Assembly (NCBI GenBank): GCA_963665735.1
Contig: OY762444.1
Coordinates: forward strand, 3,334,673-3,398,672
DNA length: 64,000 nucleotides
Direction of reading: 5' to 3'
Origin: Dehalococcoidia bacterium
GTDB taxonomy: Bacteria; Chloroflexota; Dehalococcoidia; Lucifugimonadales; UBA3495
Shown here: positions 1 through 64,000 of the stretch, piece after piece
Numbering within the stretch: position 1 is the stretch's first letter
How the letters are laid out: every line of letters starts with the position of its first letter
Position numbers and translations under genes: made by a program
Notes under the pieces: generated by a model
What the model saw: the letters and a program-made list of their open reading frames with translations, nothing else
Databases searched by the model: none
Told to the model about the DNA's origin: nothing

Positions 1-992
1 TTTGACTGCGTAAGGTTCAAGACCGCCCCCAGAAACAGGGCCAGGAAGGGCAGGCTCAATACGTGGGGATGCAGGTCGCCCAGGGCGAAGGAAAAAAAGG
101 GGAACTCGGTGATGGTGTAGTCCAGGCTTTGCCCGTCGCGCAGAGTGTCAATTACCCGCGTCGCCCGCCACCACCACCAAGGGGTTTCGGGAAAGACCCC
201 GCCGGCTCCGGCGTCCGCCGCCGTCAGTCCCTTAATCGCCAGCCAGTCCCAAAACCCGCCGCCGGCCCACCCCCGGACATGAACCAATTCCAGGAACCCG
301 GCCAGGTTGCTGACCATCGCCAGCAGGAAAACCGCCAAGATTCCGGTTGCGGCGGCGGCTTGCCAATGTCCTCCGGCCAGCCGCACCAGGTTGGCGGCCA
401 ATCCGAAAACGCCGATGGCGGCCAGCGCGGGAATCGAGGCCATCCCCAGGTTGTAAGCCACCGCACCGGCGGTTGCCGTCAACTTGGCAACCGCAGCGAC
501 CATGAAATGCCCGAAGTAGTAGTAGCTGATGGGGTGGCCGGCCAGCCAAGGGTCTTCCGGCGGATAAGCGGTACTGTGCAGGACGGCGTTGAGAAACGCC
601 AAGTCCATCGGCTTTTCGGTGTGGTTGATTTCCGGGGTGTCGGCGACAATAGCCAACCAGAAAAGGAAGAATGCCAGAAAGACGGCTTCGGCGGCCAGCA
701 GCATCCGCCAATCCGCCCGCACAAACCCGATGATTTCCGCTTTTTGGCGCCGGGACAGCCACGCCGACAGGACGATTCCGGCGGCAACCAAGGCAACCAA
801 GGTCAGTTGGGACACCGGGGCCAGCCGGCTCAAACCCAGCAGCCACGCCGCGTAAGAAAACAGTACCAGCGCCAGCGGTTTGGCCAGGGTGTAACCCCGG
901 TCGGGGAGCCGGTGGAAGAGACGGAAGGCCAGGGGGAAGGCAATCAGCCCCAACCCTTGCAGGACGATGAACCAAAGTAGAGGCGCAACCAA
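1..992 (-). CDS. DUF2298 / Chlor_Arch_YYY-domain integral membrane protein, N-terminal part (gene runs off the left edge)
   Basis: Not in the ORF track, because it has no stop inside the window. It has a TTG start at 992 just after an in-frame TAA. My minus-strand translation reads LVAPLLWFIVLQGLGLIAFPLAFRLFHRLPDRGYTLAKPLALVL...TEKPMDLAFLNAVLHSTAYPPEDPWLAGHPISYYYFGHFMVAAVAKL... It is strongly hydrophobic and carries the YYYxG signature of the Chloroflexi/Archaea YYY family. Confidence 0.7.
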   Translation of the reverse strand, partial: MVAPLLWFIVLQGLGLIAFPLAFRLFHRLPDRGYTLAKPLALVLFSYAAWLLGLSRLAPVSQLTLVALVAAGIVLSAWLSRRQKAEIIGFVRADWRMLLAAEAVFLAFFLFWLAIVADTPEINHTEKPMDLAFLNAVLHSTAYPPEDPWLAGHPISYYYFGHFMVAAVAKLTATAGAVAYNLGMASIPALAAIGVFGLAANLVRLAGGHWQAAAATGILAVFLLAMVSNLAGFLELVHVRGWAGGGFWDWLAIKGLTAADAGAGGVFPETPWWWWRATRVIDTLRDGQSLDYTITEFPFFSFALGDLHPHVLSLPFLALFLGAVLNLTQS

Positions 993-1084
993 AATGGTTA
1001 ATGAGTTGCCAAAGGGACGCCGGAGTTAGTGGGGTGCCTTCATGGAAATGGTGATTGGTGAAGGATGTATCGTCATGTCGGCGG

Positions 1085-1487
1085 AGGTCTGTATTCAGGA
1101 ATCCTTGCTATTGAGGACACTGTTCCATGCCTGGCATTTCTGGATTCCGGCCCCGTATCAAGTACGGGGTGACGTTCTTTCGCCGGAATGACGGGTTTAT
1201 GCGGGAAGTCATCATAACAACATCATCATGCCGGAGCAGGTAGGTATCCAGAAATCCTTGCCACTAAGGGGGCTGTTCGATGCTTGGCGTTTCTGGATTC
1301 CGGCTTTCGCCGGAATGACGGGTTGGTGCAGGAAATCATCATAACAACATCGTCATGCCGGCGCAGGTCTGTATTCAGGAATCCTTGCTATTGAGGACAC
1401 TGTTCGATGCCTGGCGTTTCTGGATTCCGGCTTTCGCCGGAATGACGGGCTTGTGCAGGAAGTCATCATAATGACGGCGACGGACCG
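1085..1487. repeat. Three head-to-tail copies (about 128-152 bp period) of the family-A ~100-bp TIR element (core CGTCATTCCGGCGAAAGCCGGAATCCAG)
   Basis: The string gtctgtattcaggaatccttgctattgaggacactgttc(c/g)atgcctggc(a/g)tttctggattccgg...cgccggaatgacggg recurs starting at 1087 and 1367, with a diverged copy at 1239. The first copy has an extra ccccgtatcaagtacgggg hairpin. The spurious ORF 1375..1611 carries the peptide VIPAKAGIQ typical of this repeat. Confidence 0.85.
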
Positions 1488-1525
1488 CCAGGTTGGGCAA
1501 CTCCATCATACCGGGCAATCGGCGG

Positions 1526-2506
1526 TCAAAGGGGTCGGCCGGCCTCCTCGGGAGAGACCGGGGAAAGCAGGGATTCAACAAAGTCCTGCGGGTCAAAGGG
1601 GGCCAGGTCACTGAGGGATTCTCCGGTGCCGATGAACATTATCGGCACTTCCAACTCCTGCTTGATGGACAGGGCGATTCCGCCGCGGGCGGTTCCGTCC
1701 AGCTTGGCGAGGAAAATGCCGGTGCAGTCCACCGCCTCTTTGAAGGATTGGGCTTGGGCCAGCCCGTTATGGCCGGTGGTGGCGTCCAGAGTCAGCAGCA
1801 CCTGGTGGGGCGCCGTTGGGTCCAGGCGGTTGATGACCCGGCGGACTTTCTTCAACTCTTCCATCAGGTTGGCCTTGTTGTGGAGCCGGCCCGCCGTGTC
1901 CACAATCAACACATCCGCTTGCCTCGCCTTGGCCGCCTGGTAAGCGTCGAAGGCCACCGCGCCGGGGTCGGCCCCGGAGCCGTGCCGGATAATGTCCACG
2001 CCAACCCGCCCGGCCAGAATCTCCAACTGTTCCTCGGCGGCGGCGCGGAAGGTGTCCGCCGCTCCCAAGACTACTTTATGCCCGGCGTTCTTGAAGTGGT
2101 AGGCCAGCTTGGCGATGCTGGTGGTCTTGCCCACGCCGTTGACGCCCACCATCAACACCACGTAGGGTTTGGCGGTTTCGTCGTCGTCCAGCCACAACGA
2201 TTCGTCACCGTCGCCGGCCAATTCCGCGGCCAGCGACTCTTTCAGCAAGTCAAACACCTGCTCCGGTTCGCTGACCCGGTTGTCCCTGACCTCCGCCTTC
2301 AACCGTTCCACGATTTGCAGGGAAGTTTCCACCCCCACGTCGGCGGAAATAAGAATTTCCTCGATTTCTTCCCAAAGGTCGTCATCCAACTCGGACGAGC
2401 GGAGCAGCCCGAAGATTTTGCCGAACCAGCGTTCCCGGCTGCGCTTGACCCCTTCGTCGGTCTGGCGTTTGTTTTCGGTGCGGTCGCGTTTGAAGATGCT
2501 GAACAT
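1526..2506 (-). CDS. ftsY: Signal recognition particle receptor FtsY
   Basis: 326 aa with an acidic N-domain followed by an SRP GTPase domain: GVNGVGKTTSIAKLA, DTAGR, LAKLDGTARGG. Confidence 0.95.
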   Translation of the reverse strand: MFSIFKRDRTENKRQTDEGVKRSRERWFGKIFGLLRSSELDDDLWEEIEEILISADVGVETSLQIVERLKAEVRDNRVSEPEQVFDLLKESLAAELAGDGDESLWLDDDETAKPYVVLMVGVNGVGKTTSIAKLAYHFKNAGHKVVLGAADTFRAAAEEQLEILAGRVGVDIIRHGSGADPGAVAFDAYQAAKARQADVLIVDTAGRLHNKANLMEELKKVRRVINRLDPTAPHQVLLTLDATTGHNGLAQAQSFKEAVDCTGIFLAKLDGTARGGIALSIKQELEVPIMFIGTGESLSDLAPFDPQDFVESLLSPVSPEEAGRPL

Positions 2507-2542
2507 ATCGCTGTTGTGTCAAGCAGATTAGAGTTGCCCGTC

Positions 2543-3253
2543 CTAATTGGTGGTTTCCGATGTCTCCGGGGCGGAGCGGGTCATTGCGTCGGCGGCTGCG
2601 GCCCGCTCGGCGTCGGCTTTTTTGCCGCCCTGCCCCCGGCCAACCACCACGTCGGCGACCAGGGCTTCGACGGTAAAGACCGGGTTGTGGTCCGGGCCGG
2701 ACTTGTCCACCACCCGGTAGCTGGGGGCCGGCTTGCCCTGGGCTTGCAGGTATTCCTGGAATCGGGATTTGGGGTCTTTGGGCGGCACGCCGGAAAGACA
2801 GGATTGTTCCAGAGCGTTGCCCAAGGTATTTTTGACCAGGGTTCGGGCTTGGTCATAACCCTGGTCCAGGTAGGTCGCCGCGGTCAAAGCCTCAAAGGCC
2901 GCCGCCAGTATGGAATCCCGGTTTCTCCCGCCGGAAGTTTCCTCACCCTTGCCCAGCAACAGGTGTCGGCCCAGTTCCAGCCCCCGCGCCGCTTGGGACA
3001 GGCTTTCCCGGCAGACCAGGGCGGCCCGGATTTTGGTAAGTTCCCCCTCGTCCAGGTGAGGCAAGCGGTGGTAGAGTTCGGTGGACACCACCAACTCCAG
3101 TACCGAGTCCCCCAGGAACTCCAGCCTTTCGTAAGACTCCGGGGATGCCCCGCCCTGTTCGTTGAGGAAAGAACGGTGAATCAGGGCTTGCCGGAGCAAG
3201 CCCTGATTGCGAAAGCGAAACCCGATGGTTGATTCCAGGTCGCTGCCGGACAA
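2543..3253 (-). CDS. rnc: Ribonuclease III
   Basis: Contains the RNase III signature ERLEFLGDSVLELVV and a C-terminal dsRBD (PKDPKSRFQEYLQAQG...FTVEALV). The long ORF to 3532 overlaps the upstream gene. I place the start at TTG 3253, which is 4 nt after a GAGG. Confidence 0.88.
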   Translation of the reverse strand: MSGSDLESTIGFRFRNQGLLRQALIHRSFLNEQGGASPESYERLEFLGDSVLELVVSTELYHRLPHLDEGELTKIRAALVCRESLSQAARGLELGRHLLLGKGEETSGGRNRDSILAAAFEALTAATYLDQGYDQARTLVKNTLGNALEQSCLSGVPPKDPKSRFQEYLQAQGKPAPSYRVVDKSGPDHNPVFTVEALVADVVVGRGQGGKKADAERAAAADAMTRSAPETSETTN

Positions 3254-3260
3254 GGAGCCT

Positions 3261-3893
3261 CTAAATGACCCCGTGGGGCCAGGGCGGTTGGGGCCGCTTG
3301 ACTTCGCCGACGTGGGGCAGCGTGGAAACCATCGTCGTAAGGTTGTCGTAGATGGCGGCGGCCTCTTCGTCCGGGGGAATGAACATCTTGATGAAGGCCG
3401 AACCGCCGCCGGGGAAGACGTAGGTGGGAACGCCGAAGGCCCCGTACTCTTCCACCGCCTTGGTGTGGCTTTCCCCGATGTCCTGGAGCAACTGGGGGTC
3501 GGCCAGGTCTTCGTAGAACTGGCCCAGGTCAATGCCGGCGTCGGTGGCCGCGTCCTTGATTACCTGGGGGTCGGCCAGGTCTTTCTTTTCCTCGTGGCGG
3601 GCCTTGAGCAAGCTCATAAAGAAGGATTCGAAGGCGTCCCTGCCCTGCCGCTTAGCGGCCAGACCGGCCTGGTGGGCCAGCAGGGTGGTATCCGAGCCGT
3701 CCAGGATACCGGGCTGCTCCCAGACCTTCCAGTCGTCGCCCTCTTTGCTGTTGATTTGGGCCAGCGAGAAGGGCTGCCAGTCCACTTCAATATCCTGGCC
3801 GGTGGTTTCCCTGACTTTCGACAGCCACACGGCTGCGTTGTAAACGAAGGGTCAACGAAAGTCGTAATAGGTGGTGAAGTTCGCCTCTGTCAT
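3261..3893 (-). CDS. DsbA-like (Rv2466c/mycoredoxin-2-like) thiol oxidoreductase with an in-frame TGA at 3852-3854; candidate selenoprotein (or N-terminally disrupted gene)
   Basis: The track ORF 3261..3830 lacks the thioredoxin-fold active site. Upstream and in frame lies GGAGG, then 7 nt, then ATG 3893, encoding MTEANFTTYYDFR-TGA-PFVYNAAVWLSKV. The TGA aligns with the first Cys of the family's D-x-x-C-P-W-C motif. Confidence 0.6.
3822..3835 (-). other. Short hairpin CAGCC-GUGU-GGCUG starting 17 nt 3' of the in-frame UGA (possible SECIS apical stem)
   Basis: The plus strand reads cagcc acac ggctg. An outer UUCG/CGAA pairing is also possible. This was judged by eye only, with no folding energy computed. 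Confidence 0.25.
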
Positions 3894-3936
3894 ACTGCGC
3901 CTCCTGCCGTTTGGTTGGCCGTTCCTGACTGTCTGA

Positions 3937-3965
3937 ATTGTAGCACACCCCCGGCGCAAGGCCAA
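3937..3965 (-). promoter_or_regulatory. Sigma70-like promoter TTGGCC-17 nt-TACAAT upstream of the DsbA-like gene
   Basis: Minus-strand sequence is TTGGCCttgcgccgggggtgtgcTACAAT. It lies about 45 nt upstream of ATG 3893. Confidence 0.4.
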
Positions 3966-4018
3966 TAAGGGCGTGGCCGTTGGCCCGGGTCATCCAATCC
4001 TCCCGACCCTGCCAAACG

Positions 4019-4573
4019 CTAGCCGCTTTGCCTTTGTCGCTGGAACAGTCCGTGAACCCTGCTCACTGCCGGGCTGCCCAACCTTTCCAGCACCAACTGA
4101 CAGATTCGCAGGCCGGGGGACAGCTTACATTCGTAAGGGCCGTTGTTCAGGATTTCCAGACGCAACTGCCCTTCAAAGGTGGCATGAACCGTTGGAGCGG
4201 TTTGGTGAATGGATATGCCCAACCTGGCGAATGAACTTCTCCCTTCTACTCGTCCCGAAAGATAATTGGGTAGCTTGATGTATTCCCTGGTATATGCCAG
4301 GACGAACTGGCGGGGCGCGAGGTCGAAGTTGTCCCCTTCTTCAAGCGTCGTTTCAATCCCAAAGGCATTGGCGATTTCCTCCACGTCCCCCACTTTCGCC
4401 AAGTCTATGGTAGTTGAGACGCCTGGGATGTCGAGGGTGTTGAATGTCGTGAATTTGTTGCTGAGCCGCAGGTCAACGGAAGAAGGGGTGACTTGTTCCC
4501 CATCTATTTCGGGAGTGAATGACAGCCTCCCACTTCGTATCTCCATCCAGATTTCGTGGTCGCTAAGTACCAT
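4019..4573 (-). CDS. dcd: dCTP deaminase (dUTPase fold)
   Basis: 184 aa reading MVLSDHEIWMEI...SVDLRLSNKF...GRSSFARLGISIH...LEILN, which is the typical Dcd layout. It lies in a lower-GC patch. Confidence 0.88.
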   Translation of the reverse strand: MVLSDHEIWMEIRSGRLSFTPEIDGEQVTPSSVDLRLSNKFTTFNTLDIPGVSTTIDLAKVGDVEEIANAFGIETTLEEGDNFDLAPRQFVLAYTREYIKLPNYLSGRVEGRSSFARLGISIHQTAPTVHATFEGQLRLEILNNGPYECKLSPGLRICQLVLERLGSPAVSRVHGLFQRQRQSG

Positions 4574-4940
4574 TTTCCAGTTCTTTCACCCAGTTGCGGA
4601 AGGTCAGTACGGTGTCTTTTTCCGCATTTGTCACCTGGATCCTGGGGCCGGAAGTAAGAGTCTCGGCGGGGATGTCAACCAGCACCCCATTCTCCACGTC
4701 TGCAATGATAAAGGCGTGCAGAAATTTGCCGTCAGGGATTACGTGCTGCTTGGGAACAAAGGACGTGAAATGCCCTTCGTGGTTCTCAAACTGCACGATA
4801 TACTCCCCGAACTGCGGCCATTCGTGGACTTTGAGGCAGTTCACCAGCACCGGCTCCGGGTCTTGTCTCCATTCGGGAATTTTAACCATCGCTAACTCAC
4901 CCCTAAACGATTGCTTGGCCGAAACGGGCCGGACTTTCAT
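4563..4940 (-). CDS. Hypothetical protein, overlaps the dcd start by 11 nt
   Basis: Open frame with no family I recognise. An internal ATG at 4889 (MVKIPEWRQ) is preceded by GGGGTGA and may be the real start. Confidence 0.45.
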   Translation of the reverse strand: MKVRPVSAKQSFRGELAMVKIPEWRQDPEPVLVNCLKVHEWPQFGEYIVQFENHEGHFTSFVPKQHVIPDGKFLHAFIIADVENGVLVDIPAETLTSGPRIQVTNAEKDTVLTFRNWVKELENGT

Positions 4941-4970
4941 TCGTCCGAATGACTTTCGGACGAATGACTT

Positions 4971-6368
4971 TTGTCCACTGCCGGCACGTTAACCCGGCCT
5001 TCTTGGGTTGTCAAGGAACTGCTGACATCAGGGCATAAGCAGCCCCCCGCCCTATGCTATAATTTTCCCGCTGGCAGGAGGTTCCCTACGCTTAATCAAC
5101 TCCGCATTGACCGACTTCTTTCCGCCGTTTCCGCCGGTCTGGACGACGGCAGCCGCGCTTTGCTGGAAACCCTGACTTGTAAGGCCAACGAACAATCGCT
5201 GCCCTTGTACCTGGTGGGCGGCCCGGTGCGGGATGCGGCGTTGGGCTTGCCGGTCAAAGACCTGGACTTGGCATTTGAGGGCGACGCCATAGCCCTGGCC
5301 CGCACGCTGGGCAAGGAATTGGGCTGGCAGGTGGTAGTCCATACCCGGTTTGGCACGGCGGCTCTGATTCACCGCGGCAGCCGGGTTGACCTGGTTACGG
5401 CCCGCCGGGAAGTCTATGATTCCCCCGGCGCGCTGCCCCGCGTCATTCCCGGCAGCATCCGGCAAGACCTGGCTCGCCGCGACTTTTCCATCAATGCGCT
5501 GGCCTTGCCGTTGGGGGAATCTGAACCTCGCATATTGGACTTCCACCGGGGGTTGGACGACCTGCGGCGGGGAATCGTCCGCATCCTGCACCCCGGCAGT
5601 TTTGTTGACGACCCGACCCGCATCCTCCGGGCCGTCCGCTACGAGCAACGGTTGGGATTCCGGCTGGAACCGGATACGGAAAACCGTCTGCGCCGCGCTC
5701 TGGCCGGTGGGGCCGTGGACACCGTTTCCGGCGACCGGCTGCGGCACGAACTGGAGCGCATCCTGGCCGAAGACCAGCCCGCTCCGGCGCTGCGGCGCGC
5801 CCTGGATATGGGCGTATTGTCGGCCCTGCACCCGGCTTGGGGCGATGATGCGGCGAGTTCCAGGCTGGCGGACGCTCTGTACCATCTTGAAGCCGCCGCC
5901 AATCCGTTGCCTCCTTTGGCTTGGTTGGCCGCTCTGGTGTATCCGTTGCCAGCCCCGGCGGTGCCCGACATTGCCCGGCGGTTGAACCTGACCGGCCGGC
6001 AAAGGGCGGTTGTCCTAGACACCGTGGCCCTGCGGCAGTTGGAAACCACGCTGTCCCAGCCGCCGATTTCCCGTTCGGAAGTCTGCCGGCAGTTGCAGGG
6101 GCTGGACGAAGCGGCGGTAACGGCGGCGATTGCCCTGTCCGGCAACGGTCTGGCGCGGCAACGATTGGGTAAATACTTGCGGGAGTGGCGGTTCGTCCGT
6201 CCGGCGTTGGATGGCGCGGCGGTGATGGCAATGGGCGTAGAACCGGGGCCGGCCGTGGGGCAGCTTATCAAGAAACTGCATAACGCCCGGCTGGACTGCC
6301 GAGTCCGGTCGGAAGAAGAAGAACGCCAATTGGTGCGGCGAGTTCTGGCCAAGAGCGGGGGGAGGTAG
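4971..6368 (+). CDS. cca: CCA-adding enzyme / poly(A) polymerase-family tRNA nucleotidyltransferase (start uncertain, possibly near 5088)
   Basis: Contains LYLVGGPVRDAALGLPVKDLDLAFEGDA, RDFSINALA and ILRAVRYEQRLGF. A TGcTATAAT box and an AGGAGG lie inside the first 40 codons of the longest ORF. Confidence 0.85.
   Translation: MSTAGTLTRPSWVVKELLTSGHKQPPALCYNFPAGRRFPTLNQLRIDRLLSAVSAGLDDGSRALLETLTCKANEQSLPLYLVGGPVRDAALGLPVKDLDLAFEGDAIALARTLGKELGWQVVVHTRFGTAALIHRGSRVDLVTARREVYDSPGALPRVIPGSIRQDLARRDFSINALALPLGESEPRILDFHRGLDDLRRGIVRILHPGSFVDDPTRILRAVRYEQRLGFRLEPDTENRLRRALAGGAVDTVSGDRLRHELERILAEDQPAPALRRALDMGVLSALHPAWGDDAASSRLADALYHLEAAANPLPPLAWLAALVYPLPAPAVPDIARRLNLTGRQRAVVLDTVALRQLETTLSQPPISRSEVCRQLQGLDEAAVTAAIALSGNGLARQRLGKYLREWRFVRPALDGAAVMAMGVEPGPAVGQLIKKLHNARLDCRVRSEEEERQLVRRVLAKSGGR
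5055..5063 (+). promoter_or_regulatory. Extended -10 element TGcTATAAT
   Basis: Sequence is ctaTGcTATAATtttcccgctggcAGGAGGttccctACG, with the SD at 5076-5081. Confidence 0.35.
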
Positions 6369-6372
6369 CGGC

Positions 6373-6597
6373 GTGCAACCGGACACCAGCGAAGAACAGG
6401 AACGGGAGTCCTGCGTAATCTGCGAAGGCCCCCTAGACGGCATCAACCAGACCGCTTGCCAGCTTTGCGGCGGCAGGTTCCACCAACCATGGAGCCAGGA
6501 CCCGGCCTTGCCCCAATGCGGGCGCATCGCCAGCCACCAGGACGCGCTGGCTATCGTCTTTGTGTGCAATGACTGTTACGAAAACCGGGATTTGTGA
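6373..6597 (+). CDS. Small Cys-rich (zinc-ribbon-like) protein
   Basis: 74 aa with CVICEG...CQLCGG...C...CNDC. The GTG start is 4 nt after the cca stop. Confidence 0.45.
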   Translation: MQPDTSEEQERESCVICEGPLDGINQTACQLCGGRFHQPWSQDPALPQCGRIASHQDALAIVFVCNDCYENRDL

Positions 6598-6643
6598 CCC
6601 GTTTAACCAAGGTTTCCCAACAACATAAGGAGCGGCTACCGGA

Positions 6644-7675
6644 ATGAAGGCGGTATATATCGAATCCCACGGCGGCCCCGACGTATTGACCTACGGCGAC
6701 CGCCCGGAGCCGGCAGTTGGCCCCGGCGAAGTCAAGGTCAAAGTCCATGCTGCGGCCCTCAACCGCCTTGACCTTTACACCCGCGAGGGCGGGCGCGGCT
6801 TGCGCCGGGAGTTTCCGCCGCCGTTAATCCTGGGCGGCGACTGCGCCGGAGAGGTAACGGAAACAGGAGACGGCGTAGCCGGGCTGTCCGTGGGCGACCG
6901 GGTGTTGGTCAACCCCCTGGTTGATTCCGGGCAGTTGAGCGCCTACCCGCCCGGCGCGACTCCGCCCCCGCCGCAATTCATGGGCAGCGCGCGCGACGGC
7001 AGCTATGCCGAGTTTGTGGTCGTGCCGGCCCAGAACGCTCACCCCATCGCCGATGGCGTTTCCTACGAAGAGGCCGCCGCCGTCCCCACCACTTTCCTGC
7101 CGGTGTGGAACATGGTAGTCCGGCGGGCGCAGCTCCAACCTTGGGAGACGGCGCTGGTGTTGTCCGCCTCTGCCGGGGTGGGAACCGCCGCCATCCAGGT
7201 TGCCAAGAACGTCGTGGGCGCCACGGTAATCGCCACCACCAGCACCACCGAAAAAGCGGCCCAGGCACGCAGCGTCGGCGCCGATGAAGTTATCAACTAC
7301 ACCGACGAGGACATCGCCGAGCGGGTGCGGGCCATTACCGGGGGCCGCGGCGTGGACGTGGTGGTTGACCACGTGGGGGCCGATTTCTTTGGGGCGGCGT
7401 TCAATTCCCTGCGGCCCGGCGGGCGGTACACCATCTGCGGCGCCACCACCGGCTTGCGGGCCGAACTTCACCTGGGCCTGCTGTTCACCCGCCAGATTGA
7501 AATTTACGGCGGTTTTATGGGAACCAACGAGGATATGCGCCAGATTACGGCCATGCTCAACCGGGGCATCATCCGCCCGGTGGTGCATCAAGTCTTTCCC
7601 CTGTCCGAAGCCGCCGACGCCCACCGGACAATGGAAAATACCAACTTCTTCGGCAAACTGCTGCTGCGGCCTTGA
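6644..7675 (+). CDS. Zinc-type alcohol dehydrogenase / NADPH:quinone oxidoreductase family protein
   Basis: 343 aa with an MDR-superfamily layout: a GroES-like N-terminus and the Rossmann motif SASAGVGTAAIQVAK. Confidence 0.9.
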   Translation: MKAVYIESHGGPDVLTYGDRPEPAVGPGEVKVKVHAAALNRLDLYTREGGRGLRREFPPPLILGGDCAGEVTETGDGVAGLSVGDRVLVNPLVDSGQLSAYPPGATPPPPQFMGSARDGSYAEFVVVPAQNAHPIADGVSYEEAAAVPTTFLPVWNMVVRRAQLQPWETALVLSASAGVGTAAIQVAKNVVGATVIATTSTTEKAAQARSVGADEVINYTDEDIAERVRAITGGRGVDVVVDHVGADFFGAAFNSLRPGGRYTICGATTGLRAELHLGLLFTRQIEIYGGFMGTNEDMRQITAMLNRGIIRPVVHQVFPLSEAADAHRTMENTNFFGKLLLRP

Positions 7676-7830
7676 TTGGGGTTACAAGAGCGGTCTCTGC
7701 AATTGAAAACTATCGCAAGGCCAAGAGAACAGCTTTGCGTAGAGGGAAATCCCCCCTAGTCCTCCTTTACAAAGAGGGAGAAAAGTAGCGTTTCGTTTCA
7801 GGCGGTTTTCTTGCATTGATGGGAAAGCGT

Positions 7831-7938
7831 CGTGACGTTCTCGGATTCCAGCCCCATTTCGTGGTACGGGGCCGGATCTGCGCCGGTATGACGGGTTTTG
7901 GGCGAAGGATGTGGATTCCCGCTTTCGCGGGAATGACG
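7831..7938. repeat. Degenerate family-A element
   Basis: Sequence is cgtgacgttctcggattccagcccc...gcgccggtatgacggg...gtggattcccgctttcgcgggaatgacg. ORF 7767..7997 carries VIPAKAGIH. Confidence 0.7.
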
Positions 7939-8012
7939 ATAGAGGGCGGGAATGGCAAGTTATGAAATTGACGACACGCTCTAGTTGCATCACTCACATC
8001 CCACCCAACCCA

Positions 8013-8039
8013 TAGGGGCAGGTTTGAAACCTGCCCCTA
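8013..8039. repeat. Perfect 13-bp-arm palindrome TAGGGGCAGGTTT-g-AAACCTGCCCCTA (family C hairpin)
   Basis: Read directly from the sequence. It shares its TAGGGGC...GCCCCTA ends with the palindrome at 60193. Confidence 0.8.
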
Positions 8040-8137
8040 CCCTTGCAAGTGCCGCCGTTGTCCTTAACCTAGACGCCGCGGCGAAACCAAAGTCCCCCTC
8101 TCTCCTTGGGTGAGGGCCAGTGTGAGGGCGAAAATCC

Positions 8138-8980
8138 CTACTTTTGCAGCCGCCGCCCGTGGAAGAGGTACTGCTGGGCGTAACCGCCGTAACGCCCGAA
8201 ATACTCCCGCGCCCATTCCTCCAACACCCGGTTGGTGGGCGTCTTTTCCCCCGGAAAGTACCATTCCGCCAACGCCCGCCTTACCCAAACGTCAATGGGA
8301 AAGGCCTCCGTCTTTTCCAGCGAAAAAACCAGGATGCAGTCGGCAATTTTCGGGCCGATGCCAGGACACTCCATTAACTCCGCCTTGGCCTCGGCGTAGG
8401 GCAGGGTTATCAACCGTTCCAAGTCCAGGGACTTGTCCAGCACCCGGCGGGTGGCTTTGTCCACGTAGGGGGCGCGGAAACCCAGCCCCAGGTTCCGCAA
8501 TTCCTGTTCTCCGGCCTCGGCCAACTGAGGCGGCGACGGGAAGGCGTGGCGCACGTCGCCGTTCATGGCAATCGGCTCCCCGTAGTGGTTCGCCATCTGC
8601 TCCATAACGTAATGGATGCGGGGAATGTTGGAGTTGGCGGAGCAGATGAAAGCCACCAGGCACTCCCAGGGTTCCTGACGCAGTATCCTCAACCCCGGGT
8701 ATCGGGCCACCATTTCGGCCACCCGACCGTCGCGGTTAATCTCGGCGTAAATCTCGCCCAGGTCGTCATCCAGCCGGAAATAGCTTTGCAGCAGGGGAAC
8801 CATCGCCGATTCGGGCCAGGGTTCGCAGCAAAATTCCACCCCCTGCTCGCTCTGGCGCATCTTGACGAAGTTGCCCCGCACCACTCCCGAATACCAGTCC
8901 TCTTCCTTCCGCCAACGGTGCGCCTGCCCGCTTTCCAGGCTGGCTGCCAGGTCAAAGGGATGGGGAATGGGGAGTTCCAC
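8138..8980 (-). CDS. ogg: 8-oxoguanine DNA glycosylase / HhH-GPD family N-glycosylase-lyase
   Basis: 280 aa containing LRILRQEPWECLVAFICSANSNI, the HhH motif CPGIGPKIADCILVFS and PIDVW. GTG start. Confidence 0.85.
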   Translation of the reverse strand: MELPIPHPFDLAASLESGQAHRWRKEEDWYSGVVRGNFVKMRQSEQGVEFCCEPWPESAMVPLLQSYFRLDDDLGEIYAEINRDGRVAEMVARYPGLRILRQEPWECLVAFICSANSNIPRIHYVMEQMANHYGEPIAMNGDVRHAFPSPPQLAEAGEQELRNLGLGFRAPYVDKATRRVLDKSLDLERLITLPYAEAKAELMECPGIGPKIADCILVFSLEKTEAFPIDVWVRRALAEWYFPGEKTPTNRVLEEWAREYFGRYGGYAQQYLFHGRRLQK

Positions 8981-8985
8981 CGCCT

Positions 8986-9370
8986 TACTTCACCCAGTCC
9001 GCCGCCAGCGTTCCCACCGTGGACAACGTGCTGGGCCTCAAACCCAATTTCAATAAAGGGGCGGCATGGATTGCAGGAAGGCTTGCCCGTAGTTGCGGCC
9101 CGTCACCAAGAGGTTTCGGCGTCATGTTACTTCACCCAGTCCGCCGCCAGCGTTCCCACCGTGGCCAACGTGCTGGGCCGCAGATTGCAGGGCGGTATGG
9201 ATTGCAGGAAGGCTTGCCCGTAATTGTGGCCCGTGACCAAGAAGTTTCAGCATCATGTTACTTCACCCAGTCCGCCGCCAGCGTTCCCACCGTGGCCAAC
9301 GTGCTGGGCCGCAGATTGCAGGGCGGTATGGATTGCAGGAAGGCTTGCCCGTAGTTGCGGCCCGTGACCC
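8986..9370. repeat. Tandem triplication of the last ~110 bp of dinG (copies start at 8986, 9127, 9258)
   Basis: The string ttacttcacccagtccgccgccagcgttcccaccgtgg(a/c)caacgtgctgggcc... occurs three times with 141- and 131-bp spacing. Only the copy at 9258 is joined to the gene body. Confidence 0.9.
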
Positions 9371-12086
9371 GCCGGTCCAGCACCACGATTGCCCCCTTGT
9401 CGCCCTTGTTGCGGATTAACCGCCCCATCCCCTGCCGGAAACGCAGCACTGCCTGGGGCACCGAGTAATCGTTGAAGGCGTCGGCGTACTGCTGCGACCG
9501 GGCCTGGACGATGGGGTCGGAAGGCACCTGGAAGGGCAACCGGGTCAGCACCAGCGCCTGCATTACCCCGCTGGGCAGGTCAACTCCTTCCCAAAAACTG
9601 CCGGCCCCTAGCAGAACGCTCTTGCCGTTCTCGGTGAAGTTGCGAGTAAGCTGTTGGGCCGAGCCGTCTATGCTCTGGGCCAAAACCTGAATGCCGTCGC
9701 CGGCCAACCGGCCCCTTATCTGTCCCGCCACCGCCCGCAGCGCGGCGTAGGACGTGAACAGGGCCATCGTATGCCCGCCCAAAGACCGGGCCAACTCGGT
9801 GATTACCCGCGCCAGAGATTCGATGTAACGGTCGGCGTTGGGCTGGGGCATATCCTCCGGTATCATCAGCAGGGCCGCTTTCTGGTAGTCGAAGGGCGAG
9901 CCTACCAGCAGTTCGTCGGTATCGGTGTCCAGCCCCAGCCGTTCTTTCAGGTAATTGAAACTGCCCTGGCTGCTCAGGGTTGCGCTGGTCAGCACCACCG
10001 AATCCTTGCGGGCGAAGAGGTTTTCGGCCAGGTAGTCGCTGACCCGCAGGGGGGCGGCATGAAAAGAAACCTGGGTCTTGGCCTGGTCGCGGGCAATCCA
10101 GATAATCGTTTCTTCGTCGGCGGCCCCGATTACCAGGGCCAGTTGACCCCGCAACTGGTCCAGGTCTTCCCCGATGTTGGCCGCCTCCATTTTCAGGGTT
10201 TCCCCGTCGTTCTGGGAGGCGAAAGCGTCGTCGGCCAGAAAGCGTTGCAGCCGGGCCAGATGGTTGATGACCTGACCCAAAGCAACGTCCAGGTTTTCCC
10301 AACTCAGGGCCAAGTCGGCCCAGGTTTTTTGACCCCGCATCGGCGGCGTTATCAGCAGTTGCCATTGGCCTTCGTTCCGGCCCCCGGACTGGGATTCCAT
10401 GAAGCGCCCGGCTTCCGTTGTGAACCGGCTCCACAATTCCGTGGCGTGGGGTATGGACGGCTCCAGTTCCTCCAACGCCCGCTCCCCCAACTGCCTGGCC
10501 GTGGGGGACAACTCCAACGCCGACAGCGCGGCCCGCGATTGGCCGGTCAACCGGGCCAGTGGCTCCAACTCCTCGCCCAGCCGTTCCTCGGTGATTTCAA
10601 AACCCAACTGGCGGGTGGATTCCTCTTCCAGATTATGAGCTTCGTCAATTACCAGATGGCGATAATCGGGAATCAGGCTGCCGCCGCGGGCCAGGTCTGC
10701 CAGCAGCAAGGCATGGTTGACCACGACCACATGGGCCTGCTCGGCCCGCTCCCGGGCGGCCCGCAAGAAACACGCCCCGCCTTCCCGCAGTCCGGGGCAA
10801 TACACCTTGTCGCCGGAGGACACCTTGCTCCACGTAAAGGCGTCCCTGCCGGAAAGGTTGATTTCGCCCCGGTCTCCCGTGGCGGTTTCCTGCAACCAGA
10901 CCGAAGTTTTGCCCAGCAGCCGGGCTTCATCCGCCGAAATCGAGTCGCTGTGGGCCAGGTAATTCCACCGGCGCAGGCACAGGTAGTTGGCCCGCCCTTT
11001 CAGCGCCGCCGCCTGAATCAGACCGGGCTGGACCAGTCCCGCCCCTTCCAGAACCTCTACCACGGCGGGAATGTCCTTGCGGACTAGCTGTTCCTGCAAG
11101 TTGATGGTGTTGGTGGATATGACCACCCGCTGCCCCTGGGAGGCGGCGAAAATGGCCGCCGGCAGCAGGTAGGCCATGGACTTGCCTACGCCGGTGCCGC
11201 CCTCCACCACCAGGTGCTCACCCTGGTAGATGGCCTCCGTCACCTTGGCCAGCATTTCCACCTGTTCGGGCCGGTGTTCAAACCCGGAGAAGGACTTGGA
11301 GAACGCGCCGTTTCTTTCCAGCAGGCCGTTAATGCTGGCCGGGTCCAGATGCGACAAGTCGGGGGCGGTTTGGCGTCTGTCCGGCCGGCCCAACCGCTGC
11401 GCCACGCTTTCCATATCCAACCCGGTCAGGCCGAAAGCCGTAACCCCGTCCGACGGGCCGGCCGATGCCCCTTCCAGGCCGGCCAGCAGCGGCCCCAATC
11501 CTGAACGGCTGCGATTCGCCAGGTGGACGATGCTGGTGAAAAGGCCCGGGTCCAGTTCCTCGGCCTTGTGCAACAGGGCCAAAAAGACCTCCCGCGTTGC
11601 CTGGGCGTCCTCCAACGCCCGGTGGGGGTTGGAATGGACGGCCTTGAACAACCGGGCCAGCGACACCAGCGAATACTCGTTGGTGGTGGGCAGCAGAATC
11701 GAGGCCAAGTCCCAGGTATCGTAACGCTGGTTAGCCAATTGCAGCCCGTGGCTCTCCAGGAACCGGAGGTCAAAGGCGATGTTGTGGCCCACCACCGGAT
11801 AGTTTTCCACAAAGCCCCGCAGGTCGCGGCTGACCGTGGCGAAAGCCGGCGCCCGCCGCACCTGGTTGGGGGAAATCCCGGTAAGACGCTGGATGAAATC
11901 GGGAATGTTCCGTCCGGGGTTGACGAAGGTCTGGAAGGTGTCAATGACGCCGGAATCCCGGAACTTCACCGCCCCGACTTCGATAATCGTATCCCGGTCA
12001 GCGTCCAGCCCGGTGGTCTCCAGGTCCAGGGCGACAAAGACCTGCTGGGCGGTGCGCCCGGCGGCTATTCCGCTTTGCAGGGTCAT
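9258..12086 (-). CDS. dinG: DinG-family ATP-dependent DNA helicase fused to an N-terminal DnaQ-like 3'-5' exonuclease
   Basis: 942 aa. The exonuclease motif is FVALDLETTGLD...IIEVGAV. Helicase motifs are VVEGGTGVGKSMAYLLP and DEAHNLE, plus an Fe-S-type Cys region (CLRRW...C...C). Confidence 0.9.
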   Translation of the reverse strand: MTLQSGIAAGRTAQQVFVALDLETTGLDADRDTIIEVGAVKFRDSGVIDTFQTFVNPGRNIPDFIQRLTGISPNQVRRAPAFATVSRDLRGFVENYPVVGHNIAFDLRFLESHGLQLANQRYDTWDLASILLPTTNEYSLVSLARLFKAVHSNPHRALEDAQATREVFLALLHKAEELDPGLFTSIVHLANRSRSGLGPLLAGLEGASAGPSDGVTAFGLTGLDMESVAQRLGRPDRRQTAPDLSHLDPASINGLLERNGAFSKSFSGFEHRPEQVEMLAKVTEAIYQGEHLVVEGGTGVGKSMAYLLPAAIFAASQGQRVVISTNTINLQEQLVRKDIPAVVEVLEGAGLVQPGLIQAAALKGRANYLCLRRWNYLAHSDSISADEARLLGKTSVWLQETATGDRGEINLSGRDAFTWSKVSSGDKVYCPGLREGGACFLRAARERAEQAHVVVVNHALLLADLARGGSLIPDYRHLVIDEAHNLEEESTRQLGFEITEERLGEELEPLARLTGQSRAALSALELSPTARQLGERALEELEPSIPHATELWSRFTTEAGRFMESQSGGRNEGQWQLLITPPMRGQKTWADLALSWENLDVALGQVINHLARLQRFLADDAFASQNDGETLKMEAANIGEDLDQLRGQLALVIGAADEETIIWIARDQAKTQVSFHAAPLRVSDYLAENLFARKDSVVLTSATLSSQGSFNYLKERLGLDTDTDELLVGSPFDYQKAALLMIPEDMPQPNADRYIESLARVITELARSLGGHTMALFTSYAALRAVAGQIRGRLAGDGIQVLAQSIDGSAQQLTRNFTENGKSVLLGAGSFWEGVDLPSGVMQALVLTRLPFQVPSDPIVQARSQQYADAFNDYSVPQAVLRFRQGMGRLIRNKGDKGAIVVLDRRVTGRNYGQAFLQSIPPCNLRPSTLATVGTLAADWVK

Positions 12087-12201
12087 ATCCCGCCAACTCC
12101 CCGGACTTGGGTTTGGAACCGTCCCTTGTCCTTGCCCGTCGCCGTCACCAACCCTCCCCCGGTGGTCAACGTCCTGATTCCCGGAAAAGCAACCATCGCC
12201 G

Positions 12202-12939
12202 TCAAGGGGCGTAGGGGCGCAAGACCCCCTCCCGCAGTCCGGTGGCCGGGTAGAAATTCCCGTCGTGGAGCGCTTTCAGAAACTCCGCTTCGTTGTTAAT
12301 CTCATCCCGGAAGGCCGTCACGAATTTACCCAATCCATGCGTGGAATGAGCGTCGCTGCCCCCGGTCAAGGGCATTTTCAGCAGTCCGGCCACCTGCATG
12401 GCGAAGGCGTTTTCCTCGTCGGCGGTGCCCCCGTTGGCTACCTCGACGGCGTGAACCAGCTTGAAAACCGGATGGTCAAGAGCCTCTTCCGGCGTTTTGG
12501 GCAGCGGGTCGGGCAGCGTGCGAAACAGGTAGGGACGCTCCCTCATGTGCTTGCCCAGCACCCCCCGGAAGGGGTGGGCCGTCACCACGAATCCCCCGAC
12601 CGCCTTGGCGGCCCGGCAAAGCTCCTCCGCCTTGTGGAAACCGGGCTGGTAACGGTCTAACCCGAAGGCCAAAATATGACCCAAGTCGGTATCGGCCTCC
12701 ATCGCCCGCACCAGCACCACGTTATGCCGGCTGGCGAACTGCTGGAATTCGTGCCGGTCCCACGGGCCGCTATGCTCGGTAATGCAAAGCCCTTTCAACC
12801 CCAGCCGTTCCGCCTCCAGAATCAAGTCCTCCGGCGAAAGGCTGCTGTCGGCGCTGCCCTTGGTGGTGTGGATATGTAGGTCAAAGATACGAGCCATGAC
12901 AACATCGCCGATTGTATCGGCGCGGCCCCCTGGGGTCAA
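12202..12939 (-). CDS. PHP-domain metal-dependent phosphoesterase
   Basis: Contains IFDLHIHTTKGSADS...CITEHSG...GGSDAHS. The start is uncertain, either TTG 12939 or ATG 12897 (MARIFDLHIH). Confidence 0.85.
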   Translation of the reverse strand: MTPGGRADTIGDVVMARIFDLHIHTTKGSADSSLSPEDLILEAERLGLKGLCITEHSGPWDRHEFQQFASRHNVVLVRAMEADTDLGHILAFGLDRYQPGFHKAEELCRAAKAVGGFVVTAHPFRGVLGKHMRERPYLFRTLPDPLPKTPEEALDHPVFKLVHAVEVANGGTADEENAFAMQVAGLLKMPLTGGSDAHSTHGLGKFVTAFRDEINNEAEFLKALHDGNFYPATGLREGVLRPYAP

Positions 12940-13048
12940 TGGCGGCGTGTCACCCGGTTAGGGCGATTGCAATGTTGGGATACCAACGATAGGAGGTGGT
13001 TCAGGATGGAGATACATTCCCTGACGTGGCGCTCACCCCCATCCTAAC

Positions 13049-13069
13049 CTTCCCCCGTCAAGGGGGAAG
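13049..13069. repeat. Family-D hairpin CTTCCCCC-gtcaa-GGGGGAAG
   Basis: Read directly. It is related to the CCCTCCCC...GGGGAGGG hairpins at 27374 and 51041. Confidence 0.6.
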
Positions 13070-13155
13070 GGATTATTGAAACGACGCCCAACGCCGTTCC
13101 TGCCGAGTTTGCAACCGGCAACGCCTTTTCTTTCCCGCTTTCATCCCTTGCCTGC

Positions 13156-13263
13156 CACCCTGGACGAAATGAAGGGCCTAAAATTCTCCATCAAAGGCCC
13201 CTCCGGGAGTTGGAAGATAGTTGGCGGCAAGAATTTTAGATTCTTCGCTTTGCTCAGAATGAC
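13156..13263. repeat. Family-B ~100-bp element with imperfect terminal inverted repeats (MITE-like)
   Basis: Sequence is caccctggacgaaatgaagggcctaaaattc ... gaattttagattcttcgctttgctcagaatgac. It has the same architecture as the elements at 50866, 60395 and 62787. Confidence 0.75.
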
Positions 13264-13355
13264 ATTCCGGGAAATGAAAAGCCTTGGGCATCCGCACGGT
13301 TCCGGGCTATGTCCGATGGCCTTGGATTGAGTAAAATGGAATAGGCCCTAACGCC

Positions 13356-14546
13356 TTGGTGAAGAAAATCTCTGATGCCGCTGCCTTGGAAGAATCCATG
13401 AGCAACCTGCAAGAACTGGCCCGGCTGTTGCGCCGTTATTCCGTTGGGGACGGGTACATCACGCCGCCGGCCCGGGGCGCCAGTCTTTCCGGCCGCCGCC
13501 GGGAAAAGGTTGAGGAGCTGTTGGCGGCCTTGGCCCAAGACCACGACGCCGCGGCAACCCTGGTCTATGGCAACGGCTGTTTCGCCGTCGGCAGATACCC
13601 CCAAGCCGCCGATGTTTTCCGGCAACTGCTGGCCGGCAATCCCCAAGACCAGACCGCCCGGTTCAACCTGGCGTTGACCGCCCTGCGCTTGAAACGTCCG
13701 GCGGAAACGGCAGCCCTGTTGACTGAAACCCTGGAATTTAACCCCTTGCTGACCCAGGCTTACTACCAGCGAGGCAACGCCTATGATGACCTGGGGGAAA
13801 CCGAGTTGGCCCTGGCCGACTACGCCACGGCCATTGACCTGGAACCGGACAACCTGCGCGCCCATTACAACCGGGGCATCGTGCTGGCCAAGGCCGGCCG
13901 CCATTCCGACGCCGTGGAGCAGTTTTCCACCGTCATCGAAATGCGGCCCGAACTGTCCAACGCTTACCTCAACCGCGGCGCGTCTCTGGACGAACTGGAG
14001 CAGCACCCGGCGGCCATCGCCGACTACCGCCGGGCCATTGATTTAGACCCGGCCAACGTCAACGCCCGGTTTAACCTGGCCCGCACCTGCTACTACCTGG
14101 GGCGAGTGGAAGACGCCATTGAGGAATACTCGCAAGTAGTCGAACTTGACCCGCACGACGCCGAGGCGTTCAACAACCGCGGTCTGGCTTTCGACGCCCT
14201 GGGCGATTACCGGCAGGCATTGGAGGACTACGGCGTTGCCCTGACGTTGCGGCCCGATTTCGCCGAAGTTTTCAGCAACAAGGGGGCTGCCCTGGAAGCC
14301 CTGGGCGACAACGAAGCCGCCTTGCTGGAATATCAGGCCGCGTTGCAGGCGTCGCCGGGCCTGGCCGTGGCCCACTTCAACGCCGCCCGGTTATGCTCAA
14401 AGCTGGGCGACCTGGACCGGAGTTTGCGCCACCTGGCCCAAGCCGAGGAATTGGAGCCGGGTTGGCGGGCCGAGGCCGACGAGGACGAACAACTGCAATG
14501 GGTGTTGGAAGTTGGCCGGCTGCGGGAAAGAAAAATGGGCCGGTAA
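13356..14546 (+). CDS. Tetratricopeptide (TPR) repeat protein
   Basis: 396 aa with about eight consecutive 34-residue units (A..Y..AI.L.P....A..NRG). Confidence 0.8.
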   Translation: MVKKISDAAALEESMSNLQELARLLRRYSVGDGYITPPARGASLSGRRREKVEELLAALAQDHDAAATLVYGNGCFAVGRYPQAADVFRQLLAGNPQDQTARFNLALTALRLKRPAETAALLTETLEFNPLLTQAYYQRGNAYDDLGETELALADYATAIDLEPDNLRAHYNRGIVLAKAGRHSDAVEQFSTVIEMRPELSNAYLNRGASLDELEQHPAAIADYRRAIDLDPANVNARFNLARTCYYLGRVEDAIEEYSQVVELDPHDAEAFNNRGLAFDALGDYRQALEDYGVALTLRPDFAEVFSNKGAALEALGDNEAALLEYQAALQASPGLAVAHFNAARLCSKLGDLDRSLRHLAQAEELEPGWRAEADEDEQLQWVLEVGRLRERKMGR

Positions 14547-14559
14547 GTCCGGCCCCGGA

Positions 14560-15291
14560 CTAGGGGTTGTTGGGCGGTGACGGTTCCAAGTCCGCATCCG
14601 GCCCTTCATCGGCGTCCAGCCCCAGGTCGTCCAAGTCGTCGGGCGGGAACCTGCCGTCGGCAGCCCGTCGCCGGCGCACTATCACGTTATGCGCCACCAC
14701 CAACGCCCCCAGACCCGTCAATGCCAGCGTTTCCTGGAGCGGGTAGCCCATCAGTGGCCCCAACGCCGAAACGACCACGAAACAAACCGTAACTCCTACG
14801 GCGGAGCGGTAAGGCGACTTCCAGGCGACCACCACCGCCAGGAACCCGGCGCCAATGGCCAGTAGTCCCAGCAGGTCTGCCACCACCGCGGTCACGCCCA
14901 GCAGAGTAGCCATGCCGTCGCCGCCCTTGAATCCGGTGAAGATGGACTTCCAGTGGCCCGCCACCGCTCCGCCGCCGGCCAGCACTACCAGCGGCCCCGG
15001 CAAGTCCAGCAGTCCGGCGATAAACACCGCCAGGGCGCCCTTGGCAACGTCGCCGGCGAACACCATTACCCCGGTGCGGCGGCTGATGTTCCAAAAGACG
15101 TTGGCCGTCCCCGCCTGCCGGCTGCCGGTGCTGAAAATATCCACTCCACTGAAACGGGCGGCCAGGTGAGCAAAAGGCACCGACCCCAAGAGGTAGCCAA
15201 TGAGCAGGGCCGCCAGCAGTTTTTGCAGAAGTTGGAAGTCTTCGATTAACATTCTTGAATCATCGCGGTTACCGCCGGGAAACCCATCCAC
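14560..15291 (-). CDS. plsY: Glycerol-3-phosphate acyltransferase PlsY (start uncertain; ATG 15252 also possible)
   Basis: Contains YLLGSVPFAHLAARFSGVDIFSTGSRQAGTANVFW and GDVAKGALAV, with multiple TM segments and a charged C-terminal tail. Confidence 0.85.
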   Translation of the reverse strand: MDGFPGGNRDDSRMLIEDFQLLQKLLAALLIGYLLGSVPFAHLAARFSGVDIFSTGSRQAGTANVFWNISRRTGVMVFAGDVAKGALAVFIAGLLDLPGPLVVLAGGGAVAGHWKSIFTGFKGGDGMATLLGVTAVVADLLGLLAIGAGFLAVVVAWKSPYRSAVGVTVCFVVVSALGPLMGYPLQETLALTGLGALVVAHNVIVRRRRAADGRFPPDDLDDLGLDADEGPDADLEPSPPNNP

Positions 15292-15462
15292 CCGTCAACC
15301 GCCCGACGTGGAGCAGATTGTCCGCTATTATAGGCCAGAAGGCGCAACAATTCCTAGCGAGTTACTGTCATCAAAACCAACAGGTTATGTTGACTGGATA
15401 TTCGCCCATCTTCCAGCCGGCTCACCCATGCCCGACGCCAAGCAAAAGGAAACGGTGAAACC

Positions 15463-16668
15463 ATGAGCGAACCCCAAGGCCCATTGGCCGGAATGGTTGT
15501 CCTCGACCTGACTCAAATCATGGCCGGCCCGGTCTGCACCATGCTGCTGGCCGACCTGGGGGCCGATGTTATCAAGCTGGAAAAGCCCAACGGCGGCGAC
15601 GACACCCGCCGCATGGGGCCGCCCTTCGTCAACGGTTGGGCCGCCGGATTCCTGGCCCTGAACCGGAACAAGCGCAGTCTGGCCTTGAACTTGCAATCGG
15701 AAGAGGGCCGGCAAACCTTCTATCGCTTGTTGGAACGGGCCGACGTAGTGGTGGAAAATTTCCGGCCCGGCGTCATGGAACGGTTGGGCTTGGGCTACGA
15801 TTCCCTGTCCCAGGCCAAGCCCGGAGTCGTTTATTGCGCCATTTCCGGGTTTGGCGGCACCGGCCCCTACCGCGACCGGGGCGGCTTTGACCTGGTGGCC
15901 CAAGGCATGAGCGGCTTGATGAGCATTACCGGGTTCCCCGACAGTCCGCCGGCCAAGGTAGGCGTTCCCATAACCGACATTTCAGCCGGATTCCTGGCCT
16001 GCAACGGCATTTTGAGCGCCTACATCCATGCCCTCAAGACCGGGCAGGGGCAGCTGGTGGACACATCCCTGCTGGAGGCCGGCATCGCCTACACCATCTG
16101 GGAATCGTCGGGCTACTTCGCCAACGGCGAAATCCCCGGGCCGCTGGGTTCGGCGCACCGGGTTTCCGCCCCATACCAGGCGCTCCGCACCGCCGACGGT
16201 TACATCAACATCGGGGCGGCTACCCAGAACACCTGGGAGCAGTTTTGCCGCGCCGTGGGGCTGGAAAGTCTGGTTGAAGACCCGCGATTCAAGCAGCCGG
16301 GAGACCGCAAAGCCCGCGAGTCCGAATTGGCTGCCCTGCTGGAAGAGACTTTGAGCCGGCAGACCACCGCCTACTGGCTGGAAGTCCTTGACCGCGCCGG
16401 GGTGGTGGCCGGCCCCATCCTCAACATGGCCCAGGTGTACCAGGACCCCCACGTGCAGGCCAGGAATATGGTGGTTGACCTGGAAGACCCGGAGGCCGGC
16501 TTGCTACGCCACATCGGAATCCCGGTAAAGCTGTCCGCCACTCCCGGGACGGTACGGCGGCGGGCGCCGGCCCTGGGGGAACACACGAGGGAAATACTGG
16601 CCGAATCGGGGTTTACTTCCCAGGAAGTCGAGGACTTGCTAGCCTTGGGAGTGGCAACGGAAGGGTAG
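15463..16668 (+). CDS. Family III CoA-transferase (CaiB/BaiF)
   Basis: 401 aa containing PLAGMVVLDLTQIMAGPVCTMLLADLGADVIKLEKP, ENFRPGVMERLGLGY and SGFG. Confidence 0.9.
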   Translation: MSEPQGPLAGMVVLDLTQIMAGPVCTMLLADLGADVIKLEKPNGGDDTRRMGPPFVNGWAAGFLALNRNKRSLALNLQSEEGRQTFYRLLERADVVVENFRPGVMERLGLGYDSLSQAKPGVVYCAISGFGGTGPYRDRGGFDLVAQGMSGLMSITGFPDSPPAKVGVPITDISAGFLACNGILSAYIHALKTGQGQLVDTSLLEAGIAYTIWESSGYFANGEIPGPLGSAHRVSAPYQALRTADGYINIGAATQNTWEQFCRAVGLESLVEDPRFKQPGDRKARESELAALLEETLSRQTTAYWLEVLDRAGVVAGPILNMAQVYQDPHVQARNMVVDLEDPEAGLLRHIGIPVKLSATPGTVRRRAPALGEHTREILAESGFTSQEVEDLLALGVATEG

Positions 16669-16677
16669 GGAAACCCC

Positions 16678-17508
16678 TTACGACATCCCCCGCCATTCCG
16701 TGCCGTCGGTTACGGTCAGGAAATCTTCGATAAGCCGGGGAGCGGAGGCTATGACGCTGGGCGTATAAAGCGTTGAGGGGTTGCCCTGCTTGTCCACCAC
16801 TTGGCCGCCGGCCTCCCGCACCAACAGCAGGCCCGACGCCACGTCCCACGCCGACAGGGAATGGTGGAAGTAGATGTCCAGCCGTCCGGCGGCGGCGTAT
16901 GCCAGGCCCAAGGCTGCCGAACCCATCAGCCGCATACCTTGAATGTCCGGCCACAGCCCCCGAATCATGTCCAGCGCTATGCCGGCCTTTTCGTCCACAT
17001 AACCCAGGTCGAAACCCAGAATGGCCTCCCTGACTTCCTGACGGGAAGAAACGGTCAGCCTTTCGCCGTTGAGGAAAGCCCCCTGTCCTTGTTGGGCGGT
17101 GAAAAGTTCGTCCATAAGCGGGTCATAGGTGACGCCCACCACGATGTCCGCGCCTTTGGCCAGGGCAACCACCAGGCAGAAATGGGGGATTCCCTCGGCG
17201 AAATTGCGGGTGCCGTCAATGGGGTCAACCACCCAGGTATAGTCGGATTCGCCGGTGACCGGCTCCGATTCCTCGGCCAGGATGCCGAATCCGGGGAACT
17301 CAGTCGTCAGCAAGTCCAGGATGGTCTTTTCCGAGGCCAGGTCAACGTCGGTTACGATGTCCGCCCGGCCCTTGAAACTCACCTGGTTATCGCCCTGAAA
17401 TCGGCTGCTGACCAGAGCGCCACCTTGCCGGGCGGCGTCAACGCAAACCTCCAGCACGGAGCGGCCGGAAAGGGAAATGGGTAAAGGTTCGGGGGCTGGT
17501 TGAGTCAT
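16678..17508 (-). CDS. Inositol monophosphatase family protein
   Basis: Contains AEESEP and WVVDPIDGTRNF...WDVASG. I prefer the ATG at 17508 (MTQPAPE), because the longer ORF runs into a repeat element. Confidence 0.85.
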   Translation of the reverse strand: MTQPAPEPLPISLSGRSVLEVCVDAARQGGALVSSRFQGDNQVSFKGRADIVTDVDLASEKTILDLLTTEFPGFGILAEESEPVTGESDYTWVVDPIDGTRNFAEGIPHFCLVVALAKGADIVVGVTYDPLMDELFTAQQGQGAFLNGERLTVSSRQEVREAILGFDLGYVDEKAGIALDMIRGLWPDIQGMRLMGSAALGLAYAAAGRLDIYFHHSLSAWDVASGLLLVREAGGQVVDKQGNPSTLYTPSVIASAPRLIEDFLTVTDGTEWRGMS

Positions 17509-17555
17509 AGACCTACCCTCGGTTGGCGATTGGGCATTGCGAGGCCGTTCCGTGC

Positions 17556-17620
17556 CTGGAATTTCCGGATTCCGGCCCCGTATCAAGTACGGGGTGACGT
17601 TCTTTCGCTGGAATTACGGA
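17556..17620. repeat. Family-A element fragment with the ccccgtatcaagtacgggg hairpin variant
   Basis: Nearly identical to 1140-1205: ggattccggccccgtatcaagtacggggtgacgttctttcgc. Confidence 0.8.
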
Positions 17621-17661
17621 GGGGATGCAAGAATTGTCACGGATGATGTGGACGGCACACC

Positions 17662-18699
17662 CTACCGGACGTAGGAACCCAGCCCCATCTTGTCGTAAAC
17701 CTCGTCCACCGTTTGCTGGGCGATGGCCCTGGCCCGCTGGCCGCCGGCCTCCAGGATTTCCTTGACGAAATCGGGCCGCTTTTCGTACTCCCGCCGCCGT
17801 TCCCGCAGCGGTTCCAGGTAATCGTTGACCGACCCGGCCAGGTGCCGCTTGCAGTCCACGCAGCCCCTTTCCGCCGCCGTACATTCCCGGTAAACGGTCT
17901 GGGTATCAGCCGGCGGCGTGAAAATCCGGTGCAGGGAGTAAACATTGCAAACGTCGGGGCGGCCCGGGATATTCCGAGTGGTGCGCTGGGGGTCGGTGAA
18001 TGCGGCCCGCACTCGCTGGGTGGTTTCTTCCGTCGTGGATGCCAGTTCGATGTGGTTGTCCAGGGACTTGCTCATCTTCTGCTGGCCGTCGAGACCCACG
18101 ATAAGGGGAGCCTCGGTCAGCTTGGCCTGCGGTTCCGGGAAGGTGTCGCCAAAGCGATGGTTGAACCGGCGCACGATTTCCCGGGCCAGTTCCAGGTGGG
18201 GCAACTGGTCTTGTCCCACCGGCACCGTGTCCGCCTTGTAAAGGATAATGTCGGCGGTTTGCAGCACCGGATAGCCAACCAGTCCGTAGTTGACGCTCTC
18301 TTCGGTTTCATCCATCTGCCGCACCTTTTCCTTGAAGGTGGGCACGCGCATCAGCCAACCCAAGGGCGTAACCATGCTCAACAGGGTGTGCAGAACCATG
18401 TGTTCCGGCACCTGGGACTGGACGAATATGGTTGACTCTTCCGGGTCAACGCCGGCGGCCAGCCAGTCCATGACCATTTCGGACACATTGGGCTGGATGT
18501 CGGCCACGTCCTGGGGCGTTTCCAGGGTGGTCAAGGCGTGAACGTCAACCACGGTGTAGATGCACTCATATTCTTGTTGCAGGTCAACCCAGTTCTGCAA
18601 GGCCCCCAGGTAGTTGCCCAAGTGGAGGCGTCCGGTGGGCCGCATCCCCGAAAGGATTACCCCCTTGGTGCGGGTCACGTTGTCGGCTGGCGCGACCAT
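17662..18699 (-). CDS. trpS: Tryptophan--tRNA ligase
   Basis: Contains SGMRPTGRLHLGNYLGA (HIGH-type motif) and KMSKS (QKMSKSLDN). I place the start at ATG 18699 (MVAPADN). Confidence 0.9.
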   Translation of the reverse strand: MVAPADNVTRTKGVILSGMRPTGRLHLGNYLGALQNWVDLQQEYECIYTVVDVHALTTLETPQDVADIQPNVSEMVMDWLAAGVDPEESTIFVQSQVPEHMVLHTLLSMVTPLGWLMRVPTFKEKVRQMDETEESVNYGLVGYPVLQTADIILYKADTVPVGQDQLPHLELAREIVRRFNHRFGDTFPEPQAKLTEAPLIVGLDGQQKMSKSLDNHIELASTTEETTQRVRAAFTDPQRTTRNIPGRPDVCNVYSLHRIFTPPADTQTVYRECTAAERGCVDCKRHLAGSVNDYLEPLRERRREYEKRPDFVKEILEAGGQRARAIAQQTVDEVYDKMGLGSYVR

Positions 18700-18892
18700 A
18701 GTTTCTTTCCCTAGTTTATTTTCCTGCAACCCGCAACGACGACGCAAAGATTGGCCGGCTTGCGGGTTGGCAGCGTTGTGGGGATTCCTGAACGGCAGTC
18801 TAGCACGGCCCCCCAAACCCTTCAAGGTAAAACCGGCACGAAGCCGGCCAACCCCCGGCGCAATGGCCGGAAAAGCGGGCAATACAATGGGG

Positions 18893-18930
18893 CCAAAAAT
18901 CAGGGCCGGAATGTTCAAGTATTCCGGCCC
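18893..18930 (-). terminator. Intrinsic terminator after the collagen-like gene
   Basis: Minus-strand sequence is GGGCCGGAAT-acttgaac-ATTCCGGCCC followed by TGATTTTTGG. The 10-bp stem begins 29 nt after the stop codon. Confidence 0.6.
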
Positions 18931-18958
18931 TGAAACCTTGGAGGCGAGTAGAGTTGGC

Positions 18959-19978
18959 TTAGTTGACCAAGGCGCAGACGGCGTAAACCGTCAGGGTCCA
19001 ATTGCCTGTCCCGGCTCCTATCCGAGAGGCGCTGGCCATCCACGAACCAGGCACCTGGCCGGTTACGCCCACAGGCCGCGATTCCACGATAGCAACGCCG
19101 GCGGAGTCACCGGCCAGGGACGCGCCCCCGGAAATGGCGGCGTGGTCGGCGCTGGCTCCGGCACATTCCGCGCTAACCGTCGCGGTAGTAGCGCTGGGGC
19201 TGCTGGTCACGGTCAGGATTTGCAGTTCGGATACGCCCGGTTCACCCTGGATACCCTGGGGGCCGTGGGGGCCCTGGTCGCCCTTGGGGCCGGGAGCGCC
19301 GCGCAGTCCGGCGGGGCCTTGCGGGCCTTGCGCTCCGGCGGGGCCTTGCGCTCCGGGCGGGCCGGCGGGGCCTTGCTCCCCGGCGCCGGCATCTCCCTTA
19401 ACGCCTTGGGGGCCTTCGGGACCCTGGGGGCCTTGCGGGCCGGCGGGGCCTTGCGGACCGAGGGGGCCGGTGTCGCCCTTGGCGCCCTGGTCACCGATGG
19501 GGCCCTGGGGGCCTACCGGGCCCTGGGGGCCTTGCGGGCCGGGAGGGCCGCCGGGGGTTCCGTCCACTCCGGGTTCGCCCTGTTCACCCTGGGGGCCGGT
19601 GTCGCCTTTTTCACCCGGTTCGCCCTGGGGGCCGCGCTCACCGCGGGGGCCTTGGTCACCGATAGGGCCTTCCGGGCCTCGGGGGCCGCCGGCGGGACCG
19701 GGGTCGCCCTTTTCGCCCCGGGGGCCTTGCGCTCCTCTGGCGCCGTCAGCGCCATTGGCCCCGTCTTGCCCGTCAGCGCCGGCCGGGCCAGCCGGGCCTT
19801 GGGGGCCGGCTGCGCCTTGCGGCCCGGTCGGACCCGTCGGGCCAGTCGGTCCTGCTGCCCCAGGCAATCCCTGCGCTCCGGTGCACGCCGTGGCCACCAG
19901 TATCAAAGCGACGGCGAGGGCCACGGCACCCATCCACTTTTTCATAACCACATCTACCCAATCAGAAGCGAAGTTCAT
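18959..19978 (-). CDS. Collagen-like (Gly-X-Y) triple-helix repeat lipoprotein with a ~95-aa non-collagen C-terminal domain
   Basis: 339 aa with a signal peptide and lipobox (LILVATAC), then about 75 GXY triplets ([25 protein letters not shown]...), then [12 protein letters not shown]...[19 protein letters not shown] lies 8 nt before the ATG. Confidence 0.85.
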
Positions 19979-19999
19979 TTATGTTACCTCCCGCCGGAA

Positions 20000-20028
20000 A
20001 ATATACTATGGGCTATTTTATGCGTCAA
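20000..20028 (-). promoter_or_regulatory. Sigma70-like promoter TTGACG-17 nt-TATATT for the collagen-like gene
   Basis: Minus-strand sequence is cTTGACGcataaaatagcccatagTATATTttccggcGGGAGGtaacataaATG, in an AT-rich spacer. Confidence 0.5.
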
Positions 20029-20184
20029 GTAGCGGCATGGGATTATGCCCCAGCATTTCCTCTGGCAATTTCCTGGTTAGATTTGCCAAATGCCATGACG
20101 ATTTTTGCCAACAAAGTCTAAGGGTTTTTGCAGTTAAACGCAACCAAAAATACCAATATCGCCGCCGGTTTGTCCGGGATTGCC

Positions 20185-21294
20185 CTAATCCGCCCGGCGG
20201 AATCGGCGGGTTGTCGCCGCGTCGCGCCGTCGTAAACGCCCCATAAACGGTTGTGACAGAAAAATTTTGTGCAAATCCGGGGTGGGAATTGGCCCGTTTT
20301 CGCCCGTGGATGCGGGATTGCCGGCCCGCCGGCCAACCTGCCGGCGGGCCGGCCTAACGCAACCCGTCACAGGCCGAGCCATTGCCGTCCCCGTCCAGGC
20401 GGTGCGGGTCTTGCTCCGGGCCGCCGGCCGCTCGGTAGAATGTCTGCATCTGCTCTTAGGTATCGAAGTCGCTGCAATCTCGGTCGGGCCGGCGGGGTGG
20501 TCATTCAGGAAGGGCATTGGGCCGGCCTCCCCAGCATTTCCGACGAGGAAAGGCCGGCCCGATTCAGGCGATAAACCCGTGGCGGGGCGAGCGCAGGTCG
20601 CCAGCATTTTCCCCAGGGCGTCATACTCCCTGGGGGTGGCGGTCAAACCCCAACGACTCTTAATGGCAATCCAGTCGAGGGCGTACACGCACCAATATCC
20701 CTTGTCCGGTGGACGCCAATCCTCCGGGCCGCGGGCGCCCTTTCCCCGGTTGGCGGCGGCGGCAGCGGCGGTCAGGTGTCCGGGATAACGCAGGTCATTA
20801 GCGTAAGCGCGCTTGCGGTCATAGCTCCAAGACCACCCGCCGGAGCGGTGGGCGTTGGCCAGGGGAACCACGTGGTCAACGTCCAGCTTGGCGGGGTCGG
20901 TTACCACCTTTCCCGTGTAGGGGCCGGTCCAGCGTCCGGCGGCTACCTTGCAACCCTTGGGTGACTTGAACGTAACCGGAATTTCCGACTCCGCGATTAG
21001 AACTTCCTGCCGAGCGTCCTGGCAGTCCTTATCCTGGTCAACCCAATGACGCCATTCCTTGCGGTCGTACCGGGGCAAGTCGGCCGGAACCGGAGCCACG
21101 GTCAAGGGTATGTCCGGCGTTGGCGTTGGCAGTATTGAAACGTCCGGTGTTGGCAGTTGTACGGTGGGCAAGATTCCGGCGGGGGAATCCGGCGCTGCGG
21201 TGGGCGGCGGCAAGGGTATGTCCGGCGGTTCTACCGGCATTTCGCAGGCGGTGAACTGGAGGACGATTACAACCGGGACAATGGCCCAAGGCAT
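20185..21294 (-). CDS. Secreted HNH/DUF1524-type nuclease lipoprotein; the C-terminal Excalibur domain is out of frame and interrupted (partly decayed gene)
   Basis: Starts [17 protein letters not shown] and contains [16 protein letters not shown]...AANRGKG. After about residue 290 the open frame becomes Arg-rich nonsense. A shifted frame encodes [42 protein letters not shown], ending at 20354. Confidence 0.6.
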
Positions 21295-21424
21295 GAAGAG
21301 ATTGAGTCTAAACAAATCGGGGCAACCTCCGCCGGTGTTGGCGTATCCGCACTGCAAAAATTGTAAGGGGATGCAGTCGGGACACGCTACGCGGAAGTGT
21401 CAGTAAATTTAACCCCGATTCGGT

Positions 21425-22012
21425 TCAGGCGTAGGTGGGGGCAGACTCCGTTTCGTCGTCGGGGTCTTCGCCCTTGTGGGCCATGACCACGAAGAGCGGG
21501 TCCCCCGGCGGGGCATCATTGGGGTTGGCCAGTCCGCCCTGCACCCGGCAGAAATTGCCGGCGTATTGCAGGTAAGCCGCCACCAGGTCCAGGTGGCCCC
21601 GGTCGTTGTTGGCCCGCCAGATTCGCACCGCCTTGGTGGGAAACATCCGGTTGGAGAAGGTGACAATGAAAATGCCGTCGTCCTTCAGGATGCGGTTGAC
21701 CTGGCGGAAAGTCTCGACGGGGTTGGTCAGGTACTGCACCGACACGGTGATAACCACGGCGTCGAAAGTTTCGTCGTCAAAGGGCAGTTCGGTATCGCGG
21801 TTAACGTCGTGGACGACGTAATCGGCCAAGTCGGGGTTGTCGGCCATTTCCGCCGCGTTCAAGCCCAGGCCCACCATGCCGGCCTTGGGATGGCCGGCCG
21901 GCCAGTGGGAGCGCCAACTGCTCATGAGGTCCAGGACGTAAGAATCGGCGGGAATGAAGTCGCGAAACAGCCGGCCCACGGTGGCGATTGCCCCGTCGTC
22001 TATATGCACCAC
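21425..22012 (-). CDS. Class I SAM-dependent methyltransferase (conserved N-terminus continues upstream to about 22093 without a canonical start)
   Basis: Contains VLDLMSSWRSHWP...DAVVITVSVQYLTNPVETFRQVNRILKDDGIFIVTFSNR. The upstream in-frame segment encodes TEQPLPPHYFQREDESSDRIFYTDPRKV. Confidence 0.8.
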   Translation of the reverse strand: MVHIDDGAIATVGRLFRDFIPADSYVLDLMSSWRSHWPAGHPKAGMVGLGLNAAEMADNPDLADYVVHDVNRDTELPFDDETFDAVVITVSVQYLTNPVETFRQVNRILKDDGIFIVTFSNRMFPTKAVRIWRANNDRGHLDLVAAYLQYAGNFCRVQGGLANPNDAPPGDPLFVVMAHKGEDPDDETESAPTYA

Positions 22013-22312
22013 CTTGCGGGGGTCGGTGTAGAAAATTCGGTCGCTGGACTCGTCTTCCCGTTGAAAGTAATGGGGCGGCAGCGGTTGTTCCGTGGCGGGG
22101 CCTCCTCAAATACGCTGGAAAGAAGTTTCGCGTCTGGTTTGGCATGATTGTACCACTTGAAAGCCACCTCCAAACGAAACTCTCCCTGCGCCACGGATAT
22201 CCGGGTAAGGCAGTTGGTGGGTGCCGGTTTGCCCTTTGGGATGCGATGATTTACCATTTCGCCGGGGATGCCGTTGTTCTTGGCGACGGACTTATCCTAT
22301 CGGGAGCGGATT

Positions 22313-22564
22313 ATGTCAGAAGAGTTGCTTAGCACCATAGTGATTGTGATAACGGTTCTAACTGTGGGGATTTCATTGGGAGCGTTGTTGGTCACCCTGA
22401 TGGTACGCCAGGAAAAGAGCGCCGATCAAAGGTTTGACCGGCTGGAAACTCGCATAGATTCAATGGATGAACGTCTCCGCCACCTGGAACAGGGCCAAGC
22501 TCATCTTTCCGGCGAATTGTCCGCTCTGAAAGATTTTTTCGTCCACCGGCTTGGGCCGGAATAA
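22313..22564 (+). CDS. Small N-terminally membrane-anchored coiled-coil protein (paralog 1)
   Basis: Sequence is MSEELLSTIVIVITVLTVGISLGALLVTLMV...RFDRLETRIDSMDERLRHLEQGQAHLSGELSALKDFFVHRLGPE. The C-terminal motif is shared with 22652 and 56149. Confidence 0.6.
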   Translation: MSEELLSTIVIVITVLTVGISLGALLVTLMVRQEKSADQRFDRLETRIDSMDERLRHLEQGQAHLSGELSALKDFFVHRLGPE

Positions 22565-22651
22565 AACTGCAACCGAGATTGGGGGAAAGATGTCCACCGA
22601 CGAAGCCCGCGCCTTGGCAACGGACTTATCCTATCTGGTCTGGAGCGGATT

Positions 22652-22870
22652 GTGTCGGCAGAGTTGGTTGGGATTATCAGCATCGGGGTAACGCTCCTGG
22701 CCGTGGGCATTTCGTTAGGGGCGTTGATAGTAACCTTGATGATGCGCCAGGAAAGGCTCATGGATTCAATGGATGAACGCCTCCGCCACCTGGAACAGGG
22801 GCAAGCCCATCTTTCCGGCGAATTGTCCGCTCTGAAAGATTTTTTCGTCCACCGGCTTGGGCCGGAATAA
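22652..22870 (+). CDS. Small N-terminally membrane-anchored coiled-coil protein (paralog 2, GTG start, internal deletion)
   Basis: 72 aa. The last 38 residues are identical to paralog 1. Confidence 0.55.
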   Translation: MSAELVGIISIGVTLLAVGISLGALIVTLMMRQERLMDSMDERLRHLEQGQAHLSGELSALKDFFVHRLGPE

Positions 22871-22895
22871 AACTGCAACCGAGATTGGGGGAAAT

Positions 22896-23267
22896 ATGTC
22901 CACCGACGAAGCCCGCGCCTTCCTGGAACAGACCGGCCAGAACCGGGGTTACACCCTGGAAATGCACCGCATCATGGCCGAGGCCGACCTGGAATGGGCG
23001 CAGAAGTACAACGCCTTTATCGAGGCCACCTACACCGGCCAGCGCACCCTGGACCGCAAGACCAAGGAGTTGTTACAAATCGTGGTGGAGGCGGCGCTGC
23101 GGGCCGACGTGGAGCAGATTCAGGCCCACGTGCGGGTTGCCTTGCAGGAAGGGGCCACACCGCGGGAGATTCTGGAAGCGTTGCAGGCCGTCATTGCGCC
23201 GATGGGAGCCTTGGCTTTCCGGCGGGGCCTGCAAGCCTGGGCCGCCGAAACCGGGTTCGACGCTTAG
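22896..23267 (+). CDS. Carboxymuconolactone decarboxylase (AhpD-like) family protein
   Basis: Sequence is MSTDEARAFLEQTGQNRGYTLEMHRIMAEADLEWAQKYNAF...DRKTKELLQIVVEAAL, a CMD-fold pattern. I place the start at ATG 22896. Confidence 0.75.
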   Translation: MSTDEARAFLEQTGQNRGYTLEMHRIMAEADLEWAQKYNAFIEATYTGQRTLDRKTKELLQIVVEAALRADVEQIQAHVRVALQEGATPREILEALQAVIAPMGALAFRRGLQAWAAETGFDA

Positions 23268-23323
23268 CCGCCGTTCCCCGGTTTACGCCGGGCGCGGCAA
23301 TGTGGTTGCCCTTGTGGGATGTA

Positions 23324-23424
23324 CCGTAATTCCGGCGAAAGCCGGGATCCAGAAACGCCCCGCCTGGAACAGCGTCCTTCCTGGCAAAGAATCCTGGATA
23401 CCGGCCTACGCCGGTATGACGGGT
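23324..23424. repeat. Complete family-A element (~100 bp) with TIRs
   Basis: Sequence is ccgtaattccggcgaaagccgggatccagaaacgcc...gaatcctggataccggcctacgccggtatgacggg. The ends are reverse complements of each other, and each contains its own CCGGCG-N3-GCCGG hairpin. Confidence 0.8.
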
Positions 23425-23501
23425 TTGTCCGGTCAGTCATCAATGCAACAGCGACAGACCGTTAGGGCAGCTACATCATCCGCCGCCCGTTTTCGGCGAG
23501 G

Positions 23502-24287
23502 TTACTTTTCCCACTGGACGGGGTTGGTCAGCGTTCCGATGCCCTGGATGGTGATGTCGCAAACGTCGCCGTCCTTCATGTTCTCCGGCGCGCCGTCGGT
23601 GCCCATCCACAGCACATCCCGCGGGTGCAGGGTCATGTACTGGCTCATGCGGCTGATGTAGTGGCGGACGCCGAAGATGGCCCCGGACATATTGTATTTG
23701 CTGATGAACGTCCCGTTCAGGCTGATGCTGACTTCGCAGTCCTCCGGGTCAATGCCGTCGGTCTCAATCCACGGCCCCATCGGCTTGAAGGTGTCGGAGT
23801 TCTTGGCCCGCCAAAGGGTGCGGTCGCCCCGCTGCCAGGTGCGCTCGCTAACGTCGTTGCCGATGGTGTACCCCAGAACGTAATCCAGGGCCTCTTCCTC
23901 AGAGACCCGGCGGCAGGTCTTGCCGATAACCACCACCAGCTCCCCCTCGTATTGAAAGACCTCGGTGGCGTCACTGGGAACGATGATGGGGTCGTTGTGG
24001 CCGCAAAGGGCGTTGTTGGCCCGATAGCCCACGTCGGCGGCGGGAGGAAAGACGGGTTCCTCACCTCGCTTTTCCGCCATTTCGGTGACGTGCTCCCGGA
24101 AGTTGATTCCGGCGGCGTAGAAGGTGGGAGGGATGACCGGCGGCAGCAGCTTTACCGAGTCCAAGGCGTGGCTGTGGTCGGTTCTGGTGTAGCCGTCAAA
24201 GGGGTCGCCGGATACCTGGATGACGTTATCGCCCTCGATAATGCCGTAGGAAGGACTGTCGCCGTGCTGAAATCTGCACCACCTCAT
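23502..24287 (-). CDS. Fumarylacetoacetate hydrolase (FAH) family protein
   Basis: 261 aa containing EGELVVVIGK, GYTIGNDVSER and the pattern of the FAH C-terminal domain. Confidence 0.85.
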   Translation of the reverse strand: MRWCRFQHGDSPSYGIIEGDNVIQVSGDPFDGYTRTDHSHALDSVKLLPPVIPPTFYAAGINFREHVTEMAEKRGEEPVFPPAADVGYRANNALCGHNDPIIVPSDATEVFQYEGELVVVIGKTCRRVSEEEALDYVLGYTIGNDVSERTWQRGDRTLWRAKNSDTFKPMGPWIETDGIDPEDCEVSISLNGTFISKYNMSGAIFGVRHYISRMSQYMTLHPRDVLWMGTDGAPENMKDGDVCDITIQGIGTLTNPVQWEK

Positions 24288-24453
24288 TGCGGTTGCTCCT
24301 TACGTCCAAAGTGGGGGATTCGCGAATAAAACCGACCCTTGCGGGGCGGGCGCCTGTTGGCCCCAATTCTGGCACCAACGGCGGTAGGGGTCAAGGTTGG
24401 CGGAATGGACGGCAAGGGCATGGGGTTGCAAAGCCGCGCGGCCCTAACCTGGT

Positions 24454-25467
24454 CTAACCGCTCATTACCGTCCACCGGCCGCTCATCTGCCAGACCAGGC
24501 AGGCCGCCCCGACAATCCCCGGTTCCTCCAATGCGGCGGGAACCAGCGCAAAGTCCAGGTGGCGGCGGCTCATGGCTCGGTCGGCGATTCCCTGGCGTAT
24601 GGATTCCAGCAGTCCGGCCCGGCGCAAGCCGCGGGTGACGCCGCCGCCCAGCACAATCAAGTCCGGGTTGAACAGGTGCAGCAAGTCGGCCAGCCCGATG
24701 GACAGGACTTGGCAAGCCTCTCCCCGCAATTCCAGGGCCAACGAATCGCCGGCGTCGGCGGCCTGGAACACTTTTTCCGACGTGACGGCTGCCGGGTCAA
24801 GGGAGGACATCGCCGATTGCGCGTCGGGTTCCGCCAGCCGGTTGCGAGCGTTGCGGGCGATGGCCGTCCCGGAGGCCAGAGCCTCCAGGCAGCCGTAGTT
24901 TCCGCACTGGCATTGCGGAGCGTCGGGGCCGTGGTCTATGGTGATGTGGCCCACTTCGGCGGCCATGCCGTGGGAGCCGGCCAGCATATGTCCGTGGTCT
25001 ATCACGCCGCCGCCGATGCCGGTGCTGATGGTGACGTAAACCAGGGTTTTGGCCGGACGGTTTTCCTGCCGGGCCTGCAAGCCCGCGCCGCAGGTGTATT
25101 CCCCCAGGGCGGCCAGGCTGGCGTCGTTGCCGATAAACACCCGTTGGCCCAGCCGGGATTCCCAAACCGATTTCAAGGAAACCCCGTCCAGCGCCGGCAG
25201 GTTGGGCGGTTCGTGGAAAGTGCCGGTCTCGGCGTCTATCGGGCCGGCGGCGGCAATGCCGATGCCGGCGATGGGAGAGTCGCCGCACCAGGCGATAGCA
25301 TCCCTTAGTACGCCTTCCGCCCGTTCCAGCAGGTCTTCCTTGGCCGCCCCGGGGACATTGGGCCGGCGCTCGTCCCAGAGCAGATTTCCCTGTCGGTCAG
25401 CAACCGCGGCGCGCACCCAGGTGCCGCCCCAGTCCATAGCGACGGCCAGTTCCGGTGTATCGGGCAT
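24454..25467 (-). CDS. ROK family sugar kinase (glucokinase-like)
   Basis: Contains AMDWGGTWVRAAV, GIGIAAAGPID, NDASLAALGE and the ROK zinc motif CQCGNYGCLEA. Confidence 0.88.
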   Translation of the reverse strand: MPDTPELAVAMDWGGTWVRAAVADRQGNLLWDERRPNVPGAAKEDLLERAEGVLRDAIAWCGDSPIAGIGIAAAGPIDAETGTFHEPPNLPALDGVSLKSVWESRLGQRVFIGNDASLAALGEYTCGAGLQARQENRPAKTLVYVTISTGIGGGVIDHGHMLAGSHGMAAEVGHITIDHGPDAPQCQCGNYGCLEALASGTAIARNARNRLAEPDAQSAMSSLDPAAVTSEKVFQAADAGDSLALELRGEACQVLSIGLADLLHLFNPDLIVLGGGVTRGLRRAGLLESIRQGIADRAMSRRHLDFALVPAALEEPGIVGAACLVWQMSGRWTVMSG

Positions 25468-25503
25468 CTTTCACCCCGTATTTCCCAAGCAAATGCCGGG
25501 CGG

Positions 25504-26094
25504 TCACTGATTTACGTAGTCCGGCGCGGCCAGCAATTCGTTCAGAGTCTCCCGCAGAGTCTCCGGCGGAATCGGGCCGACGTACTTGCGTTGAATTACC
25601 CCCCGACGGTCAACGAAGAACTTTTCCGGTATCCCCTTGACGCCGTAGTCTATGGCGATAACCCCGCCGGCGTCTATTCCGTTGGGGTAAGGAATATCAA
25701 ACGTCTCCAGGTACTGCCGGGCGTCGCCGGGCCTATCCCAGATGTTCACCCCGACGAACTCCACCGGCTGCCCGGCGTACTCCCGGTAAACCTGTGCCAG
25801 CGTCGGCGCCTCCTGGCGGCACGGAGCGCACCAGGACGCCCAGAAGTCCACCAGCACAACCTTTCCCGACAAGTCGGGCAGGGCCAGCGAACCGCTGCCC
25901 GAATCCCCGGCAGTCCCTTCCAATTGTAACCGGAAATCCGCCGCCTTGGACGGTTCCCACGCCACCCGGCCAAATTCCTGATTTACGCCCACCCCGGTGG
26001 GGCCGTCGCTGCCCAGGGAGGCCCACGCCAACAGCCCCAGCAGCCCCAAGACGGGCGCGGCAACCCCCAGCAAGACCCAACCCCTCAGACCCAC
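25504..26094 (-). CDS. TlpA/ResA/CcmG-like periplasmic thiol:disulfide oxidoreductase
   Basis: Has an N-terminal TM segment and the motif VLVDFWASWCAPCRQEAP. It lies at the end of the ccm block. Confidence 0.85.
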   Translation of the reverse strand: MGLRGWVLLGVAAPVLGLLGLLAWASLGSDGPTGVGVNQEFGRVAWEPSKAADFRLQLEGTAGDSGSGSLALPDLSGKVVLVDFWASWCAPCRQEAPTLAQVYREYAGQPVEFVGVNIWDRPGDARQYLETFDIPYPNGIDAGGVIAIDYGVKGIPEKFFVDRRGVIQRKYVGPIPPETLRETLNELLAAPDYVNQ

Positions 26095-26098
26095 GGCT

Positions 26099-27343
26099 TT
26101 AACCCTCTCGGTGGGTTTCCGGCGCGGGCTGGGCTGCGGCCAGCAGGTCTTTTTTCAGCGCGGCCCGGCGGGTCTGGTACTCGGATTCCGGCAGTTGCCC
26201 CTGCTGGAACTGGTGGTCCAGGGCCGCCACCTGTTCCACCAGCCGACGACATTCCGGGGTCAGCATGAGCTGCCGCTGCTCCGACGTCAGGCTGGACATC
26301 GGGTTGGCCGCCGCCGCGGGAATGTCTTGCCCGTCGGTGGCAGTCCGGGGACGCCGGGCCGCGCCGTACAGCAGCGCAATCGCCAGAGTCGCCCCCAGGG
26401 TTGCCGGAATGACCGCCAGCCACAAGCCCACGTCGGTTATCCGCCCCGTGAACCGCTGCCAAAGACTCGGTTGGGGCAAGTTGGACAAATCCAGCAGCAC
26501 CCCCTGGCCCGGCGGGATTTCCATCCGCTCCCATACGTTGAAAACCGCTCCATCAATTTCAATGGACGGGGCCGGTGTCAGACCGTTGACCCGTATGTTT
26601 CCCAGCCGGGCCGGCGTCATTACCCGGAAGGCGTCGGCCCCCTGGAGCAGGTTTTGGCGGTAGGACAGGGAGGTTCCGTCGTAGGGAAAGGCGAAACGGA
26701 AGGTGACGTTGTGGCGTCCCGGCTCCACCGGGGCGGTCAGGGCAAACCCGGTGCCTACCGGGATGATTTCGCCGCCCACCAGGTCGGTCTGAATGTCAAA
26801 ATCGGTGGCGCCGGGCGGCAGCGAAAACCGCAGAAAGCTGAACATTCCGGGGCCGGCGTTGGCCAGGTCGGGAACCAGCGTCCGGTCGCTTTCGTTGGTC
26901 AGCGTCACCAGTTCCACCGCCTCCATAACCCTGGCCGACTTTTCCACCTGGCCCAGAATCATCACGTGCTGCTGGACGGAAACAACCCCGATGTCCCGGG
27001 TAGATTCGTGCACCGTCAGCGTCAGGTCGTCGGGCCAATTTTCCGGGGCCGTCAGTTGGGAACCGTAACGGTGGCCGGCGTGTTCCACGGCCACGGCGAA
27101 AGCCTTATCGCCGCCGGCAAGGGACACGGGAAAAGAAAACGCTCCATCGGAATCAACCACGGCGGTTTGGGTGGTGACTCCCCCCGATTCCCGGTCAAAG
27201 GCGTGCAGAAAAACCTCCAGGCCGGGGGGCAGCGTCGCCCCCTCGGTGCCGTTGACCACCCGTCCGGCAAGAGTCGTTTCCTGCTGGGCCGACAGGACAC
27301 CGCCTCCGGCGAAAGCAGCGGACAGAACTACCGCGGCCATCAT
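26099..27343 (-). CDS. Hypothetical exported protein with a C-terminal TM helix and a short cytoplasmic helix (start uncertain)
   Basis: Signal-like MMAAVVLSAAFAGGG. The beta-rich body includes LAGRVVNGTEG... and the TM segment is VGLWLAVIPATLGATLAIALLYGAA. The tail is LDHQFQQGQLPESEYQTRRAALKKDLL. Confidence 0.55.
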   Translation of the reverse strand: MMAAVVLSAAFAGGGVLSAQQETTLAGRVVNGTEGATLPPGLEVFLHAFDRESGGVTTQTAVVDSDGAFSFPVSLAGGDKAFAVAVEHAGHRYGSQLTAPENWPDDLTLTVHESTRDIGVVSVQQHVMILGQVEKSARVMEAVELVTLTNESDRTLVPDLANAGPGMFSFLRFSLPPGATDFDIQTDLVGGEIIPVGTGFALTAPVEPGRHNVTFRFAFPYDGTSLSYRQNLLQGADAFRVMTPARLGNIRVNGLTPAPSIEIDGAVFNVWERMEIPPGQGVLLDLSNLPQPSLWQRFTGRITDVGLWLAVIPATLGATLAIALLYGAARRPRTATDGQDIPAAAANPMSSLTSEQRQLMLTPECRRLVEQVAALDHQFQQGQLPESEYQTRRAALKKDLLAAAQPAPETHREG

Positions 27344-27373
27344 AATCAGAAAGGGCCAAAACCCCCTCCCCAA

Positions 27374-27404
27374 CCCTCCCCCTCGTAGGGGGAGGGGGTT
27401 TTTT
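27374..27404. repeat. Family-D hairpin CCCTCCCCC-tcgta-GGGGGAGGG followed by GGTTTTTT
   Basis: Read directly. It sits between two minus-strand ccm-block genes. Confidence 0.6.
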
Positions 27405-27471
27405 CTGAACCACTCCACTTGCAGAAGAATGGGAGTTTTTTCCGTCGGAGAAAATAACCGCCTCACTCCCG

Positions 27472-27966
27472 TTACCCCTCCGCCGGGGTTTGGGGCAGGG
27501 CGGTGTCGCAGACCGGGCATTGGGTCAAGTCGGGATTCAGGGGAACGCCGCAGCCGTCGCAGGTCTGAAACGGGGGCGGAGGCCGGTAGGTGCGCCGGTT
27601 GGGACGCCTTCGCCGCAGACCGCCCCGGCGGAGGTTATGCACTTCCACCGCGATGTGCCATTCCAGGGAACGCTCAACCGACTGGGACGCAGCCAGCGAT
27701 TGCCGTTGCATCACCCGCGCCATCTGCACCCGGTAATCGTTCCATTGCTCCCGGTACAGTCCTTCGGGGATGTTGCCCAACTGGAACTCCAACTCCAGGG
27801 TGCGGATTGCATCCTGTATGGAATCCAGGGTTGGGTCATTTTCCGGTTCTCGTGACGGTATAGGACGCAGGTAAACCCTCGCTGCCCGCGGACGGGATGC
27901 CAGGAAGGGATAAATTACTACCCCGATGCTGAGCAGGGCCAGGGCTATCCCGATGAAAATAGCCAT
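27472..27966 (-). CDS. Membrane-anchored protein with a CcmI-like helix and a C-terminal zinc ribbon
   Basis: Starts MAIFIGIALALLSIGVVIYPFL and contains LELEFQLGNIPEGLYREQWNDYR and CDGCG...CPVCD. Confidence 0.55.
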   Translation of the reverse strand: MAIFIGIALALLSIGVVIYPFLASRPRAARVYLRPIPSREPENDPTLDSIQDAIRTLELEFQLGNIPEGLYREQWNDYRVQMARVMQRQSLAASQSVERSLEWHIAVEVHNLRRGGLRRRRPNRRTYRPPPPFQTCDGCGVPLNPDLTQCPVCDTALPQTPAEG

Positions 27967-27972
27967 GACAGT

Positions 27973-30009
27973 CTAGGCCCGGCCCGGTTCGGAAAACCCG
28001 CCGCCCGGCGATTCAACAGTTTGTGCGCCGGCGTCTCTGGCCCGCGCCGGCCTGGTTGCCGGCGATGGAACCGACAGGGACGGTTGCGGCCACAAAGCCA
28101 CCAGCGTTCCCAGAATCAGCACCGGCCCGGCGGCCCACATCCACCAGGTCATCGGGTTGACCAGGATGCGGAAACCCACCGCACCGTTGGACAGGTTTTC
28201 GCTGGGAACCACGTAGAAGTCCTCCACCGGCGTGGAACGAATGGCGGCGCGGGTAGAGGCCATGTCGAAGGAAGGATAGAAGGCCCGCTCGGCAGTCATG
28301 GTTTCCAGGAACTGCCCATCCCGGTACAGCCGCACCACCGAATCAAACTCGGTGCGGTCGGGGAACTGGGTCGCTACTGTGCCGACGTATTCCAGCCGGT
28401 AGTTGCGGACTTCCACGCTTTCGCCGGGGGACAGCACCACGTCGCGCTGCACGTTGAAAAATGACGTTCCCAGCACCCCCAAAGCAACCATCACCACCGC
28501 CAGGTGGACCACGTAACCGCCGTAACGGGGCCGGTTGGCCGCTATCAAACGGAACAGCGCCACCGGGTAAATCTCCCCCACGCTCCGCCGGCGCGACAGC
28601 ATCCCCCGCCACCATTCCAGGAAGATTCCCGCCGCCACCATAGCGCACAGCCCGAAACCCAGCAGCGGATAGGGCTGGCGCATTCCCACGGCCAGCAGCA
28701 GCGCAATCACCACCCCGGCGGCGACGGACGGCCATAACAAGGCGCGGCGCAGGGATGACCAAGTTGCCTGGCGCCAAGGGAGCAGCGGCCCGACGCCCAT
28801 CAGGAACACCAGGGCCAGCATCAGCGGCCCGTTCACCTGGTCATAGAAGGGCCGGGCTACGGTAATTTCCTGCCCCGACGCCGCGCGGGAAAGCAGCGGA
28901 TAGACCGTCCCCCACAGGGTAACGAAAGCCACCCCCAGCAGCAGCAGGTTGTTGACCAGGAAGGCCGCCTCCCGCGACAGCATGGAATCCAGGTTTTGCG
29001 CGCTCCGCAACAGGTTGAACCGCCAGAAAAAGACGGCGAAAGGCACGATGGTTCCCACCGCCAAGAACAGCAGGAACACCCAGCCCAGCGTTGACGCTCC
29101 GAAGGAATGTACCGACGGCACCGGCCCGCCCCGGTTCATAAACATCCCGTACAGGGCCAGCGAAAAGGCTGCGTTAATCAGCACGATGTTCCACATTCGG
29201 AACATTCCCCGCCGTTTCTGCACCATGATGGAATGGACGAAGGCGGTCAGGGCGAGCCAAGGCATAAAAGCGGCGTTTTCCACCGGATCCCAGAACCAGA
29301 ACCCGCCCCAGCCCAAAATGGTGTAGGCCCACCAGGAACCCAGCAGCAGACCCGCCGCCAGCAAGACCCAGGTGATGATTCCCCAGACCCGCCCGGTGTC
29401 CACCCATTGGTCCCGGGTTTGGCCGGCCAGGATTGCGCCCAAGGCGAAGGCGAAGGGTATGGTTATGCCGATAAGTCCGGCCATCAACGCCGGCGGATGG
29501 AAGAACATCCCGAAATGCGTCAGCAGCGGGTTAATCCCCTGCCCGTCCGGGGGAACGATGGACAGCTTGGCGAAGGGGTTGGCCATGAAGGCCATGACTG
29601 CCAGAAAGAAGGTCTGCACCAGCATCATGGCGGCGGCGGTGTAGGGCAGGCTTGGCCCCAGCCGGGCCGGGGCGCGCCACAGGGCAATCGCCGCCATGAC
29701 CGACAGCACAAAGGCGATATACAACAATGAGCCTTCGTTGCCGGAATAAAACGCTACCCAGGTGAATATGTCCGGCATGGCCCGGTTGCTGTGGGCGGCG
29801 ACGTAGGCCAGATCAAAGTCCCGGTTGATGAAAGCCGCCACCAGGCTGAGGGTGGCGACCAGCAGAACTACCGGCAGCAGGTAAACCGCCCGGCGGGCGC
29901 TGACCACCAGTTGCGGGCTGTCCCGCAGCCGCCCCGCCACCGAGCCGAGGCAGGCGTAGGTGGACAGGGCCAAGCCAATCCAGAGCGTAACCGCTCCCAA
30001 GTCGCCCAT
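27973..30009 (-). CDS. ccmF: Cytochrome c-type biogenesis heme lyase CcmF
   Basis: 678 aa and polytopic, with the WWD motif LGWGGFWFWDPVENAAFMPWL. Confidence 0.92.
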   Translation of the reverse strand: MGDLGAVTLWIGLALSTYACLGSVAGRLRDSPQLVVSARRAVYLLPVVLLVATLSLVAAFINRDFDLAYVAAHSNRAMPDIFTWVAFYSGNEGSLLYIAFVLSVMAAIALWRAPARLGPSLPYTAAAMMLVQTFFLAVMAFMANPFAKLSIVPPDGQGINPLLTHFGMFFHPPALMAGLIGITIPFAFALGAILAGQTRDQWVDTGRVWGIITWVLLAAGLLLGSWWAYTILGWGGFWFWDPVENAAFMPWLALTAFVHSIMVQKRRGMFRMWNIVLINAAFSLALYGMFMNRGGPVPSVHSFGASTLGWVFLLFLAVGTIVPFAVFFWRFNLLRSAQNLDSMLSREAAFLVNNLLLLGVAFVTLWGTVYPLLSRAASGQEITVARPFYDQVNGPLMLALVFLMGVGPLLPWRQATWSSLRRALLWPSVAAGVVIALLLAVGMRQPYPLLGFGLCAMVAAGIFLEWWRGMLSRRRSVGEIYPVALFRLIAANRPRYGGYVVHLAVVMVALGVLGTSFFNVQRDVVLSPGESVEVRNYRLEYVGTVATQFPDRTEFDSVVRLYRDGQFLETMTAERAFYPSFDMASTRAAIRSTPVEDFYVVPSENLSNGAVGFRILVNPMTWWMWAAGPVLILGTLVALWPQPSLSVPSPATRPARARDAGAQTVESPGGGFSEPGRA

Positions 30010-30011
30010 GA

Positions 30012-30740
30012 CTACGATTCCGTCGGGGGTTGGCGGTTCGTTTCCCGGGGCGGGCCGGACTCCCCGGCAAACGGCCCGGAAGCGCCGGAAATCTGCCGGT
30101 CAGCCATTTCCAGGTAGGGGTGCAACGACGGGTCTGCGTTGCCAACAGAGTCAACCGACGGCAAAGAATCCGGCCCCGAATCGGTCAATCCGTCAACCGA
30201 TGTCTGGCTCGAAGAACGGGTCATCGCCCGCAAAGCCAGCAGCCCCGCGGCCAACGCGACCAAGACGCCAACCACCGGAACGCCCCACGCCAGCAGGTTG
30301 AAACCCGACTTGGGCGGCGCGGCTATCACCGCCTGGCCGTACCGCTCCGCAAAAAAGTCCAGGATTTCCTGGCGGGTTTCGCCGGCGGCCAGCTTATCCC
30401 GCACTATCTGGCGCATCTGCTTTGCCAGCGGCACCTGCGCCTGGTCTATCGTCTCGGCGGGGCAAACCGGACACATCAGCATCCCGTCAATGGCCTGCGC
30501 CTCCGCCTCATCGTAACTTCCGGTTGCGTCAGCCGGCGCTACAACCCCCGACGGCGGGTCTGCGGCGTTAGCGGCAGTCTGCCCGCAGGCCAGCCCTCCA
30601 ACCATCAACAAGACGCCAAACGACAAGAAAAGAGCAAACAATCTCCCCGCTCTCTGCGTCTCCGTGGTGAAACAACCCGTTGACCCAGAGCCACGGAAAG
30701 AGCGGGAGATACGCCGAGGGGTTTTTGTTGCAGCAGCCAC
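30012..30740 (-). CDS. ccmH: Cytochrome c-type biogenesis protein CcmH
   Basis: Contains LMCPVCPAETIDQAQVPLAKQMRQIVRDKLAAGETRQEILDFFAERYG followed by a TM helix. Confidence 0.8.
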   Translation of the reverse strand: MAAATKTPRRISRSFRGSGSTGCFTTETQRAGRLFALFLSFGVLLMVGGLACGQTAANAADPPSGVVAPADATGSYDEAEAQAIDGMLMCPVCPAETIDQAQVPLAKQMRQIVRDKLAAGETRQEILDFFAERYGQAVIAAPPKSGFNLLAWGVPVVGVLVALAAGLLALRAMTRSSSQTSVDGLTDSGPDSLPSVDSVGNADPSLHPYLEMADRQISGASGPFAGESGPPRETNRQPPTES

Positions 30741-30761
30741 GTTGCCCCGCCGGGGATACGG

Positions 30762-31361
30762 CTAGGGACAGGCTGACGGGTCCGCCCCTTGGAGACAGTT
30801 AACCACGTACTCGGAGGCGACGCGCATCTCGTCTTCGGTCAGCAGCTTGGAAAAGCTGGGCATTACCACCAACCCGCCGGCCACCAGGTTTTGTATCCCG
30901 TCCACGCCCAACTCAACCACCACCGGGTCGGTCAGGTCGGCCGGCAGCGCCGGGGTATAGCCGTAATCGTCAATCATCCGTTGCAGCACCGGGCCGTCTC
31001 CCCGTCCAGCGACGCCGTGACACATGGCACAGTTAACGTCAAAAAGGTTCTGCCCCACGTGGGCAACGCCGGCCGTGGATTGAGGCGGCGGATACCACGC
31101 TACGGCGGTGTCCGGCACGCTCAGCCGGGGCGGTTCATGCGCCTTGTACGACTGCTGGTAGTGCATTTCGTAAAAGATGTCCAGCGGATACGCGCCCTGG
31201 GCGCACCCCACGGTCAGCAGCAGCGCGAACAGCAGGGCCAAGCCCAGCAGTCCCCGGCGGAACGGGAACCGACTGGCTGGCGACGATTCAATTTTGGGAA
31301 AGACTTTTTTCATCATGTCAAAGACGGTTGTTGCGGTTTCACCTGGCGGGAATGCGGGCAT
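30762..31361 (-). CDS. actE: Monoheme cytochrome c, ActE-like subunit of Alternative Complex III (start may be ATG 31316)
   Basis: Has a lipobox (LLTVGC), a single CAMCHG heme site and a distal Met region. Confidence 0.75.
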   Translation of the reverse strand: MPAFPPGETATTVFDMMKKVFPKIESSPASRFPFRRGLLGLALLFALLLTVGCAQGAYPLDIFYEMHYQQSYKAHEPPRLSVPDTAVAWYPPPQSTAGVAHVGQNLFDVNCAMCHGVAGRGDGPVLQRMIDDYGYTPALPADLTDPVVVELGVDGIQNLVAGGLVVMPSFSKLLTEDEMRVASEYVVNCLQGADPSACP

Positions 31362-31366
31362 GGGCG

Positions 31367-31882
31367 TCAGGCCGGGCTTTCCCGCTTGATGTCCACCGCC
31401 CCGGCTTGGTTCAGCACGTTGGCAACCTGGTCGTGTTCGGATTCTTCCGCCTGCACCAGCACCCCGATATGGCCGTCGGTGATGCGGGTATCGTACAGCC
31501 CCATCTTGAACTTGGGCAGCCGCGACTCGAAGATTATCCCCAGCACCGTGAACAGGATGGCCCCCAGCATCGTCCCTTCATAGCTGACCACCGCCATCGG
31601 GGGCAGGGACAGAATCGGCTTGCCACCCGTCACCAACGGGTAGGCCACCTGGGTCATGGAAGTCAGCAGGACGCCCGAAGTCAGCCCCAGCAGTCCCCCG
31701 ATGAAGGGGAACAGGTACAGCCGGTGTTTCTCTTCCCGCTCCCCGAAAGCCCCTTCGGGATAGGGAGCGTCGGTCAGGAAATCGAAGTCCGTTTCCTCAA
31801 CGCCGGATGACCGGAGTCCGTCGCCGGCGTCGGCTGCGGCGTTGGGGTCGGTGAACAGTCCCAGAATCGGGCGTTTAGCCAT
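31367..31882 (-). CDS. actD: DUF3341 protein, ActD-like subunit of Alternative Complex III
   Basis: Starts MAKRPILGLFTDPNAAADAGDGLRSSG... and has TM helices in the middle. Position is immediately after the ActC-like gene. Confidence 0.75.
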   Translation of the reverse strand: MAKRPILGLFTDPNAAADAGDGLRSSGVEETDFDFLTDAPYPEGAFGEREEKHRLYLFPFIGGLLGLTSGVLLTSMTQVAYPLVTGGKPILSLPPMAVVSYEGTMLGAILFTVLGIIFESRLPKFKMGLYDTRITDGHIGVLVQAEESEHDQVANVLNQAGAVDIKRESPA

Positions 31883-31907
31883 GACTTACCTCGGTCAACG
31901 ATTAGGT

Positions 31908-33323
31908 CTAATCTTCCCGGAAGGTGGCGGGAACGGTGCGCCGCCCCACCTGCACTTCCGTGCGGAGGAACTCGCCCTCCTTGATGTCATATAACGGCAC
32001 TAACGGGAACACCCGGCTGAACAGCAGCATCAACATGGTCACGAAGGCAAAAGTGGCCCCCACAATCAGCGCCTCGGCCGGCGAAGGAACGTAACTGGCC
32101 CAAGTGAAACTGAACAGGCTCCGGTTAGCCAGCCCCGGCACGATGATTATATACCGTTCCAGCCACATCCCGATATTCACCGATATACAGGCCGCCGACA
32201 TAATCCACAAATTGCGCCGGGCCCAGCGGGTCAGCCACAGGGCCACCGGGATAAAGTAGGTAGTCACCACGAAAACAATTGTCCAGCCGCTCATCGGCCA
32301 CTGGTAGAACTGGAAATCCCGGACGGCGATTTCGTCGGCCTCCCGCCCGTAAATCCCGAAAATAACTTCCATCACGAAGAAGTAGAACCAGCCAGTCGCC
32401 ACCACCACCAGCAGCCGGCCCAGGGCGTCAATGTGTTCGTGGCGGATGTAGTCCTGCCAGCCGTAGATGTGCCGCAGGATAATCATTACGAAGGCCACGG
32501 CGGAGACGCCGGAGTGCACCGCGCCCACCACGAAGTAGGGGGCGAAGATGGTCGAGTGCCACGACTTGACCGCCACCGCCATGCCGAAGTCCCAGGACAC
32601 GATGGAATGTACCGACACGAACACCGGCAGAATCAGCGCCGACAGCAGCACCCCGGCGATGATTTGCAGCTTCCACTGCCGGGGGTTGCCCTCCCAGCCC
32701 AAGGCCAGGAAGCGATAGGCGGCGTGGAAAATCTGGTCAGTGGACGACGGGTGCTCGCTGTTCGCCACCTTGTCGGCGTAGCGGTCGCGCAGCACGGCGA
32801 AGTCGGGAACCAGCGCAATCAGCACAAACAACGTGCTGGAAGTCAGGTAGGTCAGAATGGCCGACGGGTCCCAGACCAGCGGGGTGCGGATGTTCGGCCA
32901 GATGCCCCGCGCAAAGTCGTAGGGGAAGGCCCAATACAGGATGCGCCACGGCCGGCCCGTATGGATGATGGGCATAATCATGGCCGTCATCAGGGAAAAG
33001 ATGGTCAAGACCTCGGCGGCGCGAGTGGCAGGGCGGCGCCATTCCGCCTTGGCCAGCCGCAGAATGGCCGACAGCATCACCCCGGCGTGGGAAATGCCAA
33101 TCCAGAACACGAAGTTGGTGATAAAGAACCCCCAGACGATAGGGCGGTTCAATCCGGTAATGCCCAGGCCCCGGTCAATCATAATGCCGATGGTGATGGC
33201 GGCGGCCAGCACGATGGTAGCCAGAAAGCCGACCACGGGCCAGAACCACCGGGGCGTCTCCATGATGGAGTTGAGCAAGTCCCGGTTTATTTCGGTGGGA
33301 GTTAGGGCTCTACCTTCCTGCAT
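31908..33323 (-). CDS. actC: NrfD/PsrC-like polytopic quinol-interacting subunit, best fit ActC
   Basis: 471 aa containing GLNRPIVWGFFITNFVFWIGISHAGVMLSAILRLAKAEWRRPATRAAEVLTIF...PIIHTGRPW, which matches my recollection of the ActC N-terminal region. Confidence 0.8.
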   Translation of the reverse strand: MQEGRALTPTEINRDLLNSIMETPRWFWPVVGFLATIVLAAAITIGIMIDRGLGITGLNRPIVWGFFITNFVFWIGISHAGVMLSAILRLAKAEWRRPATRAAEVLTIFSLMTAMIMPIIHTGRPWRILYWAFPYDFARGIWPNIRTPLVWDPSAILTYLTSSTLFVLIALVPDFAVLRDRYADKVANSEHPSSTDQIFHAAYRFLALGWEGNPRQWKLQIIAGVLLSALILPVFVSVHSIVSWDFGMAVAVKSWHSTIFAPYFVVGAVHSGVSAVAFVMIILRHIYGWQDYIRHEHIDALGRLLVVVATGWFYFFVMEVIFGIYGREADEIAVRDFQFYQWPMSGWTIVFVVTTYFIPVALWLTRWARRNLWIMSAACISVNIGMWLERYIIIVPGLANRSLFSFTWASYVPSPAEALIVGATFAFVTMLMLLFSRVFPLVPLYDIKEGEFLRTEVQVGRRTVPATFRED

Positions 33324-33392
33324 CGCAGGCGACCCCCGTAAAAATCCGCGTTGGCGGGAATGATAGCCGCATTGTTGGATTGCCCATTAGAT

Positions 33393-34817
33393 TCATTCCG
33401 GCTTGGCCAGCACCAGGTACTCGCCCCGGAACAGCGGGCGTTTGTCCTGGTACATGGCCCCTTCCTTGACTTCCCACACCGAAATGAGGGGGAACAGCCT
33501 GGCCGCGGCCAGGAACACCAGGGCCGCCATGCCGACGCCGCCCACCACCATGAAAACGTCCCACAAGTCCGGGAACACCGGCGGCGGAACGCTGGTCATG
33601 CCCAGGGCGTAAATGTCCCCGGCGTTGAAGGCGGCGACGAACATCCGCAGTTGGAACAGCAGGTTGCCGCAAAGGATGGACAACCCGGCCAGCGTCGGCC
33701 CCCAGTCCGACTTGCGGAGCGGATTCCAGATAAGCATGAAGAAGGGCAGGAAGAAAATCAGGATGACGTTGGCCCAGAAAATCCCGGTATAGGACTCGAA
33801 AATCAGGTATCTAATGAGGTTCTGCTCGGTTTCCAGCCGCCCGTACCACATGGTTATGAAAAAGGCGAACAGGTGGTACGTCCACAGCAGGGTCAGGCCC
33901 AACTGCACCTTGCTGGCCGACCAGAAGGGCGACAAGCCGATGTAATTGGAGTAGCCGCCCCGCCGGCGCAGGATGAAAGCGATAATCAGCGTCAGGGATA
34001 TGGCCGACTGGAACCCGGTCACGGTGTAAAGCGGCGGCAGAATCGAGTCCTTCCAGCCGGGAATGAGCGACATAGCGAAGTCGGAAACGATGAGGAACTG
34101 GACGAAAATCAGCATCATAAAGTACAGCCCGCCCAGGTAAGCCAGGCTGACCTTCTGCCGGTGCCACTGCCGCTTGGTGCCGTACCAGTGGCCGGCCAGT
34201 TTCCGGTACAGCGCGCCGCGGAATCCCGTCGCCGTGTGCCGGGCCTCGGCCATGTCGGGCAGCGCCGACAGCCACAGCAGGGCCAAGGCCGCCACCGCCA
34301 GGCACACAATCCCCAGGAAATTCCACAAATGCGGCGCGCCAAATGGCACTTCCATCCAGATGGAACGGCGGATGACCAATTCCCCGTGGGAATCCGGGCC
34401 GAAGTTGGGGTTGCTGATGGGCGGCAGGATGTAAATTAACGGAATATAAAGGATGACGTTGAGGACGCCGCACAGGGCGAAAAGTTCGGCGATGCGGGAA
34501 ACCGGACGACGCCAGTGGTTCTTGGTAATGCGGAAGGCGACGGCGAACAGGGGCGCAGAGCTGGTTACCAGGAAAATGAAGGAAAAGACGGCGACGTAGT
34601 AGCCCCAGGCCGAGTAGTTGCCGAAGCCGTCCGTCACCCAGCGCATGACGAAACCGACCACCGCCAGCACGGCCAGCGCCTCCGCCGCCAGAGTGACCAA
34701 CCGCAAGGCGCGGGAACTGGACTGAGCCTTTTCGGCCACGTCCCGGGTGACCTGCCCCTTGTCGGGCAGCACCCACATATCGGCGGGGTAATGGGCCGGT
34801 TCAGAGTGGCTAGACAT
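33393..34817 (-). CDS. actF: Second NrfD-like polytopic membrane subunit (ActF-like)
   Basis: 474 aa with about 10 TM segments. It overlaps the FeS subunit gene by 8 nt. Confidence 0.7.
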   Translation of the reverse strand: MSSHSEPAHYPADMWVLPDKGQVTRDVAEKAQSSSRALRLVTLAAEALAVLAVVGFVMRWVTDGFGNYSAWGYYVAVFSFIFLVTSSAPLFAVAFRITKNHWRRPVSRIAELFALCGVLNVILYIPLIYILPPISNPNFGPDSHGELVIRRSIWMEVPFGAPHLWNFLGIVCLAVAALALLWLSALPDMAEARHTATGFRGALYRKLAGHWYGTKRQWHRQKVSLAYLGGLYFMMLIFVQFLIVSDFAMSLIPGWKDSILPPLYTVTGFQSAISLTLIIAFILRRRGGYSNYIGLSPFWSASKVQLGLTLLWTYHLFAFFITMWYGRLETEQNLIRYLIFESYTGIFWANVILIFFLPFFMLIWNPLRKSDWGPTLAGLSILCGNLLFQLRMFVAAFNAGDIYALGMTSVPPPVFPDLWDVFMVVGGVGMAALVFLAAARLFPLISVWEVKEGAMYQDKRPLFRGEYLVLAKPE

Positions 34818-35598
34818 TGGTATTCTTTTCCAGCGGGAATTGGTCTATCTGCTTCAGGTAGATAATGCTGGGGCGGGTCGCGCCCTCTTCCATCAGGCGG
34901 TAGCCGCGGGTTTCCCGTTCATATTCGTGGTGAATATCGTGGGTATTCACGTCGTCAAAGTAGGGACGAATATGGGAGTTGGCGTCGTTCTGGTCGCCGA
35001 AAGTCAGGGCGTTGGTGGGGCAAGCCTGCACGCAAGCCGGAGCGTAGTTGCCCTCCAGCAGTTTCTGGTCGTCAAGGCGTTGGCCCCCGGCCCGTTCCAC
35101 CTGAAGTTCCCCGCGCCGGAGTCGCTGGACGCAGAAGGTGCATTTTTCGGTGATGCCCCGGGTGCGCACGGTAACGTCCGGGTTTAGCTGGTTCTCCATG
35201 CGGTCCGGCCAGTGGGGATGCCAGAAGTTGAAGAACCGGGCCTGGTAAGGGCAGTTGTTGATGCAGTAGCGGGTGCCGACGCAGCGGTTATACACCTGGA
35301 CGTTGAGGCCCTGGTCGTTGTGGTAGGTGGCGTAAACCGGGCAAACAGGCTCACAGGGGGCGTTTTCGCAGTGCTGGCAGAGGACGGGGATAAAGCGGGC
35401 TTTGACGTTGGGGTATTGGCCTTGCCAGTAGCGTTCGATGCGGATCCAGGAGTAGGTACGGCGTTGGAGGAAGAGGTCTTTGGTGTTGATGGGGAGGTTG
35501 TTTTCGGCCTGGCAAGCGACGACGCAACCGTTGCAGCCGGTGCAGCGGTCCAAGTCAACGACCATGCCCCATTTGTGGTCTATGCGGTTAGTAACCAT
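34810..35598 (-). CDS. actB: 4Fe-4S ferredoxin-type iron-sulfur subunit (ActB2 module encoded separately)
   Basis: Cys clusters are CTGCNGCVVACQAENN, CQHCENAPCEPVCP, CVGTRYCINNCP, CTFC and CVQACP. Confidence 0.85.
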   Translation of the reverse strand: MVTNRIDHKWGMVVDLDRCTGCNGCVVACQAENNLPINTKDLFLQRRTYSWIRIERYWQGQYPNVKARFIPVLCQHCENAPCEPVCPVYATYHNDQGLNVQVYNRCVGTRYCINNCPYQARFFNFWHPHWPDRMENQLNPDVTVRTRGITEKCTFCVQRLRRGELQVERAGGQRLDDQKLLEGNYAPACVQACPTNALTFGDQNDANSHIRPYFDDVNTHDIHHEYERETRGYRLMEEGATRPSIIYLKQIDQFPLEKNTNV

Positions 35599-35704
35599 AT
35601 ATTCCTACCTGGAACTCCGTTTAGCGCCTTTGGTAAATCGTCCTCTATCTTAATTGGAAGGTGAAAAGCGGCCTGGAACTGACCACCGGCCCACCAACCA
35701 CTAT

Positions 35705-38017
35705 TTAATGGCTGCCATTGGGCGAAACGGTCTTGATAACTTCTTCGCCGGGGTTGTTGTCAATCTGGTTGCCGACTTCGCGGTTGGTAAAGGTTCCCTC
35801 GAACTTGGCGACGCGGACGCTTTGGCCGGTGGCGGAAACCTGTACCCGGTTGGCGGCCCAGGCCAGGGCGCCGGTGTTGGCCACTTGTTGAGTGGGGAGG
35901 ATGGACAGGATATTGGAACTGTCGCGCCAGTCGCCGGTCTGGAAAGTATCGTTGCCGTGGAGGCGGCCCTGGCCCAGGGGAACGGCCACCACGTCGGGGG
36001 GCATACCCGGGTTGGGGTAAACCGGGGCGTGAATGGATCCGGCGGCGGATGAAACCTGGACCACATCGCCCTCCCGCAGTCCCTCGGACTTCATGCGCGA
36101 CTCGTTCATCTCCACCCAGGTCTGCCAGGCGATGGTGGTCAGGGGATCGGGGACGCCCTGGAGCCAAGGGAGATGGGAATTGCGCCCGTCCAGCAGGGTG
36201 TTGTGGGCGAAGGGAACGAGATAATAGCCGTCGCCGGAGTAGGACGGGGCGGCGGCCTTGGCGGCGATTTCGTTGTAAAGCCCGTTGCGAGGCGAAGGCC
36301 GGGGGCCGGATTGGGACTCGTCCCACCAGCCGCCCTGCCGGAGCAGGTTGTTCCAGAACTCGGCGGCGTCGGCGCCGGAAACGGAACCGCGATTCATGGC
36401 GAAAAGGGCGTCGGAGGACTCGCGCAAAGCGTCTTGCAGGGAAGGCCAGGGCAAGTCCCGGTCACGGCCGGCTTCCTGCCCCACGGCCAGCAGCAGGTCG
36501 CTGAAACTGCGGGGGTCGAGGTCGCTCAGGGGGTTGACCACCGGCTGCTGGAACCCCAGCACGGCATAGCCGGGGCCGGGGTCGGGAATGTCGCTGCCCC
36601 AATCTTCCAGGTAATTGCGGTCGGGCAACACCAGGTCGGCCATGACGGTGGTATGGTCCATGAAAGAAGAGAAACTGACGGTGAAAATATCGTCGCGGTT
36701 CAGGGCCTCCCGCAGGCCGAAGGGAGGCAGCCCGTAAACCGGGTCGGCGTTATGCACCATGACCACGCGGGTCTGGCCGGAGTTGATGCGGTTGACGGCG
36801 GAACTCCAGTCGGCAACCGTGGCGACGCTGGCCTTGGCGGGAAGGTCGGGCAGCGGGCTATCGGGATTGAATCGCAGACCGCCGGCGGCGCCCACGCTGC
36901 CCACCAGGTAGTTGAGGGCGTAGATGGCTTCCAGGTTGAACAGGCCGTTGGAATGGGCCGCCGCAGTGTCGCCGCCCAAAGCGATGGCCGGCGTATGGCC
37001 GGCGAAGTCCCGGGCCAATTGGCGGATGTAATCGGCGGCGGAGTGTCCGCCCAGCATCCCGGCGGGAAGGTTGAGCATCGGCCCCACCTGTTCGGCGGAG
37101 AAAGCGGCCAGGGCATCGGCACCCCGCCCGCCGGTAAGGGCGTCCACGTCGGCGGCAGGGGCTTGCAGGTTTTCGGCGATGATGGTGTGGGCCAGGGCCA
37201 GGGCCAGATAGCCTTCCAGTCCCGGCGGGATGGGCAGCCACTTGTCAGCGTTGGCGGCAGTGAGGGAAAAGCGGGGGTCAACGTGGACGTGAGTGCCGCG
37301 GGTTGAACGTCCCGGCCCCTGCCGGAAGTCGCCGTAGGCCCGGGACCAACGGGTAGGGGAGGCCCAGGTAGAAAGGAAGTCGGCCCCGAAGGACAGGAGG
37401 TAGTTGGCGTTGGCGATATCGAAGTCGGGCAGCAGTTCCTGGCCAAAGACGTTGTTGACGGCGGCCCGGTAGGTGGCTTGGTCGAGAGCCTCAAAACCCA
37501 GGTGGTGGCCGTTAAAAGCGGAGGCGAACTTGGAGGCGATAAGGCCGGGGTGGGCGCGCAACGGCTCGGTAATCAGCAGGAGGCCGTCGCCGCGGGTCAA
37601 GAGTTCGGCGGACAGGGCATCCAGGCCCCGCTGCCAGGTGGTAGGGGTGAAGGAATTGGCGGAACCGCGGGGGCCGGTGCGAACCATCGGGCCGGGGATG
37701 CGGTCGGGGTGGTAGAGGGCTTGAAGTCCGGCGTCGCACCGGGCGGACTGCTTGCCCATATTGACCGGGTACATGGGGTTGCCCTGCACCTTCTTCGCGC
37801 GGCCTTCCATGACCCGGACGAGGACGCCCTCGCTGGTGGGACAGCACCGGCAAAGGGTGGCGTACCAGTTATCCCGGCCCTTGACCAGGTCTTCCGGCTG
37901 CTGGGGGGGACTTTGGAGGCGCAACTCTTGCCGGTCTTCGCCGAAGATGTTGCAGCCCACCGCTCCCACTGCGGAGAGGCCGGCCCAAGCCAGGAAATTG
38001 CGCCGAGTCAGTTTCAT
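35705..38017 (-). CDS. actB: Molybdopterin-oxidoreductase-like large subunit with a Tat signal (ActB1 module)
   Basis: 770 aa starting MKLTRRNFLAWAGLSAVGAVG (twin-Arg signal), with a complex iron-sulfur molybdoenzyme family fold pattern. No in-frame stop. Confidence 0.8.
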   Translation of the reverse strand: MKLTRRNFLAWAGLSAVGAVGCNIFGEDRQELRLQSPPQQPEDLVKGRDNWYATLCRCCPTSEGVLVRVMEGRAKKVQGNPMYPVNMGKQSARCDAGLQALYHPDRIPGPMVRTGPRGSANSFTPTTWQRGLDALSAELLTRGDGLLLITEPLRAHPGLIASKFASAFNGHHLGFEALDQATYRAAVNNVFGQELLPDFDIANANYLLSFGADFLSTWASPTRWSRAYGDFRQGPGRSTRGTHVHVDPRFSLTAANADKWLPIPPGLEGYLALALAHTIIAENLQAPAADVDALTGGRGADALAAFSAEQVGPMLNLPAGMLGGHSAADYIRQLARDFAGHTPAIALGGDTAAAHSNGLFNLEAIYALNYLVGSVGAAGGLRFNPDSPLPDLPAKASVATVADWSSAVNRINSGQTRVVMVHNADPVYGLPPFGLREALNRDDIFTVSFSSFMDHTTVMADLVLPDRNYLEDWGSDIPDPGPGYAVLGFQQPVVNPLSDLDPRSFSDLLLAVGQEAGRDRDLPWPSLQDALRESSDALFAMNRGSVSGADAAEFWNNLLRQGGWWDESQSGPRPSPRNGLYNEIAAKAAAPSYSGDGYYLVPFAHNTLLDGRNSHLPWLQGVPDPLTTIAWQTWVEMNESRMKSEGLREGDVVQVSSAAGSIHAPVYPNPGMPPDVVAVPLGQGRLHGNDTFQTGDWRDSSNILSILPTQQVANTGALAWAANRVQVSATGQSVRVAKFEGTFTNREVGNQIDNNPGEEVIKTVSPNGSH

Positions 38018-38050
38018 TCTATAGCGCCTTTATCGTCCGTTAAACGCCGG

Positions 38051-38716
38051 TTACTTGTGACAAATGGTGCAGTCGGTGGCTACGTTGAGTTCCCGGTGGC
38101 AGTCCAGGCAGGTGCCCATGCGTAGGGACTGGCCTGGCATGGGTTGGACTTCGGTCATGGCGGCCACGTCGCCGTGGCAGACGGAGCAGGTCTGGCCGGT
38201 TTCCATGGGTAGTTGCAACGGCTCTTCCGGGCCGATGGGGAAGGTGGCGGTACGCGGCTCGCCGGTGGTCATAAAGCGGATGTGGGCCTCGTGGACGAAG
38301 CGCACGTGGTCGGGGAGGCGGTGGACGCGCTCCCAGTTAATGGGGTTGCCGTCGTTGTAGCGGTCAACCACGCGTTGGACTTCGGACAGGTTGACCTGGG
38401 TTGTGCCGGCGAGCTTTTCCGAATTTATCTGGCCGTGGCAGAAGAGGCAGTTTTCCACGGCGGGAACAGTGGCGGCGGCGCCCTTGGTCACGTTGCGGTG
38501 GCAGAACTCGCACTGGATACCCATGCCGCCCTCTTCCGGCGGGCCGGCGTGGATGGTATGGGGGAAGGCTATCGGCTGGGGCGGCGCGTTGGCCAGGCCG
38601 AAGGGTGGGTTGGAAAACCAGGAAATGGCTATCACCACCACCAGGAAACCGACGATAACGGCAATAATCCCGCCGACAATGGCCAAGGGGAGTATTTTGA
38701 GGTTGCTGGGAAACAT
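38051..38716 (-). CDS. actA: Pentaheme cytochrome c, ActA subunit of Alternative Complex III
   Basis: N-terminal TM anchor plus five CxxCH sites: CEFCH, CLFCH, CSVCH, CLDCH, CTICH. Confidence 0.85.
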   Translation of the reverse strand: MFPSNLKILPLAIVGGIIAVIVGFLVVVIAISWFSNPPFGLANAPPQPIAFPHTIHAGPPEEGGMGIQCEFCHRNVTKGAAATVPAVENCLFCHGQINSEKLAGTTQVNLSEVQRVVDRYNDGNPINWERVHRLPDHVRFVHEAHIRFMTTGEPRTATFPIGPEEPLQLPMETGQTCSVCHGDVAAMTEVQPMPGQSLRMGTCLDCHRELNVATDCTICHK

Positions 38717-38793
38717 CTACCTGAATATCTCTGTCCGGTGGCGGCTGGCGGGGGCGCAGGGTCGCGCACCCCGGCGGCTGGTCACAATTACCG

Positions 38794-39096
38794 TCATACG
38801 AAGAAACGATTCCAGAAATTATTGAACATCAGCGGCGTAAAGAAGCACGCCGAAATGAACAACACCAAGGCAATGGCGATGCAGATAAGGCCGATAATGG
38901 TCAAGGGCAGTCGGAGCCGGGAGAGGGCCGGCGGGTAATCGCCGGTGGCTACCCCGGAAGGGATGAAGGCGTGGGCAATCATCATGCAGAAGGCGAAGGT
39001 GATTACCAGTGGGAAGAACACCCAGAGGAGGGTCAGCCAGGTATGGAGATTGGCCCAGTCGGCGCTGGTCAAGGCGTTGGGGTCTGTAAGAGGCAT
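38794..39096 (-). CDS. Small three-TM membrane protein at the head of the ACIII cluster
   Basis: 100 aa and hydrophobic (LTLLWVFFPLVITFAFCMMIAHAF..., LTIIGLICIAIALVLFISACFF). I recognise no family. Confidence 0.5.
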   Translation of the reverse strand: MPLTDPNALTSADWANLHTWLTLLWVFFPLVITFAFCMMIAHAFIPSGVATGDYPPALSRLRLPLTIIGLICIAIALVLFISACFFTPLMFNNFWNRFFV

Positions 39097-39326
39097 CGTT
39101 TGGTCAGTCCGCCGCCTGGTGGTTTATAGTCTTGATGGCGGCTAGGGACTAGCCGCGATATGGCCCGAAAACCGGGCCTGGCCGGAAACCTAGTGAAAAC
39201 TATCACAACGTCTAAGGGGTGTCAAGGAAAAAGGGTGCGATAATCGTTGGGGTCAACAGGGAAACCATAGCCTGGGGGAAGGGGCGGCGGATGGGTTCGC
39301 AACGCAGGACTAAAGGGAGCCAGGGA

Positions 39327-39782
39327 ATGAATTGGGCGCAATTTAAGCAAAGTGACCCGGAGTTGGCCTACCTGGGAGAGGATGCGTTTCGGCGGGCCGG
39401 GCTGGTGTTGGTGGGAACGCTGCGGCGGAACGGGTGGCCGCGGATTTCGCCGGTGGAGCCTTTGGTGGTTGAGGGAACGCTGTACCTGGGGATGAGCTGG
39501 CGTTCCCGCAAGGCGTTGGACTTGCTGCGGGATGCGCGGATTACGGTACATAGCGCCGTTTGCAATCGGGACGGCTCCGAGGGGGAGTTCAAGCTGTACG
39601 GGCGGGCGACGGACGTGGAATCGGCGGAGGACAGGAAGGTTTACGCCGAGGCGTTGTACCGGGAGTTGGGGCACGAACTGGACCCGGCGGAGGAGTTCCA
39701 CCTGTTCGCGGTGGACATCGAAAGCGTCGGTTACGTGGTGATTGAAGGCGGGGAGCAGAAAGTGAAAGTCTGGCCGGCGTAA
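39327..39782 (+). CDS. Pyridoxamine 5'-phosphate oxidase-family (split-barrel flavin/deazaflavin-binding) protein
   Basis: Sequence is MNWAQFKQSDPELAYLGEDAFRRAGLVLVGTLRRNGWPRISPVEP...LYLGM...HLFAVDIESV. GGGAG lies 8 nt before ATG 39327. Confidence 0.65.
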   Translation: MNWAQFKQSDPELAYLGEDAFRRAGLVLVGTLRRNGWPRISPVEPLVVEGTLYLGMSWRSRKALDLLRDARITVHSAVCNRDGSEGEFKLYGRATDVESAEDRKVYAEALYRELGHELDPAEEFHLFAVDIESVGYVVIEGGEQKVKVWPA

Positions 39783-39792
39783 TGGGCCGGGT

Positions 39793-40584
39793 TTAGTCGT
39801 TAATCACTTCGCCGCAGTGGGGGCAGAATCGGGGGCCGGAGCGGGCGCGCTCGACTTCCAGCAGGAAGCCGGACCCCAGGATGCCGGCGGGGAGGGCGAA
39901 AATGCCGATTCCCATGACGGCGATGCCCCCGGCCAGCAGGCGGCCTACCGGGGTAACCGGGAAAACGTCGCCGTAGCCCACGGTGGTCAGGGTTACAATC
40001 GTCCACCACATGGCCGCCGGGATGCTGGAAAACCCCTCTGGCTGGGCATCCTTCTCCGCGAAGTACATGAGGCACGACGCCAGCACCAGCAGGGCGGCCA
40101 GCACCATCAGGACGGTAAACAACTCGTACCGCTTGGCCTGGAGTACGCGGCCTAGCGTCCGCAGTCCGGAAAAGTAGCGGCTCAATCGCAGGAACCGGGC
40201 CAGCAACCGGGCCAGCCGCATGGCCCGCAGGTCAACGCCCAGGAACACCAGGTAGAAGGGGATGATGGCCGCCAGGTCCATGAGTTGTATGGGCGAAAAG
40301 ACCGACTTGACCCGCCCCTTTATCGGATGGGAATATCGGGAGTTTTCGGTGCAGCACCAGACCCGCAGGGCGTACTCAACGGTGAAAATGGCGGTGGAAA
40401 CGGCCTCGAATATAAAGAAAGCCCGCGGGTATGCCTGGTGAATAACGTCCACCGAGGCCAGAATCAAAGCCGCGATGTTGGCGCAGATAAGGGAGACCAG
40501 AGACCAGTCAACGATGCGGCTGACCCAATCGCCCTCGGCGTCCACTTCCAGGATTTGGTAAATCCGTCGCTTCACCCGCGCCAT
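39793..40584 (-). CDS. Voltage-gated-type (6TM) potassium channel
   Basis: S4-like segment is RAMRLARLLARFLRLSRYFSGLR. The selectivity filter is TLTTVGYGDVFP. Confidence 0.85.
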   Translation of the reverse strand: MARVKRRIYQILEVDAEGDWVSRIVDWSLVSLICANIAALILASVDVIHQAYPRAFFIFEAVSTAIFTVEYALRVWCCTENSRYSHPIKGRVKSVFSPIQLMDLAAIIPFYLVFLGVDLRAMRLARLLARFLRLSRYFSGLRTLGRVLQAKRYELFTVLMVLAALLVLASCLMYFAEKDAQPEGFSSIPAAMWWTIVTLTTVGYGDVFPVTPVGRLLAGGIAVMGIGIFALPAGILGSGFLLEVERARSGPRFCPHCGEVIND

Positions 40585-40694
40585 GTTTATATGTTAACGG
40601 TTCCAAGGGGCGAGGCAACACCAAAACGGGCGTGGATTACGGCGAAGATGGGCGGCCAGCCGTCGCCCGGCGGCATGGGCATGATTGGCCCGGT

Positions 40695-40724
40695 TTGCGG
40701 CGTTGGGAAAGGGGCGATTATAAT
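40695..40724 (+). promoter_or_regulatory. Promoter-like TTGCGG-18 nt-TATAAT upstream of the E1alpha gene
   Basis: Read directly. It lies 30 nt upstream of ATG 40755. Confidence 0.35.
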
Positions 40725-40754
40725 TGGGTTCATCAAGGGCGGGTACGGTAAGAA

Positions 40755-41798
40755 ATGACGCAAGGCGGCATCAGTGGTCAGAGGGCCAAACCCAGCGACG
40801 GATTAGTTGGCGAATCCCAAGTCCTGCCGGAGGGACTTTCCCCGCAGGACTTGGTGGAGTCCTACCGCAAGATGGTCTTGATTCGCGCCACCGATGAACG
40901 GGTGTGGATGATGAACCGGCAGGGGAAGGTGCCCATCGCCGCGTCCAGCCAGGGCCACGAAGCGGCTCAGTTGGGCAGTCTTTTGGCCGCCCAGTTGGAC
41001 GGCAACTGCTTTCTCTTTCCTTATTATCGTGACCTGGCCTTGAAGATGGGAGCGGGGTTAACCCCCACCCAGGTAATGAAATCGTTTATGGGCAAGGCCG
41101 GGGAACCGTACAGCAACGCCCGCCAGTTCCCCTTGCAGGGCGCCGACCTGGAACACAACGTCATCCAGATTTCCAACGTGGTGGCCGCCGGGCTGACCCA
41201 ATCCGTCGGGTACGCCCTGGCCAGCAAGATGCGCCGTACCGGAACTGTCAGCCTGGTCTATTTTGGCGACGGCGCCAGCAGCCAGGGGGAGACGCATGAG
41301 GCGATGAACTTCGCCGGCGTCCACCGGCTGTCGGTGGTGTTCATCTGCGAAAACAACCGCTACGCCATATCGGTGCCCCAGAGCGCGCAAATGGCCATTG
41401 CCGACGTAGCCAACCGGGCCGAGGGTTACGGATTCCCCGGCGTGGTGGTGGACGGCATGGATTTGCTGGCCAGCTACGAAGCCACCCGCGAAGGAATCGC
41501 CCGCGCCCGTTCCCAAGGGCCGGTGTTGCTGGAAATGAAAGTCGAGCGATTCATGCCCCATACCACCGACGACGACGACCGCCGCTATCGTCCGGCGGAA
41601 GAAGTGGAAAACGTCCGCCAGCGGGACCCGGTAGCGGCCTTCGGCGCCTACCTGGTGGAACAGGGCTACCTGAGCCAGCCGGAGGTTGAGGAAATCGGGG
41701 CGCAAGCCGCCGTCGCCGTCAACGAAGCCACCGACGCCGCCGACGCCGCCGAACCGCCCGACCCGTCGGAAATGTGGAACCACGTTTACGTTGATTGA
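40755..41798 (+). CDS. 2-oxoacid dehydrogenase E1 component, alpha subunit (TPP-dependent)
   Basis: 347 aa containing SSQGHEA, YFGDGASSQGETHEAMNFA and FICENNRYAIS. Confidence 0.9.
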   Translation: MTQGGISGQRAKPSDGLVGESQVLPEGLSPQDLVESYRKMVLIRATDERVWMMNRQGKVPIAASSQGHEAAQLGSLLAAQLDGNCFLFPYYRDLALKMGAGLTPTQVMKSFMGKAGEPYSNARQFPLQGADLEHNVIQISNVVAAGLTQSVGYALASKMRRTGTVSLVYFGDGASSQGETHEAMNFAGVHRLSVVFICENNRYAISVPQSAQMAIADVANRAEGYGFPGVVVDGMDLLASYEATREGIARARSQGPVLLEMKVERFMPHTTDDDDRRYRPAEEVENVRQRDPVAAFGAYLVEQGYLSQPEVEEIGAQAAVAVNEATDAADAAEPPDPSEMWNHVYVD

Positions 41799-41858
41799 CC
41801 CGATTCCGGGCAGACAACAGGCAACGGGACTTGAAAGTCAAAACAGGGAAAGAAAGCA

Positions 41859-42200
41859 ATGGTGGAACAACGGGTAAGCCGGCTGGAAGGCGCTTATGAG
41901 CAAGTGGACTCCCGGCTGGGCGACATTCACGGCGAAGTTGGCGGCCTGCGTTCCGATATGAACGCGCGGTTTAACGAAATGAGAGCCGACATGAACAGCC
42001 GGTTCGTTGAAATGAGGAACGACATGAACGCCCGGTTTAACGAAATGGGCGCCGACATGAATGCCCGGTTCGTTGATATGAACGCTGACATGAACAGCCG
42101 GTCTAACGACACCAACGGTAGAATCAACACCGGTTACATCATCTTCGGCGCGGCGTGGGTAGCCATGATGGCGACCATTGTAGGGCTTTATTTCATGTGA
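41859..42200 (+). CDS. Tail-anchored protein built of five 11-residue repeats (DMNARFNEMRA type)
   Basis: 113 aa with repeats DMNARFNEMRA/DMNSRFVEMRN/DMNARFNEMGA/DMNARFVDMNA/DMNSRSNDTNG, then the TM segment YIIFGAAWVAMMATIVGLYFM. Confidence 0.6.
   Translation: MVEQRVSRLEGAYEQVDSRLGDIHGEVGGLRSDMNARFNEMRADMNSRFVEMRNDMNARFNEMGADMNARFVDMNADMNSRSNDTNGRINTGYIIFGAAWVAMMATIVGLYFM
41955..42119 (+). repeat. Five tandem 33-nt coding repeats
   Basis: Units are gatatgaacgcgcggtttaacgaaatgagagcc / gacatgaacagccggttcgttgaaatgaggaac / and so on. Confidence 0.8.
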
Positions 42201-42279
42201 CCATGCCCGTTGGACGGGCTGGCAACGGTGGAGTCTCGCGTTTCTACCTCGGTAAACCCTAACAAGGACAGGCGGCAGG

Positions 42280-43263
42280 ATGGCGGTAAAATCGGTAATC
42301 GAGGCAGTCCGGGAAGCAATGTGGGAAGAAATGGCCCGGGATGACCGCGTGTTCGTCATGGGCGAGGACGTGGGCGCGCGGGGCGGTGTCTTTCTGTCCA
42401 CCCAGGGTTTTGTTGAAGAATTCGGCGCGGAGCGGGTCATTGACACTCCTCTGGCCGAAGCCTCGATTATGGGCATTGCCCTGGGCGCGGCTTTCCAGGG
42501 GATGCGTCCCATTCCGGAAGTGCAGTTTTCCGATTTCGTTTGGCCCAGCATCAACCAGTTGATTGGCGAAGCGGCCCGCGTTTGCTACGGCACCAACGGC
42601 CAACTGCCCGTTCCCATGACCGTGCGAATACCCTACGGCGGCGGCATCCGGGGCGGGTTGTTTCACTCCCAGAACGTCGAAGCCCACTTTTTCCACACGC
42701 CGGGCCTGAAAGTCGTAACGCCGGCCACCCCCTACGACGCCAAGGGACTGCTCAAAGCGTCCATTCGCGACAACAACCCGGTAATCTTCCTGGAACACAA
42801 GAAGACCTACCGCCTGGTGCGGGGCGAAGTGCCGGAGGAAGAGTACGTCTTGCCGCTGGGTACGGCGGACGTGAAACGGGCCGGCTCCGGGATTACCCTG
42901 GTCAGCTACGGGCTAATGCTGCACTACTGTCTGGAGGCGGCGGAAGAGGTTTCCGCAGAAGGGATTGACGTTGAGGTTGTTGACCTTCGGTGCCTGCGCC
43001 CATTGGACACCGACACCATACTGGAATCGGTGAGGAAAACCGGCAAGGCGCTCATCGTCCACGAAGATAACCTGACCGGCGGCGTTGGCGCCGAGGTTGC
43101 GGCGGTGGTGGCCGACCAGGCTTTCGAGTACCTGGACGGCCCGGTTACCCGCCTTTGCGGGCCGGACGTGCCTACCATGCCCTTTGCCCTGACCCTGGAA
43201 GAAGCCTATATGCCCAACACCGCCACCATCGGGGCGGCGCTGCGCCAACTGGCGGCCTATTGA
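42280..43263 (+). CDS. 2-oxoacid dehydrogenase E1 component, beta subunit
   Basis: 327 aa containing VFVMGEDVG..GGVF, DTPLAEASIMGIALGAA and the transketolase C-terminal domain. Confidence 0.92.
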   Translation: MAVKSVIEAVREAMWEEMARDDRVFVMGEDVGARGGVFLSTQGFVEEFGAERVIDTPLAEASIMGIALGAAFQGMRPIPEVQFSDFVWPSINQLIGEAARVCYGTNGQLPVPMTVRIPYGGGIRGGLFHSQNVEAHFFHTPGLKVVTPATPYDAKGLLKASIRDNNPVIFLEHKKTYRLVRGEVPEEEYVLPLGTADVKRAGSGITLVSYGLMLHYCLEAAEEVSAEGIDVEVVDLRCLRPLDTDTILESVRKTGKALIVHEDNLTGGVGAEVAAVVADQAFEYLDGPVTRLCGPDVPTMPFALTLEEAYMPNTATIGAALRQLAAY

Positions 43264-43335
43264 CCCATCCTTTCCCCTTGATGTCTATGGCAGTTCAAGG
43301 CTTGACGAAAAGTTACTATGAAGTTGAGGTAAGGT

Positions 43336-43572
43336 ATGGAGGATATGATGGACTGGGGCAGTTGCCCGGAGGTGGAATGTGACCCGGCAAAGTTGGGCGG
43401 GGTCTGGATTTTCAAGAACACCAGGTTGCCGCTTTACGCCCTGTTCGAGAATCTTAGGGACGGGGCGACGGTGGAAGAGTTCGTTGAATGGTTCCCCGGG
43501 GTTGAGCCATCCCAGGTATATGCGGTTTTGAACCACCAGGTAGAGGCTCTGAGGGCCCGGGTCGCGGTGTGA
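43336..43572 (+). CDS. DUF433-domain protein (antitoxin-like)
   Basis: 78 aa containing DPAKLGGVWIFKNTRLPLYALFENLRDGATVEEFVEWFP. GAGG lies before the ATG. Confidence 0.7.
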   Translation: MEDMMDWGSCPEVECDPAKLGGVWIFKNTRLPLYALFENLRDGATVEEFVEWFPGVEPSQVYAVLNHQVEALRARVAV

Positions 43573-43886
43573 GGATTTTGTTTGACCACGGAACGCCGGC
43601 GCCCCTTCGTCGGCACCTTCCGGGCCATTCCGTTGACACGGCATCGGAAAGAGGTTGGGCGTCCCTCCGCAACGGGAACTTGCTTGACGAGGCCGAAGCG
43701 GATGGATACCACCTCCTGATAACTACCGACCAGAATATGCGTTACCAGCAAAACTTTTCCAACCGCAGCTTGGCAGTCCTGGTTATAATGGCCGCCTCTT
43801 GGCCCAAGACTCAACCCAACATTGACGCCATCCGAACCGCCGTTGACGAAATGTTGCCGGGAGAATTCAGAGAAATCTCCGTTTAG
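43569..43886 (+). CDS. DUF5615-type PIN-like domain protein (toxin-like)
   Basis: Sequence is MRILFDHGTP...LLITTDQNM. The GTG start overlaps the upstream stop (GTGA). Confidence 0.65.
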   Translation: MRILFDHGTPAPLRRHLPGHSVDTASERGWASLRNGNLLDEAEADGYHLLITTDQNMRYQQNFSNRSLAVLVIMAASWPKTQPNIDAIRTAVDEMLPGEFREISV

Positions 43887-43944
43887 AAAGTCCTACCCTG
43901 AGCTGTGAAAAAACCTTTGGGTGAAAAAATTGGGACGGTAAGAT

Positions 43945-45285
43945 TTGGCCCTGACGATAGAACTTCCCCAAGTCGGCGAATCGGTGGTCGAAGGCACCAT
44001 CGGCAAGTGGTTGAAACAACCCGGCGACCAGGTGCAGCGGTATGACCCCCTGGTGGAAGTGGTCACGGATAAAGTGACGATGGACTTGCCTTCGCCGGTG
44101 TCGGGCAAACTGCTGCGAATCCTGGCCCAGGAAGGCGAAACCGTCCCTATGGGCGCGCCCATCGCCGAGGTGGAAACCGCCGACGCCCCGGCTCCCGCCG
44201 GCGAAGTTCCATCCCCCGCCGCGCCTGCACCAGCCGGCGATCCAGCCCCATCCGCTCCGGCACGGCCTGCGGGAACCACCGGCTACCTGGTCAAGGACGT
44301 TAGCCCGGTAGGCCCCACCGGCGGCGGTCCCGGCGCCGAACCCGTCCACGAACCGCCGCAACCGGAAACATCCGCCGCTCCCCGCCTCTCCCCGGCGGTG
44401 CGCCGGCTGGCCCGGGAAAACAACATTGACCTGTCCCGAATAACCGGCACCGGCATGGGCGGCCGCATTACCCGCGATGACGTGATGCGGGTGATAGACG
44501 GCCAAGCGCCGCCGGCCCAACCGACCACCGTTGCCGAACCCCCACCGCCGGCCCCGGAGATTGCCCCGGCTCCCGCGCCGGCTGGCGACGACGAAGAGCA
44601 TCTGCCCTTGACCCCGGTGCGCCGGATGATTGCCGACGCCATGACCCGCAGCGTCTCCCAGATTCCCCACGCCTGGAGCGGCGTCGAAGTGGACGTTACC
44701 AACCTGGTGGCCCGCCGCAGCGCTATTAGGGCCGCTTTTCTGGAACGCGAGGGCGTGGAGTTGACCTACCTGCCCTTCGTTATCAAGACGGTGGTGGAAT
44801 CCCTCCGCGAAACCCCTACCATGAACGCCAGTTGGGGCGGCGACAAGATTATCCTCAAAAAGCGCATCAACATGGGTATCGCCGTCGCCGGGCCCGAGGG
44901 CCTGATTGTGCCGGTCATCCACGACGCCGACCGTTTGAGCATCGCCGGCCTGGCCCGCGCCGCCCGCGACCTGACCCTCCGCGCCCGGGAGCGAAAGCTG
45001 ACCCTGGACGACGTGCAGGGCGGCACCTTCACCCTGAACAACACCGGCGCCCTGGGTTCCACCACGTCCCAGCCCATCATCAACCACCCCCAGGCCGCTA
45101 TTCTCACCACCGAGGCCATTCAGAAGCGGCCTGTGGTCATCAACGACGCCATCGCCATCCGCTCCATGATGAACGTCTGCCTGTCCTTCGACCACCGCAT
45201 CAACGACGGCGCCGAAGCCGGCGCCTTCCTGCAATCGGTCAAGCGTCGGCTGGAATCCATTGACGGCGACACCCCGATTTACTGA
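43945..45285 (+). CDS. Dihydrolipoamide acyltransferase (E2) of a 2-oxoacid dehydrogenase complex
   Basis: Has a lipoyl domain (VVTDKVTMDLPSP), a subunit-binding domain (SPAVRRLARENNIDLSRITGTG) and the catalytic motif SFDHRINDGA. TTG start. Confidence 0.92.
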   Translation: MALTIELPQVGESVVEGTIGKWLKQPGDQVQRYDPLVEVVTDKVTMDLPSPVSGKLLRILAQEGETVPMGAPIAEVETADAPAPAGEVPSPAAPAPAGDPAPSAPARPAGTTGYLVKDVSPVGPTGGGPGAEPVHEPPQPETSAAPRLSPAVRRLARENNIDLSRITGTGMGGRITRDDVMRVIDGQAPPAQPTTVAEPPPPAPEIAPAPAPAGDDEEHLPLTPVRRMIADAMTRSVSQIPHAWSGVEVDVTNLVARRSAIRAAFLEREGVELTYLPFVIKTVVESLRETPTMNASWGGDKIILKKRINMGIAVAGPEGLIVPVIHDADRLSIAGLARAARDLTLRARERKLTLDDVQGGTFTLNNTGALGSTTSQPIINHPQAAILTTEAIQKRPVVINDAIAIRSMMNVCLSFDHRINDGAEAGAFLQSVKRRLESIDGDTPIY

Positions 45286-45298
45286 CCCATCAATACGA

Positions 45299-45982
45299 AT
45301 GACGGGCGGTATCTGCCAAGTCATGTCCCTGGGCCGCGTTGAGTACCGGCAGGCTTGGGACTACCAGGCTGCGCTGGCCCAGGCCGTAGCCGACGGCACT
45401 CGCCCCAACGCCCTGCTATTCCTGGAACATCCCCACGTTTACACCTGCGGGCGTTTGAGCCAGGACGGTCACGTCAAACTGACCCCGGAAGAGTTGCGGC
45501 AACAAGGCATTGCGCTGGTGGAGACTGACCGAGGCGGACAAGTCACCTACCACGGGCCGGGGCAATTGGTGGCCTACCCGGTGGTGAACCTCAAAGGCTG
45601 GGGCGGCCCCCTCCAATATGTGCGGACGCTGGAACAGGTAATAGTCAAGACCCTGGCCGATTTCGGAATATCCGCCCGCCTTAACCCCGGGCTGACCGGC
45701 GTATGGGTGGACGACGCGAAAATCGCCGCCATCGGCGTCAAAATCAGCCGCGGCGTCGCCTACCACGGCTTTGCCGTTAACGTAAACGCCGACTTGAGCT
45801 ATTTCGCCAACATCGTCCCCTGCGGCATCAGCAACCTGGAAGTAACCTCCATCCAACAACTGCTGGGCCGCCAAGTAGCGTTGGAAGAAGTAGCTGAACG
45901 CGCCGCCCACCACTTCGGGGAGGAGATGGGCCTGGAGATGGAAGGAATACCCTGCTATCCTCCCGCCGCTTCCAGCGTGTAG
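45299..45982 (+). CDS. lipB: Lipoyl(octanoyl) transferase LipB
   Basis: Contains LLFLEHPHVYTCGR, RGGQVTYHGPGQLVAYP and AAIGVKISRGVAYHGFAVNV. Confidence 0.9.
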   Translation: MTGGICQVMSLGRVEYRQAWDYQAALAQAVADGTRPNALLFLEHPHVYTCGRLSQDGHVKLTPEELRQQGIALVETDRGGQVTYHGPGQLVAYPVVNLKGWGGPLQYVRTLEQVIVKTLADFGISARLNPGLTGVWVDDAKIAAIGVKISRGVAYHGFAVNVNADLSYFANIVPCGISNLEVTSIQQLLGRQVALEEVAERAAHHFGEEMGLEMEGIPCYPPAASSV

Positions 45983-46392
45983 TCCGCGTGGCGAACCGTG
46001 AAATCCAGCCGGGCGGTGGAAGGGTCGTATTCCATGAACCAGTTGTTGACCACATTCCGCCCCAGAATAGACGGCAGCCCCTGGGTGTTGGCGTAAGGAC
46101 TTGCGATAAGAACGCTGACCATGTAACCCCTGGTGCGCGATTCGTCGGCAAAGGTCAACAACGCGGTTTCACGAAAATACGTTGACCTCCCGCCGATTCC
46201 CCTCGTTAACATTCTGTTCCCGAGAGCATCAAACGGAATCCCCAGCGATCCGGCATCGTCGGAATGGAGGCAAGTGTTGCCCGCCCCGGTATCCAGCAGA
46301 AAAAGCGCCCGGCCTCCCAAGTGCAACCGGGGAAAGTTAACGTAGCAATCCACGAATGGCCGCCCCAGGTCATCGAACTCGCCCCGAATCAC
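45955..46392 (-). CDS. Retropepsin-like (clan AA) aspartic protease domain protein
   Basis: 145 aa containing ALFLLDTGAGNTCL (the D-T-G-A catalytic motif) and LGRNVV near the C-terminus. It overlaps the upstream gene by 4 nt and the convergent lipB end by 28 nt. Confidence 0.7.
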   Translation of the reverse strand: MIRGEFDDLGRPFVDCYVNFPRLHLGGRALFLLDTGAGNTCLHSDDAGSLGIPFDALGNRMLTRGIGGRSTYFRETALLTFADESRTRGYMVSVLIASPYANTQGLPSILGRNVVNNWFMEYDPSTARLDFTVRHADYTLEAAGG

Positions 46393-46700
46393 AGAATCAG
46401 CTCGGGCGGGTCAGTGTCCATGAATTCCACCACGACTTTTTTCCGTAATCCCCGGTTCTCGGCTTCTTCCAGAACGGCATCCATCGAGTCTCCGACGGCA
46501 ACCACTCCATCGAGGCCCATAGCCACCCACTTGTCCGGGTACTTGTGCAGCAGAGAGGGTTTCTCCCGCCAAAGACGGTCCACCATCTGTCGAAATTCCC
46601 TCAGACCTTCGTTAATCGCGGCCGGCCCGCCCGCTTCCTCGATAATCTTCATAACCTCCGCTTCACTCAACAGAGGTTCCGAGTCGTTGTGTGGACTCAT
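46389..46700 (-). CDS. Small protein with a DUF5678-like C-terminal module (HKYPDKWVAMGLDGVVAVGDSMDAVLEEAENRG)
   Basis: I prefer ATG 46700, which is preceded by GGGAGAG. The family assignment is from memory of the K-Y-x-x-K-W-V-A...G-x-V-V-A motif. Confidence 0.55.
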   Translation of the reverse strand: MSPHNDSEPLLSEAEVMKIIEEAGGPAAINEGLREFRQMVDRLWREKPSLLHKYPDKWVAMGLDGVVAVGDSMDAVLEEAENRGLRKKVVVEFMDTDPPELIL

Positions 46701-46802
46701 CAATGCTCTCCCTTGCCGCCGGAAAATTTGCGGGTTGTTGAACTGGTATATGCGATCATAGCACCAAATCGTTGTTTGTCGGCGCATAAACAGGAGTCAC
46801 CC

Positions 46803-47372
46803 ATGGCAACAAAAGACGTAGAGGACGCAATCCGTCACGTGAGAAGGGTTATAGCGGATAGCTGGAACTTGGCATCCGGCAACGAAACCCGCACCCGCTA
46901 TATGCTGATTGACCCCATAATCGCTTCCTTGGGGTGGGATACCACCGACCCCATTGAGTGCATAGTCGAATACGAACGCGGGCAACAAAGTCGGGTTGAT
47001 TATGCACTATTCGACGGTAACGCCGAACTTGTGGTACTCATCGAAGCGAAAAGCGTGGGGAATTTGCCCTTTGTCCCACGCGACGAAAGACACCGAGATT
47101 ATTGGAGAGGGAGTTATAAATCCCTTCCCGAATACCTAATGGCTTCAACGCGTCCTGATAGACGTTACGAAGTTCAGCTTAGAGACTATGCCCGAGGTTT
47201 CAACCGAGGCATCGGTGTGCTTACTGATGGTGAATCGTGGAATTTGTACGACCTCGAAAAGACGGGCAGGATTGACAGGAAGCGATTCGCCTACGTTGAC
47301 GTGGATGAAGGAAACTTGAGGGATGCAGCACGCACATTACATCAATGGCTACGCAAGGAACGATGGTGGTAA
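46803..47372 (+). CDS. Stand-alone HsdR_N-type PD-(D/E)xK nuclease-fold protein
   Basis: Sequence is MATKDVEDAI...NETRTRYMLIDPIIASLGW...SRVDYALFDGNAELVVLIEAKSVG. AGGAG lies 6 nt before the ATG. About 53% GC. Confidence 0.65.
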   Translation: MATKDVEDAIRHVRRVIADSWNLASGNETRTRYMLIDPIIASLGWDTTDPIECIVEYERGQQSRVDYALFDGNAELVVLIEAKSVGNLPFVPRDERHRDYWRGSYKSLPEYLMASTRPDRRYEVQLRDYARGFNRGIGVLTDGESWNLYDLEKTGRIDRKRFAYVDVDEGNLRDAARTLHQWLRKERWW

Positions 47373-47393
47373 GCTACCAAAAAGGACGTTTCA

Positions 47394-47723
47394 ATGCCCT
47401 ACGATGAAACGCTGGCCCGGCGTGTCCAACAAGTCTTGACGACCCAACCCGGCGTGGTGGAAAGGAAAATGTTCGGTGGGCTGGCCTTCATGCTCAACGG
47501 CAACATGGCCGTGGGCATCCTCAACGACCGGCTTATGGTTCGCGTCGGGAAAGACGCCTACAACGACGCCCTTTCCCTCCCCCATTGTCGTCCGATGGAC
47601 TTTACCGGACGCTCCATGCGCGGTTTCGTCATGGTTGACCCAGCGGGAATCGCCGCCGAACCAGAATTGTCGGCATGGGTGCATCGGGGCCTCGACTTCG
47701 CCTCAACGCTGCCCGCAAAGTAA
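47394..47723 (+). CDS. TfoX N-terminal domain protein
   Basis: 109 aa containing ERKMFGGLAFMLNGNMAVGI...LMVRV. Confidence 0.7.
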   Translation: MPYDETLARRVQQVLTTQPGVVERKMFGGLAFMLNGNMAVGILNDRLMVRVGKDAYNDALSLPHCRPMDFTGRSMRGFVMVDPAGIAAEPELSAWVHRGLDFASTLPAK

Positions 47724-47781
47724 CCCCCGCGCCGACGCTTTTGCGTTCCCGGAGCGGCTTACGCTACCGCCAATCTCCCGA

Positions 47782-48912
47782 TTACGGTTGCCCCACCAGT
47801 TCCGACAAGGTTTCCTCCACCAGTTCCCAAGGCACGTCCTGGCGCACCACCGCCCGGCCCACTTCCTCCAGCAACACCCAGCGATTGGTTCCCGACTGGA
47901 CTTTCTTGTCCAGCGACATGGCCTCCCGTATCTGCTCCACCGACACACCCGCCGCCGTGGTGGGCAGCCGGAACCGTTGCAAAATCTCCCGCTGGCGTTC
48001 CACCAACTCCGCCGGAATCATCCCCAAACTCTGCGCTATCCGGCCGGCTCCCATCATCCCGATGGACACCCCTTCGCCGTGCATGAACCGCCCGTACTCG
48101 GTGGACGATTCCAGGGCGTGGCCGATGGTATGTCCGTAATTCAGCAGAATGCGGATTCCCAGCGTCTCCCGCTCGTCCTGGCTGACCACCTCCGCCTTGA
48201 TAGCCATGCTGCGCCGGATGACCTCGGTGGAAATCTCCGGCTCAACTTCCATCAACGCCTCGGCGTGTTCCTCGAACAAGTCCAGCAAATCGGCGTCCAG
48301 AATCAGCCCGTGCTTGATTGCCTCGGCCCAGCCCTCCGACAACTCCCGCTTGCCCAGGGTGGACAGGGCTTGCACGTCGGCCAGTACCGCCTGGGGCTGG
48401 TAGAAGGCCCCAACCAGGTTCTTGGCCTGGGGCAGGTTCACCGCCACCTTGCCGCCGATGGATGCGTCCACCATCGCCGCCATGCTGGTAGGCACCTGCA
48501 CGAAGGGGACACCCCGCAAGAACGTGGCCGCCACGAACCCGGCCAGGTCGCCCACCACGCCGCCGCCCACGGCGATGATGGCCTGCCCCCGTTCCGCTTT
48601 CAGACCGACCAGCCATTCATAGATGTGCTGGGCCAACCCGAAGGTCTTGCTGGGTTCGCCCGGCGGGATGATAAAGCAGTGGGCGGCAATTCCGGCCCGC
48701 TGCAAGGCCCATTGAGCGTTGCGACCGTAGGGCCGCATCACGTTATCGTCGGTGATGATATAGACCGGCCCCTTGATGCCCAAATCGGCCAGCCGCTCCC
48801 CCAGCCGGTCAATCAACCCCCAACCGGCCTCCACCGGATAGCTCCCCCCGGAATGATAGACGGTAGCCGCCAAGTCTGCGTTGGTCATTTTGGTCATTGA
48901 TGAGTCGGTCAT
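47782..48912 (-). CDS. aroB: 3-dehydroquinate synthase
   Basis: Contains IAVGGGVVGDLAGFVAATFLRGVPFVQVPTS, LNYGHTIGHALE and HGEGVSIGM. Confidence 0.92.
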   Translation of the reverse strand: MTDSSMTKMTNADLAATVYHSGGSYPVEAGWGLIDRLGERLADLGIKGPVYIITDDNVMRPYGRNAQWALQRAGIAAHCFIIPPGEPSKTFGLAQHIYEWLVGLKAERGQAIIAVGGGVVGDLAGFVAATFLRGVPFVQVPTSMAAMVDASIGGKVAVNLPQAKNLVGAFYQPQAVLADVQALSTLGKRELSEGWAEAIKHGLILDADLLDLFEEHAEALMEVEPEISTEVIRRSMAIKAEVVSQDERETLGIRILLNYGHTIGHALESSTEYGRFMHGEGVSIGMMGAGRIAQSLGMIPAELVERQREILQRFRLPTTAAGVSVEQIREAMSLDKKVQSGTNRWVLLEEVGRAVVRQDVPWELVEETLSELVGQP

Positions 48913-48954
48913 TGTTTACTCCCCTAACGGATTTGGGATTAACGGTCACGCCGG

Positions 48955-49254
48955 TCAACCGGGCGCCGGAGGCTGGATTTCGTTCAGGTTCAAGAACTCT
49001 ACAAACGTCCATTCCAAGGAATCATCATCGGAACAAGTGCAGAAGTCTTCATGGTCGCACAGTACCAGGTAACAGGCATGAGTGAACCCTTCGCTTGAAC
49101 GGTCGCCGGGAATGGGAATATCCACCCAATCGGGGGTTTTCAACATTACCTTATCGGCCAAGCCGGCGTTTTCGATAACCCATTGGCGCGAGGCGCGTTC
49201 CGGCAGACCATAATCCCCTGCCCGGTCGCGAGGAAACTTTCCCAGCATCGTCAC
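48955..49254 (-). CDS. Hypothetical protein wedged between aroK and aroB
   Basis: 99 aa with no motif I recognise. It lies in a lower-GC patch. Confidence 0.45.
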   Translation of the reverse strand: MTMLGKFPRDRAGDYGLPERASRQWVIENAGLADKVMLKTPDWVDIPIPGDRSSEGFTHACYLVLCDHEDFCTCSDDDSLEWTFVEFLNLNEIQPPAPG

Positions 49255-49303
49255 ATCCTTTCCATCCTGCTAGACACCCCAACGACATCGGCCAAGATAT
49301 GCC

Positions 49304-49861
49304 CTATTCCCGACCATCCAAACCGGCGAATGACCCCTTTGGAATACAATCCAGCGCCTCCCCCGCCACTTCCCCCGGCGTCAACCCGTCGGTTTTGACC
49401 GTGTAGTGGGCCTCGCCGTAGGCGGCGGCGCGTTCTTCCAGCAGCGACCGGATGCGTCCCAACGGGTCATCCACCGCCAACAGCGGTCTTACCGCCGCGT
49501 CGCCGTCCTGCTCAACGATGCGCCGGTAAATCGTCTCCGGCTCAGCGGCCAGGCAAACCACCAAGCCCCGGCCCAGCATCATCCGCCGGTTGGATGCGTC
49601 CACGAAAGCCCCGCCGCCGGCGGCTATTATCTGCCCACGTCCCGCGCAAAGCCCGGCAATGACCTGCCGTTCCAGTTGGCGGAACGCATCTTCCCCGTCC
49701 ACAGCGAAGATGCGTTCAATCGGCTTGCCGGCCCGCCGCACAATCTCATCGTCGGCGTCCACCAGCGGCCAACCTGTCTTGTCGGCCAGGGCCGCCCCCA
49801 CCCGGCTCTTGCCGGTAGCCATGAATCCCACCAGGATAATGTTGTCGGGTTGAACCGTCAT
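49304..49861 (-). CDS. aroK: Shikimate kinase
   Basis: Sequence is MTVQPDNIILVGFMATGKSRVG...DADD...GGGA. I place the start at ATG 49861. Confidence 0.88.
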   Translation of the reverse strand: MTVQPDNIILVGFMATGKSRVGAALADKTGWPLVDADDEIVRRAGKPIERIFAVDGEDAFRQLERQVIAGLCAGRGQIIAAGGGAFVDASNRRMMLGRGLVVCLAAEPETIYRRIVEQDGDAAVRPLLAVDDPLGRIRSLLEERAAAYGEAHYTVKTDGLTPGEVAGEALDCIPKGSFAGLDGRE

Positions 49862-49903
49862 TGCTTGACACTGGCCTCGGCCCATTTGGCGCGCGTCCAG
49901 ACC

Positions 49904-50725
49904 CTAATCCGGGGGCAGTTGGGTCAGGTGCATCCGGCTGCTCATGGTGGTTTCGGTGTCGAAGTAAAGCACCTGCTGGCCTACCGAGTTGGTGTTGGGA
50001 CTGTCGGCCACGAACCGCAAACCCCGATTGCAGCAGTCGTCAATGCCGGCCCCAATGTCCCCCACCACGTAGCCCACGTGGTCCATGCTGTACCGCCCCT
50101 CCAACGCCGCCGGGTCGCCGGGTTCGATAAGCTCCACCTGGGCCTGGCCGAAATTCACGAAGGCGTTGCGGCCCCCGGCCCGGGAAGGCCCGCCGCCGAT
50201 ATGCGCCCCTTCAAAGTTCTGCTGATACCACCCGACCGCCTCCTCCAGGTTAGGCACCAGGTAGCCGGCATGGACAATCTTGGCAACGTCCACCCCGGCG
50301 CCAACTCCCACGGCGCTCGGTTCCGCCGCCGGCTGGGTCAGGTGAATCAATACCCCGTTGGTGGTGGCCGGGTCGAAGTAAAGCACCCCCTGGCCCATCA
50401 CGTTGGTAAAGGCCCGCTCCGCCGCGAACCGGAACCCCCGCGCCTCCAGTTCTGCTTGAGCCTGGTCAACGTCGGACACGATGTAGGCGACGTGGTGCAT
50501 CACCAACCCGTCCGCTGGCAGCCCCGCTTTATCGTTGGGTTCAATCAACTCCGCCTCCACCTGTCCGAAATGGACGAAGGCGTTGCGGCCCCCGCTGGGC
50601 ACCGCCACGGTAGGGTTGATGTTGCCGCCGCCGGCGTTTTCGGCCCCGAAGGAACTTCCGAACCAGGCAACGGCGGCGTCCAGGTCGGACACCAAATAAC
50701 CGATGTGCTGTATTCCCTCAAACAT
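49904..50725 (-). CDS. VOC (glyoxalase/bleomycin-resistance/dioxygenase) family protein with two tandem domains
   Basis: The two halves are MFEGIQHIGYLVSDLDAAVAWF...ELIEP and IVHAGYLVPNLEEAVGWY...ELIEP. I prefer the ATG at 50725, because the longer ORF runs into repeats. Confidence 0.8.
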   Translation of the reverse strand: MFEGIQHIGYLVSDLDAAVAWFGSSFGAENAGGGNINPTVAVPSGGRNAFVHFGQVEAELIEPNDKAGLPADGLVMHHVAYIVSDVDQAQAELEARGFRFAAERAFTNVMGQGVLYFDPATTNGVLIHLTQPAAEPSAVGVGAGVDVAKIVHAGYLVPNLEEAVGWYQQNFEGAHIGGGPSRAGGRNAFVNFGQAQVELIEPGDPAALEGRYSMDHVGYVVGDIGAGIDDCCNRGLRFVADSPNTNSVGQQVLYFDTETTMSSRMHLTQLPPD

Positions 50726-50865
50726 ATCAACTCCCACCGCAAATCTTGGCCCCTTGCCGCGCAAGCAATTATGCCACAAAACCCGCCCCAAGGCCCACGA
50801 CAATTCTTGAACCAGGGCAACCGCACGATGAATCGTCTTAGCAAACTTGCCCTGTCCTCCGGGAT

Positions 50866-51006
50866 GTAATTCTGAGCGCAGCGAAGAATCCAAAATTCTT
50901 GCCCGAAGCCAACCCCCGCCTTGCCCGAAGGATTTTAGACCCTTCACTTCGTTCAGGGTGACATGGAGGTCGTTCAGGGTGACATGAGGGGTGTTCAGGG
51001 TGAATT
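50866..51006. repeat. Family-B element (50866-50964) plus two extra partial copies of its gttcagggtga(c/a)at end
   Basis: Sequence is gtaattctgagcgcagcgaagaatccaaaattc...ggattttagacccttcacttcgttcagggtgacat ggaggtcgttcagggtgacat gaggggtgttcagggtgaat. Confidence 0.8.
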
Positions 51007-51020
51007 GAAGGTGGCCCCTG

Positions 51021-51080
51021 CCGTCATTCCCACGATAATCCCCTCCCCATACCAGGGGGAGGGTTAGGGTGGGGATGGAA
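51021..51080. repeat. Family-A TIR stub (ccgtcattcc) plus family-D hairpin CCCTCCCC-atacca-GGGGAGGG
   Basis: Read directly. Confidence 0.55.
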
Positions 51081-51132
51081 CGGCTACCCTTTACATCCTG
51101 CTCAATGATGGACTAGCCCCAACCCCCCAACC

Positions 51133-51162
51133 TTGTTTTGCCCTATTCCCCAAGACTATAAT
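51133..51162 (+). promoter_or_regulatory. Promoter-like TTGTTT-18 nt-TATAAT upstream of ilvD
   Basis: Sequence is cTTGTTTtgccctattccccaagacTATAATtcggg. AGGAGG follows 43 nt downstream. Confidence 0.45.
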
Positions 51163-51216
51163 TCGGGCCATTCCCCGTACCAATTCCCCATCCAACCCAA
51201 GTCTAGGAGGCTTCCC

Positions 51217-52917
51217 GTGGCCACCATCAACCGAGACCGCTCCCGCCTTCTGCGCATGAAACACCGCAGCAGCGACATTACCGAGGGGCCGGAACGCGCC
51301 CCCGCCCGCGCCATGCTCCTGGCGATGGGACTGACTCAGGACGACCTGGATCAACCCTTCGTCGCCATCGCCAACCTGGCCAGCGACGTTACCCCCTGCA
51401 ACGTCCACCTGGGCCGCTTCGCCGCCGCCGCCAAGGAAGGCGTCCGCCAGTCCGACGGCACCCCCTTCGAGTTCGGCACCATCACCGTCAGCGACGGCAT
51501 TTCTATGGGAACCGAAGGCATGAAGGCGTCCCTGGTCAGCCGGGAAGTCATCGCCGACTCCATCGAAGTCGTCACCTTCGGCGAGCGCATGGACGGACTG
51601 ATAACCGTTGCCGGCTGCGACAAGAATATGCCCGGCTGCATGATGGCTATTGCTCGCCTCAACGTCCCCTCCATCTTCATTTACGGCGGCACCATCATGC
51701 CCGGAATCTTCCAGGGCCGCGACGTGAACATCCAGGACGTTTTCGAGGCCGTCGGCGCCTACGCCAAGGGCAATATGTCTCTGGAAGACCTGCGCGAACT
51801 GGAATGTAACGCCTGCCCCGGCGAGGGTTCCTGCGCCGGCCTTTTCACCGCCAACACCATGTCCACCGCCATTGAGGTGATGGGTATGTCCCTCCCCGGC
51901 GACGCCTCCATTCCCGCCGTTGACCCTACCAAGGTTGATGAGGCCCGACGCGCCGGCGTCGCCCTGATGCGGCTCTTGGCCGAGGACGTGCGCCCCCGGG
52001 ACATTATGACCCGCCAGGCTTTTGAGAACGCCATAACTACCGTGGTGGCGATGGGCGGCTCCACCAACGCCGTCCTGCACCTGCTGGCCATCGCCCGCGA
52101 AGCCAACGTCGAGTTGAAGCTGGACGACTTCGACCGCATCAGCCGCAGCACCCCCTACATCGCCGATATGCGCCCCGGCGGGCATTACGTTATGGCCGAC
52201 CTGCACCGCCACGGCGGGGTGGCCCTCATCGCCAACCGCCTCTTGCGGGCCGGACTGCTCCACGGCGACGCCATGACCATCACCGGCAAGACCCTGCGGG
52301 AAAACATGGACGCCATGACCATCATTGACGACCAGGACATCATCTATTCCGCCGACGCCCCTCGCAGTCCTACCGGCGGGCTGGCCATCCTCTACGGCAA
52401 CCTGGCCCCCGAAGGCGCCGTAATCAAGGTTGCCGGACACCAGGAAAAGGTCTATCAAGGCCCGGCCCGCGTTTTCGAGCAGGAAGAACCGGCCTTCCGC
52501 GCCATCCAGGAAGGCCAAATTAACGAAGGCGATATAGTCATCATCCGCTACGAAGGGCCGATAGGCGGCCCCGGTATGCGGGAAATGCTGGCGGTTACCG
52601 GCGCCCTCATCGGCCAGGGATTGGGCGACTCGGTGGCCCTGGTTACTGATGGCCGCTTTTCCGGCGCCAGCCACGGCCCGATGGTCGGCCACGTCGCCCC
52701 CGAAGCCGCCGCCGGCGGCCCCATAGGATTATTGAATGAAGGCGACATCGTAACCCTGGACATTCCCAACCGCCGCCTCGACGCCCAGGTCACCGAGGAA
52801 GAACTGGCCCGCCGCCGCGCCAACTGGCGACCGTTGGAACCCCGCTACACCACCGGCGTCTTCGCCAAGTACGCCAAGCTGGTATCCTCCGCCGCCGAAG
52901 GCGCCGTCACCCGCTAG
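51217..52917 (+). CDS. ilvD: Dihydroxy-acid dehydratase
   Basis: Contains [46 protein letters not shown] and [12 protein letters not shown] 51217 sits 7 nt after AGGAGG. ATG 51256 ([11 protein letters not shown]) matches homolog N-termini better. Confidence 0.92.
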
Positions 52918-52975
52918 AGTGTCGCCGCCGGACGGTTGGAATCCTCCCGCACCAACCTATCAGTTGAGGGAAACT

Positions 52976-53305
52976 ATGATGGTGTCCCAAGAAGAAAAAA
53001 CGGAAATGGCGCAGATGCTCAAGGATGCGCTGGTTGAGCGGTTTCAGGACGACTTCGTTTTTGACCCTATCTCCGTTGTGCAAAGGATTGACCATTACGG
53101 GGATCCCTACCTCCATGCGGCCATCGTTTTCGTCGGGAACCAGGAACTGCTGGACCCCGGTTTTACCGCCACCTTGGGAAAGGTAGTGACCTCGAAGTTG
53201 ACGGAGTTAGGCATACAAAACCCGATGGTCACTTCGTTCATTGACAAGCCTTCCTGGAACCGCCGGAAAAAGCTCCGCGATTATTACCTCCATGACACCA
53301 TTTAA
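52976..53305 (+). CDS. Hypothetical 109-aa protein, upstream partner of the HEPN gene
   Basis: GAGGGAA lies before ATG 52976. The protein starts MMVSQEEKTEMAQMLKDALVERFQDDFVFDPISVVQRIDHYGDPYLHAAIVFVG... It has no G-S/DxD nucleotidyltransferase signature. About 47-53% GC. Confidence 0.55.
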   Translation: MMVSQEEKTEMAQMLKDALVERFQDDFVFDPISVVQRIDHYGDPYLHAAIVFVGNQELLDPGFTATLGKVVTSKLTELGIQNPMVTSFIDKPSWNRRKKLRDYYLHDTI

Positions 53306-53768
53306 CTTCGTCGTTACCGCCCGGAGGCTGGCGGAGCAGCCCGGGCGGGGACGGCCTTTGGAAACCGACCTACGGCGGGCCATCAGCACGGCGTACTACG
53401 CGTTATTTCACTGTCTGGCACGGTCTTGCGCCGACCTGCTGGTGGGCGGCCCAGGCTCTGCCAGGGACTTGGCAGCCTGGACCCGGGTTTACCGGGCGTT
53501 GCAGCATGGAACCGTCCGACAACGGTGCAACAACCTTTCCAGGATGCAGGACTTTCCGGTTCAGATTCAGGACTTCGGCGGAGTTTTCATCCAAATGCAG
53601 CTTCAACGCCACGATGCAGACTATAACCCTGATGCGGAATTTACCCGGCAACAGGTCATAACGAACATCAACGAGGTGGAGAATGCGATAAACGGATTTG
53701 CCCGCGCTCCCGTTAAAGACCGCCGGGCCTTTGCCGTTTACGTCCTGATGGACAGCCGGCGGGCATGA
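53292..53768 (+). CDS. HEPN-domain protein (UPF0332-like)
   Basis: 158 aa containing DLRRAISTAYYALFHCLARSCADLLVG and QLQRHDADYNPDAEFTRQQVITNINEVENAINGF. These match the HEPN helix-1 (sRAYYA.FH) and R-x-x-a-D-Y helix-3 patterns. It overlaps the upstream gene by 14 nt. Confidence 0.65.
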   Translation: MTPFNFVVTARRLAEQPGRGRPLETDLRRAISTAYYALFHCLARSCADLLVGGPGSARDLAAWTRVYRALQHGTVRQRCNNLSRMQDFPVQIQDFGGVFIQMQLQRHDADYNPDAEFTRQQVITNINEVENAINGFARAPVKDRRAFAVYVLMDSRRA

Positions 53769-53794
53769 CCGGGTAGTGCGGCATCCCCAACGCC

Positions 53795-54424
53795 ATGCTT
53801 AACGTCGTCCTGCTTTCCGTCCACATCGCCGCCGGCACCATCGCCTTGTTGACCGCCGCCTTCGCCCTGTCCACCGCCAAGGGCGGCGCCAACCACGTCC
53901 GGGCCGGCCGGGTTTACGCCATGGCCATGACCGCCGTATTCATCACCGCCGTCCCCCTGGCTCTTCTGGGGGCCGACATTTTCCTGCTGTTCATCGCCTT
54001 CTTCAGTTTCTACATGGTCTTCGCCGGCTGGCGTTTCGCCCGCAACCGCCACGGACACCCTCGCGTGGCGGACTGGGCCGCCGTTGCAATAATGGCCCTG
54101 ACCGGCCTGGGAATGGAAGCCTTCGCCGTCATCCTGGCCCTCAATGGCGACGACCAATGGGTAACGCTGGTCATATTCGGGTTTATCGCCTTCGGGCTGG
54201 CCCTGGCCGACGCTATCTACTACCGGAACCTTCCCGCCAACTACGTCCGGCGCATTTCCCGGCACCTGACCAACATGATGGCCGGCACCATCGCCACCGT
54301 CACCGCCGTTTTGGTGGTCAACGTGGCAACCAACCCGGCGTGGATTGCCTGGATTCTGCCTACCGTGGTCATTACCCCGCTGATTGTCTGGTGGAACTTT
54401 CGGGTTGCCCGCCGGGGCCGGTAA
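53795..54424 (+). CDS. Polytopic membrane protein of unknown function
   Basis: 209 aa with about 5-6 TM helices. GC is typical of the core genome. Confidence 0.6.
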   Translation: MLNVVLLSVHIAAGTIALLTAAFALSTAKGGANHVRAGRVYAMAMTAVFITAVPLALLGADIFLLFIAFFSFYMVFAGWRFARNRHGHPRVADWAAVAIMALTGLGMEAFAVILALNGDDQWVTLVIFGFIAFGLALADAIYYRNLPANYVRRISRHLTNMMAGTIATVTAVLVVNVATNPAWIAWILPTVVITPLIVWWNFRVARRGR

Positions 54425-54498
54425 CCGCCGATTCCCGCCCACCGGCCTCTATATCCCGGCGAATCAAGACCCGATTGCCGTACCAACCGCCGATTCCC

Positions 54499-54528
54499 TT
54501 GTTATGGCCCGGTTGCGGGGACTATAAT
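54499..54528 (+). promoter_or_regulatory. Promoter-like TTGTTA-18 nt-TATAAT upstream of the malic enzyme gene
   Basis: Sequence is ccTTGTTAtggcccggttgcggggacTATAATctg. It leaves a leader of about 130 nt before GTG 54661. Confidence 0.45.
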
Positions 54529-54660
54529 CTGCGGCATTATGGCAAGCCCGCCCGCGCCAATTGTCACCGGCCGGCGGAGCCGCCCAATTTAACCCTGCGT
54601 TGGGTTCGGCCAGGATTCACCGGAGGAAATCCCCCGGCAGCGCGTTAAAGGAGTTCAAGA

Positions 54661-55824
54661 GTGGAAATGGACTACGGAGTTGAAGCCATCAACCGCCACC
54701 GGGCCAGTCGGGGCAAGGTCAGCATCGCCTCCAAGATGAGGGTCGAAACGATGGAAGAGTTATCCATTGCCTACACCCCGGGCGTGGCTGCCGTCAGCAT
54801 GGCGATTTACGAGGACAAGTCCGAGTCTTACGCCCTGACCAACCGGGGCAACAACGTGGCTGTCGTAACCGACGGTTCCGCCGTTCTCGGCCTGGGCAAC
54901 GTCGGCCCCGAAGCCGCCATGGCCGTCATGGAGGGCAAGTGCATCCTGTTCAAGGGCTTGGCCGACATTGATGCCTTTCCCATCTGCCTTGCCACCCAGG
55001 ACAACGACGCCATTATCCAGACTGTCCGGAACATCGCTCCCACCTTCGGCGGGGTCAACCTGGAGGACATATCCGCGCCCCGTTGTTTCGAGATTGAGTC
55101 CCAACTTCAGGACTTGGGCATTCCGGTGTTCCACGACGACCAGCACGGCACTGCCATTGTTGTGCTGGCCTCCATCATCAACGCCCTCAACGTAGTCAAC
55201 AAGCGCATCGCCGACGTGAAGATTGTGTTCGCCGGGGCCGGCGCCGGCAGCATCGCCTCGGCCCAACTCCTCGTCGAATACGGCGCCAAAAACATTATCC
55301 TGGTGGACAGCCAGGGCATCGTCAGCCGCGACCGCACCGACCTGAACGACATGAAAACTCAAATGTTGGACATTACCAACCCCGACAATGTTTCCGGCGG
55401 TCTGGGCGACGCCATGCAGTTGGCCGACGTATTCGTGGGCCTTTCCACCGGCGGCATCGTCTCCCAGGACATGGTGCGTTCCATGTCCCCCGGGGCCGCC
55501 GTGTTCGCCGCCGCCAACCCCACGCCGGAAATCATGCCCGACCTGGCCAAAGAAGCCGGCGCGGCGGTGGTAGGCACCGGACGCAGCGACTTCCCCAACC
55601 AGATTAACAACAGCCTGGCCTTCCCCGGCGTTTTCCGCGGCGCCCTGGACGCCCGCGCCCCCCGCATTACTAACCGTATGAAAATCGCTGGCGCCGAGGC
55701 CCTGGCCGGCTTGGTCGTTGAACCCACCGCCGAGCGCATAATCCCCTGGTCCTTGGACAAGGACGTGGTTCCCGCGGTGTCCCGCGCCGTAGCCAACGCC
55801 TGGCAATCGGAACAAGCCCAGTAG
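54661..55824 (+). CDS. NAD(P)-dependent malic enzyme (short form)
   Basis: Contains LSIAYTPGVA, VVTDGSAVLGLGNVGPEA, FGGVNLEDI and FHDDQHGTA. Confidence 0.92.
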   Translation: MEMDYGVEAINRHRASRGKVSIASKMRVETMEELSIAYTPGVAAVSMAIYEDKSESYALTNRGNNVAVVTDGSAVLGLGNVGPEAAMAVMEGKCILFKGLADIDAFPICLATQDNDAIIQTVRNIAPTFGGVNLEDISAPRCFEIESQLQDLGIPVFHDDQHGTAIVVLASIINALNVVNKRIADVKIVFAGAGAGSIASAQLLVEYGAKNIILVDSQGIVSRDRTDLNDMKTQMLDITNPDNVSGGLGDAMQLADVFVGLSTGGIVSQDMVRSMSPGAAVFAAANPTPEIMPDLAKEAGAAVVGTGRSDFPNQINNSLAFPGVFRGALDARAPRITNRMKIAGAEALAGLVVEPTAERIIPWSLDKDVVPAVSRAVANAWQSEQAQ

Positions 55825-55839
55825 CAACGTAACAGAGTC

Positions 55840-56067
55840 ATGTCGCCGCCAGTCATAGCTTACCTCGCCGTTGGCGCCTTGAACGGGGTAATCATGCTTG
55901 CCCTTATAATCCGCATTGAAATCCAGATACGCCGGCATGACAAACGGTTTGGGCGGTATGGGGAGGACGGTTCCGGGTTGCCGGAATTATTCGCAATTGT
56001 TGCAATGGTCTTCGGGTTGGCCGCTCTTGTGCTAAGCATGACCTCCCAGACTGCACCGACGCACTGA
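55840..56067 (+). CDS. Small two-TM membrane protein
   Basis: 75 aa with two hydrophobic helices flanking RRHDKRFGRYGEDG. Confidence 0.4.
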   Translation: MSPPVIAYLAVGALNGVIMLALIIRIEIQIRRHDKRFGRYGEDGSGLPELFAIVAMVFGLAALVLSMTSQTAPTH

Positions 56068-56148
56068 CCGGTTGGAAAACGGCATGGACTGCATGGACCA
56101 GCAATTTGGGAATCGCTTGATGGCCTTGGATGAAAGTAGGACGGTTTA

Positions 56149-56622
56149 ATGTCACCGGATACAATTGCTATCGTCGTAGTGGGAATTGGGCTGGCTAGTT
56201 TAATGCTAAGCATTACTTTCTGGTTGAATCGCCGCATTGACCGGTTGGAAAACCGGATGGACCGCATGGACGAGCGGTGGGAACAACGCCTGACCGCCTT
56301 GGACGAAAAGTGGGAACGGCGTTTCATAGCCTCCGACGAGCGGTGGGAACAGCGCTTGACCGCCTTGGATGAGAAGTGGGAACAGCGCTTGACCGCCTTG
56401 GATGAGAAGTGGGAACAGCGCTTGACCGCCTTGGATGAAAAGTGGGAACAGCGTTTCAACGCCTCGGATGCGCGATGGGAACGGCGTTTTAACGCTTTGG
56501 AAGCCAGGGTTCAACGGTTGGAAGAGGGCCAGGCCCGGCTGGAACAGGGCCAGGCCAGGATGGAAGGGGAGCTTGCCCTGTTGCGGGAATTCTTCGTAGC
56601 CCGCGCGACAGGTCAAGACTAA
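56149..56622 (+). CDS. N-terminally membrane-anchored protein with seven 11-residue repeats (DEKWEQRLTAL type) and the shared EQGQA...GEL..L.EFFV.R tail
   Basis: 157 aa. TM segment is IAIVVVGIGLASLMLSITFWL. The C-terminus is homologous to the 22313 and 22652 proteins. Confidence 0.65.
   Translation: MSPDTIAIVVVGIGLASLMLSITFWLNRRIDRLENRMDRMDERWEQRLTALDEKWERRFIASDERWEQRLTALDEKWEQRLTALDEKWEQRLTALDEKWEQRFNASDARWERRFNALEARVQRLEEGQARLEQGQARMEGELALLREFFVARATGQD
56338..56469 (+). repeat. Four tandem 33-nt coding repeats, two of them identical
   Basis: Units 56371-56403 and 56404-56436 are both gagaagtgggaacagcgcttgaccgccttggat. The flanking units differ at a few positions. Confidence 0.9.
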
Positions 56623-56643
56623 ACTGCGAGAGGCGGTACAATC

Positions 56644-57090
56644 ATGCAAGCCCGCGATTTGATGAGCGCCAACGTCCGCACCGTTTCCGCCGACGCCACC
56701 GTCGGCGACGCAGCCCGGATGATGCTGGAACACAACGTAAGCTGTCTCCCCGTGGTCAACCAGGACGACCGATTGGTGGGAATCTTGACCCACGCCGATT
56801 TCGGTCTGTCGCCCCGGTTCCTGCCCCTGGCCGACAACATCTACTCCATCATGGGAAACACCACCACGCCCCAGCATTTCGCCGAAGTCGCCCGAAGAGT
56901 CAGCAGCAAGCTGGTCAAAGACGTAATGCACCACCCGGTCACAACCGTACAAGAGGACACTCCCACAGTGGAAGTAGTCGGCTTGATGCTGCGACGGGAA
57001 ATCCACCGTATGCCCGTCATGCAGGGCGACCGTTTGGTCGGCATCATCACCCGCCACGACCTCCTCAAATTCTTTTTCGACCAATCCTGA
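56644..57090 (+). CDS. CBS-domain pair protein
   Basis: 148 aa with two CBS motifs (ARDLMSANVRTV...CLPVV and VKDVMHHPVTTV...RMPVM). Confidence 0.85.
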   Translation: MQARDLMSANVRTVSADATVGDAARMMLEHNVSCLPVVNQDDRLVGILTHADFGLSPRFLPLADNIYSIMGNTTTPQHFAEVARRVSSKLVKDVMHHPVTTVQEDTPTVEVVGLMLRREIHRMPVMQGDRLVGIITRHDLLKFFFDQS

Positions 57091-57206
57091 CCCTCAACCG
57101 GGCCTATCTTCGCCTTTGCCCATCCTCTTTCCGTCGCCGCCATGACGCCATCAGAACTCCCCCGCTATACCCGCCCCAACCAACATCATCAAGCAAGGAA
57201 ACCGCT

Positions 57207-58010
57207 ATGGCCGCAGAACAGGTAAGGCTCACCCGCAAGGACGCCCTGGCCGTCATCACCCTGAACCGTCCCGAGGCCCGCAACGCTCTGTCCCCGGCCA
57301 TGATTTCCGACCTCGGCGACGCTCTGCAAACTTGCCAAAGCTCCGAAGTCCGCGCCGTGATGATTACCGGCTCCGGCGGCGCTTTCTGCTCCGGCGCCGA
57401 CGTAAAGGACTTCCTCGGCCAACAGGAATCCGGCGGCCCCGAGGAGCTATCCGAACATCTTCGCACACTGGCCGGCGAGCTGCACGAAAGGGTAATCGCC
57501 GCCCTGCGCCGGCTGGAAAAACCCGTCGTGGCCGCGGTCAACGGCGTCGCCGCCGGAGCCGGGTTCAGCCTGGCCCTGGCCTGCGATCTGCGCCTCGCCG
57601 CCCACGACGCCCGCTTTCTCATGGCCTATGGCAACATCGGCTGCACCGCCGACGGCGGCTCCACCTATATGCTCCCCCGGCTGGTGGGCGTCAGCAAAGC
57701 GATGGAACTCTACACCGCCAGCCAGCCCATCAGCGCCGAATACGCCCGTGAACTGGGCTTGGTCAACCAGGTTATTCCCGCCGAAAACTTCCCCCGCCAT
57801 TCCCTGGAAACCGCCGCCCGGCTGGCCCAAGGCCCCACCGCCGCCTATGGCCGGGTCAAGGCACTGTTCAACCAGTCCTGGGACAACGGGCTGGAATCCC
57901 AACTGGAGGCCGAGACCGAGGCCATTAGCCAAATCGCCTTGACCCGCGACTTCCAGGAAGGCATCCGCGCCTTCTCCCAGAAACGCCAACCCTGGTTCCA
58001 GGGCCACTAG
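57207..58010 (+). CDS. Enoyl-CoA hydratase/isomerase (crotonase) family protein
   Basis: Contains ITLNRPEARNAL, ITGSGGAFCSGADV and AAVNGVAAGAGFSLALACDL. Confidence 0.9.
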   Translation: MAAEQVRLTRKDALAVITLNRPEARNALSPAMISDLGDALQTCQSSEVRAVMITGSGGAFCSGADVKDFLGQQESGGPEELSEHLRTLAGELHERVIAALRRLEKPVVAAVNGVAAGAGFSLALACDLRLAAHDARFLMAYGNIGCTADGGSTYMLPRLVGVSKAMELYTASQPISAEYARELGLVNQVIPAENFPRHSLETAARLAQGPTAAYGRVKALFNQSWDNGLESQLEAETEAISQIALTRDFQEGIRAFSQKRQPWFQGH

Positions 58011-58053
58011 TTGCCGCCGCCAATTTCATTGGCTGTCATCCCCCGCATCACCA

Positions 58054-58145
58054 CCGTTATTCCCGCGAAAGCCGGAATCCAGGAATCCTTGCTGGGCCGA
58101 CCGGCAGCCAAAAATCGGGACGACGCGGCGAACCTGCCGTCATAC
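58054..58145. repeat. Family-A element (one good TIR, degenerate far end)
   Basis: Sequence is ccgttattcccgcgaaagccggaatccaggaatccttgctg... ORF 58011 carries the peptide VIPAKAGIQ. Confidence 0.65.
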
Positions 58146-58160
58146 AGATGCCAACCCGCC

Positions 58161-60074
58161 CTATTCCACCGTCACCGACTTGGCCAGATTGCGCGGCTGG
58201 TCAACGTCGCAGCCCCGTTGCAGGGCAATGTGGTAGGCCAGCAATTGCAGCGGCACCGTCGCCAGCATCGGAACCAGGTGGTCGGGGGCCGGCGGAATGT
58301 AAAGCACCTCGTCCACTTCTCCCGCCAACTCGCCGTCTCCGTCGGTGCCAACCCCGATAACCACCCCGTCCCTGGCCTTTACTTCCTTCACGTTGCCCAG
58401 CATCTTGTCGAAAAGCGAGTCCCGCGGCGCCAACGCCAGCGTCGCCATTTCCGGGTCAATCAACGCAATCGGCCCGTGTTTCATCTCCCCCGCCGGGTAC
58501 CCCTCGGCGTGGATATAGCTGATTTCCTTCAACTTCAGCGCGCCCTCGGCGGCGATGGGGGCGTTAATCCCCCGCCCCAGAAACAGGACGCTCTTCCTCT
58601 TGGTGAACCGCCGCGCCAACTGCCGGTATGGGCTTACATCGGCCAGCATTTCGCCAATCAACCCCGAACACCGGGCCAGGTCATCCACCAGCCGCCGGGT
58701 GTCCTCCCCGGAAAGCGTTCCCCGAACCTGACCCAGGTAAACGGCCAGCAGGTTCAGAATGGTCAAAGACGCTATGAAAGTCTTGGTGCTGGCAACCCCC
58801 ACTTCCAGCCCGCACCGCATATAAAGGGTGGCGTCGGCCAGGCGGGTGGTCTGGCTCCCCTCCACGTTGCAGATTGTTACCAGCCGCCCCCCCTGCGCCT
58901 TGATTTCCTGCATCGCCGCCACCGTGTCGGCGGTTTCCCCCGATTGCGCCACCGAAATGTAAAGCGTATCCCGGTCAACCACCGGCGCCATCCCCGGCGA
59001 ACCCCACGGCGCGGCCCGATAGCGAAACTCCGACGCGCTTTCCGCCTCCGCCGGCAGCCCGGCCAACCGCTCGACCAAGTGACGCCCCACCTGGGCGGCG
59101 TGCAGGCTGGTGCCGCACCCAACCAGCATCACCCGCCGCAGCGCCTTGACTTCGGCCTCGGACATCCCCAACTCCGGGAATAACGCCCGGCCCCGGTCAA
59201 AGTCCACACGACCCCGCAATGCCCCGGCCACCGCCTGCGGCTGCTCCATGATTTCCTTCAACATGAAGTGGCGGTAGCCCCCCTTGTCTATCACCAGTTC
59301 CTCCGGGGTTATCCGGTGCAGCCGCTTGTCCAGCGGCCCGCCTTCCAGGTCCAGGTAGGTAACTCCCTCCGGCGTAGCGACGGCCATTTCCCCGGATTCC
59401 AGGAACGCCACGTCTCCCCCGCCGCAGGCCGGCCGGAAAAGCGGCATCATGGCCGGCAAATCGCTGGCGATGATGCACTGACCATCCCGGTGGCCCACCA
59501 CTACCCCGCCAGCGTGTCCCAACCTCAGGGCGCAAATTTTCGATGCGTCTCCCTTCACCATCGCCGCTACCGCGTGAGACCCTTTAACCAACCGCCCCAT
59601 CCGACGGCACGAATCTTCCAGCGTTGCGCCGTGGGAAAGACCCTCTTCAATCAGATGGGCGATAACTTCAGTGTCCGTCTCGGAAGTGAACTGGTGCCCC
59701 TTGCGTTGCAGACGGTCTTTCAACTCCAGAAAATTCTCCACAATCCCGTTGTGGACAATGGCAACCTCTTCCCGGCACTCGGTATGGGGGTGGCAATTGG
59801 CGATGGACGGTTTGCCGTGGGTAGCCCAACGGGTATGCCCCAACCCGGCGAACCCGGCGGGAAAACCCCCGGCATGAGGACAAGCGCCGTTTCCCCCGGC
59901 GGCGTGGGCCAGCCCGTCCACGTTCCCAACCGTCTTGCGGAATTGCAGGTCGCCGGAACCGTCGTTGATGGCGATTCCCGCGCTGTCGTATCCCCGGTAC
60001 TCCAGGCTTTCCAGCCCCTTGAAAATGATGGGCCAGGCGGGTTGATTCCCCACGTAACCGACTATGCCGCACAT
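58161..60074 (-). CDS. glmS: Glutamine--fructose-6-phosphate aminotransferase (isomerizing)
   Basis: The start is fixed by the catalytic N-terminus MCGIVGYVG at 60074. It has two SIS domains and ends ...NLAKSVTVE. Confidence 0.93.
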   Translation of the reverse strand: MCGIVGYVGNQPAWPIIFKGLESLEYRGYDSAGIAINDGSGDLQFRKTVGNVDGLAHAAGGNGACPHAGGFPAGFAGLGHTRWATHGKPSIANCHPHTECREEVAIVHNGIVENFLELKDRLQRKGHQFTSETDTEVIAHLIEEGLSHGATLEDSCRRMGRLVKGSHAVAAMVKGDASKICALRLGHAGGVVVGHRDGQCIIASDLPAMMPLFRPACGGGDVAFLESGEMAVATPEGVTYLDLEGGPLDKRLHRITPEELVIDKGGYRHFMLKEIMEQPQAVAGALRGRVDFDRGRALFPELGMSEAEVKALRRVMLVGCGTSLHAAQVGRHLVERLAGLPAEAESASEFRYRAAPWGSPGMAPVVDRDTLYISVAQSGETADTVAAMQEIKAQGGRLVTICNVEGSQTTRLADATLYMRCGLEVGVASTKTFIASLTILNLLAVYLGQVRGTLSGEDTRRLVDDLARCSGLIGEMLADVSPYRQLARRFTKRKSVLFLGRGINAPIAAEGALKLKEISYIHAEGYPAGEMKHGPIALIDPEMATLALAPRDSLFDKMLGNVKEVKARDGVVIGVGTDGDGELAGEVDEVLYIPPAPDHLVPMLATVPLQLLAYHIALQRGCDVDQPRNLAKSVTVE

Positions 60075-60192
60075 TCCGTTCCTCTCAATTCCCGCGCATC
60101 CTTGGCGGACCAGGGCCACCGTTCCCCACCGAGTTTAAGACCCCCGCCCAATAATGTCCATTTCCCCGGCCCACCAACAGGACGATTGCAAA

Positions 60193-60220
60193 GTAGGGGC
60201 GCACGGCCGTGCGCCCCTAC
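60193..60220. repeat. Perfect 14-bp-arm palindrome GTAGGGGCGCACGG/CCGTGCGCCCCTAC (family C hairpin)
   Basis: Read directly. Confidence 0.8.
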
Positions 60221-60240
60221 CTACTCACTCTGTCCCCCCA

Positions 60241-60338
60241 CCGTCATTCCGGCGAAGGCCGGAATCCAGAATCCTCGACGCAGAACCACATTCATCAGGG
60301 CAAGGAATCCTGGATACCGGCGCAGGCCGGTATGACGA
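60241..60338. repeat. Complete family-A element
   Basis: Sequence is ccgtcattccggcgaaggccggaatccagaatcc...ggaatcctggataccggcgcaggccggtatgacg. Confidence 0.8.
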
Positions 60339-60394
60339 TTGTTAACCCCCCAACATCCCCAAGGTCTCTTAATTGTCCCCCTGAACGCCCCACT

Positions 60395-60489
60395 GTCACC
60401 CTGAACGAAGTGAAGGGTCTAAAATTCTACGGTTAAGACGACGATGGCCAAGGCAAGGATTTGAGATTCTTCGCTTTGCTCAGAATGAC
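60395..60489. repeat. Family-B element (orientation opposite to 50866 and 62787)
   Basis: Sequence is gtcaccctgaacgaagtgaagggtctaaaattc...ggatttgagattcttcgctttgctcagaatgac. Confidence 0.8.
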
Positions 60490-60504
60490 ATACTCAAGGT
60501 CGGG

Positions 60505-60533
60505 TTGAGCGCCAGCCCGCGCAAGGCTACAAT
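60505..60533 (+). promoter_or_regulatory. Promoter-like TTGAGC-17 nt-TACAAT upstream of the mutase gene
   Basis: Read directly. It lies about 70 nt upstream of TTG 60605, which is itself preceded by AGGAGA. Confidence 0.4.
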
Positions 60534-60604
60534 GGCACTGTCCCACCGGAACGGTAATCATCCCGGGCGGTAATCCCCCAACCCCCGGCGCGCAGGAGAC
60601 AGCC

Positions 60605-62287
60605 TTGGCTGACAGCAACCCCCCAAGCGAACAATCCCCCCTGCAACATTGGCGGGAAAATACCCTTGGCCCCGCCGTCCGCCGCTACCCGGAACGCCGC
60701 CAGCAGTTCCACACCGACAGCGGCATCGAAATCGAACCCGTTTACGGCCCGGAGCATACGCCCGCCGGCGACGCCGACTATCTGGCCGCCGTCGGTTTTC
60801 CCGGCCAATACCCCTACACCCGCGGCGTCCAGCCCAATATGTACCGGGGCCGCGTCTGGACCATGCGCCAGTATTCCGGCTACGCCACCGCCGAGGACAC
60901 CAACGCCCGGTTCCGCTACCTGCTGGAGCAGGGACAGACCGGCCTTTCCGTCGCCTTCGACCTGCCCACCCAAATCGGCTACGACTCCGACCACCCCTTT
61001 GCCCTGGGAGAAGTCGGCAAGGTGGGCGTTCCCGTCTGCACCCTAGAAGACATGGAAACCCTGCTGGCCGGCATCCCCCTGGATAAGGTCAGCACCTCCA
61101 TGACCATCAACGCCACCGCCTCCGTCCTGCTCTGCCTCTACATCGCCGCCGCCAAGCGTCAGGGCGTCTCCCCTGCCCAGCTTAGCGGCACCCTGCAAAA
61201 CGACATCCTCAAGGAATACATCGCCCGCGGCACCTACGCCTACCCGCCCCGTCCGTCCATGCGCCTGGTAGTGGACGTTTTCAAGTATTGCGCCGAAAAC
61301 GTCCCCCGCTGGAACAGCATCAGCATCAGCGGCTACCACATGAGAGAGGCCGGGGCTACCGCCGTTCAGGAACTGGCCTTCACCTTCGCCAACGCCATCG
61401 CCTACGTCCAAGCCGCCGTGGACGCCGGGCTGAACGTGGACGACTTCGCCCCCCGCATCTCGTTTTTCTTCGTATCCCAGAACAGCCTGTTGGAAGAAGT
61501 CGCCAAGTTCCGCGCCGCCCGCCGGATGTGGGCCGCCATTATGAAAGACCGTTTCGGCGCTGAAGACCCCCGCTCCATGATGCTGCGCTTCCACACCCAG
61601 ACCGCCGGCGTAACCCTGACCGCCCAGCAGCCGGACAACAACCTGATTCGCAGCGCCATCCAGGCCCTGGCCGCCGTCCTTGGCGGCACCCAGTCCCTCC
61701 ACGTCAACTCCCGCGATGAGGCATTGGGCTTGCCCACCGAAGAATCCGCCCAACTGTCGCTGCGTACCCAGCAGATAATCGCCCACGAAAGCGGCGTCGC
61801 CGACGTGGTTGACCCCCTGGGCGGTTCCTACTACGTGGAAAACCTGACCAACGAACTGGAAACCCGCGCCTTTGACTATATCCGCCGCATTGACGACTTG
61901 AGCGGAGCCGTCAACGCTATCGAGTCCGGTTTCCAGGTGGCCGAAATCGGCGAATCCGCCTACCGCCACCAGCGGGAAGTCGAAGACGGCGACCGGGTAA
62001 TCGTCGGCGTCAACCGCTACGTCACCGACAGCCCGCCCTTGCCCAACCTGCTGCGGGTGGACGCCGAAGCCGCCCAACGCCAGATTGAACGCCTTGAGCG
62101 CGTCCGCCGCGAGCGGGACGATTCCCAGGTAGCGACCGCCTTGGCCCGCTTGGAAGAGACCGCCCGCAGCGACGACAACACCGTCCCCGCCATTCTGGAA
62201 TGTGTCGAAAACTACTGCACCCTGGGCGAAATCTGCCAGGTCTTCCGCAACGTCTTCGGCGAACAAACCCAATTGCCCGACTTCTGA
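60605..62287 (+). CDS. Methylmalonyl-CoA mutase family, large (catalytic, N-terminal) subunit
   Basis: 560 aa containing [47 protein letters not shown] and [12 protein letters not shown]. There is no B12-binding domain in this ORF. Confidence 0.92.
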
Positions 62288-62332
62288 GCGGAGCGCGTAT
62301 CTTGCCGGCGATAAGAGAGTTGGAGCTACACC

Positions 62333-62638
62333 GTGGAACGCTGCATGAATCCAGAATTAACCCGCTTCAAGGCTTTGCAGATGTACCTGGACCTGGTGCG
62401 GGAAATCCCGGAGGTAGTTGAGGTGCGTCTGGCGGAGCACGATGAACTGCATACGATAATCTCCGCTCCCCCTGATGATGACGCTCCTTGCTATAGTGTA
62501 ATTGACGCCCAGGTAAAGGTTATGCGGGGAGTCAAAGACCAGCCCTTCCTTTTCCTGCTGTTGAATTACGAGGAACTGACCCTGGAAAATCCGGCCAATC
62601 ATATCAGCAGCCTGGGCGAACTGGTTTGGAAGCGGTAA
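62333..62638 (+). CDS. Hypothetical protein (lower-GC orphan)
   Basis: 101 aa with no motif I recognise. The start may be the internal ATG (MNPELTRF). Confidence 0.45.
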   Translation: MERCMNPELTRFKALQMYLDLVREIPEVVEVRLAEHDELHTIISAPPDDDAPCYSVIDAQVKVMRGVKDQPFLFLLLNYEELTLENPANHISSLGELVWKR

Positions 62639-62669
62639 CCCATGCCGCAGGGGTGGGGTTCGGGTGTAC

Positions 62670-62698
62670 CCCGTCATTCCCGCTTTCGCGGGAATCCA
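62670..62698. repeat. Solo family-A TIR
   Basis: Sequence is ccgtcattcccgctttcgcgggaatccac. Confidence 0.7.
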
Positions 62699-62786
62699 CA
62701 ACACCATCGCCAGACTGCCAGACCACCCGAAAGAGCATGACATCACAAAGGCAGGGTGTTTCAATTGTCTGTCCACCCGTGAGTAT

Positions 62787-62883
62787 GTAATTCTGAGCAA
62801 AGCGAAGAATCTAAAATTCCTGCCTTGGTAAACGTCACCTTACCCGTAGGATTTTAGACCCTTCGCTACGCTCAGGGTGACAT
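62787..62883. repeat. Family-B element
   Basis: Sequence is gtaattctgagcaaagcgaagaatctaaaattc...ggattttagacccttcgctacgctcagggtgacat. Confidence 0.8.
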
Positions 62884-62936
62884 TATGAAGTTCAGGGTTA
62901 CAATTGAAATACCCTGACCATCAAAGGAGAATTCAC

Positions 62937-64000
62937 TTGACAACCCAAACCTTGAACGAAGAAGAAAGAATGTTGCAAAACCTGGTCCGCGACTTCGCCG
63001 ACCGGGAGTTGAAACCCCGCGCCAGGGAAGTGGACGAAGCCGAAGAATTTTCCTGGGAAAACTGGCGCGGCATGGCCCAACTCGGTCTGACCGGCATCGG
63101 CATTGACCCCATGTACGAAGGCAGCGGCGGCGGCTATCGCCAGGTGGCTATCGCCGCCGAGGAAACCGCCCGCGGCGACTCCTCCGCCAGCGTCACCCTC
63201 ATCGCCCACCTGTCCCTCGGCACCTCCACCGTTGACCGGTTCGGCAGCGAAGAGCAGCGTCAGCGGTTCATACCTTCTCTGGCCTCGGGCCGCGGCGTCG
63301 CCGCCTGGGCCTTGACCGAGCCGGGCGGCGGTTCCGATGCTGCATCCCTCCAGACCACCGCCACCGAGCGCGACGGCACATTCTTCCTCAACGGCAGCAA
63401 AATGTTCATCACCAACGCCGACGTTGCCGAGTCAATGGTAGTTTTCGCCACCCAGGACCGTTCCCAGGGCTACCGCGGCATATCCGCCTTTGTCGTACCC
63501 CAGGGCGCCCCCGGCCTGATGGTCAACCCTCAGTACGGCAAGATGGGAATGCGCGCTTCCAGCACCAACGAAGTCATTTTCCAGGACACCCCCGTGCCCC
63601 GGGAAAACCTGCTGGGCGAGGAAGGCCGAGGTTTCCGCTACGCCATGGAAATCCTTGACTCCAGCCGCATCATCATCGCCGCCCAGTGCGTCGGCATCGG
63701 CCAGGCCGCCCTGGAAGAGGCCGTCCGCTACTCCCAGCAGCGCCAGTCCTTCGGACGGCCCATCGCCCAGCACCAGGCCGTCCAGTTCATGTTGGCGGAC
63801 ATGGCTACCGAAGTCCACGCCGCCCGCACCGTCACTATGGACGCCGCCACCCTGAAAGACCAGGGACTGCCCTACGTCAACGAGGCGTCAATGGCTAAAC
63901 TGTTGGCCTCCGAAATGTGTGTCCGCGTCACTTCCCAGGCCCTCCAGACCCACGGCGGCTACGGCTACTTCAAGGACTCCCCGGTGGAAAGGCTTTTCCG
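62937..64000 (+). CDS. Acyl-CoA dehydrogenase (runs off the right edge)
   Basis: Not in the ORF track, because it has no stop in the window. AGGAG is followed after 7 nt by TTG 62937. My translation reads TTQTLNEEERMLQNLVRDFADRELKPRAREVDEAEEF...ALTEPGGGSDAASLQTTA...GKMGMRASSTNEVIFQD...QRQSFGRPIAQHQAVQFMLADM...HGGYGYFKDSPVERLFR. Confidence 0.88.
   Translation, partial: MTTQTLNEEERMLQNLVRDFADRELKPRAREVDEAEEFSWENWRGMAQLGLTGIGIDPMYEGSGGGYRQVAIAAEETARGDSSASVTLIAHLSLGTSTVDRFGSEEQRQRFIPSLASGRGVAAWALTEPGGGSDAASLQTTATERDGTFFLNGSKMFITNADVAESMVVFATQDRSQGYRGISAFVVPQGAPGLMVNPQYGKMGMRASSTNEVIFQDTPVPRENLLGEEGRGFRYAMEILDSSRIIIAAQCVGIGQAALEEAVRYSQQRQSFGRPIAQHQAVQFMLADMATEVHAARTVTMDAATLKDQGLPYVNEASMAKLLASEMCVRVTSQALQTHGGYGYFKDSPVERLF

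Follow-up and report, generated by a model that had tools for sequence, protein, structure and literature searches.

What does an in-frame TGA signify when it stands 13 codons into a gene that otherwise encodes a complete DsbA-like protein? The gene in question lies on the minus strand of the window, by which we mean the whole 64,000-nucleotide stretch of DNA analysed here (Dehalococcoidia bacterium, contig OY762444.1), and the initial annotation had proposed that its TGA encodes selenocysteine (Sec) in place of a catalytic Cys, with a nonsense-disrupted gene or a truncated protein as the alternatives. Our analysis indicates that TGA 3854–3852 is very probably a Sec codon, standing where a DsbA-fold oxidoreductase has its nucleophilic Cys, and that a SECIS-type hairpin follows it. 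This reading is strongly supported because Sec is paired with Cys in related genes, the stretch before the TGA carries a coding signature, the hairpin is constrained at synonymous sites, and its stem covaries.

The gene and its Sec and Cys forms

Translation from ATG 3893–3891 gives the peptide MTEANFTTYYDFR and then meets TGA 3854–3852, beyond which the reading frame continues unbroken as PFVYNAAVWLSKV... up to TAG 3263–3261. The longer excerpt after the TGA, PFVYNAAVWLSKVRETTGQDIEVDWQPFSLAQIN..., leads into a DsbA-fold protein that ends at the same TAG, and the surroundings of residue 14 read ...TTYYDFR-U-PFVYNAAVWLSK (Table 1). Start, TGA and stop all lie where the initial annotation had placed them, and the mechanical ORF list does report 3261–3830 alone for this gene, that is, just the part after GTG 3830. 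The GGAGG at 3904–3900 and the ATG were also found as described, with a spacer of 6 nt instead of the 7 nt given earlier. Similarly, the TTGGCC-17-TACAAT pair is present and is the sole sigma-70-like match within 3100–4300, a region whose shuffles average 0.3 such matches.

Table 1 Features of the DsbA-like gene and its neighbours in the window.
Feature	Position	Strand	Basis or remark
Coding sequence, predicted DsbA-like selenoprotein	3261..3893	minus	210 codons, Sec = codon 14, stop TAG 3263–3261
Promoter-like pair TTGGCC (−35), 17-nt spacer, TACAAT (−10, TG before)	3937..3965	minus	Consensus match only
Shine-Dalgarno GGAGG	3900..3904	minus	6-nt spacer to ATG 3893
In-frame UGA, predicted to be read as Sec (U14), motif D-F-R-U-P-F-V	3852..3854	minus	Cys/Sec pairing, model alignment
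Arg codon directly 5' of UGA, possible context element	3855..3857	minus	CGT in 73/73 Sec forms
SECIS-type hairpin	3819..3837	minus	Conservation, fold, covariation
rnc (RNase III)	2543..3253	minus	Ribonucleas_3_3 E 2e-38 + dsrm; start uncertain, nearest in-frame TTG 3253
ftsY (SRP receptor), next gene in same direction	1526..2506	minus	SRP54 domain E 7e-76

The gene for RNase III comes next after the DsbA-like gene in 83 of 86 loci, and rnc is probably co-transcribed with it. TGA ends 11 of the 45 large ORFs of the window, which therefore follows the standard genetic code. Scanning the ORFs of the window, each extended through one TGA, gave no convincing second selenoprotein candidate. A separate scan over 551 kb for Sec/Cys pairs in other selenoprotein genes produced an output swamped by conserved shadow ORFs of GC-rich genomes.

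The protein search returned 525 relatives of the window protein, and DNA was compared for 14 species-level genomes (Dehalococcoidia, SAR202 or Chloroflexota MAGs) and 80 metagenome contigs. Most protein matches are 189–194 aa long and begin MYNAAVWL or MWL..., being gene calls that restart just past the UGA column; the calls of 189, 190, 191 and 194 aa carry the public names 'DsbA family protein' or 'hypothetical protein'. Full-length Cys homologues, at 210 aa, read ...FYDFRCPFVYNA... with the Cys exactly at the TGA column and no second Cys, and the N-terminal pattern of the full-length relatives is ...F(T/A)I(F/Y)YDFRCPFVYNA....

The initial annotation had suggested recording whether orthologues carry Cys or TGA at this column. 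In the set of 94 related genes, drawn from independent assemblies, 91 have TGA at this codon, 2 have TGC and 1 has TGT (Cys in 3/94), and three further Cys forms beyond the 94 have TGT or TGC there. The TGA is retained at 45–90% protein identity to the window protein, and both of two tandem paralogues at one locus (L014) carry it. All 91 Sec forms share D-x-x-U-P, as D-F-R-U-P in the window and as D-Y-A-U-P or D-Y-S-U-P in a clade 45% identical to it. One Cys form (P0024, locus L015) keeps the gene order of the window—PolyA_pol, DsbA-like, RNase III, FtsY, DUF2298—and the Sec and Cys forms are therefore orthologous. Among the close relatives sampled, predicted Sec is nearly fixed over Cys (91 vs 3). 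One public call of the full 210 aa, P0005, has Trp at the column over a DNA sequence that is TGA; the locus does not yield the query under table 11, and the 'W' is the gene caller's code choice, not data.

The 13 codons before the TGA are conserved along with the start codon and the Shine-Dalgarno site. In 76 distinct Sec-form sequences, third-position entropy lies far above that of the first and second positions over codons −8 to −2. Furthermore, all 81 related Sec-form loci have a Shine-Dalgarno-like motif in the 18 nt that precede codon −13, which is itself ATG, GTG or TTG in 78 of them. Judged by its third-position signature and by conservation of the Shine-Dalgarno site and start codon, the segment 5' of the TGA is coding. 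The CGT that precedes the UGA in every Sec-form sequence compared may be a context element. The marks of a selenoprotein gene, a UGA aligned with the Cys of homologues and conservation on both of its flanks, are both found at this locus.

The hairpin downstream of the UGA

A 5-bp hairpin, CAGCC-GUGU-GGCUG, had been pointed out downstream of the UGA; it exists, and its stem extends to 7 bp with a bulged U. The 5' arm CGCAGCC (3837–3831) and the loop GUGU (3830–3827) are followed by the 3' arm GGCUG (3826–3822), the bulged U (3821) and CG (3820–3819). Counted from the U of the UGA, positions 18–24 pair with 29–33 and 35–36, U34 is bulged, and the GUGU loop occupies 25–28. The published bSECIS criteria call for a loop of 3–9 nt, a stem of 4–16 bp, a G in the first two loop positions, a spacing of 16–37 nt and an MFE ≤ −7.5 kcal/mol, and the window hairpin lies within all of these limits (4-nt GUGU loop, 5+2 bp stem, loop start 21 nt past the UGA, −9.9 kcal/mol). 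About 20 of the 67 relatives have an AUGU loop, for which the loop-G rule as written fails. As a single sequence, the fold is no better than chance: the 67-nt fold scored z = −0.05 against shuffles, from which the hairpin is indistinguishable, and its significance therefore rests on comparative evidence.

The codons within the hairpin are synonymously frozen, with Ala +7 being GCC in 76/76 sequences, Val +8 GTG in 59/60, and Leu +10 CTG in 75/76; for the flanking Pro, Phe, Val, Tyr, Asn and Ala codons and for a later Leu (+30), all synonyms are used. In 67 distinct sequences, pairing holds in 93% of helix cells and drops to 18–45% when the 3' partner is moved 1 or 2 columns either way. At pair 18–36, 38 sequences have C-G, 20 have U-A and 1 has U-G. 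The stem occurs in two registers of 7 bp each, GCA...CUG UCG (U34 bulged) and GCC...CUG GCA (U32 bulged), and combinations across them are found, the first register being joined with U-A in L028 and the second with C-G in L006 and L027. The covariation therefore arose more than once; much of it may trace to few evolutionary events.

In the Cys forms, the corresponding codons are GCY ACY AUG UGG CUG GAG, or GCC GCA ACG GUA in L015, and the stem cannot form. These genes are left with just an alternative hairpin of lower stability (−4.7 to −7.0 kcal/mol), and their third positions are variable. The hairpin thus constrains the protein sequence, with AA(V/M)WL in the Sec forms against ATMWL in most Cys forms. 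In the mechanism that we propose, the ribosome would read UGA 3854–3852 as Sec owing to the downstream GUGU-loop hairpin, which would act as a bacterial SECIS recruiting SelB with Sec-tRNA(Sec), a step that we infer.

Fold, active site and known relatives

With its U replaced by C, the 210-aa product matched Pfam DSBA PF01323 (E 4e-19, 69.5 bits) and, below that score, the Rv2466c-like family PF22234 (E 7e-9, 36.5 bits, above the gathering cutoff of 27); an NCBIfam scan of the U-to-C protein returned no family. The AlphaFold (AF2) model was built for a naturally occurring Cys form that shares 70% identity with the window protein (pLDDT 89.7, pTM 0.87). It places a strand at residues 6–10, then D-F-R-C and a helix (alpha1) at 15–31 whose N-cap is the Cys, and residue 14 is therefore assigned as the N-cap nucleophile of a thioredoxin fold. 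Together with the homologue Cys at the same column, this bears out the earlier claim that the TGA falls on the nucleophilic Cys. To our knowledge, every thioredoxin-fold enzyme has its attacking Cys at this site, the N-terminus of helix alpha1. The conserved G-V-P-T (154–157) is the cis-Pro loop. Strand beta1 starts at residue 6 in the model, leaving no room for a signal peptide, and the window protein is cytoplasmic.

An exhaustive search of cluster representatives found 612 at E ≤1e-3 and 33 at E ≤1e-30, so that the family is a small one. The full-length family members examined have D-x-x-C-P-[FYW]-[VAS] and one Cys, with one exception carrying C-P-C. The initial annotation had taken Val as the replacement of a resolving Cys that went along with the gain of Sec; this part has to be given up, since the Cys orthologues are already C-P-F-V and the wider family is single-Cys. 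On the same grounds, the single redox residue is ancestral in the family, the second Cys being absent from Sec and Cys forms alike. A mono-selenol mechanism would be expected because neither form has a resolving Cys. Sec would sit at the helix alpha1 N-terminus, facing the cis-Pro loop G-V-P-T, from where it would act as the attacking selenolate on an oxidant, a disulfide or an S-thiolated protein. The product, a Se-S or Se-OH intermediate, would then be resolved by an external thiol.

A family of this kind is already listed in the GOS study (Zhang & Gladyshev 2008, PMC2398784), where Table 2 gives 'DsbA 3, pfam01323, UxxV' with 5 selenoprotein sequences from 3 samples and 72 Cys homologues. 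A read under '#DsbA 3 UXXV' in its Dataset S1 contains ...NFSIYFDFRUPFVYNVAVWLTQVRKNLDGDINIDWKPFSLAQ..., and JCVI_READ_1592875, a DsbA 3 read, matches the window protein with 56% identity across 200 residues (E 3e-84). By this sequence evidence, the window gene is a member of the predicted 'DsbA 3 (UxxV)' selenoprotein family, with which it shares PF01323, the position of Sec, U-P-F-V within ...YFDFRUPFVYN.AVWL..., and a marine origin. The 2008 listing is without organism, whereas the relatives here are SAR202/Dehalococcoidia genomes in which the gene lies upstream of rnc and ftsY; and 5 Sec reads stood against 72 Cys homologues in 2008, compared with 91 Sec and 3 Cys among the close relatives here. 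The 2026 prokaryotic selenoprotein catalogue (PMC13188914) has a 'DsbA-like protein form 2' with the motif DxxUP and MDP6049977.1 as an example. PF01323 and D-x-x-U-P in every Sec form here agree with this entry, a match by motif and domain, not by example sequence; on the other side, the window protein has no crotonase domain, and the name 'crotonase' is on none of the listed relatives.

The nearest solved structure is that of DR2335 (DR_2335) from Deinococcus radiodurans (E 1e-18, TM 0.78, 29% identity), a single-Cys DsbA-like protein with no reported function (PDB 7DK9; C24S mutant 7DKA). The likeness extends to F-D-F-x-C-P-[FY], one Cys, no resolving Cys and no signal peptide, whereas DR2335 has Cys instead of Sec and insertions in its helical domain. 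The features of the DR2335 type—a single N-cap Cys, D-x-x-C-P-[FYW], a DsbA fold and no signal peptide—are all found here.

The Rv2466c-like layout put forward in the initial annotation holds in part. PF22234 is passed, and Rv2466c/mycoredoxin-2 of Mycobacterium tuberculosis (PDB 4NXI, 4ZIL) is likewise of cytoplasmic DsbA fold and equal length (TM 0.65–0.69). However, identity is ~20% (E 1e-5), DR2335 is much closer, and Rv2466c has a CPWC dithiol and mycothiol dependence, whereas the window protein has a lone redox residue within U-P-F-V. The motif being U/C-P-F-V, with a second Cys nowhere near, there is no CPWC dithiol, and Rv2466c/mycoredoxin-2 proper was rejected as the identity of the protein. 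YjbH, Rv2466c, GST kappa and HCCA isomerase are more distant than DR2335, and classical DsbAs more distant still (Foldseek E ~1e-4); the signal peptide and CPHC-type CxxC of periplasmic DsbA are both missing from the window protein. The DsbA-like form 1 / DsbA 1 (UxxC) selenoproteins, known since the Sargasso Sea study and also present in the GOS study, are alike in the DsbA fold, in Sec standing first in the redox motif and in a bacterial SECIS after it, but they keep the resolving Cys in UxxC and form a separate subfamily.

Decoding and alternative readings

A tblastn search with E. coli SelA, SelB and SelD queries gave no selA, selB or selD in the window and 96 related loci (551 kb), the sole match being EF-Tu beside a tRNA cluster in L005. 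ARAGORN gave no tRNA-Sec in the window and 14 genome loci, and when the whole window was scanned with Rfam at gathering thresholds, nothing was returned, hence no tRNA-Sec. Five selenoproteins are reported for Dehalogenimonas, a member of the class Dehalococcoidia, and Sec use is documented elsewhere in Chloroflexi too, which makes Sec decoding plausible here. A search of the literature on SAR202 and selenocysteine found nothing relevant.

That no Sec machinery was seen in these 551 kb would fit a UGA translated otherwise, either as Trp, Cys or Gly by means of a suppressor or near-cognate tRNA, or as Cys brought by a system resembling SelB/tRNA-Sec; moreover, a C after UGA makes for a leaky stop, and the public call of P0005 has Trp there. 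We nevertheless hold such decoding to be highly unlikely, since the UGA stands at the catalytic-Cys position, where Cys or Sec alone would work, the hairpin fits the bSECIS model, and TGA serves as a regular stop elsewhere in the window. In addition, specialists class the family as a selenoprotein, and the 'W' of P0005 reflects the code that the gene caller chose.

Still less credible is translation from GTG 3830 or its equivalent, which would give a DsbA-fold protein of 189–194 aa without a redox centre, as the initial annotation had allowed. GTG is a legal start codon, and the public records do call proteins of 189, 190, 191 and 194 aa, but the called starts vary between orthologues (residue 17, 20 or 22), as for a gene-calling artefact. 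No Shine-Dalgarno site precedes GTG 3830, which forms the first three bases of the conserved hairpin loop, whereas the 13 codons upstream show a coding signature and are conserved together with their Shine-Dalgarno site and start codon. Moreover, a protein begun at the GTG would be missing both strand beta1 and the helix alpha1 N-cap. The other alternative raised at the outset, a gene disrupted by a nonsense mutation (a pseudogene), can, like a TGA arising from sequencing or assembly error, be practically dismissed: a lone in-frame stop 13 codons in looks like a nonsense mutation, and gene callers treat the TGA so, but it recurs in 91 independent assemblies whose proteins are 45–90% identical to that of the window, with purifying selection on both flanks, the start codon and Shine-Dalgarno site kept, and TGA in both L014 paralogues.

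For the reading of the UGA as Sec, as for the selenoprotein family itself, computational predictions have already been published, and the window gene is not a new kind. New here are the host organisms (SAR202/Dehalococcoidia), the near-fixation of predicted Sec, the conserved place upstream of rnc and ftsY, the quantitative SECIS constraint, and the public annotation of the gene as truncated. The result is mainly one of annotation: public SAR202/Chloroflexota records give 189–194 aa without the active site, where a selenoprotein of 210 aa is predicted instead. With the gene, a lineage abundant in the deep ocean gains a marker of Sec use. Furthermore, orthologous Sec and Cys forms at one locus, with a SECIS visibly constraining amino acids, make for a clean natural experiment, which could be used to ask how a SECIS shapes the coding region and what favours Sec in a mono-thiol DsbA fold.

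A more far-reaching reading, which we consider unlikely, is that SAR202/Dehalococcoidia have almost fully replaced Cys by Sec in a housekeeping, DsbA-like mono-selenol enzyme of the rnc-ftsY operon, for example a selenol-based reductase or peroxidase with a substrate class outside that of known thioredoxin-fold enzymes, or that the UGA and hairpin are decoded by a non-canonical SelB-like system. If true, either the replacement with its new chemistry or the non-canonical SelB would go beyond the family listing of 2008.

Elsewhere in the wider family, some members have a fused N-terminal P-loop domain resembling dephospho-CoA kinase. Several clades at <50% identity again appear N-terminally truncated, which suggests that they are further Sec forms.

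Codon context and tandem copies of the Sec-form gene

The Arg codon immediately 5' of the Sec-UGA was CGT in all distinct Sec-form relatives (73/73), at a position outside the SECIS-type hairpin; this invariance may reflect a codon-context requirement of UGA recoding. On L014, a SAR202-related contig, we observed the DsbA-like gene as two tandem paralogues (~45% identity to the window protein), and in both the in-frame TGA is present together with the same hairpin.

Sec and Cys forms of related proteins

The initial annotation had likened the window protein to Rv2466c/mycoredoxin-2, a family with a CPWC active site. In GOS Dataset S1 (PMC2398784), the entry directly preceding '#DsbA 3 UXXV' contains a read (MRIDFWVDPIUPWCWVTARWV...) that is the Sec form of an Rv2466c/mycoredoxin-2-like protein; its motif is U-P-W-C, and it is a separate read from the UXXV set. 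Selenoprotein members thus occur in the Rv2466c/mycoredoxin-2 family as well.

Three distant Cys-form relatives (P0160, P0179 and P0230; 32–41% identity to the Cys-form query P0006) carry an N-terminal P-loop domain of ~210 aa (GVTGNIACGKS...) fused to the DsbA-like part. This domain resembles dephospho-CoA kinase, and the fusion may hint at a CoA-related thiol partner. On one Cys-form contig, L098, an OsmC-family (peroxiredoxin-like) gene takes the place of RNase III downstream of the DsbA-like gene.

Other features of the window

ARAGORN called an 88-nt tRNA-Pro (CGG) of unusual length and anticodon position; Rfam reported no tRNA at this site at gathering thresholds, nor with the cutoff relaxed to E <=1, and the call is probably a false positive. 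GC3 reached 0.92–0.93 in the two low-complexity ORFs. Among the products of the long same-strand run are large membrane proteins, a ferredoxin-like protein rich in Cys (CTGCNGCVVACQ) and a protein of 770 aa whose N-terminus is twin-arginine-like (MKLTRRNFLAWAGLSAVG); judged from sequences only, the run resembles a cluster of the molybdopterin-oxidoreductase or alternative-complex-III type.

Positions of the features in the window and on related contigs
Feature	Sequence	Positions	Strand	Content
Arg codon	window	3855-3857	-	CGT
ARAGORN tRNA-Pro call	window	18969-19056	-	
Two adjoining ORFs	window	19213-19755	-	Pro/Ala/Lys-rich low-complexity repeats (…KAPxAPK…)
Run of same-strand genes	window	27973-38017	-	
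DsbA-like paralogue	L014	7595-8230		
DsbA-like paralogue	L014	8554-9180		
OsmC-family gene	L098	1049-1441

What the first reader, a model, noticed from the sequence alone, without database searches (positions are those of the whole stretch)
52976..53768. Lower-GC two-gene module: HEPN (UPF0332-like) protein with an upstream partner that is not a recognisable nucleotidyltransferase
Seen in sequence: two genes overlap by 14 nt (52976-53305 and 53292-53768). They lie directly after ilvD in a patch of about 47-53% GC, by hand count of two 60-nt lines, against about 65% in flanking genes. The second protein carries DLRRAISTAYYALFHCLARSCADLLVG and QLQRHDADYNPDAEFTRQQVITNINEVENAINGF. Established knowledge: these match the HEPN/UPF0332 helix-1 (sRAYYA.FH) and R-x-x-a-D-Y patterns. 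Such HEPN proteins normally sit next to a minimal nucleotidyltransferase (MNT) in toxin-antitoxin or defence pairs. Seen in sequence: the partner here is MMVSQEEKTEMAQMLKDALVERFQDDFVFDPISVVQRIDHYGDPYLHAAIVFVGNQELLDPGF... It has an MNT-like length and helix-then-strand feel, but no G-S...D-x-D catalytic signature. Inference: this is either a degenerate or inactive MNT, or a new antitoxin/sensor type for HEPN effectors.
Basis: partly seen in the sequence, partly recalled or inferred. Interest (0 to 1): 0.62.

Follow-up and report, generated by a model that had tools for sequence, protein, structure and literature searches.

The report
HEPN gene pair, new non-enzyme partner
A small horizontally acquired two-gene cassette encodes a divergent HEPN (RNase-type) protein and an undescribed acidic partner that replaces the usual nucleotidyltransferase; the same pair recurs across many phyla and beside the replication genes of Rhizobium plasmids, so it is most likely an uncharacterised toxin-antitoxin-like module.

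Summary
Two overlapping genes, A (52976-53305, 109 aa) and B (53292-53768, 158 aa), lie after ilvD in a lower-GC patch (57% against 63-64%). Six same-genus genomes have the empty site, so the pair is an insertion of about 850 bp.

B is a divergent class II / HEPN-T (PF05168, AF0298-like) HEPN protein. The window's own copy escapes Pfam. [quoted passage not shown]

A belongs to a large family (about 1,540 clusters at 50% identity) with no Pfam, NCBIfam, PADLOC, PHROG or PDB sequence match. It has no invariant residues and no GS...DxD motif. Its predicted topology is alpha-beta-beta-alpha-beta-alpha.

- A lies next to B in 100 of 102 copies: 91 upstream and 9 in swapped order.
- The two families co-diversify, and both are under purifying selection.
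- A is acidic and B is basic.
- The pair is patchy and multi-copy. On Rhizobium conjugative plasmids it lies just downstream of repC or repABC.

Best reading: a toxin-antitoxin-like module that works by direct binding, not AMPylation. No experiment supports this. Whether A descends from an MNT is unresolved. It is a new variant of a known kind.

The parts
52918..53794 (+). Inserted segment (about 850-880 bp) between the ilvD stop and the start of the 209-aa membrane-protein gene; lower GC (57.1%)
   Evidence: Six same-genus genomes have ilvD, a gap of about 58 nt, the membrane gene, then malic enzyme, with no A-B.
52964..52969 (+). GAGGGA ribosome-binding site of gene A, 6 nt before ATG 52976
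   Evidence: Read directly from the sequence. No sigma-70-like promoter was found in 52600-54000, so read-through from ilvD is possible.
52976..53305 (+). Gene A: 109-aa acidic (pI 5.2) partner protein of an undescribed family; predicted alpha-beta-beta-alpha-beta-alpha; putative antitoxin or regulator
53292..53305 (+). 14-nt overlap of the A stop region with the B start (translational coupling); the same apparent overlap occurs in 51 of 80 pairs elsewhere
53292..53768 (+). Gene B: 158-aa basic (pI 9.8) divergent HEPN protein (class II / HEPN-T, AF0298-like); putative RNase toxin or effector
53373..53411 (+). B residues 28-40, RRAISTAYYALFH: the HEPN helix-2 motif (invariant R29, S32, Y35, Y36, F39, H40)
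   Evidence: Alignment A2. It aligns to STAYYAMFH of AF0298.
53505..53507 (+). B His72: invariant histidine in the insert between HEPN helices 2 and 3; candidate alternative catalytic histidine
   Evidence: Anantharaman et al. 2013 (PMC3710099) describe this alternative His for AF0298-like HEPN-T proteins.
53607..53624 (+). B residues 106-111, R-H-D-A-D-Y, at the C-terminal end of helix 3: the HEPN R-motif with D/Y in place of the canonical His (R106, D110 and Y111 invariant; H107 not)

Best explanation
The segment is a horizontally acquired, self-contained two-gene toxin-antitoxin-like module.

Gene B encodes a divergent class II (PF05168, AF0298-like) HEPN protein. Its invariant Arg106/Asp110/Tyr111 and His72/His40 constellation most likely forms an RNA-cleaving or RNA-binding active site. 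This makes B the toxic or effector component.

Gene A is translated first and is coupled to B by a 14-nt overlap. It encodes an acidic, fast-evolving, non-catalytic alpha/beta protein. A most likely neutralises B by direct protein-protein binding (type II-like), possibly with its variable C-terminal helix. AMPylation, as used by MNT antitoxins in type VII systems, is unlikely here.

Shown here:
- gene structure and the insertion;
- membership of B in the HEPN superfamily;
- absence of NTase motifs in A;
- near-obligate adjacency in either gene order, and co-diversification;
- purifying selection and complementary charge;
- patchy, multi-copy distribution and a location in plasmid maintenance regions.

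Inferred only: toxicity of B, RNase activity, physical A-B binding, and which partner is the antidote.
For: - B is a HEPN protein: the profile hits PDB 2hsb at E 2e-5 and 9xbd at E 2e-3. 21 of 39 members hit PF05168, best E 5e-6. The AF2 model has pLDDT 91.8, is all-helical and has 2hsb as top Foldseek hit at prob 0.99. B also hits phrog_5176 at E 1e-7.
- A dense set of invariant polar residues in B suggests an enzyme.
- A has no invariant or 90%-conserved column in 52 sequences. It has no family or PDB sequence hit. hhalign against MNT gives 0.16%.
- Linkage: 80 of 88 upstream ORFs are A homologues. By HMM scan, 91 of 102 B copies have A upstream and 9 more have A immediately downstream. Swapped gene order with retained adjacency is typical of TA pairs.
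- Orphan A copies exist (L039, L051, L089), as do decayed B copies (L086, G152).
- The distance matrices of A and B correlate: r 0.63, with 0 of 2000 permutations reaching it. A evolves faster, with mean distance 0.71 against 0.50.
- dN/dS is 0.12-0.28.
- Median pI is 4.84 for A and 9.79 for B.
- Mobility: empty site in 6 congeners. Presence in 1 of 151 genomes sampled from the class and 6 of 31 relatives, with 1-11 copies. Found in at least 8 phyla.
- 30 plasmids carry B, 27 of them Rhizobium and 20 conjugative. On the two plasmids whose annotation could be inspected the pair lies a few kb downstream of repC (pRL23b2), and on pRltCC275eB between repABC and a ParB gene.
Against: - No experiment exists for this family or for any class II HEPN. 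Yao et al. 2020 (PMC7641770) state that class II modules have not been biochemically validated as TA systems.
- B lacks the canonical Rx4-6H histidine.
- A has no recognisable DNA-binding domain, unlike most type II antitoxins. No operator-like palindrome or promoter was found upstream.
- Foldseek support for B as HEPN is weak in TM-score (0.38-0.46), and the window's own B does not reach any Pfam threshold.
Confidence: 0.55

Rival explanations
1. A is an evolutionarily degenerate, catalytically dead MNT (a pseudo-nucleotidyltransferase). It kept only the HEPN-binding role. The module would then be a class II HEPN/MNT system that switched from AMPylation to sequestration. This concerns the origin of A and is compatible with the binding mechanism above.
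For: - A occupies the position, orientation and size of an MNT relative to a PF05168-type HEPN.
- Its predicted element order, helix, strand, loop, strand, helix, strand, helix, is collinear with the pol-beta-like MNT. That fold has N-terminal helices, antiparallel beta1 and beta2 joined by the G-loop, and a C-terminal helix that plugs the HEPN cleft (PMC11586414). It is also collinear with MNT domains of the same genome.
- Among the BFVD Foldseek matches, an NTase-domain protein of Ralstonia phage RP12 has one of the highest TM-scores (TMq 0.56, prob 0.96, E 0.07).
- The PDB list was cut at E 0.054, so the absence of MNTs from its top 50 is not informative.
Against: - hhalign of the A profile against MNT domains gives 0.16% probability with no aligned stretch. 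The same method does link B to a canonical HEPN.
- No consistent NTase Pfam hit appears in 52 members; one member hits DUF294 at E 0.034.
- There is no GS...DxD in the structurally equivalent place. The 19 pattern matches in 271 members fall on a different element.
- All fold matches are weak (E above 0.004, TM about 0.5). They include unrelated folds: the ANL C-terminal domain, the KH-II domain of ribosomal protein S3, and PrgK ring-building motifs.
Confidence: 0.25
2. The pair is an abortive-infection or phage-defence module, not a plasmid-addiction or selfish TA. A would be a sensor or labile inhibitor. Its loss or modification during phage infection would release the HEPN effector, as RnlB does for RnlA.
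For: - HEPN effectors are common in defence systems (PMC3710099).
- A few B members weakly match the PADLOC models HEPN_IX and PDC-M05B, and B matches phrog_5176.
- Some copies sit beside restriction-modification genes: an MmeI-like gene in L003 and a helicase-methylase in L051.
- A evolves fast, as sensors and antitoxins do.
- Copy number varies strongly between close relatives.
Against: - Here and in several other genomes the pair sits among housekeeping genes (ilvD and malic enzyme; secDF and def), not in a defence island.
- There is no PADLOC hit for the window's own proteins.
- The pair is almost absent from viral contigs.
- The location downstream of repC/repABC on plasmids fits addiction better.
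Confidence: 0.3
3. B is a non-toxic RNA- or nucleotide-binding HEPN protein, and the A-B pair has a regulatory or housekeeping role. It would be neither a toxin-antitoxin nor a defence system.
For: - The canonical catalytic His of Rx4-6H is absent.
- Class II HEPNs have never been shown to be toxic (PMC7641770).
- No promoter or operator was found; the pair may simply be co-transcribed with ilvD.
Against: - The pair is very patchy: 1 of 151 genomes in the class sample and absent from 5 of 7 congeners.
- It occurs in up to 11 copies, spreads across phyla and is carried on plasmids. These features do not fit a housekeeping function.
- Orphan A copies and decayed B copies fit a toxin-antidote asymmetry.
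- The invariant R/H/D/Y set in B argues for catalysis.
Confidence: 0.12
4. A is an active but unrecognisably divergent nucleotidyltransferase that AMPylates Tyr111 of B, making this a cryptic type VII system.
For: - Tyr111 is invariant and lies where the acceptor tyrosine lies in HepT-type toxins (PMC7641770).
- A is in the MNT position.
Against: - A has no invariant residue at all.
- The acidic residues of the consensus 'FDGD' are replaced in the window's own protein by 'FVGNQ'.
- A has no GS motif and no profile similarity to MNTs.
Confidence: 0.03

Closest known systems
Class II HEPN/MNT modules (PF05168 HEPN plus PF01909 MNT; AF0298/UPF0332-type HEPN-T, PDB 2hsb)
   Same: - B shares the helix-2 'sxAYYAxFH' motif and an Arg followed by D-Y at the end of helix 3, in place of Rx4-6H.
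- B has a conserved His in the helix 2-3 insert.
- Both are small two-gene operons with the partner gene first, and both spread by horizontal transfer.
   Different: - The partner lacks GSx10DxD and any detectable NTase similarity.
- B is about 30 aa longer, with an extra N-terminal helix, a larger helix 2-3 insert and a conserved C-terminal 'DRRAFAVYVL' helix.
- B falls below the Pfam threshold.
Type VII HepT/MntA (class I HEPN/MNT; Shewanella SO_3166/SO_3165, Aphanizomenon, Legionella)
   Same: - A HEPN-fold putative RNase is paired with a small upstream neutraliser.
- A conserved tyrosine lies next to the Arg motif.
- A C-terminal helix of the partner could plug the HEPN cleft.
   Different: - HepT belongs to DUF86/PF01934 and has RX4HXY.
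- Neutralisation there is enzymatic, by oligoAMPylation.
- A has no catalytic residues.
RnlA-RnlB / LsoA-LsoB (type II HEPN toxin-antitoxin and anti-phage systems)
   Same: A HEPN toxin is held inactive by direct binding of a small, unrelated, non-enzymatic protein encoded next to it. This is the proposed working mode here.
   Different: - RnlA is a large three-domain protein with a canonical HEPN active site.
- RnlB is encoded downstream and is unrelated to A.
- No sequence or fold match to either was found here.

Membership tests
HEPN superfamily, HEPN-T / PF05168 (AF0298-like, UPF0332) | Significant profile similarity to PF05168 or to solved HEPN-T proteins | tested here: met
   The family profile hits 2hsb at E 2e-5 and 9xbd at E 2e-3. 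21 of 39 members hit PF05168, best E 5e-6. The window's own protein alone gives no Pfam hit at E up to 10.
HEPN superfamily, HEPN-T / PF05168 (AF0298-like, UPF0332) | All-alpha up-down helical bundle fold | tested here: inconclusive
   The AF2 model (pLDDT 91.8) is all-helical. The top Foldseek PDB hit is 2hsb (prob 0.99), and further HEPN entries follow (8xeh, 4nqf, 7bxo, 6m6w, 1wty, 8yuf). All have E of 0.07 or more and TM 0.23-0.54.
HEPN superfamily, HEPN-T / PF05168 (AF0298-like, UPF0332) | Conserved Arg at the C-terminal end of helix 3 (the R of Rx4-6H) | tested here: met
   R106 is invariant and lies at the end of helix 90-111.
HEPN superfamily, HEPN-T / PF05168 (AF0298-like, UPF0332) | His of Rx4-6H, or in the AF0298-like subgroup an alternative conserved His in the helix 2-3 insert | tested here: met
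   The canonical His is absent: D110 and Y111 are invariant instead, and H107 varies. His72 in the insert is invariant. This is the AF0298-like pattern described in PMC3710099. Spatial proximity of H72 and R106 was not checked because no coordinates were available.
Class II HEPN/MNT toxin-antitoxin module | Adjacent minimal nucleotidyltransferase with GSx10DxD (PF01909) | tested here: not met
   A has no PF01909 hit, no such motif and 0.16% hhalign probability against MNT domains.
Type VII TA (HepT/MntA) | RX4HXY motif in the toxin and AMPylation by the antitoxin | tested here: not met
   B has R-H-x-A-D-Y and no Rx4H. The partner has no catalytic residues. AMPylation itself cannot be tested with these tools.
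Type II toxin-antitoxin system (generic) | Two small co-directional, overlapping genes that are conserved as a pair and mobile | tested here: met
   The genes overlap by 14 nt. 100 of 102 B copies have an adjacent A. The pair is an insertion relative to congeners. It is carried on plasmids, a few kb downstream of repC/repABC on the two inspected.
Type II toxin-antitoxin system (generic) | Toxicity of one product, neutralised by direct binding of the other | not testable with these tools
   Only indirect evidence exists: an acidic A and a basic B, co-diversification, and orphan A and decayed B copies.
Type II toxin-antitoxin system (generic) | Antitoxin with a DNA-binding domain that autoregulates the operon | tested here: not met
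   No HTH, RHH or AbrB family hit was found in A or in its longer relatives. No operator-like palindrome or promoter was found upstream.

The most novel reading that the evidence does not exclude
Family A would be a previously unrecognised class of HEPN-neutralising or HEPN-sensing protein. It would be either a new fold family or a pseudo-nucleotidyltransferase that has lost all catalytic residues. It would control a class II HEPN effector by binding alone. If so, the A-B pair is an unnamed, widespread toxin-antitoxin or abortive-infection system (about 1,500 clusters at 50% identity, at least 8 phyla, Rhizobium conjugative plasmids). It would also give the first experimental handle on what class II HEPN proteins do.
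Probability: 0.35. Interest if true: 0.65.

Novelty: new variant of a known kind. Interest (0 to 1): 0.5.

Why it matters
Class II (PF05168) HEPN proteins are among the most abundant predicted toxins in prokaryotes. As of Yao et al. 2020 (PMC7641770) none had been shown to be toxic or to have a defined activity.

This sub-family has replaced the nucleotidyltransferase, or let it decay, with a non-catalytic partner. That separates the binding question from the AMPylation question.

The pair also occurs on plasmids of cultivable, non-pathogenic Rhizobium strains. Toxicity, rescue, plasmid-stability and phage-challenge tests are therefore straightforward.

Family A would add a new antitoxin or regulator family to annotation resources. 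At present both genes are called 'hypothetical protein'.

Tried and rejected
- Single-sequence scans of both proteins against Pfam, NCBIfam and PADLOC found nothing. Only scans of whole family alignments exposed the HEPN link.
- A word-based homologue search with A alone found one relative. The family became visible only by reading the ORFs next to B homologues and by profile searches.
- A PDB sequence search with the A profile gave only chance hits, eIF4G and eL39, at E above 0.6.
- Foldseek of the A model against PDB and BFVD gave no match below E 0.004. The hits are a mix of unrelated alpha/beta sandwiches, so no fold assignment was made.
- Longer A-family proteins were scanned for a fused DNA-binding or other informative domain. 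None was found.
- A search for GS...DxD across 271 family members gave only off-register pattern matches.
- Promoter, terminator, operator and target-site-duplication searches around the insertion gave nothing convincing. A 24-nt 75% direct repeat (52829/52931) is probably chance.
- A scan of viral contigs found one partial match only.
- Literature searches for the PDB code 9xbd, for the Rhizobium protein accessions and for HEPN plus repABC gave nothing relevant.
Full report
**1. Observation**

The window has two co-directional ORFs directly after ilvD (51133-52917).
- Gene A runs from ATG 52976 to TAA 53305 (109 aa). A GAGGGA site lies 6 nt upstream of its start.
- Gene B runs from ATG 53292 to TGA 53768 (158 aa).
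- The two genes overlap by 14 nt.

Base composition:
- GC is 51.2% for A, 59.3% for B and 57.1% for the whole segment 52918-53794.
- ilvD has 64.4% and the downstream 209-aa membrane-protein gene 63.5%.
- GC3 is 0.68 against 0.82-0.84.
- The segment is in the lowest 7.4% of equal-length windows.

**2. The pair is an insertion**

Six same-genus genomes (G151-G155, G157) carry ilvD, a gap of about 58 nt, the membrane gene, then malic enzyme, with nothing in between. Aligning filled and empty sites places both junctions in that short spacer, with no target duplication. The closest relative with the pair (L001, 74-79% protein identity) has it at the same site. L003 has it next to an ilvD fragment and malic enzyme.

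Against these orthologues dN/dS is 0.23-0.25 for A and 0.12-0.28 for B. Both genes are therefore maintained by selection.

**3. Gene B**

Alone, B hits nothing in Pfam, NCBIfam or PADLOC. It has at least 973 homologue clusters at 90% identity, none with a precomputed Pfam domain. JGI calls a few of them 'UPF0332 family'.

Evidence from an alignment of 39 family members (A2, mean column identity 57%):
- The profile hits PDB 2hsb (AF0298, UPF0332) at E 2e-5 and 9xbd (a HEPN protein) at E 2e-3. The helix-2 motif (sTAYYAxFH) and the R...DY region both align.
- 21 of 39 members hit PF05168 individually, best E 5e-6.
- B matches phrog_5176 at E 1e-7. Three members match the PADLOC model HEPN_IX weakly.
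- hhalign links the B profile to a canonical HEPN of the same genome through the 'RxxADYDP' region (P 1.7e-4).
- The AF2 model (pLDDT 91.8) is all-helical. 2hsb is its best PDB match (prob 0.99), but TM-scores are low at 0.38-0.46. This is expected given an extra N-terminal helix, a longer helix 2-3 insert and an extra C-terminal helix.

Invariant residues are R29, S32, Y35, Y36, F39, H40, W63, R68, H72, R106, D110 and Y111.

R106-H-x-A-D110-Y111 sits at the end of helix 3, where Rx4-6H sits in canonical HEPN RNases. The canonical His is missing. His72 in the helix 2-3 insert is invariant. This is the pattern Anantharaman et al. 2013 describe for AF0298-like HEPN-T proteins, with D in place of H and an alternative His from the insert (PMC3710099).

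Yao et al. 2020 call PF05168 plus MNT pairs 'class II'. They note a conserved tyrosine, no RX4H, and no biochemical validation (PMC7641770). B is therefore a divergent class II-type HEPN. Its toxicity is an inference, not a demonstrated property of the family.

**4. Gene A**

- A has no hit in Pfam, NCBIfam, PADLOC or PHROGs, either alone or across 52 aligned family members. Only scattered single-member chance hits appear.
- A has no PDB sequence hit.
- The family is large. A profile search of 1.84 billion representatives gives 1,540 clusters at E up to 1e-3 and 690 at E up to 1e-10. These include tandem A-A fusions of 209-251 aa.
- Sources give no name beyond 'hypothetical protein'.
- The alignment has no invariant column and none conserved at 90% (mean identity 29%). 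The consensus 'FDGD' reads 'FVGNQ' in the window's own protein.
- The AF2 model is confident (pLDDT 91.5): helix 5-26, strands 28-38 and 44-53 forming a hairpin, helix 61-77, strand 84-90, helix 91-107.
- Foldseek finds nothing below E 0.004. The best PDB hits are the ANL-ligase C-terminal domain, the KH-II domain of ribosomal protein S3 and PrgK/EscJ ring-building motifs, all at TM about 0.45-0.5.
- hhalign of the A profile against eight MNT domains of the same genome (all with FGSxARGD...SDID) gives 0.16% probability.

A is therefore not a functional nucleotidyltransferase.

Whether A descends from an MNT stays open:
- Its element order is collinear with the pol-beta-like MNT. That fold has N-terminal helices, a beta1/G-loop/beta2 hairpin, and a C-terminal helix that in some MNTs plugs the HEPN cleft (PMC11586414).
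- Among the BFVD matches, an NTase-domain protein of Ralstonia phage RP12 has one of the highest TM-scores (TMq 0.56, E 0.07).
- The PDB list was truncated at E 0.054, so the absence of MNTs from it means little.

**5. Linkage of A and B**

- In 80 genome loci fetched through B, 80 of 88 upstream ORFs are A homologues. The loci come from Dehalococcoidia, Alpha- and Gammaproteobacteria, Rhodothermales, Spirochaetia, Latescibacterota, Gemmatimonadota and Acidobacteriota.
- In 9 more copies A lies about 20 nt downstream of B (gene order swapped, mostly Gammaproteobacteria). One copy is at a contig edge, and one (L080) has no A.
- The apparent 14-nt overlap recurs in 51 of 80 pairs, and a 4-nt overlap in 7.
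- The pairwise distance matrices of A and B correlate (r 0.63; 0 of 2000 permutations reach it). A diverges faster, at 0.71 against 0.50.
- A is acidic (median pI 4.84; 46 of 52 below 6). B is basic (median 9.79; 36 of 39 above 8.5).
- Orphan A copies exist: a third A after an A-B pair in two Rhodothermales loci, and an A beside bamE in L089.
- Decayed B copies also exist: a 58-aa remnant in L086, and in-frame TAA codons in 7 of 11 copies in G152.
- This asymmetry, in which the antidote outlives the toxin, is what TA biology predicts.

**6. Distribution and mobility**

- The window's genome has one copy of each gene.
- In an even sample of 151 genomes of the class, only this genome has A.
- Among 31 near relatives, 6 have B, in 1 to 11 copies.
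- In G152 the repeated unit is only the cassette of about 1.1-1.2 kb, at 87-93% identity.
- B homologues occur on 30 plasmids: 27 Rhizobium, 20 predicted conjugative.
- On pRL23b2 the pair lies about 3 kb from repC. It consists of WP_017958513, which hhalign assigns to family A at 97% probability, and WP_128409084.
- On pRltCC275eB it lies between repABC and a ParB-family gene. That is the maintenance region, where addiction modules usually sit. A third plasmid looked at (H2, pRspNXC24c) has no annotation in the record, so only these two neighbourhoods were seen.
- Viral contigs almost lack the pair.

**7. Interpretation**

The best-supported reading is a mobile, two-gene toxin-antitoxin-like module.
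- B is the effector: a HEPN protein, probably an RNase that uses R106 with H72 and/or H40. Y111 and D110 are essential for reasons not yet known.
- A is the neutraliser and acts by direct binding. It has no catalytic residues, it is acidic against a basic partner, and it co-evolves with B and faster than B. It is made first and is translationally coupled to B.
- The variable, partly basic C-terminal helix of A is a candidate plug for the HEPN cleft, by analogy with the alpha4 helix of MntA. This is inference.

Rival readings, which are not all mutually exclusive:
- A is a dead MNT. This concerns origin and is compatible with the mechanism (0.25).
- The module is a defence or abortive-infection system rather than an addiction module (0.3).
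- B is non-toxic and the pair is regulatory (0.12).
- A is a cryptic active AMPylase (0.03).

Points against the main reading:
- No experiment exists on any class II HEPN.
- A has no DNA-binding domain, and no operator or promoter was found.
- No model of the A-B complex could be made.

**8. Comparison with known systems**

- The closest family for B is the AF0298-type HEPN-T / class II HEPN. Membership of the HEPN superfamily is supported at family-profile level.
- Functionally the module would work like RnlA-RnlB, where a HEPN toxin is held by a small unrelated binding protein. It has no homology to either RnlA or RnlB.
- Earlier notes of this scan report other HEPN genes with non-MNT partners. 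One of them (e1-2214590) is from Chloroflexota with a beta-beta-alpha-beta partner. Another window (e1-4701384) shares short words with both A and B.
- I treated these notes as leads and did not test them.

**9. Verdict**

This is a new variant of a known kind: a HEPN toxin-antitoxin-like pair with an undescribed, non-enzymatic partner family. Interest is moderate, at 0.5.

The pair is widespread, unnamed and easy to test using Rhizobium plasmid homologues in laboratory strains. It remains conceptually within the known HEPN conflict-system theme.

Noticed in passing
G152 (same genus), contig C2 3.216-3.363 Mb; loci L112, L114, L116: Eleven copies of the A-B cassette lie within about 150 kb. 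They are 87-93% identical over only about 1.1-1.2 kb, so the cassette itself is the repeat unit. Seven carry the same kind of in-frame TAA in B. How such a bare cassette multiplies is unexplained.
   Followed up: partly
Own genome G000:C1, e.g. 2818699-2820192, 1058095-1058847, 3683151-3683873, 159143-159841: The genome has 13 PF05168 HEPN matches over the Pfam cut-off and 9 PF01909 MNT matches. Several are fused MNT-HEPN ORFs of 265-304 aa, including two tandem paralogues. The non-MNT pair therefore coexists with many canonical class II modules.
   Followed up: partly
L057, L061, L062 (three copies), L066, L068, L076, L088: In these loci, mostly GC-rich Gammaproteobacteria MAGs, the gene order is reversed, with B first and A about 20 nt downstream. 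L062 carries three such pairs within 4 kb.
   Followed up: partly
P0243-P0246, P0281, P0336 (proteins from the representative library): Tandem A-A fusion proteins of 209-251 aa exist. Other A-family members carry N-terminal extensions of about 120 aa with no Pfam match. Their genomic partners could not be looked up.
   Followed up: no
L003:347-643 and 2834-4888; L051:3395-6655: In L003 only a 98-aa C-terminal fragment of ilvD precedes the pair, and an MmeI-like restriction-modification gene follows malic enzyme. In L051 an A-B-A array sits beside a 1086-aa helicase/methylase gene. This suggests occasional linkage to restriction-modification genes.
   Followed up: no
window 52829-52852 and 52931-52954: A 24-nt imperfect direct repeat (75% identity) brackets the ilvD stop codon at the left junction of the insertion. 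It may be chance or a trace of the insertion event.
   Followed up: partly
Record titles of loci L008, L019, L031, L044, L046, L047, L051, L072 and others: Many carriers are MAGs from phyla typical of marine host-associated (sponge-type) communities: Dehalococcoidia, Latescibacterota, Gemmatimonadota, Rhodothermales, Spirochaetia and Acidobacteriota. Their isolate names suggest such projects. A habitat-linked spread across phyla is possible but was not verified.
   Followed up: no
L089:3001-3766: An orphan A-family gene overlaps by 8 nt the start of a genuine bamE lipoprotein gene. No B gene is nearby.
   Followed up: partly
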